Positions 1-32,000 of a stretch of 32,000 nt of DNA are shown piece by piece. Both the position numbers and the translations under genes were made by a program. The notes beneath the pieces are model-generated. The model ran no database searches, was not told where the DNA came from, and worked only from the letters and a program-made list of their open reading frames with translations. The stretch comes from an archaeon. GTDB lineage: Archaea > Asgardarchaeota > Thorarchaeia > Thorarchaeales > Thorarchaeaceae. The stretch lies in contig JAJRZD010000025.1 in assembly GCA_024275415.1 (NCBI GenBank), positions 30,001 through 62,000 on the forward strand, written 5' to 3'. Each line of letters begins with the position of its first letter. Position 1 is the first letter of the stretch.

Positions 1-2
1 TA

Positions 3-317
3 CGTGAGATTGCCAAGGCACTTCCCGAGCTTTTTGATGCCCTCAACGAATCAATCCCGAAGATGATAAGTGGGATAATCGGAAGTGTGTATAGTCCAGA
101 GGCCGCTGGTAATATGGGCTCGGCAGTCGGTGAGTTCTATTCGAAGCTGATCCAAGGGGGAATCCCGGAGGACGCAGCACTTGAGATGACAAAAAAATTC
201 GTTGGAGCCCTTGACTTTGACAAGATCATCAGAATGGTGACAAGCGAAGTCGAAACTAATACATCAAAGAAGAAACGAAATAGAGATGATGAGTTAGACG
301 ACAAGGATGATGATTAG
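3..317 (+). CDS. Small conserved archaeal hypothetical protein, 5'-truncated by the window edge
   Basis: The frame is open from base 3 (REIAKALPELFDALNESIPK) into the tracked ORF. The motif YSPEAAGNMGSAVGEFYSKLIQGGIPEDAALEMT resembles an uncharacterised archaeal small-protein family. Acidic tail. Confidence 0.75.
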   Translation, partial: REIAKALPELFDALNESIPKMISGIIGSVYSPEAAGNMGSAVGEFYSKLIQGGIPEDAALEMTKKFVGALDFDKIIRMVTSEVETNTSKKKRNRDDELDDKDDD

Positions 318-319
318 TC

Positions 320-580
320 ATGCGGGCTCGCGCAGTCGGGTCATTGATTTGGACGACTTTCACTGGCACAACAAAGCTTGTTACGCGATTATATCTCGCT
401 CTACGTCATTGTAGGAACATAGTAAAGAAGGGGAAAAAAGTATTCTACAATTCACTCATTGAATCAGGACTTCCTAGAAGCCTCGCAAATGATATCGCAC
501 GAACTTACGCGCAATCAGGACTTGAACTGCTCAAGGTCAGAAGGATCATAAGAATAGCAAGGGATGCAGCGGATTTCTAG
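320..580 (+). CDS. Small basic hypothetical protein, likely related to the upstream gene
   Basis: Starts 2 nt after the upstream stop. Shares the FYxxLIxxGxP...A motif (FYNSLIESGLPRSLA vs FYSKLIQGGIPEDAA). Confidence 0.7.
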   Translation: MRARAVGSLIWTTFTGTTKLVTRLYLALRHCRNIVKKGKKVFYNSLIESGLPRSLANDIARTYAQSGLELLKVRRIIRIARDAADF

Positions 581-606
581 CGCTGCACCTTACTCATCTT
601 TGACGG

Positions 607-1077
607 CTATATGATAATGATTGGGCATTCAGTCCCTTCGACCACTCGTTCGGTTGCACTTCCCATATCCAAACGCTTGCCAGACTTTGGACCCCGAGAA
701 CCCATCACCACAAGGTCGATATCCTTGTCATTCGTATGAAAGGCGATTCTTTCAGAAGGCCTACCTTCGTCAAGGATTATCTCCACATTCAGGTCGTACT
801 TCTCAGCCGCCTTCTTGTAGCCCTCTAGAAGCCGTTGCCCATTCGCGATGTATTTCCGCTTGATGTCCTCTACATCAGTGTCAGTCATGAGAGCTATATG
901 CTGAACTGATGGAAGCGGAACTACATGGATTATGTATAATGTCGAACCGGTCATCTCAGCCACCTCATATGCCACCGTAGCAGCTCTGCCAGCACGATCA
1001 CTCCCATCGACCGCAAGAAGGACTCGCTTTGACCTACAGAATATCCGCCCGGGTTCACAATAGAAAATGTTTTCCAT
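607..1077 (-). CDS. Universal stress protein (UspA family)
   Basis: VLLAVDGS at the N-terminus, DLVVMGSRG...MGSATERVV ATP-binding motif and CPIIII at the C-terminus. Confidence 0.93.
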   Translation of the reverse strand: MENIFYCEPGRIFCRSKRVLLAVDGSDRAGRAATVAYEVAEMTGSTLYIIHVVPLPSVQHIALMTDTDVEDIKRKYIANGQRLLEGYKKAAEKYDLNVEIILDEGRPSERIAFHTNDKDIDLVVMGSRGPKSGKRLDMGSATERVVEGTECPIIII

Positions 1078-1295
1078 GATTTACAATAGTGAATTGTGGC
1101 TAAAGAAGTTAATGCTATGCGAGCTAGGACACAAAGAGCACTTTCGGACTACTTGTCCAATGATGTAACTTCTATAGATAGGACTCTTGGCAAGGCATAC
1201 GTAGACATATGTGAACGATAATCTTGCCTCTGAAACAGAGGTTGGAACGGAAGTTTCTAAAACAGGTTCTTTAGACTCTGAGTCAGGTGAATATC

Positions 1296-2309
1296 ATGGA
1301 TCCAAAGGACGCTGCAGCAAATGCTCTGCAATATGTACTAGAAGCTCGTCAGGGAGAATCAATCCTCATAGTGACAGATGATATACGAGAAGATATAGGT
1401 TCAGTCTTTGCTGAAGGGGCTCTTAATCTAGGTCTCTGGACAAGGATGCTTGTGCTTGAAACTGGCGAGAACAAATTCAGAACTGACCCACCCCCAGAAC
1501 TTGTTGAGATGATCAATTCACCTCATCAACCGGACATATTCATCAACACTCTGAGAGGTCCGGCTCAAGAAACACCCTTCCGCATCAGCATCATCAAGCT
1601 TGAAACGAGAAAGGGACGCTCTCGACTGGGACACTGTCCGGGAATCACAATGGACATGCTAACTGAGGGTGCGCTTGCATTGACGAAAGAAGAGCATACG
1701 ACAATGCAGGAAATGGCACGGGGGCTTCTGAACATACTGCGCGATACTGAAACAATCCATGTCACCTCACCATCAGGTAGCGACTTCACATTCAGCGTCA
1801 ATGGACGTACATGGTTCTCTGACACATATCTCAATTGGAAAGACATGAAATGGATGAACCTTCCCACAGGCGAGGTCATCGTGGGCCCTGTCGAAACGTC
1901 GATGGAAGGGACATTAGTCTGCGACCTTGCGGTTGGTGGTATAGGGCCTCTGCAAAGCCCTGTGACCATCATCACTGAGAAAGGGAAAGTGACTTCAATT
2001 GAATGTGATGACCTTCAAGTGCTGAAAATCATCCAAGACACTCAGGACACCGATGAGATGGCAAAGCACATCGGCGAGTTTGCATTTGGGTTGAATCCCA
2101 AGGCTCGTATTGTGCAGGAGTTCTTGGAGAGCGAGAAGGTCGGGAATACGATACATGTCGCTTTTGGGAACAACATGGATTATCCAGGGACTGTAACGAA
2201 CAATTCAGCAAATCACCAAGACTTTCTTGTGAGCAAGCCCACAGTCACTGCGAGATACGGTGATGGTAGCGAGCAGGTCATCATGAAAAACGGCCATTTC
2301 ATCAAGTGA
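1296..2309 (+). CDS. M29-family (thermophilic metalloprotease/AmpS-like) aminopeptidase
   Basis: NLPTGEV, IGEFAFGLNP, ESEKVGNTIHVAFGNN and HQD motifs. ATG 1296 chosen because AGGTGA lies just upstream. Confidence 0.88.
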   Translation: MDPKDAAANALQYVLEARQGESILIVTDDIREDIGSVFAEGALNLGLWTRMLVLETGENKFRTDPPPELVEMINSPHQPDIFINTLRGPAQETPFRISIIKLETRKGRSRLGHCPGITMDMLTEGALALTKEEHTTMQEMARGLLNILRDTETIHVTSPSGSDFTFSVNGRTWFSDTYLNWKDMKWMNLPTGEVIVGPVETSMEGTLVCDLAVGGIGPLQSPVTIITEKGKVTSIECDDLQVLKIIQDTQDTDEMAKHIGEFAFGLNPKARIVQEFLESEKVGNTIHVAFGNNMDYPGTVTNNSANHQDFLVSKPTVTARYGDGSEQVIMKNGHFIK

Positions 2310-2421
2310 ATCATATAATGAGCAAGACTTAGGATATCATGATTCGCGAATGGATTCACCAGAACTATATTAAACTGGATCGGCTTGTTGTGGGATAAAT
2401 GTCAAAAAAGCGAATACTTTT

Positions 2422-2934
2422 TTGATAGGGATTCGAAACGATCAGACGGTGGTCAACTTGCATAGAATCACAAAATACATCCTGCTCGCATTCATCCTTG
2501 TGATGGTGGTGATATTCATCCCACCGCGAGCTGAAGCAGGTAACGATATTCAAGTGAATATGTGGGAAGCATATTATGCAGACGCAGACAACGATGGAGC
2601 CGCTGATGATATCGTGGTCAAGTACAACATCACTATTCCGTTCAACACAGGGGATAAATATACTATCGAGCTTTATTGCAAGCTCATCTTGCCGTCGGGC
2701 GCCGAGTATATTCACGAGGTGGCAATTGTAACCACGGCCGAAAGCACTGTCACACAATATTGGTTCAATGCTGCCTCCGAGTCTGGATGGTATACATATT
2801 CTGTATATGCATATACTATTGACTCGAGTCTTAATCCAGGATATAATGAAATCATATTTGATCCGCCGGGAGGAGATCCTGGAGACCCCCTTGTTGACAC
2901 AACTGTAATAGGTACAACTGAATCGCAGGGTTAA
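2422..2934 (+). CDS. Secreted or membrane-anchored beta-rich hypothetical protein
   Basis: Signal peptide (KYILLAFILVMVVIFIPPRAEA), a DADNDG Ca-binding-like loop and an IIFDPPGGDPGDP C-terminal motif. Exact start uncertain. Confidence 0.7.
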   Translation: MIGIRNDQTVVNLHRITKYILLAFILVMVVIFIPPRAEAGNDIQVNMWEAYYADADNDGAADDIVVKYNITIPFNTGDKYTIELYCKLILPSGAEYIHEVAIVTTAESTVTQYWFNAASESGWYTYSVYAYTIDSSLNPGYNEIIFDPPGGDPGDPLVDTTVIGTTESQG

Positions 2935-2977
2935 GGGGAGGATTACCTTCAGAACAATCTCAGAAGACTTCTTCACA

Positions 2978-4075
2978 TTGTTAGTGGCAATTCAGGAAGA
3001 GCCATTGGCAACGATAGACCAGCTTGCAGAAAAAACAGGGATATCAAAGCCAACCGTTGCAAAAAGATTGAAACTTCTAGAAGGTAATCTGCCAAAAGAA
3101 CGCGTTGGAAATCATCCTGAGGGGCGGTACTTCACGGTGACTCCAAAGATTAACAATAAGGCGATTGGCCTAGAGTACTTTGGGGTGATATGTGAGATTT
3201 CAAAGGCAGGTGATATTAAGAGGATCGAGAAGCTTGTCGATGTACATCCATACACACAGTATAGGGCACGGTGTTTCGGAAAACAGAATGGCTTGTTCCT
3301 GCAGTTCAGGATACCAGCTGGTACAAAACCTCTGCTCATTGAACTCTTGGACGAGCTTCAAAACATGAATTATCTGGGAGGATATACCCAGCTCCCTCCA
3401 GAGAAAGAACCACCTGTGTACACAACTCTTTCCATAAAGGGATGGAACCCAACGAAGATGAGTTGGGATTTCGACTGGGATAGATGGCTTGAATCAAAGA
3501 TACGAAAGCGAGATGTAATCATAGAGAAACAGAAAGGCAATGCATTAGAATGGATAATGAAAAAAGATGTGCATATCATCCATGAGGTCATGGGAGGTGC
3601 CCGGAGGAAGAACTTGGAAATTATCCAAGCACTCAACCGAAAAGGCGTTGATATCACCCCTCAGACCTTCAGTAGAAGATACAAGATGATACAACAAGAA
3701 TGCTTCAATGGATATCGTACAAATTTCGACCCTACTATCTTTGATGTCTACAATTCTGTGATAATCACTGGCAATGGTGACAGGAAATGCCTGAGAAACC
3801 TTCGGGACAGGTTGGTATCGAACCCTATCCCATTCGCGTCAACTCTGAGGGTTTCTGATGACCATTTGTTTTGGTATTTGAGGCTTCAATCGCTCCACCT
3901 TTCCAATGTCCTTGCTCGCCTTCATGGAGCATTGGACGATATGTCAGTGTATGTCCTCGATTACTCAAGCTCATTGGCATACTACGTCTGGCCAGAGGCT
4001 TTTGATGGAGAACAGCGTAGGTGGAAAACAGGACACGCCTTCATCGTAGACGAGCCGTTGAATGCTATCAAATGA
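2978..4075 (+). CDS. Winged-helix transcriptional regulator with Lrp/AsnC-like repeated architecture
   Basis: N-terminal HTH (PLATIDQLAEKTGISKPTVAKRLKLL) and a second HTH-like segment (ITPQTFSRRYKMI). The frame is open upstream to 2912, so the true start may be earlier. Confidence 0.75.
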   Translation: MLVAIQEEPLATIDQLAEKTGISKPTVAKRLKLLEGNLPKERVGNHPEGRYFTVTPKINNKAIGLEYFGVICEISKAGDIKRIEKLVDVHPYTQYRARCFGKQNGLFLQFRIPAGTKPLLIELLDELQNMNYLGGYTQLPPEKEPPVYTTLSIKGWNPTKMSWDFDWDRWLESKIRKRDVIIEKQKGNALEWIMKKDVHIIHEVMGGARRKNLEIIQALNRKGVDITPQTFSRRYKMIQQECFNGYRTNFDPTIFDVYNSVIITGNGDRKCLRNLRDRLVSNPIPFASTLRVSDDHLFWYLRLQSLHLSNVLARLHGALDDMSVYVLDYSSSLAYYVWPEAFDGEQRRWKTGHAFIVDEPLNAIK

Positions 4076-4124
4076 ACAGATTCCACCCACATGATATATC
4101 TTCAAGTCAACACATTGCAGACCC

Positions 4125-5258
4125 ATGGACGTTTCAGAGATAGACTCACCTGCATTATTGATTGATATGAAGAAGCTTGAGAGAAACATTGAAACCATGG
4201 CTTCAAAGGCAAGGACATTCAGTGTTTCCCTTAGGCCACATGTAAAGACTCACAAGTGCATTGAGATAGCAAGGATGCAAGAAGAGTATGGGTGTAGGGG
4301 AATCACTGTGTCGACTCTTGGTGAAGCAGAGGTGTTCGCAAGAGCTGGCTTTTCCGATATGACATATGCAGTTCCGCTTGAACCATCGAAGATTCCACGG
4401 CTTCTCAGTCTTCTTGACAAGGTTTCTGTAACGGCTATCGTTGATAATCCACAAATCGTCCCACAGCTAGATGTTGCTGTGAGAAAGACAGGTCTGGAGA
4501 TTGATGTCCTCATCAAGGTGGACATGGGATACCATCGGTGCGGGGTTGATCCTAGCAGTAACGGTGCTGTATCGCTGGTAGAAAAGGTGGTATTATCGCC
4601 AAGTCTTAACTTCAGAGGCATCCTTACACACGCCGGTAATTCCTATTCGTGTCAGACAAAAGAATGCATCCAGGACATCGCCAAGCAAGAACAGGAAAAA
4701 ATGGTGTCATTCGCAAGTTTGCTGTCTAGACAAAGTACTGAGTTGACACCTGAAATTGTTAGCATCGGATCTACGCCAACAATTACCTTATGTGAAGATA
4801 TCATCTCAGGAATAACAGAAGTCCGTCCAGGGAACTACGCGTACTTTGACTACACTCAAGTACTGCTGGGTTCCTGTCAGGTCGCGGACTGTGCGCTGAC
4901 GGTTCATTCTAGGATCACTGGCACATATCAGGGGAGAGCCATCATCGATGCGGGAGCAACATCCCTTTCCAGGGACAATGGTCCAATTCATATAGAACCT
5001 GACTGCGGATATGGGAAATTATTCAGCGACTATGAGGAATCACAACTGGACACACACTGCAAGTTAGAGTCGCTTTCACAGGAACATGGGAAGGTGACTT
5101 TCGAGTCCGGATCCCACCTATCCTCTTTGAGCGTGGGCGACCCGGTGCGGATTCTGCCGAACCACTCGTGCCTCACAAACAACCTCTTCAGAAAGGCATA
5201 CGTCGTCAGTGACGACAATGTCATTGGCATATGGGACATCCATTCTGGGCATACTTAG
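4125..5258 (+). CDS. DSD1/D-threonine aldolase-family fold-type III PLP enzyme (alanine racemase-like barrel)
   Basis: DSPALLID, RPHVKTHK (PLP lysine), DMGYHRCG, IGSTPT, EVRPGNY, DAG, SQEHG and PNHSC (metal His/Cys). Confidence 0.9.
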   Translation: MDVSEIDSPALLIDMKKLERNIETMASKARTFSVSLRPHVKTHKCIEIARMQEEYGCRGITVSTLGEAEVFARAGFSDMTYAVPLEPSKIPRLLSLLDKVSVTAIVDNPQIVPQLDVAVRKTGLEIDVLIKVDMGYHRCGVDPSSNGAVSLVEKVVLSPSLNFRGILTHAGNSYSCQTKECIQDIAKQEQEKMVSFASLLSRQSTELTPEIVSIGSTPTITLCEDIISGITEVRPGNYAYFDYTQVLLGSCQVADCALTVHSRITGTYQGRAIIDAGATSLSRDNGPIHIEPDCGYGKLFSDYEESQLDTHCKLESLSQEHGKVTFESGSHLSSLSVGDPVRILPNHSCLTNNLFRKAYVVSDDNVIGIWDIHSGHT

Positions 5259-5599
5259 CCCGTGCGTGATTGTCCGGGGACTCGAGGATAGTGCTCCACT
5301 ATCTCCCGTTCGTGATGGTGTTCGTCTTTAATGTGTGCAATAGGCATACTCTCTTCTAGGAGTGGCATCTCCGTAATCTCGTTCTCCTCATCGACAAGCG
5401 GTACGTCAGTCACAGTTCGAGTGATCAACCAGACAGCGGATGCGAGTTCCGGTAGAACCATAATGCCCCAGACAATGGCCGCAGCATAGATAGTCGCATC
5501 AGAAGACATCACGGCAGCGCGAAAGACAACAAAGGTCATCACACATGAGAATACGAACAGCAAGCCACTCGTAATCTTGGTGGAACGCGATATACCCAA
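5255..5599 (-). CDS. Small membrane protein with 2 TM helices
   Basis: Two hydrophobic segments followed by an acidic/His-rich tail. 4-nt overlap with the convergent gene. Confidence 0.6.
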   Translation of the reverse strand: MGISRSTKITSGLLFVFSCVMTFVVFRAAVMSSDATIYAAAIVWGIMVLPELASAVWLITRTVTDVPLVDEENEITEMPLLEESMPIAHIKDEHHHEREIVEHYPRVPGQSRTG

Positions 5600-5797
5600 T
5601 TCCTACACCTATGTCATATAGGGAATCATACCTAGAAATACCTTGTGCAAGACTTCTTAACGGATAATGTATATAACAAAGAACGCAGGATGTGTGTTTC
5701 GAAGCTGGTTTGCCACAGAATAACTTAATTAGTGAGAAACACACAATTCGAAAAGCAGACCTTATGGGCAAAATGGACTAAAAGGACGTAATAGGCG

Positions 5798-6214
5798 ATG
5801 GTTATAGATAGAGAGGGTGCAACCTCAGCAATAATCTTGCATTTCAGGCCTGGAGAGCCTGTCGAGTTCCCGGCGGAGTTTGTAGCCGACATCAAAGAGA
5901 AAGCAGCACTGACTGTCATGCATCACAAGGATCGCGTCATGAAGATATTCCCCGTAGCGTCAGATGACATCTACCTCTTGCGGATCGAAATCAGCGACTT
6001 GTCGCGCAATTTCCTCAAGAGCTTGAACTTCGCCTTCAATGACGCCAAGCTGAGTGATATCATCTTCACGACCGGCGTATGTTTACGTGGTGAGAAGTGC
6101 TTCTATGAATGCTACTTCGTTCCAGATCAGCTTGTAGTATCACTACAAGAACTGGAAGAAAGTCTTCAGAAAATCCCCGGCGTGTCAAGGGTTGTTCTGA
6201 GAAAGGTTTCCTAG
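5798..6214 (+). CDS. Putative AbrB-like plus ACT-domain regulator
   Basis: The C-terminal beta-alpha-beta-beta-alpha-beta pattern ending LQKIPGVSRVVLRKV is ACT-like. The short N-terminal hairpin-like domain resembles archaeal AbrB/ACT proteins (pattern inference). Confidence 0.5.
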   Translation: MVIDREGATSAIILHFRPGEPVEFPAEFVADIKEKAALTVMHHKDRVMKIFPVASDDIYLLRIEISDLSRNFLKSLNFAFNDAKLSDIIFTTGVCLRGEKCFYECYFVPDQLVVSLQELEESLQKIPGVSRVVLRKVS

Positions 6215-6268
6215 GCTATATTCACGAGGAGGAGTATCGCAAAGGACCTTTTAGCCAAGAGTGACCCA

Positions 6269-6305
6269 GATAGATGACTACTGGATTATCCAAATGTCAT
6301 CTATC
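6269..6305. repeat. Perfect 10-bp inverted repeat, 17-nt spacer
   Basis: GATAGATGAC (6269-6278) and GTCATCTATC (6296-6305), with an inner TGGA-TTA-TCCA. Confidence 0.85.
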
Positions 6306-6333
6306 CGACTTTTACTTTTTGGTGTCGAGGGCA

Positions 6334-6393
6334 ATTGTGGTAGAGGTTGATTAGCAGGACAATAGTTCAATGTGCAGACTGACCTACCACAAT
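6334..6393. repeat. Perfect 10-bp inverted repeat, 40-nt spacer
   Basis: ATTGTGGTAG (6334-6343) and CTACCACAAT (6384-6393). Confidence 0.85.
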
Positions 6394-6620
6394 ATTGGTG
6401 GGAGAATCAATCTCATCGTCATTACAGATAACCAATGGGATCTGGTACTACAATATACACAAACAACATAGGCGGGATCGAGGAAAGAGTCTATACTGAA
6501 CCTCATCCGAGTGATGTTTCGTGTGTTTCAATAATCTATAGGTTATGTAGTGTACATTCTCTGTGGATTCATTTTTAGTACTTGGAATTCTAACTGTGTC
6601 TATTGATAAATGGCCAAATG

Positions 6621-7556
6621 TTATGCAGGGCTAGCTATGTTCCATACTGCTCCAGGAGGTAGTTTTGTTTGTTGTATTTCGAAGATTCTATTTCTAACAT
6701 CTTTTGTGCCGTGGTAATAAGACTCGGTCTTTTCAATAACGTCATGGTCATACAATTTCCTTAGTGCATTAAACAATGCAGGAGCGGAGATTTCAGAACG
6801 GTATTCCAAACGGTATTCTTTGAGGAGTGTTCTTTTATCGCGTAACACAGAGTTTCTCATGTAAAGCTCGGGGTAATATACGATATTTCCTGTTCGAATC
6901 AGACGTTGCAAGGTTGTTGTTCCTATTACATCTCTAAGGAAATCATATCTTTTTGAAAGGACAACCCCGAAGACTTTTTTCATGAGATCTTTAGTTTTTA
7001 GGTATCCAAAGTTCTTCAGGAGTGAAATCAGAGTGTTTCCTGATGTATATTTTCCCCCATGTTTTCGGATGAGCCTTAGTTCATCTAGTAGAGTGAGGTA
7101 CAAGTCAGAGTGACTACTTCGGATATCACGAGGTCTGATATAGTCTTCTTCAATAAGGTATGTAATAATCTCAGAGATTGGGTTTAGCGAATATGCGACT
7201 TCTGGGAGTTCTGCTAATTTGTCGGCTGTGGCGGCAACCACTAATTCCTCAACGTGATTACGCCACATATCGAGAAAAGTTTCTAATTGTCGGGTAGCAT
7301 TATCGTCGGAGGTGGTCAATTCGGGAACCAGATGGAATCTGTTATCGAATACTACATAGCCAAGAACACTTACTTTCATAAAACGTATCAATTTTGATGA
7401 TTTTTTATCATCTCTGATGAAGACTGGATAATCGGATCTTAGACGCGAAACCCATAGTTTCTTTTCTTTGTTAAATTCTGGCGGATCGTGAAGGATAAGA
7501 TTACCGTAATTTCTAATGATGTAATGATCAATTATCTCTTTACTCAATAGTTTCAT
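6621..7556 (-). CDS. AT-rich hypothetical protein, possibly horizontally acquired
   Basis: Intact 311-aa ORF, K/R/Y/I-rich, with two wHTH-like segments. Visibly lower GC than the neighbouring genes. Confidence 0.75.
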   Translation of the reverse strand: MKLLSKEIIDHYIIRNYGNLILHDPPEFNKEKKLWVSRLRSDYPVFIRDDKKSSKLIRFMKVSVLGYVVFDNRFHLVPELTTSDDNATRQLETFLDMWRNHVEELVVAATADKLAELPEVAYSLNPISEIITYLIEEDYIRPRDIRSSHSDLYLTLLDELRLIRKHGGKYTSGNTLISLLKNFGYLKTKDLMKKVFGVVLSKRYDFLRDVIGTTTLQRLIRTGNIVYYPELYMRNSVLRDKRTLLKEYRLEYRSEISAPALFNALRKLYDHDVIEKTESYYHGTKDVRNRIFEIQQTKLPPGAVWNIASPA

Positions 7557-7637
7557 CCTCCGATATGTAAGGTCTTAAATCCGTTGCCATTTCTATTTTG
7601 AAGTGAACAAAGTAATTGTATATTGCCTTCCATTCAT

Positions 7638-7937
7638 CTAGGAAGATAGCCTGTTATGTCTGAGCATGAATCCCAGCTGAGAACCGATTTTGGAATCATC
7701 CCCATAGAGTGCCACTAGTCTGGACACAGTTTCGTAATCGGGAACGTAGAGAGGACGCCTCATGTCCTGCAAATTTGGGATCTTCTTACACAGGCGATCA
7801 TCGATAAGACGCTTTAATGCATGGCTTACAGTTCTGGGGGCCAGATTGGCGGTCTGACAGATATCTACTGGACACATGGGACCTTCCCTCACCAAGTGAT
7901 GCAGAACAACGACCGCACTCTGTGGCAGTCGCATCAT
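7638..7937 (-). CDS. Small MarR/ArsR-like winged-helix protein
   Basis: VLHHLVREGPMCPVDICQTANLAPRTVSHALKRLIDDRL is a classic wHTH. ATGA overlap with the RIO kinase stop. Confidence 0.8.
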   Translation of the reverse strand: MMRLPQSAVVVLHHLVREGPMCPVDICQTANLAPRTVSHALKRLIDDRLCKKIPNLQDMRRPLYVPDYETVSRLVALYGDDSKIGSQLGFMLRHNRLSS

Positions 7938-8734
7938 AGCAACTCACCCTCCACAGCCAACTCACGGTAGTTACGGAGGTTCCGTGGGATGTACTCGCTC
8001 AAGAAAACATTCACAATGTGTTCGATGTTTCTATTAATCCGGTATTGAGCAAAGTAACTCAACACGTTTCGAATATCCCTGCGGAGCAGTGCCTCAACTT
8101 TCATCATATCACAGTACACATCCACCTTGTATGCCTGTGGCACATCGATAATCCAAGGGCGGTCATCCCACCAAAGGATGTTGTATGCACTCAAGTCGCC
8201 ATGAGTATAATGGGCATCACGATACATTATCAGGTATTGATCTAAGATTGTGTCCAGTGCTGCTTCAGGGTCGTCAAGGTACACATTCCGTAGCTGTGGA
8301 GCAGGTTTCGTCCCATCACCTATCAATCGCATGGTGAGATAGTTCCCGACTCTGCCAATAGGCGTGGGGACATTCATCCCTTTCTTGAAGCAAAGTGAAA
8401 GGATGTCGAACTCCTTAGCAGCTAGTGCTTCCATCTTAGCTGGTGCATAGACGTTCTTTTTCTTGCTGGCCTGCGCGGTCTGCCAGAAGCGGTATGCCTT
8501 GAGGAGGATCGGATATCCTTTCCAATCGGCAAGGAATATGGAAGCCTCTTTTCCTGCCTTCAGCTGGAAGAGTACATCGGTCGCTAAGCCGAAACGGACT
8601 GCATCAGTCCTTACCTCCACTAGGTTGATTTCGCCAATGGCCACTTTCTTCCCCCATTTTCCAGCCTTCTGCCCATCACGTTTCCGCGAGAGGGCACTTC
8701 CTTTGAGGGGATTGAATTTCTCTATGACTCCCAC
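7934..8734 (-). CDS. rio1: RIO-family atypical Ser/Thr kinase (Rio1-like)
   Basis: KAGKEASIF P-loop, LLKAY, KEF..L, HGDLSAYNIL catalytic loop, IIDVPQA and RDIRNV. GGAGTGG upstream of the GTG start. Confidence 0.9.
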   Translation of the reverse strand: MGVIEKFNPLKGSALSRKRDGQKAGKWGKKVAIGEINLVEVRTDAVRFGLATDVLFQLKAGKEASIFLADWKGYPILLKAYRFWQTAQASKKKNVYAPAKMEALAAKEFDILSLCFKKGMNVPTPIGRVGNYLTMRLIGDGTKPAPQLRNVYLDDPEAALDTILDQYLIMYRDAHYTHGDLSAYNILWWDDRPWIIDVPQAYKVDVYCDMMKVEALLRRDIRNVLSYFAQYRINRNIEHIVNVFLSEYIPRNLRNYRELAVEGELL

Positions 8735-8949
8735 CCGTATCCACTCCGTTGCAGAAGGGCCGGGAGCCTTCCGTTCTTATCCATTTGCAATTTTAGGTTC
8801 ACGCTCTTTGGTTAAGATTAAACACGTCTCTATCCAATAGCACACAAGTCCAGACGAGAATCAGCAACTGCAAAACAAGACTGCCCTTTCTGACACAGTT
8901 AACTCACGACGTGTCAAATGAGGTATCGCACGCAGAAAGGAAAAGAAAC

Positions 8950-9012
8950 CTAGTTTCTGACAGCACTTGTGCAGTTGTTTCCCAGCATTATCACGATATT
9001 ATATGACTTCAT
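8950..9012 (-). CDS. Candidate 20-aa small protein MKSYNIVIMLGNNCTSAVRN
   Basis: AGGAGGTG 10 nt upstream of the ATG, a TATA-like TTTTTAAATA at 9076-9085 (minus strand) and a pyrimidine tract after the TAG. Confidence 0.35.
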   Translation of the reverse strand: MKSYNIVIMLGNNCTSAVRN

Positions 9013-9153
9013 ACTTGAACTGCACCTCCTTGCTGTCATTCATAAGATAACCAGACTCGGTTTGGCTCTCGTAAGTATTTAAAAAATGTGGTCAGCGCCA
9101 ATTGGGAAATGGACTTGACAACGCACAAAAAAAGGTGTCTTGATCCGATGGTA

Positions 9154-9858
9154 TCAGACCAAGATCATACTCAGAATCCATGGAGACATAAGCCATAACC
9201 CAAGTACTATGAGTAACAGTCCAACGGCAATCTCAATCACATGAGCTGCATTAGCAATACGTGTGGCCATACGGTTCCTTGCTTCGCCTGTGACGAGGGC
9301 GATAGCAAGATAGGGGATTGCCACACCTATTGACAGCCAGATGAAAAGTGAAACAGCCAGTAAGGGGTTAGCTAATGCACTGACACCAAATACCAGTGGT
9401 AATCCAAGAATAACGACAGGAGCCGTGCAAGGTGCTGCAATCAATGCGTAGCTGAACCCAACAACGAAAACGCCAACCAAACCCTTTGGAGTGTCAGGGT
9501 TCTTCATGGAAAGGCGAGTCAACCCAATCTTTTCACGTAACTTCTGGGAGAGTGTCAGTATTCCCACAAAAACAATGATCGCACCAAGGGCAGCCTGAAT
9601 CTGTGTATAATATTGAAGTAGAAAGTAGGTTGATATGACATAGGATATCAGTGCAAATAGCCCAAGTGATGCAAGGATACCTGAAATAAGTGCACCAGTA
9701 ACGACCACACTTTTTTTCCTACTATCCTCGGATTGGAGACTTCGTATCAGGAATAGTGGCAATAATGGGAAAAGACAGGGAGAGGTAGCAGCATATAGTC
9801 CCGCCATGAAAGCGACCATATGCTCAATGACTACCTCTGCGACTATTTGTGCCAACAT
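9154..9858 (-). CDS. ccdA: CcdA/DsbD-family transmembrane thiol:disulfide electron transporter
   Basis: About 6 TM helices with the two conserved Pro-Cys motifs (TSPCLFPLLP and AAPCTAP). Confidence 0.9.
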   Translation of the reverse strand: MLAQIVAEVVIEHMVAFMAGLYAATSPCLFPLLPLFLIRSLQSEDSRKKSVVVTGALISGILASLGLFALISYVISTYFLLQYYTQIQAALGAIIVFVGILTLSQKLREKIGLTRLSMKNPDTPKGLVGVFVVGFSYALIAAPCTAPVVILGLPLVFGVSALANPLLAVSLFIWLSIGVAIPYLAIALVTGEARNRMATRIANAAHVIEIAVGLLLIVLGLWLMSPWILSMILV

Positions 9859-9867
9859 CGTTGCCGA

Positions 9868-10467
9868 TCATACTCCCAGTTCGACAAGCGTTGCATTGAA
9901 TTCTACGAATCTCCATGTTCCTTCGCGAATCCACCGGAGCGTGCCGGTCTGGTCAATAAGGACAAGGGTCGGAAGATACCGCAGTTTGAGGAAATCGTCT
10001 GCAGGGCTATCTATGGCATAACCCATGTCCCAAAGAAGGCCGTACTCGTCCTTGTAATCCCGCAACATTTGCTCTGTGTCACCCAATGCTGTCGACAGCT
10101 GCACAAAGCACAATCTATCAGAACCGAACTCATTGAATATCTTGACATTATCTGCATTCTGGTATTCACATGCCGGGCACCATGTTGCGAAGAACTCCAG
10201 GATGAGGAATTTGCCATAGGCATCAGAAATCGAAAAGTTGTCCACATCGACCATGAGGAATTCCCAATCAGGGACACTGATATTGTACGATGCCAAGTCC
10301 TGATCTCTGGGGATGAAATCAGGCACACCATCAGTGGTAGTGGTGGTAGATTCTGTAGTAGTTGTCGTGGTTGTGGGCTGTGAGTTCAGAACCACACTCG
10401 TACCAACAACACCACCAACAACAATTCCTAAAACTAGCACGACGACCAGTATCTGTCTTGTTTCCAT
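9868..10467 (-). CDS. Membrane-anchored TlpA/ResA-like thioredoxin
   Basis: N-terminal TM, Thr-rich linker, EFFATWCPAC and YLPTLVLIDQTG. 9 nt upstream of ccdA. Confidence 0.88.
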   Translation of the reverse strand: METRQILVVVLVLGIVVGGVVGTSVVLNSQPTTTTTTTESTTTTTDGVPDFIPRDQDLASYNISVPDWEFLMVDVDNFSISDAYGKFLILEFFATWCPACEYQNADNVKIFNEFGSDRLCFVQLSTALGDTEQMLRDYKDEYGLLWDMGYAIDSPADDFLKLRYLPTLVLIDQTGTLRWIREGTWRFVEFNATLVELGV

Positions 10468-10515
10468 AGTACCAACCTTCTAGGTGAAACAATTGAACTC
10501 AGGAACATAATCCTG

Positions 10516-10524
10516 TTTTAAAAA
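10516..10524. promoter_or_regulatory. TATA-box-like element in the divergent tlpA/xpb intergenic region
   Basis: TTTTAAAAA is near-palindromic and could serve either direction. Confidence 0.45.
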
Positions 10525-10542
10525 TCAACCTATCTCTGTGAT

Positions 10543-10687
10543 GGATGCTCGAAAGGGTTTCCGGACGGTGACAGGAAACACATCCTAGTAGAAAGCAACG
10601 ACCAAACGGAAGGATTTATCACTGGAGATTCTGGCGTACCCGCAATTTCCTATTTGCTGTTCCAAATGGAATGATAGGAACGGGGTA
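10543..10687 (+). ncRNA. Candidate structured RNA or 5' leader upstream of XPB
   Basis: GGATG/CATCC encloses a CTC-GAAA-GGG hairpin and TTTCC/GGAAA. A second nested stem has TACCC/GGGTA, TTCCTAT/ATAGGAA and TTCC/GGAA. Confidence 0.3.
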
Positions 10688-10710
10688 ACAGAAACGCAAA
10701 GGTTGATCAT

Positions 10711-12414
10711 ATGCCAAATCCAATGAATCCACTGATAGTGCAATCGGACAAATCAGTCCTGCTGGAAGTGGACAATCCCAGATACGAGGAAGCAAGAGAT
10801 TCACTGGCTAGGTTCGCAGAGCTAGTCAAAAGTCCAGAATATGTCCATACCTATCGTGTTACACCTTTAAGCTTGTGGAATGCTGCTGCGATGGGGATGA
10901 CTGCCCGTGAGGTTGTCGATGCCCTTGAGGAGTATGCAAAATATCCAATACCAGGAAACATATCTAGAGAGATTGTCGAGTACATGAGCAGGTATGGCCA
11001 GATCACACTGCATGCAATAGGAGATGACCTTCTCCTTGAATGTGCAGACGAAGATTTGGCAGCTGAAATCTGGCAAAGCAGGAAGCCCAGAGAGTACCTT
11101 ATTGAACCAGTCGATGAGAGAACGTTCCTAGTCGATCCCATCAACCGCGGGAACCTGAAACATGCACTACTGGAGATTGGACACCCAGTCGAGGATCTTG
11201 CAGGGTATGCCGAGGGTGAACCTTTGCATTTCGAGCTGCGAGATGTGACACTTGAAGGGAAACCATTCGCTCTAAGAAAGTACCAGAAGGAGGCGGTGTC
11301 TACGTTCCATGCAGGCGGGGGAATCAGAGGTGGGTCTGGCGTCATTGTCCTACCATGTGGAGCTGGGAAGACCATGGTCGGTATAGGTGCTATGCATGAA
11401 CTCCAAACATCAACAATCATCCTGTGTCCCAATGTGGTTGCTGTTAGACAGTGGGTAAAGGAACTCCTCGACAAGACCACCCTTACTGCAAATCAGATTG
11501 GTGAGTACACTGGAGAGGACAAGTCGATTCGCCCTGTCACTGTGGCGACCTACCAGATACTCACTTGGCGCAAGTCTCGGGATGATGAATTCGAGCATTT
11601 CCATCTCTTTGATGCCCGGAACTGGGGACTGATAATCTATGATGAGGTGCATCTCCTACCAGCCCCAGTCTTCCGTGTCACCGCTGCAATCCAGGCAACA
11701 CGACGGTTGGGATTGACAGCCACTCTAGTTCGTGAAGACGAACGAGAAGAGGATGTCTTCAGCCTGATTGGACCGAAACGCTATGATATGCCATGGAAGC
11801 AGCTTGAGGATCAAGGATGGATTGCCACAGCGATATGTTACGAAATCCGGATTGACCTTCCCGATAAGATGCGTCGGAAATATGCCTTGGCTGAAGATAG
11901 GAAAAAATACAGGATTGCAGCCGAGAATCCCATAAAGATACAGCTCATCAAGGAACTCATCGACTATCACAAGGATGACAACGTCCTCATCATAGGAATG
12001 TACCTTGACCAGCTCAAAATGATAGCTGATGAAATCAAGGCGCCTCTAATCACGGGCAAGACTACCAATGAGGACAGGCAAAAACTGTATGAGGCATTCA
12101 GAGAGGGCCGTGAGAAGATACTTGTCGTATCTAAGGTTGCAAACTTTGCTTTGGACCTTCCTGACGCCAATGTAGCAATACAAGTATCGGGAACATTCGG
12201 GTCGAGGCAGGAAGAAGCACAACGACTGGGAAGGATCCTGCGCCCAAAGTCAGATGGTAGCTTTGCAAGGTTCTACTCGATTATCACAAAGGACACGAGG
12301 GATATGGACTTTGCTGCAAAACGCCAGCTGTTCCTTACCGAGCAAGGATACCAGTACGTCATCGCCTCAGCGGATGAAGAGATTTGGAGAAAGGACCCTC
12401 AGAGCTTCTTCTAG
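10711..12414 (+). CDS. xpb: XPB/Rad25/Ssl2 DNA repair helicase with the N-terminal p52-binding (PF13625-type) domain
   Basis: PLIVQSD...FAELVKSPEYVHTYRVTPLSLWNA, LRKYQ, SGVIVLPCGAGKT, DEVH, LGLTATLVRED (RED motif), SKVANFALDLPDAN and QEEAQRLGRILR. Confidence 0.96.
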   Translation: MPNPMNPLIVQSDKSVLLEVDNPRYEEARDSLARFAELVKSPEYVHTYRVTPLSLWNAAAMGMTAREVVDALEEYAKYPIPGNISREIVEYMSRYGQITLHAIGDDLLLECADEDLAAEIWQSRKPREYLIEPVDERTFLVDPINRGNLKHALLEIGHPVEDLAGYAEGEPLHFELRDVTLEGKPFALRKYQKEAVSTFHAGGGIRGGSGVIVLPCGAGKTMVGIGAMHELQTSTIILCPNVVAVRQWVKELLDKTTLTANQIGEYTGEDKSIRPVTVATYQILTWRKSRDDEFEHFHLFDARNWGLIIYDEVHLLPAPVFRVTAAIQATRRLGLTATLVREDEREEDVFSLIGPKRYDMPWKQLEDQGWIATAICYEIRIDLPDKMRRKYALAEDRKKYRIAAENPIKIQLIKELIDYHKDDNVLIIGMYLDQLKMIADEIKAPLITGKTTNEDRQKLYEAFREGREKILVVSKVANFALDLPDANVAIQVSGTFGSRQEEAQRLGRILRPKSDGSFARFYSIITKDTRDMDFAAKRQLFLTEQGYQYVIASADEEIWRKDPQSFF

Positions 12415-13247
12415 ATGGTATTGTCGTTCTTTGGCGGACTTGCCTCGTAGGATGATATCTTGCGGGCTATGGCCTTGAGTTCATCAAGTCCAAGCCTACG
12501 AATGCCCTGCTTGCCGACCTCAAAAGTGACCCACATCGGATTGTGCGGGGCCCCTTTCACTTTTGTGACTCGGAACTGTTTGATCAATACACCAGCCCCC
12601 TCAAAGACTGGTTCGTGCCGGGTGTCGATGATGATATCGCTACTGTAGGTAATCATGTCGTCGTATGCAGCGAACTGCTGGAGTCCGGTGTGGTATGTTG
12701 CCCAGCACGGTATGTATAGGTTCTTGCAAAATGTCGCACGCCATGCCTTGATAGCATTGACTGCTTTGAATGGATGAGACTGGAGAAAAAGCTCCGTTAT
12801 GCTATCGACAAAGATACCTCCAAACTCCATGTTATTTTCCAGTATCAACCCATGAATCGCATCACTGATATGATCTGGTTCTGTCGGTTCTCTGACGAGA
12901 GTTACATGGTCATACTTGGCAGTTTTTCGAAGGATTTGGCTTGAGAAGCAGTCTACCAGATGGATAAGTCCTGACTCAAGAATCTCTTTGTAGTCCAGTC
13001 CCAGATAGCATAGGTTCTGTAATACAGAAACAGGTGTGTCTTCAAAGCATACATAAATGGCTTTCTTACCGGATCTCATAATATGCCGAACCATCTCATT
13101 CAACAAGACAGACTTGCCGCCTCCGCCAGGACCACGGATCACCCCGAATGCGTTCGTTGGGAGTCCTTCAGGCACCTCGGTATCTAGGATGTCAATCCCC
13201 GTCCGGTATAATTCCCGTCCTTTTGCGAGCATATCTTCAAGACTCAA
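12411..13247 (-). CDS. Single-domain KaiC/RAD55-like RecA-superfamily ATPase
   Basis: TGIDILD, Walker A GPGGGGKS, YVCFED, Walker B IFVDSI, SDIIID and RVTKVKG. TTG 13247 preferred as start (GGGGG upstream) over 13367. Confidence 0.87.
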   Translation of the reverse strand: MSLEDMLAKGRELYRTGIDILDTEVPEGLPTNAFGVIRGPGGGGKSVLLNEMVRHIMRSGKKAIYVCFEDTPVSVLQNLCYLGLDYKEILESGLIHLVDCFSSQILRKTAKYDHVTLVREPTEPDHISDAIHGLILENNMEFGGIFVDSITELFLQSHPFKAVNAIKAWRATFCKNLYIPCWATYHTGLQQFAAYDDMITYSSDIIIDTRHEPVFEGAGVLIKQFRVTKVKGAPHNPMWVTFEVGKQGIRRLGLDELKAIARKISSYEASPPKNDNTI

Positions 13248-13401
13248 TTCAAACCCCCTTAAATAACGAACATCGTAGTAGAATAATGTATTGCCTGTAT
13301 CGAGTGGCACATAGTGAAAACAGACACAACCACTCGATTTATATGGGAATAGTATTTCATATGTCATAATAGGATATATCGAAACCGGGTGTGTTCAAGT
13401 T

Positions 13402-13644
13402 ATGAAGATCATGAATGGTAGTGAGTCTGCGGCTGGAACCAATCCTATGCTTCTCAAGATACGGCATGCAGCATTGAACAAGGCGTTTACCCAAATCCGA
13501 GAGAAACGTTTCAATCTAGATGAGTCAAGAACCAACGGATGGATATCCGAAGAAGAATATCAGAAGGAACTTGTGAACCTCATTCTTGAAGGGAATAAAA
13601 TCCGAATGGAGCAGAAACAAATAGAAGAATACCTGAAGCTATAG
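13402..13644 (+). CDS. Small helical/coiled-coil hypothetical protein
   Basis: 80-aa charged helical sequence that fills the gap between opposite-strand genes. Confidence 0.6.
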   Translation: MKIMNGSESAAGTNPMLLKIRHAALNKAFTQIREKRFNLDESRTNGWISEEEYQKELVNLILEGNKIRMEQKQIEEYLKL

Positions 13645-14595
13645 CCAAAAGCTCAGAAAATCTTCAAAAAGTTTCAATTTGGAGTTCACATAGTCAAGGA
13701 TTAACCTCTTCTGTAATCGACCAAGTAGGACTGGAGCAAGCTGTTTCGTTTCAATATCACATAGTATCTGAATGCTCCATTTTATGACGCTGCAAAGTCC
13801 AAGGACAATCATCCATCTCCAATGCTCTGTTGAGCATCCTTCTGCCTTCTTGGACATCAGTCCCTGAAGGGTAGAGGAAGGATGTTGGACAAACAGATAC
13901 GCCCAATCGTAGTAACGGCTGATGCCGCAACAGTCTTCGAGGTCTATGAGGATTGCACGATGCTTTTGGAAAAGGACATTCTTTTCGGAAAGGTCGCCAT
14001 GTGATGTCACTGGATTCCAGTGTTCGGTACCAGACACCATGACAGACCTTTGTACAAGCCGACAGAACTCCATGACCGTGCCCATGAGGGTGTCTGAAAA
14101 CGCACAATCATGATTTTGGATAATGTCATCAAGAGATGATGCAATCTCCATGAGGAAACCATGAGCGTCACGGTATATTGGGATTGAGTGGAGGGTGATA
14201 GCAGATAGTCTGCTAAGAGAGTTACGTAGTATGTGAGAGTCTTCAAGAGTGATCTCAAATGGCGATTCATATACGAGCCCGTTGATATATTCTAAAACCA
14301 GCATAGATAGACCGTATTCTTTTGAAAGGACGCCATAGAAAAGCGGACGAGGACACAGGTCGTGCTTTGAGATGGCATTGTGAAGATAGTAGAGCCGTTC
14401 AAGGTCGCGGTTTCCCATGGAGCGCGGAATCTTTAGGACGAAGGATGGAATACCATCCACGTAGCCCAAAAGATTGACTGTGGACCAACCGTCCAATATG
14501 ACAGGATCCAAGTGAATCTCACCTGCCATCTCTAGGACGGATGATAGTTTCTCTTCAAGCATTTCTTTCGTATGTCCGTAATAATCCCATCCCAT
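13639..14595 (-). CDS. Aminoglycoside phosphotransferase/choline kinase-like protein
   Basis: FVLKIPR, LVLEYING, HGDLSEKNVL (Brenner motif), LIDLE and YDWA. Confidence 0.82.
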   Translation of the reverse strand: MGWDYYGHTKEMLEEKLSSVLEMAGEIHLDPVILDGWSTVNLLGYVDGIPSFVLKIPRSMGNRDLERLYYLHNAISKHDLCPRPLFYGVLSKEYGLSMLVLEYINGLVYESPFEITLEDSHILRNSLSRLSAITLHSIPIYRDAHGFLMEIASSLDDIIQNHDCAFSDTLMGTVMEFCRLVQRSVMVSGTEHWNPVTSHGDLSEKNVLFQKHRAILIDLEDCCGISRYYDWAYLFVQHPSSTLQGLMSKKAEGCSTEHWRWMIVLGLCSVIKWSIQILCDIETKQLAPVLLGRLQKRLILDYVNSKLKLFEDFLSFWL

Positions 14596-14605
14596 ATATC
14601 GAAGA

Positions 14606-14935
14606 ATGCGGGATATCTACTTAAAGAATCTTGAACGATTATACGATATGAAGGGAAAGGACATTCTACTGATGCTATCACATCTGTTTAGGAAATGTGG
14701 AAGGTCTGTTTCATTGGGCGATGCGATCCATCACCTTTCATTTGAATGGAGGTATGGCGAACCCACAAAGATTAGAAAGATCCTTGCAGTAGCTGTTGAG
14801 AATGAGATGATTTCATTTGCTGATGGTAGAATAACTGCAGAATTCATATTCAATATCCAGAAACTGCATCCGAATCAGGCCGACATCTTGAGTAAGCAGC
14901 AAATCAAGAAAGAAGATGTGATACCCCTCTATTAG
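14606..14935 (+). CDS. DUF2240-like archaeal protein
   Basis: LSHLFRKCGR...LSFEWRYGEPTKIRKILAVAVENEMI...EF pattern matches my recollection of DUF2240. Confidence 0.55.
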   Translation: MRDIYLKNLERLYDMKGKDILLMLSHLFRKCGRSVSLGDAIHHLSFEWRYGEPTKIRKILAVAVENEMISFADGRITAEFIFNIQKLHPNQADILSKQQIKKEDVIPLY

Positions 14936-16053
14936 GTAGTGTCGACCATATTAGCAATTGACGCAAGCAACGCTGTGAGATGGATGTGAGGGTTCTTTCC
15001 CTGAATCATCCTATAGTCTATTTCTGCGATCCTGTCAATGATGTGTCGCACTGTATGGGGTTCTAGAGGACGTTTAGCAATCTCACGTTGAACCTGAGCA
15101 ATGACCTCTTGAGGAGTGTATTGTTCCATAGTAAGTAGGTTTCTAAGCGCTTTACGTGCCTTGAGATACTTGTTATCCAATGCTTGTGATATCATGCTCC
15201 GCACTCCTGATGTCAAAGGAGTGTCAGCAAACGCATAGACTATGTCCTCGGTAATGGTCTTTCCCGAGGCGGCACACATTTGGAGCAAGTTCAATGCCCG
15301 ACGCATACTGCCGTTGGACTCGCGGATGATGGCATTCAACCCGTGCATATCAATATCTACCGATTCCTTCTCTGAAACCATAGACAAGAGCTGTGTGATA
15401 TCTTCAGGGGTAGCTGCCTTGAAATGGACAGTAATACAGCGAGATATGATTGCTGGGTTCCAACCAGCGAGGGAGGGGGTCACTAGAACGAACCTGCATG
15501 TATCTGAGTATATCTCCATCGTCCTCCTGAGTGCCTGTAACATGTTGTTGTCAAATGCATCCGCCTCGTCAAGAACCAGTATCTTGACCATATCACTACC
15601 GACAGCGGCAGTAGAAGCAAACATCTTCACCGCCTGATGAAGCAGCTGGCTTCTGTTAGGAATCCCAGTCATTCCTTTCGCCTTTAGCTCCGCTTTTGCC
15701 TCGCGATAGACTACAGACATGTACTCGTCCAGCTCAGAGCGAGCTGCCCTGTCCAGCTTTGCCAATGCTTGGATTTTTCGTTTCGCAGCAGAGATTGTGA
15801 ATGAGCGCAGGTCGCGAATATTGAGCCATTTGAAGTTGGATGTGAATTCCGACTCTAACACATGTCTTGCATAGGCATATGCAGCCAGAGTCTTTCCCGT
15901 ACCAGAAGGGCCGTACAGAAGCAGATGAGGAACCGTCTTGGATTCGGCAAGGGATCTAAGTTGATTGATCGCTGTTTCCTGCCCAATGAACTCGTCCCAG
16001 GTAGTTGGCTGGTATTTTATGCTCCAGAGAACTGGTTCCAATGAATACACCAA
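14932..16053 (-). CDS. rfcS: Replication factor C small subunit, divergent, with a large helical insertion
   Basis: WSIKYQP, IGQE, PHLLLYGPSGTGKT, KILVLDEAD, ALRRTME, SRC arginine finger, GSMRRALNLLQ and the C-terminal collar ending HLTALLA. Confidence 0.9.
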   Translation of the reverse strand: MVYSLEPVLWSIKYQPTTWDEFIGQETAINQLRSLAESKTVPHLLLYGPSGTGKTLAAYAYARHVLESEFTSNFKWLNIRDLRSFTISAAKRKIQALAKLDRAARSELDEYMSVVYREAKAELKAKGMTGIPNRSQLLHQAVKMFASTAAVGSDMVKILVLDEADAFDNNMLQALRRTMEIYSDTCRFVLVTPSLAGWNPAIISRCITVHFKAATPEDITQLLSMVSEKESVDIDMHGLNAIIRESNGSMRRALNLLQMCAASGKTITEDIVYAFADTPLTSGVRSMISQALDNKYLKARKALRNLLTMEQYTPQEVIAQVQREIAKRPLEPHTVRHIIDRIAEIDYRMIQGKNPHIHLTALLASIANMVDTT

Positions 16054-16195
16054 GTGGAAGTGTCCGACCTGCCAAAATAAGGTTACCTTTTAGTTTATCA
16101 GTAAATGAAGTCTAATAGATTGACCTTAACCGTAATGGTCAAATACGCTCGAACGCTGGGCGCTTGTTTGCAAATTCTCAATTCGAGGTTTCGAA

Positions 16196-17899
16196 ATGGC
16201 AAAAGAATCCCTAGAGAAAGAATTGGAACATATGTTCAGAGAAGATCTTGTCGTTGCCTGCCAATATTGGGATATAGATATCAGCAATAGTTCGTCAGGG
16301 AAGGAACTCACAGTGCTCCTGGCAAAAAAAATGAAGCAAAAGGAATCCCGTGAGAGAATATTCTCAAGCTTTACTGACCAAGAAAAGGATCTACTAGGTC
16401 TCCTGACATTGAGCGGGGGAGCGATGAGCTATGATAGACTAAAGCCATTTCGTAAGATATACAGCTATGGACAGCTGAATCAGACAGAAAGGGATCTCAG
16501 GAAAAAAGGGTTGATCATCCGAAGAATGATGTCACGTCTCACCGAGTTCGGACGTGAAGTCGCAGAATTCAAGATTCTCGATTTCTTCATCCCACACCTG
16601 AAGAAATACTTCTCCGCAAAACCCGAGCTAACAAAAGAGAAGCCAAAGAAAGCTCGTAATTTGGTGAACGAACGCGATTCGCTCTTGCTCGACACATTGT
16701 TACTGACATCATACATCGCAAAGAATGAAGTCAAGATGACCAGCTCATGGGAGTTTCCGAAGAGGGAGATTGAACACATAAAGAAAGGCATGTCAAAAGC
16801 TCGCGATGATAGGTTCGAGCTTGTACAGCGGATTGCACGGAAAGCAGGCGCGTATGAGATTGTCGAGAAGGATAGGGTTGTTCAGGGCAAAGTGAAAGAT
16901 CTTTTTGCAGGAACACAAGAACAGGTAGCCACAAAGTTCCTGTTGTCGGCTGTGGGTAGGACACGAGCTATCTGGGCGACTCCCGACCAGCCTACAGAGT
17001 ACACTCTCAATCTAATCATCTGCCGCCTCCGAGAGGCCAACACAAAGGATTGGATCAGTGTAACGGAGATGCGTGACTGGATTCGAAGCGAACTCTTCAT
17101 AGACGGGCAACCACTGAAATGGATACAAATCACAGATGAGCGGGTGAGTATCGCCCTAGAAACACCAATCCTGCTGGGTCTAGTAGAAGGGGCATATAAA
17201 GGGAAAAATCTTCTAGCTGTGCGTCTTACCGACATTGGTGGTGCCGTCATTGCGGGACTTCCAAGGGAAGAAGTGTCAGGTCAGGAAACATTCATCGTTC
17301 TTCCAAACTTTGAAGTGACGGTGTTCTCAGCAGAAATGGACTATTACAAATTATATCGACTCATGCTCATCACAGAGCCCATCAAGACCGACGTTGTAAG
17401 TACATTCAAACTCACAGAATCGTCAATATTCCATGCAGTCGAACTTGGATATCGAGAGAATGATATCATCGCATTCTTAGAAAGTGAGAGCTCAAAGCCA
17501 ATTCCCGCGAACGTCATCAGATCGATAAAGGATTGGACTTCACAGACCACCTTTGCTACGTTATCTGTGGTCACCCTATTTGAAACCGAGTCAGTGCAGG
17601 AAATGGAGAACCTTCTCTTGATGCCTGACTTCAATAGGCACCTTGTAAAACGGGTTGGACCTACGGCGGTCATCATAAAAGGGGACATTGAGGAGTTCAT
17701 CGATGAGATGCAAAAGCACAAGTGTCATGTAACTCGATCTGATGTCCAAGAGAGGGAAGATGAAGAAGCTTCAAGCACTCGTGTTTCTGAGCAGGCATTG
17801 CTATATGGTGATAGTCATGGTGCGGAAATCCCTGACAATTGTTCAGGATGTCCAGCATTCCAATCATGTAATAGGGTGTTGAAGAGAAAGACAATATAG
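16196..17899 (+). CDS. XPB-associated protein with an XPB/Ssl2 N-terminal-like domain (p52/Tfb2-like architecture)
   Basis: N-terminal helical/wHTH region, then FIVLPNFEV...TFKLTESSIFHAVELG...LESESSKPIPANVIRSIKDW, which aligns to the XPB N-terminal domain. C-terminal CxxCx5C. Confidence 0.8.
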   Translation: MAKESLEKELEHMFREDLVVACQYWDIDISNSSSGKELTVLLAKKMKQKESRERIFSSFTDQEKDLLGLLTLSGGAMSYDRLKPFRKIYSYGQLNQTERDLRKKGLIIRRMMSRLTEFGREVAEFKILDFFIPHLKKYFSAKPELTKEKPKKARNLVNERDSLLLDTLLLTSYIAKNEVKMTSSWEFPKREIEHIKKGMSKARDDRFELVQRIARKAGAYEIVEKDRVVQGKVKDLFAGTQEQVATKFLLSAVGRTRAIWATPDQPTEYTLNLIICRLREANTKDWISVTEMRDWIRSELFIDGQPLKWIQITDERVSIALETPILLGLVEGAYKGKNLLAVRLTDIGGAVIAGLPREEVSGQETFIVLPNFEVTVFSAEMDYYKLYRLMLITEPIKTDVVSTFKLTESSIFHAVELGYRENDIIAFLESESSKPIPANVIRSIKDWTSQTTFATLSVVTLFETESVQEMENLLLMPDFNRHLVKRVGPTAVIIKGDIEEFIDEMQKHKCHVTRSDVQEREDEEASSTRVSEQALLYGDSHGAEIPDNCSGCPAFQSCNRVLKRKTI

Positions 17900-17914
17900 A
17901 TTGGGGGGTTCAGA

Positions 17915-18949
17915 ATGACGAAAGCCATCCTACCTCACGAACTAAGAGGACGATTTCTAGGCGTTGGAAGTGTTGTTGAGGAATGGGAAGGAGAAGCGTC
18001 GGAGTACATCCCAAAGATCTCTTTACCTTATGCATATCAAAGACCTGCCAGGCCGGAAGAGGATATGATTCGTCAATTTGGGAGTGTGCTTACGGGATTC
18101 GAGGAGAAGGGCACATTCGTCTTTGAAACAGGATTTGACGAGTATCAAAATATGATCCGAGGCGAGGAGGACATACTTCCTGCCGAACAGTATTTTGAAT
18201 CACTTTACAAGTTACCGAAACACGGACCGTTCAAATATCTGAAAACTCAGGTGACATCACCAGCCACCATGTGTTACAGCATACGAGGGGAAGATGGACG
18301 ACAGCATCTCACACCTCAAATGTTCAGGTTCTTCTCATCACTCATCTCTCGAATAATGAAGGGCTTTGTTGCTCACTTTGCCGAATCCGTGGAAACTCTC
18401 ATGGTCTGTCAGGATGATCCTGCATTTGGGTTTGTGAAAGACATGATCGAATCGGAGAATGCTCCGGGGCTCTCCGCTCATCAGGTTATGAGAGTGATTG
18501 ACCGAATATTCCCTTCGGAAGTAATCCCTGCTTACCACTACTGCTACGATTGGAGAGTATTGATGGATAAAGGTAGGCACCTGATATGGCAAAGTAAGCC
18601 AAAGGTCGTCCACATTGATACAATAAACTATCCTCCTGAAATAGATGCCGGGCAAGGTGAACTTATCAACAAATTCCTACAGGCAGGAGGGGGCATCGCA
18701 CTTGGAGTCATCGCGAACGTGGACAGTGCATTCACAGAGCTGGTCATCTCATACTACGAAAAATCGCTCAAAAAGACGATTTCCTTATTTGTAAGGGCCG
18801 GCGTAAATATTGACCTGCTGAAAGAGAACACAATGGTTTCCACTCAATGTGGTCTTTCAGGAGCGACCCCAAATCTATCGCGTCAAATCCATTCCCATGA
18901 TCAGACATATTCTGAGATACTGGAACAAATATACAACTCGTTCCAATGA
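17915..18949 (+). CDS. Single-barrel core cobalamin-independent methionine synthase-like methyltransferase (MetE/URO-D fold)
   Basis: KTQVTSPAT, CQDDP, HYC (HxC zinc motif), GGGIALGVI and STQCGL (third zinc ligand). Confidence 0.7.
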   Translation: MTKAILPHELRGRFLGVGSVVEEWEGEASEYIPKISLPYAYQRPARPEEDMIRQFGSVLTGFEEKGTFVFETGFDEYQNMIRGEEDILPAEQYFESLYKLPKHGPFKYLKTQVTSPATMCYSIRGEDGRQHLTPQMFRFFSSLISRIMKGFVAHFAESVETLMVCQDDPAFGFVKDMIESENAPGLSAHQVMRVIDRIFPSEVIPAYHYCYDWRVLMDKGRHLIWQSKPKVVHIDTINYPPEIDAGQGELINKFLQAGGGIALGVIANVDSAFTELVISYYEKSLKKTISLFVRAGVNIDLLKENTMVSTQCGLSGATPNLSRQIHSHDQTYSEILEQIYNSFQ

Positions 18950-19203
18950 CTGTCCCTCGTTGAATGGAGTGAGAAATACCGTTCATTGTAAATTATACAG
19001 GCTTGGACACTAGAGTGTTGTACTCCCATGACACGACACGGAGTATGCCCTGTAGGGTTCTACGCATATCATGGATGACCTTACTGAGCATGACTCGCCA
19101 AAACTATATGAACACCCACAACAAGATGTCTAGGTTTTGTGTGCCTGTTAGCAACCCTTAAGTGGGGGAGTCATAGCGCTTGCTGGAAAGGCAGGTGTGA
19201 ATA

Positions 19204-20049
19204 GTGGAAAAAGAAAGCAATCAGCCAGGACCCATTATGAGATTCATCCAGGATTACCGTCTGAAGATGCTTGTTCCAGAATTGCTTGTAGTGTTTGGCG
19301 TCTGGTACATGTTACCTGATTCGCTGACTACGAATGTCTATCTGATATACATGGATTTCCTAGGGCCGCTGGTATATGCCTTGCAACCGCTGTTCTTCAT
19401 TCCTAGTGGAATATTGGCATTCCTTACAGCATTCACATTGCACGGGATATACCCCCTTGATAACTATCATGAAGGAAAGATCCCTGACCTCCCGAGGGGT
19501 GCTGTCATAATGATCATCATCTCGTTCATCTTTCTCCCATGGTTGGTCTTGATGCAGATGATCGGCTACTACATGACAGAAGCGACAGAGTACATCAGCA
19601 GGAACCCATTCTGGGAGCGAGTGGAGAGCTTTGGCGATCTGCTTTTCTATGCAGGAGCCATGTTCTTCGTCGGGCTGCAATGGTGGCTTCTCATCCCAGT
19701 GTTCTTCCTTAGTCAGGGAGTCGATGGGATACACAAGATTGCTCACCATGAAACATCCAGTGAGAAGATAACATGGATATTCTATTTCCTCTGGCCTATC
19801 ACTATACCCATCTTCTTCCAACCAGTAGAAATCTTTGCAATGGCGGCAATCTCAATCCCGGCATTTGCATTCTACGGGTATATTAGGCCATATTATACCT
19901 ATGTCAACGCCGTTCATACTCTGACCTTTGCAGCACTGGTCATTGTATCTCTCGTGCTTGCACCCTACTTGCCCCTCCTGAATGTGTGGCTTCCAGGGAG
20001 TATCCCTGAGATAATGCCACCTAGAATATTCCCAGATATTGGATGGTGA
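19204..20049 (+). CDS. Polytopic membrane hypothetical protein
   Basis: About 7 hydrophobic segments. GGTGTGA upstream of the GTG start. Confidence 0.75.
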   Translation: MEKESNQPGPIMRFIQDYRLKMLVPELLVVFGVWYMLPDSLTTNVYLIYMDFLGPLVYALQPLFFIPSGILAFLTAFTLHGIYPLDNYHEGKIPDLPRGAVIMIIISFIFLPWLVLMQMIGYYMTEATEYISRNPFWERVESFGDLLFYAGAMFFVGLQWWLLIPVFFLSQGVDGIHKIAHHETSSEKITWIFYFLWPITIPIFFQPVEIFAMAAISIPAFAFYGYIRPYYTYVNAVHTLTFAALVIVSLVLAPYLPLLNVWLPGSIPEIMPPRIFPDIGW

Positions 20050-20074
20050 CAGGAGTAGTAGAACCTTTGCTGAA

Positions 20075-20380
20075 CTACTCAGCAAAGGTGGGCTTTCTTG
20101 TTGCAGCTTCCTCGTCTTCCTCTCGAAGCTTGTGCTGGAATGGCCTACCTTGTCCATAGATGGCAGGGTCATCATGCTGTGTCTTCTTCATGATAATGAC
20201 AAAACCGAAGACTTGAAAGATGAGAGAGCCTATGGCAATCAGCGCGACGTCGTAGAAATAGAGATGGCTCACAAAGTCTGCAGGCTTTGACAAAGCAATG
20301 AAAGGATAGATGATTGCTTGGAGTACCAGTCCTGCAATATACATGAGAATCCATTTGTTCGTCCAATTTTTAATGGCCAT
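20075..20380 (-). CDS. Small 2-TM membrane protein
   Basis: Two TM segments and a charged tail. Last gene of the minus-strand membrane trio. Confidence 0.65.
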   Translation of the reverse strand: MAIKNWTNKWILMYIAGLVLQAIIYPFIALSKPADFVSHLYFYDVALIAIGSLIFQVFGFVIIMKKTQHDDPAIYGQGRPFQHKLREEDEEAATRKPTFAE

Positions 20381-20451
20381 CGAAGATCAATCCTTTGTGT
20401 GAGTTTGGTCAACGTCTAGCTGTTCCCAATTAAAGATGTCTGTGGGGAAAC

Positions 20452-21375
20452 TCACTCACTAGAACCTATACCTAGATCAAACATCACATCATCAAGAACC
20501 TCATTCTCGGGCGACACTAATGAATACCACTTCACGACTTCCCGTACCATGTCGATGATATCATCCGATGTAGGTCGTGCCTTCTTAGGAATCTTTGGGA
20601 ATCCCTCATGCTCCATCTCATTGTGAACCCATGCATACGAGATAGCGCCATCCTGTGTCACGCTACATAACAATGTCGCAACACTTTCGAGACCTTCAAT
20701 CTTGGCTGCAAGTAAGGGCTCACGGATAGTGTAGTATCCTGACCAGTAGCCAATGCGAACGCATACTCCAATCCATGACAGTGCAGGGATATCGCTCAAT
20801 AAGCGGAGTCCTCTTCGGATAGGTTTGTGCGGGTATAGAGGAAACTCGTGATTCAGCGGGCCCGGGATTATCGCAAAGAATAAGGAAGTATAAAGGATTC
20901 CGAGGAGGATGGTCAGCAATCCAAACAGTTGAGGGAGAAAGACTAGGATCGGGAATAGAAGGGAATCCAAGATAAAGGGCAGACTCATGGAGAAGACCAA
21001 GACCATTGCCACAAGAACCACTCGTTCGAGCGCGAACCGCGATGTGAAAAGCGTATAATTGCTTCGATAGTCCTTGCTGATAGTTCGAAACTCGCTGAAC
21101 GAAATGTACTGGTCTTTGAACTCCCATTCAGGCTCCGTAATCTCAAGAGACCACTTCATTCGCCAGATAGTCGCTGCAAGGGGAAGAGGATAGATTAGGA
21201 GAAGAGGGACTGACACCGAAAGCCAAGAGGTGGAATCACTGACGAGGATGCCAAATAGCATGAAAAGTATCTCGATTGACAGGACTGCCCAGAGGATGAT
21301 TATTGAGAACAGGAGCACCGCATAGTACCATGGCAGACTAAGGTCATTCTCGATGGGCTCATTCATGGAACTCAT
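20452..21375 (-). CDS. 4-TM membrane protein with a C-terminal soluble domain (paralog of the upstream gene)
   Basis: TM pair, WRMK..EPEWEF, TM pair, then GYYTIREPLLAAKIEGLE. Confidence 0.75.
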   Translation of the reverse strand: MSSMNEPIENDLSLPWYYAVLLFSIIILWAVLSIEILFMLFGILVSDSTSWLSVSVPLLLIYPLPLAATIWRMKWSLEITEPEWEFKDQYISFSEFRTISKDYRSNYTLFTSRFALERVVLVAMVLVFSMSLPFILDSLLFPILVFLPQLFGLLTILLGILYTSLFFAIIPGPLNHEFPLYPHKPIRRGLRLLSDIPALSWIGVCVRIGYWSGYYTIREPLLAAKIEGLESVATLLCSVTQDGAISYAWVHNEMEHEGFPKIPKKARPTSDDIIDMVREVVKWYSLVSPENEVLDDVMFDLGIGSSE

Positions 21376-21389
21376 GAGCCTATCAGGAG

Positions 21390-22400
21390 TTATGAACTCT
21401 GTGGTTCCACACCAAGAGCATCCAATATCTCAAGCAGGTGTTCATGCGGTTCTCGTACTTTGAGCCATTCTAGTATCAGGATTGCAACTGCGTTTTGAGT
21501 GACAAGCCTGACGTCCTTGACCCCAAGTTCTTCAATGTTCGACGGTACGGGGTTTTTGACATAGTAGCTTTCATCAGACTCTCCAATGTATTTCCTGAAC
21601 CACCTATCAAGGTTCTGCCACCACCACACGACCTCTGGCCTTTCGTCACTTTCGAGTATTCGTATCATCATCTTGTCAACAGAGCCAAACTCCTCAGTCC
21701 ATGACTCGATATAAGAGCCCTTCTCAATCCCAGAAACTCGGATGACCACCCGGGGGTTCCTGTAGACCACGTATCCCTGATGCTCTGCTTTCTCCAGCAC
21801 GATGCGGACATGGGAGATACCCTCTACCTTAGATTGAGTGTGTGCAAGCTTGAGCGTTTCGTGCAATAGAGGCAATCTGAAGTCATGGGATGCCTCAGTC
21901 GAAGTTGAACGCCATCCTCCAAGCACAGATACAGTGAATATCAGGTTCGTCAAAAGTATGTACGATAAGGGGACGAATGACCGGAATGTAGAATCAACGA
22001 AAATCGTGTAAAAGGGAAAAATGATCAAAATAATTGTCAGGATGATTGGAGTGTAATAATACCAGAGGTACGGGACTGCGACGATTCGCCCGTACTTTTT
22101 CCGATATGCCCTAGAAAGCCGTCCTGCATCTTCAAGTCGCAGGGGTATGGTTTCGAACTTCCATTTGAATGGATGGTACTCGATGTTGGTCCGTTTGGCT
22201 CGCCAGCTCAAATAGTATCCCAAAAAGGAGAGGAAGAATGGTATGCAGACCCCGATGAAAAGGTATAGCGATAAATCGAACGTGGAAAAATCGTATCCAA
22301 TGACAACACTCAAACCAATGATCTGAACAAGCAAGAATGAGAAGAGGAGGAACAGATAGTAACGTGTGAGTGGTCTGTACTGAACAAGATCTTCCATCAT
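21390..22400 (-). CDS. 4-TM membrane protein with a C-terminal soluble domain
   Basis: TM pair, WRAK..PFKWKF, TM pair, then GYVVYRNPRVVIRVSGIE. Start set at ATG 22400 (GGCGGTG upstream). Confidence 0.75.
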   Translation of the reverse strand: MMEDLVQYRPLTRYYLFLLFSFLLVQIIGLSVVIGYDFSTFDLSLYLFIGVCIPFFLSFLGYYLSWRAKRTNIEYHPFKWKFETIPLRLEDAGRLSRAYRKKYGRIVAVPYLWYYYTPIILTIILIIFPFYTIFVDSTFRSFVPLSYILLTNLIFTVSVLGGWRSTSTEASHDFRLPLLHETLKLAHTQSKVEGISHVRIVLEKAEHQGYVVYRNPRVVIRVSGIEKGSYIESWTEEFGSVDKMMIRILESDERPEVVWWWQNLDRWFRKYIGESDESYYVKNPVPSNIEELGVKDVRLVTQNAVAILILEWLKVREPHEHLLEILDALGVEPQSS

Positions 22401-22520
22401 TACACCGCCGTACAGCCAGACTGCAAGCCCGACCACTTTAAGCCTTGTCGGTAGAATCATCATGTTGCACAACGCTTATATCCCATCAGTTATTAACAAT
22501 AGTGAATTTTGGTGATTGAT

Positions 22521-23003
22521 GTGCTGAAACAGGGAAACAAAGCTCCAGATTTTGAAACCACTGATGAGTCAGGCAATCCATTCAAGCTAAGCGAGTTCAG
22601 AGGGAGGAAGGTCATGTTATATTACTATCCAAAGGACAATACGAGCGGGTGTATCGCAGAAGCCTGTTCTATTCGTGATTCTTGGAATATGTTTGAAAAA
22701 AGTGACATTCCGGTCTTTGGAATATCAGGTGGCAGTGCGAAGAGCCATCAGGATTTCAAGAACAAGTTCGACCTACCATTCCCACTCCTCATGGACGAAA
22801 GCTTTGAGATTGCAAAGCTCTACGGGGTCTACAAGAAGAAAAAGATGTACGGCAAAGAGTACATGGGCATTGAACGTACAACATTCCTTATCGACGAGAA
22901 TGGGAACATAGAAGGAATATTTGGGGGATCTAGTGGAATCGAAAAGGTGAACACCAAGGAACATGCCAATCAGGTCATCAAGTTCTGGAATCTCAGAATC
23001 TAG
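22521..23003 (+). CDS. bcp: Peroxiredoxin, BCP/PrxQ family
   Basis: GNKAPDF, YYYPKDNTSGCIAEAC (peroxidatic and resolving Cys) and ERTTFLIDENG. GGTGA precedes GTG 22521. Confidence 0.92.
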   Translation: MLKQGNKAPDFETTDESGNPFKLSEFRGRKVMLYYYPKDNTSGCIAEACSIRDSWNMFEKSDIPVFGISGGSAKSHQDFKNKFDLPFPLLMDESFEIAKLYGVYKKKKMYGKEYMGIERTTFLIDENGNIEGIFGGSSGIEKVNTKEHANQVIKFWNLRI

Positions 23004-23014
23004 GGGTGATTTCT

Positions 23015-23491
23015 ATGAAACTCAAGATTGGCGACGAGGCACCGGACTTTGAAACCACAGATGAGAGTGGAAGCCCCTTCAAGTTAAGCGAACTGCGTGG
23101 CAAAAAGGTAGTGCTTTACTTCTATCCGCGTGATTTCACTCCTGGATGCACCAAACAGGCATGCTCGTTACGTGATGGCTACAGTCTCTTCGAGGGAAGA
23201 AATATCCCCATCTATGGAATATCGGGAGGAGGAGCAGAGATGCATCGGGAGTTCCGAAAGAAACATGGACTTCCCTTTCCAATCCTGATGGACAAGGATC
23301 ACGCCATCGCAGAACTCTATGATGCCAAGAGCAGGTTGAAGATTGCTGGGATAGGCACAAAGCGGATAACGTATCTCATCGACGAGAATGGCACAATCGA
23401 GGGGATATTCGGCGGCTCTACAGGGATTGACAAGGTAAAGACCAGCCAACACGCACAGCAGATTGCAGAGTTCTGGGGGCTTAGTCTTTAG
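23015..23491 (+). CDS. bcp: Peroxiredoxin, BCP/PrxQ family (tandem paralog)
   Basis: GDEAPDF, YFYPRDFTPGCTKQAC and RITYLIDENG. GGGGTGA precedes ATG 23015. Confidence 0.92.
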   Translation: MKLKIGDEAPDFETTDESGSPFKLSELRGKKVVLYFYPRDFTPGCTKQACSLRDGYSLFEGRNIPIYGISGGGAEMHREFRKKHGLPFPILMDKDHAIAELYDAKSRLKIAGIGTKRITYLIDENGTIEGIFGGSTGIDKVKTSQHAQQIAEFWGLSL

Positions 23492-23760
23492 CGCTCGAAA
23501 CCAAAAAGATGACTTTGGATATGAGGAGATGCATAACTGACACACGAATGCTTTATGGTTCGATGAACGAGTTTTCTGGCATGTGCATAGTATAACCGAT
23601 ATCATAAGCAATAACAATCCAGTGCCGTCCCCAGCCAGACCTATGAATTGAAACCGTTTTTGAACATTTGATGATACAATGCATAGTCTTTAATATGTAC
23701 ACTTTCCAGCTCGAACCCGTCTGGCAGGCATTCAGCCAGCAAGAATCTACAGGGGCAAAC

Positions 23761-25125
23761 ATGTTGACTTCTGATGACAAGACAGTTGAAGAACTGAAGA
23801 AGAAAGCCGAGAAACCAGGGAAAGATGCCATGGTACTGCACCCGTTCTATAGGGGAAAAATCCAGTCCATAGGCAAGGCACCAGTCCGGAGCTTTGATGA
23901 TTTTGCTATCTGGTACACGCCAGGGGTAGCCAAAGCTTGTTTAGCTATCAAGGAGGACGAGGAACAGTCTTATGAGATGCTAAACCGAGGGAATATGGTG
24001 GCTGTGGTAAGCGATGGGACGCGGGTTCTAGGTCTTGGAGATATTGGCCCATACGCGGCAGGCCCGGTGATGGAAGGAAAGGCAATCCTCTTCAAATACC
24101 TAGGAGGTGTTGACGCTTGGCCAATCTGTCTCGATACAAAGGACGCCGACGAGATCATCCGCACCGTTAAACTGTTACAGCCGACCTTTGGTGGAATCAA
24201 CTTAGAGGACATCTCCAAACCGAAATGCTACAGGGTGCTAGAAGAACTCAGGAATGACCCAGAGGTGAAAATCCCTGTCTGGCACGATGATGCTCAGGGA
24301 ACCGCGACTGTTGTGCTAGCAGGAGTCCTTGGAGGGCTCAATGTGGTCAAGAAAGACATCGAGAACATCAAGGTAGCACTTCTTGGAGTCGGAGCTGCAA
24401 ACACGAGAACCGCCTATCTTCTAGAGGCTGCAGGTGTAGACCTGAAGAACGTGGTCATGGTGGACAGCAAGGGGGCAATTTACAGTGACCGAGAGGACAT
24501 AGTCGCACAAAAGGATCATGACACCTTCAAGTACGACCTTGCACAAAAGACGAATCCCGACCGCATGACCGGAAACCTTGGTGATGTCATAGAGGGAGCT
24601 GATGTCCTTATCTCAGCATCAAGGCCTGTCCCAGGCACTATCAAAAAGGAATGGGTGTCCAAGATGGCCAGCGATGCAATCGTCTATGCCTGTGCGAATC
24701 CGCTCCCTGAAATCTGGCCATGGGATGCTCTCGACGCTGGTGCAAGGATTGTTGGTACTGGACGAAGCGACTTTGACAACCAGATTAACAATTCTCTAGG
24801 ATTCCCAGGAATCTTTCGGGGCACACTGGATGTGCGTGCACACACCATTACTGACGAGATGTGCGTGGCTGCAGCCCAAGCCCTAGCGGATCTTGGAGCA
24901 AAAGAAGCAAACGAAAAGAAGGTCATCCCGACGATGGATCAGTGGGAACTCTACCCTGCTGAGGCCACTGCGGTGGGAATGAAGGCGATCGAACAAGGAA
25001 TCGCAAGGGTCGAATGGGAAGAGAAGGATCTTTACAAACATGCAGAGAACATCATTCGCATCGCCCGAAGGGCCTCTGAGATGCTGTATGAGAAAGGATT
25101 CATTCCAAAGGCACCTCCAACTTAG
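23761..25125 (+). CDS. NAD(P)-dependent malic enzyme
   Basis: YTPGVA, VVSDGTRVLGLGDIG, VMEGKAILFK, NLEDI, HDDAQGTA, ANPLPEI, TGRSDFDNQINN and FPGIFRG. Start taken at ATG 23761. Confidence 0.96.
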   Translation: MLTSDDKTVEELKKKAEKPGKDAMVLHPFYRGKIQSIGKAPVRSFDDFAIWYTPGVAKACLAIKEDEEQSYEMLNRGNMVAVVSDGTRVLGLGDIGPYAAGPVMEGKAILFKYLGGVDAWPICLDTKDADEIIRTVKLLQPTFGGINLEDISKPKCYRVLEELRNDPEVKIPVWHDDAQGTATVVLAGVLGGLNVVKKDIENIKVALLGVGAANTRTAYLLEAAGVDLKNVVMVDSKGAIYSDREDIVAQKDHDTFKYDLAQKTNPDRMTGNLGDVIEGADVLISASRPVPGTIKKEWVSKMASDAIVYACANPLPEIWPWDALDAGARIVGTGRSDFDNQINNSLGFPGIFRGTLDVRAHTITDEMCVAAAQALADLGAKEANEKKVIPTMDQWELYPAEATAVGMKAIEQGIARVEWEEKDLYKHAENIIRIARRASEMLYEKGFIPKAPPT

Positions 25126-25256
25126 ACCAGTCATTGCTAAAGCGGCGCACTGTCGCCGCTCATTCTCTTTCTTCAACTAGACTAATCTGGTTGACAAATT
25201 AGATCCGTACTGTGATTTGCAGTAGTTCATGCAGTGTGTGAATGATCCAGTTCAGA

Positions 25257-27224
25257 CTACTGTAATCGTTTCCAGAAAAACACAGTTCCAATCAGGACTG
25301 GGAGAAATGCCAGTCCGAAAATCACTAGGAGCGAATTGATTCGTGGATTGTGGTCTAGTCCGTCAGGTGTGAGATCGAAGTCGTAATCAGGCCGAAGGGG
25401 GTCAAGACCTTCAAGAAGCTCTAACTGGTCTCGGAGACCATCGCCATCCGTATCATCGCTCAGTGGATTCATGCCTAGAGCAACCTCTTCGACATCAGGC
25501 ACGCCATCGAAGTCACCATCAGCGGACATTGGATCAGCACCATGTAGATATTCATCGAGATTGGTAAGAGTGTCATTATCTGGATCCTCAAGGGCGTCGT
25601 CTACAAGAGGGTCTGTCAAGAAAGAAACCTCCCAGAAATCGTCCATGCCATCTCGATCGGTGTCTGTGCTATTTGGAAAAGTGCCCAGTGTGTGTTCACG
25701 GATATTAGTAAGCCCATCAGCGTCAAGATCACCGAGCTGGTCATTCCGGAGAGGATCAAGTCCATAGTCCACTTCATACCCGTCAAGCATAGAATCGTGA
25801 TCTGTATCACGGATGAAAATGTCAGTTCCTGCAATACGCTCCTCGGTATCAGAAAGACCATCGTGATCCCAATCTATTGCTGGTACGGGGTCAGGCCACG
25901 AATACTGTTGCGAATCAGGAACGTCGTCGCCATCAAAGTCGAATTGATAGTCGAAGACGAGCTGTACCTGAATAGAGCTGTTCCCCGTGTTCCGGACAAG
26001 AGTCCTTCGTGGGCCTATCCCCGGAGATTCCGAGAGAGTCGCAGAAGCGGTCTGACCGGAGAGTGTCACGGCATCGATGAGATTGCCCTCATCGTCCTGA
26101 AGCTGTATGTCGATACTGGCTGATGCATTGGCAGTCATCTCCACAGATAGGGGAGAACTGATCGACATCATCTTCCAATCCACAACGGATTGAAGACTCT
26201 CAAGCTCTAAAACAAGCTTCTCGCTCACATCATTCCCATTGCCACTGTAAGAGAGAAAGACAGCCAGAGACGCGGATGCCTTGGCAAGTGCAAGAACTTT
26301 ATCGAGACTATAGTCACTGCTATAGATTGATTCGACAGGAGGGTTGTCAGGATCAATAGTATCCCGACCTTCAACATGAACTGTGGGGATGCCTTTTGGA
26401 AGGTACACGACCTGATCTGAGAGGTCGAAGTCATTCGCAGTAACAGTGAGGATATCTCGACCGTTCCTGAGAAGAAAGACTCGCAACAGTTCTGCAAGAA
26501 AAGATGATTGTCTATAGGGTTCTGTCAAATCCACTCCAGCATAATAACCCTCGTCAGCAAGCATCAGTCCCTCGAAGTCATAAAGTGCAAGAATATCAAT
26601 ATTATTGTCTATGAGATAATCGGAGATTTCCTCAGCTCCGTAGTACAATGGTACCAAAGTGCCACTAGGAAGGTAATCGCCGGATTTTGAATAAGATGGA
26701 AAACTGAAATACACATCAATTGATAGCCGGTAATTGCTTAATATCTCGGCGATGAGAAGAAGCATTGCACATGCTCCGGTATTAAAGTTGAGAGGGTATT
26801 CGAAATTAATCTCGGTATCAAGATAAGCTGAAAAGATAATGGCTCTGTCGTCATTTCCAAATCCCTTCTTGACACCCATAAGCGATTGGTGTTCACCCTC
26901 GTACCATGTTTCTACACCAAGAGCTTCAAGCTTTTGTGAGATGTATTCAGCCGCGTCATAATATGCCTCGGGCTCTGTCAGCATATGTCTGGTCTTGTAT
27001 TTGTCGATCCCGCTCATATAGGTCACAAGATCCGATGTGAATGCGAGTTCGTTGGGAATATCCCACCAATTGAGGTCATTAAAGTAATGAGGTTCAATCA
27101 CATCCGAGTCTGGTGAACCCGAGTCACCGTTTTGAAACAGAGAGGGGAACACATAAACAGAACCGATGAGGAATATCACGATGAGTGCAACGAACCCTGT
27201 AATTCTTCTGCGAGATACAGACAT
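25257..27224 (-). CDS. Surface protein: degenerate M28 peptidase-like domain, beta domain and about 9 TSP3-like Ca-binding repeats, with N- and C-terminal TM
   Basis: AAEYISQKLEALG, IIFSAYLDT and SDQ show the M28 fold. DxDxDG-type repeats at about 25370-25945. C-terminal TM followed by WKRLQ. Start taken at ATG 27224. Confidence 0.8.
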   Translation of the reverse strand: MSVSRRRITGFVALIVIFLIGSVYVFPSLFQNGDSGSPDSDVIEPHYFNDLNWWDIPNELAFTSDLVTYMSGIDKYKTRHMLTEPEAYYDAAEYISQKLEALGVETWYEGEHQSLMGVKKGFGNDDRAIIFSAYLDTEINFEYPLNFNTGACAMLLLIAEILSNYRLSIDVYFSFPSYSKSGDYLPSGTLVPLYYGAEEISDYLIDNNIDILALYDFEGLMLADEGYYAGVDLTEPYRQSSFLAELLRVFLLRNGRDILTVTANDFDLSDQVVYLPKGIPTVHVEGRDTIDPDNPPVESIYSSDYSLDKVLALAKASASLAVFLSYSGNGNDVSEKLVLELESLQSVVDWKMMSISSPLSVEMTANASASIDIQLQDDEGNLIDAVTLSGQTASATLSESPGIGPRRTLVRNTGNSSIQVQLVFDYQFDFDGDDVPDSQQYSWPDPVPAIDWDHDGLSDTEERIAGTDIFIRDTDHDSMLDGYEVDYGLDPLRNDQLGDLDADGLTNIREHTLGTFPNSTDTDRDGMDDFWEVSFLTDPLVDDALEDPDNDTLTNLDEYLHGADPMSADGDFDGVPDVEEVALGMNPLSDDTDGDGLRDQLELLEGLDPLRPDYDFDLTPDGLDHNPRINSLLVIFGLAFLPVLIGTVFFWKRLQ

Positions 27225-27457
27225 AGTCCTTACCAAACCTTCGAGTTGGCATGGGGTCGGTTCCAATAAATAGACAACGGAAGAAGCAATGGTGCACTGG
27301 CCCTTAGACATCCCTATTGTGAGGAGATATCTACTGCCATAGATAAATGTTCATAGTCAGTCAGGACCTGAAAACATATGAACGGATTCATCAACAACGA
27401 CCACTTTTTATATGCGATTTCAAAACGCAGGAGATAATTTATTCAGGAGTTACAAAG

Positions 27458-28564
27458 ATGTCATATGACCGCTGTGTTCGATGTGGCTCATGTCTGAAGA
27501 TATGCCCCATCTTTGATGCTATGGGAGAGGAACAATACTCGCCACGAGGAAAGACCTATCTCTTGCAGATCATGGATCAGATAGAGCAGGATCCAGAGGC
27601 AGCCAAGGAGTTTCGCAGGCTGCTGTTCATGTGCACCATGTGTGGGCGGTGCAAGGAAACCTGCTCCTCTGATGTTGACCTATTGGCTATCTGGCATGAG
27701 CAAAGAGGAAAGTCAATACGAGAGCATCCTGATGAGTTCGCATATCTGAAACCGCTGCAGGAAGCTTTGGAAAATGTCCAGAATATATACGGACTCGATC
27801 CAGAGGATAGAGCCATGTTCTGGCTAGATGAACTTGAAGACGAGATTCCGGGACTTGCGGACAAAGTCTATGAGCCGGGTAAGAAAGCAGAGGTAATGGT
27901 GTTCATTGGTTGCTTGATGTCATTCAGGAGTTCACAACTTGATGTCCTTCGGGCATTGCTAACGACACTATGGAAAAGTGGCACCGACTATCTGGTCATG
28001 GGCGCCGAAGAGTTCTGCTGTGGGCATCCCCTATACCTTATCGGTAATGACGAGGGTGCCATTGAGTTGCGGAAACACAACAAGGCGGTCATCGAGGATG
28101 CAGGTGCAAAGAAAGTCATCACATGCTGCCCTGGCTGCTTGATACAACTCAAGCAGTACCACGATCTTGGGGATATAGAAGCCCTTCATCACACTCAGTT
28201 CTTCGACATGATGTACGATGAACTTCCTACGTACAAGGCTGAGAAACCCTTTGCGTACCATGACCCTTGTGAACTTCATCGAATCTTAGAAATCAAAAAA
28301 GAACCTCGTTCACTCATGGATAAGATGCATGTGGATTATCGGGACATTGAGCCAACCTGTTGCGGTGGCGGAGGTCTTTTGAGAATAACTGATCCAAATC
28401 TGAGTGACATCATCATTCAGATGAGAGCTGCAAGTCAGCACTTGAAGGATACCACTGTTCTCACATGCTGTCCTTCCTGTAGGGAACAGCTGTTGAGCAA
28501 CGAACTAAAGACTCGTGATATCATAGAATTGGTATCGGAGATCATTGAAGAGGTGGGTGAATAG
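27458..28564 (+). CDS. Fe-S oxidoreductase with 2x[4Fe-4S] and two CCG domains (GlcF/HdrD-like)
   Basis: CVRCGSCLKICP, CTMCGRCKETC, FCCGHP, TCCPGC, YHDPC, CCGGGG and TCCPSC. CAGGAG precedes ATG 27458. Confidence 0.9.
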   Translation: MSYDRCVRCGSCLKICPIFDAMGEEQYSPRGKTYLLQIMDQIEQDPEAAKEFRRLLFMCTMCGRCKETCSSDVDLLAIWHEQRGKSIREHPDEFAYLKPLQEALENVQNIYGLDPEDRAMFWLDELEDEIPGLADKVYEPGKKAEVMVFIGCLMSFRSSQLDVLRALLTTLWKSGTDYLVMGAEEFCCGHPLYLIGNDEGAIELRKHNKAVIEDAGAKKVITCCPGCLIQLKQYHDLGDIEALHHTQFFDMMYDELPTYKAEKPFAYHDPCELHRILEIKKEPRSLMDKMHVDYRDIEPTCCGGGGLLRITDPNLSDIIIQMRAASQHLKDTTVLTCCPSCREQLLSNELKTRDIIELVSEIIEEVGE

Positions 28565-28565
28565 A

Positions 28566-29903
28566 ATGAAAATACGCGACTATGTGATTGGAGCTAATGC
28601 TTCAATGTACTATCGGCTAAATTTCAAGAAGATCAAGGGCGTTTACTATCCGAAATCTGAGCAGGAACTCATTGATATTGTGAAGATAGCACGAGAGAAA
28701 GGTTACGGAGTGACCCCTAAGGGAGGAGGCTCTGGACTGAGCGGAGCGTGTACCGGCGGTGACAGAGAACGGATAATGGTCAGTAGCCTTCGCATGAATC
28801 GAGTGCTTACAATCTCAAAAGACCAGAAATATGTCGATGTCCAACCAGGTGCGACTCCCGATGAGATAAATGCGATGTTGGAACCAATGGGGATGAAGTT
28901 CTGGGTTGCCCCGAGTAGCAGGGACATAGCAACAGTGGGAGGCATTCTTAGCACCGATGGAGGAGGAAATGACACATGGAGAAATGGGACGATGAGGGAC
29001 AACACCCTGCGGGTAAGAATGGTCCTATACGATGGTTCCATACTTACGGTAGACTGGAGTGGAGTTAAATGTGAGAACAAAAAAATCGAGAAGGCGCTAA
29101 ACTCAAAGGGCATGACCGTCCACGATGTTGCCGGGTCACATGGGACACTCGGTTTTATCACAGAGATAAGGGTCAGGATCAATCCAATCCCAAAGCATAC
29201 TCTTAGTGGTGGTGTAGCACATTATGATGACCTCAATGAGCTAGGCGATGTCTTAGCAAAGATGATCAATGAGAAGTGTTCAATCTGGTATGGTGAAGCC
29301 ATAGCAGAGGCACATCCTGATGTCCGAGGCGATATGAAACCACCATTGCTTATCCTTGAGGTTCCAGAGGAGAACACTTGCGACCTGAAAGGAATCACCG
29401 GATACAAGCCCATCTCTAAAGAAAAGCTACAGCAATACAAAGACACACGAATCAAGCTTCCAAAACGGAACCCGAATGAAGGAATGCAAGTCGCTCTCTT
29501 TGAAGGGTATGGATTCCATGGCACAAGTCTTCGGAAGATGCAAGACTGTGTCAATGAGATCAATGACCTGTTGAGAAGCCATGACCTTGAACCATTTGCA
29601 AAGTATGGGCACGGCCCCAGCAAATGGTATCTTGGCGATAATTCGCCAGCTTATGGCATTGTGTTACATTCACGTGAAATCAGGCCTCCTGAAAAGAGCG
29701 GACCCGAAGTCTTTGAGGCTGTCAAGGACATTGTGGCATTATGCAAGAAACTTGGTGTGACTCCAAAGCCCGAGCACAAATGGCCCTTCTCAGATGAAGT
29801 GAAGAATGCTCGTCTGAGTGAGATTAGACAAGCACTGGGTGAAGGATTCAACGAATTTCTGCTAGATTCGAAATGCTATGATGTGCTTGCGTCAATGGTC
29901 TAG
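28566..29903 (+). CDS. FAD-binding oxidoreductase (GlcD/D-lactate dehydrogenase, VAO/PCMH family)
   Basis: PKGGGSGLSGA, VQPG, ATVGG and HGTLGFITE. Starts 1 nt after the Fe-S gene stop. Confidence 0.85.
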   Translation: MKIRDYVIGANASMYYRLNFKKIKGVYYPKSEQELIDIVKIAREKGYGVTPKGGGSGLSGACTGGDRERIMVSSLRMNRVLTISKDQKYVDVQPGATPDEINAMLEPMGMKFWVAPSSRDIATVGGILSTDGGGNDTWRNGTMRDNTLRVRMVLYDGSILTVDWSGVKCENKKIEKALNSKGMTVHDVAGSHGTLGFITEIRVRINPIPKHTLSGGVAHYDDLNELGDVLAKMINEKCSIWYGEAIAEAHPDVRGDMKPPLLILEVPEENTCDLKGITGYKPISKEKLQQYKDTRIKLPKRNPNEGMQVALFEGYGFHGTSLRKMQDCVNEINDLLRSHDLEPFAKYGHGPSKWYLGDNSPAYGIVLHSREIRPPEKSGPEVFEAVKDIVALCKKLGVTPKPEHKWPFSDEVKNARLSEIRQALGEGFNEFLLDSKCYDVLASMV

Positions 29904-29948
29904 CATACGACAAGGGCACAGAATACTTTCGGAGAAGTCTCTGTGCCC

Positions 29949-29956
29949 TTTATATA
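29949..29956 (+). promoter_or_regulatory. TATA box of the Orc1/Cdc6-like gene
   Basis: TTTATATA, with ATGs at 29976 and 29985 at a suitable distance for a near-leaderless transcript. Confidence 0.55.
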
Positions 29957-29984
29957 TGGTTCACCAGACAAATGTATGATAACG

Positions 29985-31121
29985 ATGAAGAGGGTGGATA
30001 CGAGCCCAAAGGGCCTCTTCGATCCCTACTATGTCCCAAAGTACCTCTTGCACAGAGATAGGGATCTTGAAACGATTGATGGAATCTACACTGACTCATA
30101 TTATGATGAATATGGTGTCAATTGCCTTGTCCATGGGATAACGGGCGTTGGCTCCACCGTGTTCAGTAGATATTTTCTCACTCGGCTAGTTCCTGAGAGA
30201 TTCGACGCATATACGATATACTGTGATGTGAAGAACAAGGATCTATTGGAAATCATTTCTGAGTTGAATGAGAAGATCCACTATGAAGCCAAGAAACCCG
30301 TTACGTTCACCTTTGACCTAGATGTCATGTGGCTGGACTTCAAGCGAACTGCAAGATCAAGCAGTAAAAGAACAGTCTTCGTGCTTGATAACATCGATGA
30401 GCGCAGTGAGGAGGTCTACGCCAAGATAGCCCAACTGTCAAAGGAAATCAACGCGAGCACTATTGGTGTGCTGAATAGTCACGACTATCGGTTGCTTACA
30501 AAAAGTCATGCACGCTCAATGGCATATGATTTTGAGATAGCGCTAGACACGTACACTCAATCTCAGCTCTACGATATTGTTAGGTTGCGAGTAGAAGAAA
30601 CATTCTCTCAAGGTCTGACTGACGACATCATCAGATACATCACTGATTGTGTGGTAGAGTTCGATGCGTCAAAGCCGAAGACATCCATTGAAGCGTTGAG
30701 AGTGTTATGGCCCCTTGCAAGGAAAGGAAAAGAGATTGATTCTGATGCAGTACGCGCAGCAACTGCAGATATCATCCCCTTCGGACAAGATCAGGATTAC
30801 TTGGACATCATCGACACCATTAGCATGAATGATTTCATGACATTGATTGTACTGGAATGCCTTGCAGAACATCTTATGCGCTTCAAAACTGAAACATATA
30901 TCGACAGAAATACACTTGACGAGATTGTCCAGATCAAATGCGAAGAACTGGATATCCGCTATGTGATTGATGATATCTACAGGTCACTTCAGACACTTAT
31001 TTTTCAAAGCGTCATCTTTGAGTCGAAACACTCGAGGAATCTCCTATACATATTGGTACCACCTGAGATCCTTTATGATGCTGCTGTGAGTCTGAGAAGA
31101 GAACTCGCACGAAGGAAATGA
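29985..31121 (+). CDS. Orc1/Cdc6-like AAA+ protein with degenerate Walker motifs
   Basis: LFDPYYVPKYLLHRD, HGITGVGST, FVLDNID, YTQSQLYDIVRLR and a C-terminal wHTH-like region (CEEL...LQTLIFQSVI). Confidence 0.82.
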   Translation: MKRVDTSPKGLFDPYYVPKYLLHRDRDLETIDGIYTDSYYDEYGVNCLVHGITGVGSTVFSRYFLTRLVPERFDAYTIYCDVKNKDLLEIISELNEKIHYEAKKPVTFTFDLDVMWLDFKRTARSSSKRTVFVLDNIDERSEEVYAKIAQLSKEINASTIGVLNSHDYRLLTKSHARSMAYDFEIALDTYTQSQLYDIVRLRVEETFSQGLTDDIIRYITDCVVEFDASKPKTSIEALRVLWPLARKGKEIDSDAVRAATADIIPFGQDQDYLDIIDTISMNDFMTLIVLECLAEHLMRFKTETYIDRNTLDEIVQIKCEELDIRYVIDDIYRSLQTLIFQSVIFESKHSRNLLYILVPPEILYDAAVSLRRELARRK

Positions 31122-31247
31122 GTTCCTAAAAGTCTCTGTCCATGATTCATATCACGGCATAAAGATGCAATACAAAAATGAGATGATAGTAAAAAAGCGG
31201 GAATAGTGTGGATCGTAATACCGACCACACTGGTTCCTCAAGTAAAT

Positions 31248-31688
31248 CTACTCGCCTTTCATGGCTTTCTTGGCTGCGACCTCTTCTTTGGCCCATGCCT
31301 CGATATCTGCACCACCGACGAGGGCAGTGAATTCGCTCATATCGTCGGGCTCAATCACAGCGATCCAGCCTGCACCATAGGGATCTTCATTTAGAAGGGC
31401 AGGGTTATCTTTGAGGGCTTCATTGACCTCAACAAGGGTACCACCGACTGGGGACTTGACTGCGCCGGTCCATTTACCTGATTCTAGCGTTCCAATGCTC
31501 CTACCTGACTTTACGGCCTTGCCAGCAGGACGGAGACGAATGAACTTGATCTTACCAGCTGCATACGCTCCGAGCTCAGTGATTCCTAGTCGTATCTTCC
31601 CGCCTTCATCCTTCAGCCATAGCGAATCGGTTTCGCTACCAAAATAGCGCAAATCGTCGGGAAAATTGAATTCATCTACCTGTACCAT
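31248..31688 (-). CDS. gcvH: Glycine cleavage H-like lipoyl carrier protein
   Basis: RLGIT, GTLESGKW (lipoyl Lys), SPVGGTLVEVN, LLNEDPYGAGW. AGGTGA RBS. Confidence 0.9.
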   Translation of the reverse strand: MVQVDEFNFPDDLRYFGSETDSLWLKDEGGKIRLGITELGAYAAGKIKFIRLRPAGKAVKSGRSIGTLESGKWTGAVKSPVGGTLVEVNEALKDNPALLNEDPYGAGWIAVIEPDDMSEFTALVGGADIEAWAKEEVAAKKAMKGE

Positions 31689-31887
31689 GGTTCAATCACC
31701 TAGTGCGTTTACAGACTACAGCCTGTATAAGACCGTTTCGGAAAAATGTTCCTTGCCAAATAATGCAGTAATTTGAAGAGAAGACGCTGATTAATAATGG
31801 GTTCTTTCACAAAAATGAAAATCTTATCATTGTTTGTTGTTCAAAAGTGTGATTTGTATTACAGTACCGAAGAATAGAACCCCATGA

Positions 31888-31998
31888 TTAGTCTGTATTG
31901 TCCCCATTCATCAGTTTCTGGAGGTCTTCCAGTTCATCTACGGTCACCTCAACATATACGGAGCCCGAGTACCCACAGGACTCCTCTTCACAGTAATA
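31888..31998 (-). CDS. 3' end of a small Zn-ribbon-like protein (partial, not in the ORF track)
   Basis: My translation: YYCEEESCGYSGSVYVEVTVDELEDLQKLMNGDNTD*. The YxC...CGYxG knuckle is typical of small archaeal Zn-ribbon proteins. Confidence 0.6.
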   Translation of the reverse strand, partial: YYCEEESCGYSGSVYVEVTVDELEDLQKLMNGDNTD

Positions 31999-32000
31999 TG

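Follow-up and report, generated by a model that had tools for sequence, protein, structure and literature searches.

In eukaryotic TFIIH, p52 holds and activates XPB: the clutch domain of p52 and the N-terminal domain of XPB are the interface pair. The XPB-p52(-p8) proteins are ERCC3/GTF2H4/GTF2H5 in man and Ssl2/Tfb2/Tfb5 in yeast (PDB 6NMI, 8EBS, 7O4I and 6TRS). Reviews of 2026 credit archaea with XPB and XPD and no other TFIIH subunits, and make Bax1 the partner of archaeal XPB (PMC13153155, PMC13024598). The XPB-Bax1 helicase-nuclease complex is that of Sulfolobus, Archaeoglobus and Thermoplasma; its XPBs, of about 440-470 aa, are short and have no N-terminal Helicase_C_3 domain. XPB genes accompanied by genes for "helicase-associated domain" proteins are found in Actinomycetota, Chloroflexota, Planctomycetota, Bacillota, Thermoplasmata and others; a limited literature search turned up no paper describing prokaryotic long-form XPBs with adjacent p52-like genes. 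Meheust et al. 2022 (BMC Biol 20:154, PMC9258230) did report a "TFIIH-like gene cluster" containing fam18955, a family annotated ERCC-3-like, which has distant Rad25 homology, occurs in three Asgard genomes and adjoins an RFC small-subunit gene; it was interpreted there as Rad25/XPB-like, not p52-like.

The locus analyzed here probably encodes an archaeal version of the TFIIH XPB-p52 submodule, made up of a long-form XPB and a non-enzymatic p52-like partner. It lies in a window of 32,000 nucleotides (the whole stretch of DNA that was analyzed) from a member of the Thorarchaeota; a preliminary description, made from the sequence, had guessed at an Asgard archaeon, correctly. Both of its open reading frames are present as it gave them, each encoding 567 aa, and the two peptides that it quoted are found in the translations. 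A full-length p52 homologue that strictly co-occurs with a eukaryote-like long XPB across an Asgard order, and is found in other archaea and many bacteria too, would alter the picture drawn by the reviews: the XPB-p52 regulatory pair would be older than eukaryotes, the Thor pair would offer a simple two-protein system for studying p52 control of XPB, and the origin of the TFIIH core becomes directly testable through phylogeny.

A long-form XPB

The XPB helicase/translocase gene (10711..12414, + strand) is assigned by Pfam and by NCBIfam NF045503, on which its product scores 871.8 bits (curated cut-off, 610 bits) and covers profile positions 1-547 of 548. The N-terminal domain is retained, as had been proposed: Pfam Helicase_C_3 matches residues 8-131 (nt 10732-11103, + strand) with an E-value of 2.8e-34. 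ResIII and ERCC3_RAD25_C are matched as well. The SF2 core motifs read from the translation, GAGKT (217-221), DEVH (311-314) and RED (341-343), are invariant across the XPB alignment, and the protein is predicted to be ATPase-competent. An N-terminal domain joined to an SF2 core with a RED motif is what XPB of TFIIH has; the Thor protein departs from eukaryotic XPB in being without N- and C-terminal extensions, and from the Bax1-type XPBs in possessing the Helicase_C_3 domain. Judged by sequence score it is much nearer to eukaryotic XPB (283-293 bits against the yeast and human proteins) than to the characterised short archaeal AfXPB and StXPB2 (128-152 bits).

A p52-like partner

The second protein (16196..17899, + strand) carries the database name "helicase-associated domain-containing protein". 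Its AF2 model (pLDDT 90.1, pTM 0.82) retrieves p52/Tfb2 chains, their identities confirmed, as all of its top 19 Foldseek matches in the PDB (E 5.8e-11 to 1.4e-5); the alignments span 339-541 columns, the best one (E 5.8e-11) about 530. By VIA, model residues 52-511 lie on p52 41-461 (Z 12.8-14.3, 342-375 residues aligned), with a high global rmsd that comes from the domain arrangement. Sequence identity to p52 is just 11-14%, and the protein finds no match to the Pfam Tfb2 model (PF03849), even at E 10. Its Thor relatives score 16.7-24.4 bits on that model, below the cut-off of 34.5, and a single Thermoplasmata relative, P0133, passes, with 38.4 bits. A profile built from the partner family nevertheless reaches both human p52 (E 3e-5) and yeast Tfb2 (E 1.2e-5), in alignments that set in about 48 positions before the clutch. 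On the evidence of the model, it runs colinear with p52/Tfb2 of man and yeast from end to end, with winged helices, clutch and C-terminal domain in succession, and the p52-like character that had been suspected is borne out by Foldseek, VIA and the family profile alike.

Residues about 1-350 (16196..17245, + strand), formerly read as a long helical region, turn out in the AF2 model and by VIA to be an array of winged-helix domains: they match wHTH domains of MarR/ArsR type at Z 10-11 and are colinear with the N-terminal part of p52. The clutch follows (residues 361-452; 17276..17551, + strand). It is homologous to the XPB N-terminal domain, as Pfam and VIA agree: Helicase_C_3 matches residues 388-450 at E 3.5e-11, and superposition on human XPB residues 70-164 gives Z 15.7 and an rmsd of 1.4 A over 92 residues at 25% identity. 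When the XPB and partner segments are aligned in the register first suggested, their BLOSUM62 local score is 79; 2000 shuffles average 20.5 (SD 4.0) with a maximum of 40, so that 0/2000 reach the observed value. The second copy of the domain is thus real, and the span originally given for it, about 17290-17535, was roughly right, the Pfam match occupying nt 17357-17545.

Next comes a C-terminal alpha/beta domain (residues about 455-510; 17558..17725, + strand), at the position equivalent to the C-terminal, p8-binding domain of p52. That a small alpha/beta domain exists here had been seen correctly; that it is a separate unit had not, for the Helicase_C_3 match of its relatives spans profile positions 2-123 and takes in this segment as its conserved second half. 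(In the window protein itself, residues 450-567 have no Pfam match.) It is kept in 142/148 relatives, and an HMM made from it also weakly matches XPB residues about 108-157. The VIA alignments extend to p52 residues 458-461, and the domain corresponds to the C-terminal domain that p52 itself has; the suggestion that it stands in for p8 is not supported. A Thor-specific tail (17726..17896, + strand) ends the protein: a low-confidence acidic linker, then a motif C-x2-C-P-A-x2-S-C-N (C549, C552, C558). With the near-invariant C510 upstream there are four conserved cysteines, and from its sequence the tail may bind metal. The domain order of the partner, then, is that of p52; the added Cys-rich tail and the score below the Pfam Tfb2 threshold set it apart.

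Neighbours, and the question of a complex

XPB and the p52-like gene are 3.8 kb apart. Between them lie a KaiC/RecA-like ATPase gene (12411..13367, - strand), variable and present in only 1/6 related loci checked; a gene for an APH-like protein of phosphotransferase fold (13639..14595, - strand), found in most Thor loci but poorly conserved among them (22-29% identity); a small DUF2240-like gene (14606..14935, + strand), which is conserved at this place in 6/6 related loci checked; and the gene of a divergent, 372-aa RFC small-subunit (RFC-S) paralogue (14932..16053, - strand). The latter is transcribed away from the p52-like gene, and the coordinates leave a divergent intergenic region of 142 bp (16054..16195, no strand assigned), presumably the shared promoter region of the two. 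A second, more canonical RFC-S is encoded on contig C43 of the same genome. Downstream, 15 nt beyond the p52-like stop codon, is the gene of a 344-aa protein with no family match (17915..18949, + strand); its position is kept in every Thor-family locus whose flank is long enough to show it, and a possible MetE/URO-D-like fold is a lead only.

Is this, then, the locus of a module? XPB and the p52-like gene are separate transcription units with three to five genes between them, mostly on the opposite strand, and the conserved gene nearest to that of the partner is not XPB but the RFC paralogue: both facts count against one. They suggest another reading, in which the 16196 protein shares an ancient domain with XPB but does not bind it, and works with the RFC paralogue as a DNA-binding factor or adaptor with several winged helices, in clamp loading or replication-coupled repair. 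The RFC-S paralogue is the adjacent divergent neighbour of the p52-like gene in every Thor locus examined, and the same RFC adjacency was seen by Meheust et al. (PMC9258230), whose fam18955, compared by description only, fits the 16196 gene and its neighbour by annotation and RFC adjacency.

Prediction of the XPB-partner complex, a check that had been proposed at the outset and was run with partner residues 270-567, leaves room for this reading. The ipSAE is 0.59 (runs 0.58-0.60; best control 0.00), a value that may owe something to the likeness of the pair to solved TFIIH structures already known to the predictor; at least 91% of contacts recur between runs, and partner pLDDT is at least 71. 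The pass mark is reached by 58/80 solved complexes and by 2/110 mismatched pairs, yet among those passes scores of 0.60 or less come from only 7 of the 58 solved complexes and from both mismatched pairs. An interface is thus predicted, but weakly, with a score in the range that holds the two false passes.

Three observations make an RFC adaptor an unlikely identity for the protein all the same: 1) N-domain XPB and the partner strictly co-occur, with conserved linkage, throughout the Thor order, while the other Asgard genomes searched have neither. 2) In Thermoplasmata and many bacteria the XPB and partner genes adjoin or overlap each other, and RFC is not among the nearby genes. 3) The clutch matches the XPB N-terminal domain with the rmsd of 1.4 A already given, and these two are the interface pair of TFIIH.

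Distribution

The proposal to follow the pair across Asgard genomes was carried out on 201 of them: 44 of the Thor order and 157 from 25 other families. Helicase_C_3 occurs in 43/44 Thor-order genomes, most of them with two copies (XPB and partner), and both the domain and the pair are found in 0/157 of the others sampled. Both genes are on the same contig and strand, 4-9 kb apart, in about 38/44 Thor-order genomes. The 157 remaining genomes have a short XPB, mostly adjoining Bax1; Bax1 is encoded in 3/43 genomes of the main Thor family, always beside a second, short XPB. In the Asgard genomes sampled, XPB-p52-like and XPB-Bax1 are almost mutually exclusive by lineage.

Outside the Asgard archaea, the gene of the Thermoplasmata relative P0133 forms an operon with XPB, whose stop codon it overlaps; in Methanolliviera and Methanophagales only the long-form XPB was seen. 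Many bacterial XPB loci have one or two p52-like genes directly downstream, in keeping with the early remark that some bacteria have a similar pair, and the Thor XPB is 57-65% identical to the XPBs of >15 bacterial phyla. All tested prokaryotic long-form XPBs score 844-881 bits on NF045503. The prokaryotic pairs share this XPB family and a partner with the same winged-helix and Helicase_C_3 core. They differ in detail: the Thor genes are 1.7-3.8 kb apart in this comparison, separated by the RFC paralogue and the DUF2240-like and APH-like genes, and the Thor partner has one Helicase_C_3, no WYL domain and the Cys-rich tail, while many bacterial partners have 650-900 aa and a WYL domain, some of them with two tandem domains.

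So patchy a distribution across two domains of life, with high identity between them, could be that of a horizontally mobile DNA-surveillance or anti-virus system, such as has been proposed for some bacterial XPB-like cassettes. A conserved chromosomal location among housekeeping-type neighbours in 43/44 Thor genomes, 63-81% partner identity across the Thor family and the lack of any nuclease or effector gene at the locus make this far-fetched. The pair is a core, order-wide locus and not a mobile element; its homology, fold, distribution and synteny are shown here, and it belongs, as a genuine archaeal case, to a pan-prokaryotic XPB-p52-like module.

Bearing on the origin of TFIIH

The preliminary description supposed that the pair would bear on the origin of TFIIH by way of the Asgard archaea. 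Each Thor protein shows full-length homology to its eukaryotic counterpart, XPB or p52, and the pair might be archaeal stock from which the eukaryotic XPB-p52 core was inherited vertically through an Asgard host. Archaeal long-form XPBs do form one clade (SH-aLRT 96-100), and a constrained tree in which bacterial XPBs make one clade and archaeal ones stand outside has an lnL better by 14 and is not rejected (AU p 0.78). These trees, however, are of archaeal and bacterial sequences, and favour no direction of transfer. Against descent through an Asgard host stand the restriction of the pair to one Asgard order among the genomes sampled, the prevalence elsewhere in the group of short XPBs, mostly beside Bax1, and the closeness to bacterial XPBs in identity. 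On the rad25 model TIGR00603 the Thor XPB scores 361 bits and that of a second Thor lineage 389, values within or close to the 336-373 bits of bacterial XPBs; measured this way it is no more eukaryote-like than they are. It is also the Thermoplasmata partner, not the Thor one, that scores best on Pfam Tfb2. Direct ancestry is accordingly improbable: the pair is also present in many bacteria without a special eukaryote link, and the data do not point to Asgard archaea in particular as the origin of the TFIIH core.

A special bearing through Asgard is neither supported nor refuted. The tree that was not rejected, in which the long-form XPBs of archaea fall outside all those of bacteria, is compatible with an Asgard-ancestral reading. 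In that version Thorarchaeia would retain an XPB-p52 core ancestral to TFIIH, present in the Asgard ancestor and lost elsewhere in the Asgard archaea, as a minimal, Bax1-independent DNA-opening complex, possibly coupled to the adjacent RFC paralogue. It too must be considered improbable.

How the pair might work

Taking the pair as an archaeal XPB-p52 submodule, one can borrow a mechanism from TFIIH. The partner's clutch (residues 361-452) and the N-terminal domain of XPB would pair as a pseudo-symmetric heterodimer; the partner's C-terminal domain would reach the XPB motor and tune its ATPase and translocase activity; and the winged-helix array and Cys-rich tail could provide contacts to DNA or to other partners. 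By the same analogy, the two proteins would bind each other, the partner would regulate the ATPase, and the pair would act in repairing or opening DNA. In Thorarchaeia the pair would fill the place that XPB-Bax1 has in other Asgard lineages: the two have in common a motor of the XPB family of SF2, and each is a candidate for an archaeal machine that opens DNA for repair. No nuclease partner was found, so that a repair role for the Thor pair is putative. No transcription role is implied, because archaeal transcription initiation does not need ATP (PMC13153155). The module extends to Thermoplasmata, to Methanolliviera and Methanophagales (for their XPB) and to many bacterial phyla.

What else of TFIIH does the genome, 92.9% complete, contain? 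It yields no match to the Pfam models of Tfb5/p8 (PF06331), Ssl1/p44 (PF04056) and Tfb2, the three that were searched, and in this it differs from a genome encoding TFIIH with its p8 and p44; nor was a free-standing p8-like ORF or another copy of the partner's alpha/beta domain found in it. Bax1, noted from the start as absent nearby, has no match anywhere in it at E 0.1 with a DUF790 model that does detect Bax1 in control archaea. Two XPD-like helicases are encoded elsewhere in the genome.

Predicted structure and sequence relationships of XPB and its partner

Two proteins of 567 aa are encoded on the + strand of the window: an XPB helicase (10711-12414) and a partner (16196-17899) that is, judging by its predicted structure, a full-length homologue of p52/Tfb2. 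The genome (3.5 Mb in 127 contigs, the window being C1:30001-62000) is 92.9% complete, and the closest named relatives of the window's proteins are Candidatus Thorarchaeota MAGs. XPB has Pfam matches to Helicase_C_3 (residues 8-131, E 2.8e-34), ResIII and ERCC3_RAD25_C; the NCBIfam XPB model NF045503 covers it end to end (871.8 bits; cut-off 610), and its Walker A (GAGKT), DEVH and RED motifs are all found and unchanged across relatives. In a search of PDB sequences it scores 283-293 bits against yeast and human XPB, with the N-terminal domains aligned, but only 128-152 bits against the short XPBs characterised from Archaeoglobus and Sulfurisphaera. (Just 5' of XPB, at 9154-10467 on the - strand, a DsbD-type transmembrane protein and an AhpC/TSA-thioredoxin-like protein form a pair that looks like an ordinary thiol-redox module.)

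The sole Pfam match of the partner is to Helicase_C_3 (residues 388-450, E 3.5e-11). The preliminary description had recognised there a second copy of the XPB N-terminal domain, and its segment alignment scores 79, far beyond chance (2000 shuffles: mean 20.5, SD 4.0, maximum 40). This domain homology was judged by profile and shuffle tests rather than by pairwise BLASTP, which, when residues 1-170 of XPB are compared with residues 350-520 of the partner, returns just one off-register, non-significant alignment (E 0.049). Phmmer and a profile confined to the Thorarchaeales (the order of this genome: its own family and one sister family) reach the XPB N-terminal domain among PDB sequences and do not reach p52. 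Searching 1.84 billion representative proteins with a profile yields 2043 relatives of the partner, the majority aligned to residues ~305-510 and a few over the full length; the deeper family profile extends to yeast Tfb2 (E 1.2e-5) and to human p52 (E 3e-5), and these alignments start ~48 positions upstream of where those to XPB start, within a preceding winged helix that is absent from XPB. Pfam Tfb2 is matched by several of the relatives, one of them, from Thermoplasmata, above the gathering score (38.4 vs 34.5 bits), and is not matched by the partner itself. Partner identity is 63-81% within Thorarchaeota and 20-36% between lineages; by this measure the partner diverges much faster than XPB between lineages.

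An AF2 model built from an 18-row alignment of the order alone was discarded (pLDDT 54.9); the one built from a 148-row alignment has pLDDT 90.1 and pTM 0.82. In a Foldseek search of the PDB with the latter, the top 19 matches are all p52/Tfb2 chains, with alignments of up to ~540 columns, as the proposal of a p52-like fold had anticipated: 8EBS_D (E 5.8e-11) comes first, then 6NMI_D, 6TRS_A/B, 7O4I_2 and others, and the top chains were confirmed to be GTF2H4 or TFB2. XPB chains rank after p52 (E 2e-5) and cover just 150-190 columns. VIA-align places model residues 52-511 colinear with p52 residues 41-461 (342-375 aligned residues, Z 12.8-14.3), the high global rmsd being expected for a beads-on-a-string protein. 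The clutch (residues 361-452), the Helicase_C_3-type counterpart of the XPB N-terminal domain, superposes on human XPB residues 70-164 with Z 15.7, rmsd 1.4 A and 25% identity. The "long helical region" first described ahead of the clutch is present, but on the strength of the colinearity with p52 it is an array of winged-helix domains; the N-terminal domains also match winged helices of MarR/ArsR type (Z 10-11). Likewise, the small alpha/beta domain that follows (~455-510), first proposed as a possible stand-in for p8, is there, and it corresponds to p52's own C-terminal domain.

The tail (residues 511-567) occurs in this order only and comprises an acidic linker, modelled with low confidence, and after it an invariant C-x2-C-P-A-x2-S-C-N motif (residues 545-567; 17828-17896, + strand; cysteines C549, C552 and C558). 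Upstream of the motif, C510 is near-invariant, and motif and C510 are kept even in the sister lineage. Together they may form a metal-binding knuckle, possibly for Zn or Fe-S; p52 of TFIIH lacks this motif.

Distribution, gene order and the search for further subunits

In a sample of 201 Asgard genomes drawn evenly across the phylum, both the partner family and Helicase_C_3 domains of any kind are found in 42 of the 43 other genomes of the window's family and in the sister family's one genome; in 157 genomes from 25 other Asgard families neither is found. Most genomes of the order that have the domain have it twice, in XPB and in the partner, and in ~38 of 44 the two genes lie on one contig and strand, 4-9 kb apart. 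The other Asgard lineages have short XPBs (ERCC3_RAD25_C at 50-80 bits vs ~170 for the long form), which mostly adjoin Bax1, the DUF790 nuclease. Bax1 occurs in only 3 of the 43 genomes of the window's family (contigs C63 of G069, C4 of G075 and C202 of G016), in each case immediately after a second, short XPB and in addition to the long XPB and partner; the two systems can therefore coexist.

The window's own genome has no above-threshold match, anywhere in its 92.9%, to DUF790, Tfb5 (p8), Ssl1 (p44) or Pfam Tfb2, which extends to the whole assembly the earlier remark that Bax1 was not nearby. Among all genome ORFs of at least 45 aa, an HMM built on the C-terminal domain of the partner detects no separate p8-like copy: it matches only the partner itself and, weakly, XPB residues ~108-157, in keeping with a full 125-position Helicase_C_3 unit in each of the two proteins. 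Two XPD-like helicases are encoded elsewhere in the genome.

The conserved gene order is XPB, a variable KaiC-like or APH-like gene, a small DUF2240-like gene (14606-14935, + strand), a divergent RFC small-subunit paralogue (14932-16053, - strand; 233-264 bits, under the NCBIfam cut-offs of 303-317), the p52-like gene and the 17915 gene. Throughout the order, the DUF2240-like gene and the RFC paralogue separate XPB from the p52-like gene, and through the paralogue the module may have a functional tie to clamp loading; a second, more canonical RFC small-subunit copy lies on contig C43 of the same genome. A family annotated as ERCC-3, of "distant homology to RAD25" and adjoining RFC small-subunit genes in three Asgard genomes, has been named part of a TFIIH-like cluster (Meheust et al. 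2022, PMC9258230). It is very probably the p52-like gene of this order, whose likeness to p52 was not recognised in that paper.

The 17915 gene (17915-18949, + strand; 344 aa, no Pfam or NCBIfam match) begins 15 nt past the p52-like stop codon, and its position is kept in all loci of the family with enough flank (39-53% identity); for both reasons, this gene and the p52-like one are probably co-transcribed. In ESM-Atlas, the feature neighbours of the 17915 product are unnamed clusters and MetE C-terminal/URO-D-like clusters (score 0.93; a lead only). A family-less ORF (19204-20049, + strand; 281 aa) is also conserved near the p52-like gene in loci of the order, and its sister-lineage counterpart (8595-9479 of locus L007, 40% identity) lies directly 3' of the p52-like gene there.

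Bacterial relatives and the origin of TFIIH

Full-length identity of the long-form XPB is 57-65% with XPBs of Hydrogenedentota, Nitrospirota, Chloroflexota, Planctomycetota, Bacillota, Poribacteria, Acidobacteriota and others; XPBs of Methanolliviera, of Methanophagales and of one Thermoplasmata genome are about as close to it. The statement that some bacteria have a similar pair holds: in many bacterial loci XPB is followed directly by one or two p52-like genes. The Thermoplasmata partner gene overlaps the stop codon of its XPB gene.

Does the pair bear on the origin of TFIIH, as the preliminary description proposed? All long-form XPBs tested, archaeal and bacterial, score alike with NCBIfam models (844-881 bits with NF045503; 336-389 with the rad25 model, on which the Thorarchaeales protein scores 361), so that this XPB is not measurably more eukaryote-like than bacterial ones. 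Both this likeness of bacterial grade and the confinement of the pair to one Asgard order speak against a privileged route from Asgard archaea to eukaryotes; the proposal itself is neither backed nor refuted. In XPB trees of prokaryotic sequences the archaeal long forms make up one clade (SH-aLRT 96-100). Rooting on short Asgard XPBs nests them deep inside bacteria, sister to Chloroflexota, a placement that the AU test does not back: a tree constrained to keep the bacterial XPBs in one group gains 14 lnL units (AU p 0.78). In the partner tree, branches are long and resolution is poor except for a solid Thorarchaeales clade.

Recent reviews (2026) credit archaea with no TFIIH subunits beyond XPB and XPD (PMC13153155, PMC13024598), and the literature searched (on Rv0862c, on WYL with XPB and on Tfb2 with Asgard) yielded no account of a p52 homologue in prokaryotes. 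The pair differs from XPB-p52 of TFIIH in lacking p8 (none was found) and in the partner's Cys-rich tail; its genes lie in split transcription units, linked to the RFC paralogue.

A proposed physical pair and its probable role

Full-length XPB and partner residues 270-567 were modelled together, with a separate alignment for each. An interface is predicted, with ipSAE 0.58-0.60 in three runs vs 0.00 for the best control (at least 91% of contacts agree; partner pLDDT at least 71), but the tool grades it as "weak support". Its pass mark was reached by 58 of the 80 solved complexes and by 2 of the 110 pairs that were mismatched, but among these only 7 solved complexes, and both mismatches, scored 0.60 or less. 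Since the structure of XPB-p52 has been solved, this pass may be due to likeness and not to binding. That the two proteins pair physically is argued more strongly by: 1) strict co-occurrence; 2) the operon form in other lineages; 3) the near-perfect structural match between the clutch and the very domain with which the clutch pairs in TFIIH.

Homology links the pair to its TFIIH counterpart, and we infer its mechanism by analogy, the TFIIH work in question reportedly being that of Greber in 2019 and Kappenberger in 2020: 1) The clutch would heterodimerise with the XPB N-terminal domain. 2) The partner's C-terminal domain would touch the XPB motor, or the equivalent unit in XPB, tuning ATPase and translocation. 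3) The winged-helix array and Cys tail would supply contacts to DNA or to partners. In the cell the pair probably serves DNA repair or DNA opening, and probably not transcription initiation, since the latter needs no ATP in archaea (PMC13153155).

At the Thermoplasmata locus (CP070672.1, 4518-9233 of L008), genes for the large and small subunits of exonuclease VII lie directly 5' of XPB and the p52-like gene that overlaps it, and could connect the module with a nuclease in another archaeal lineage.
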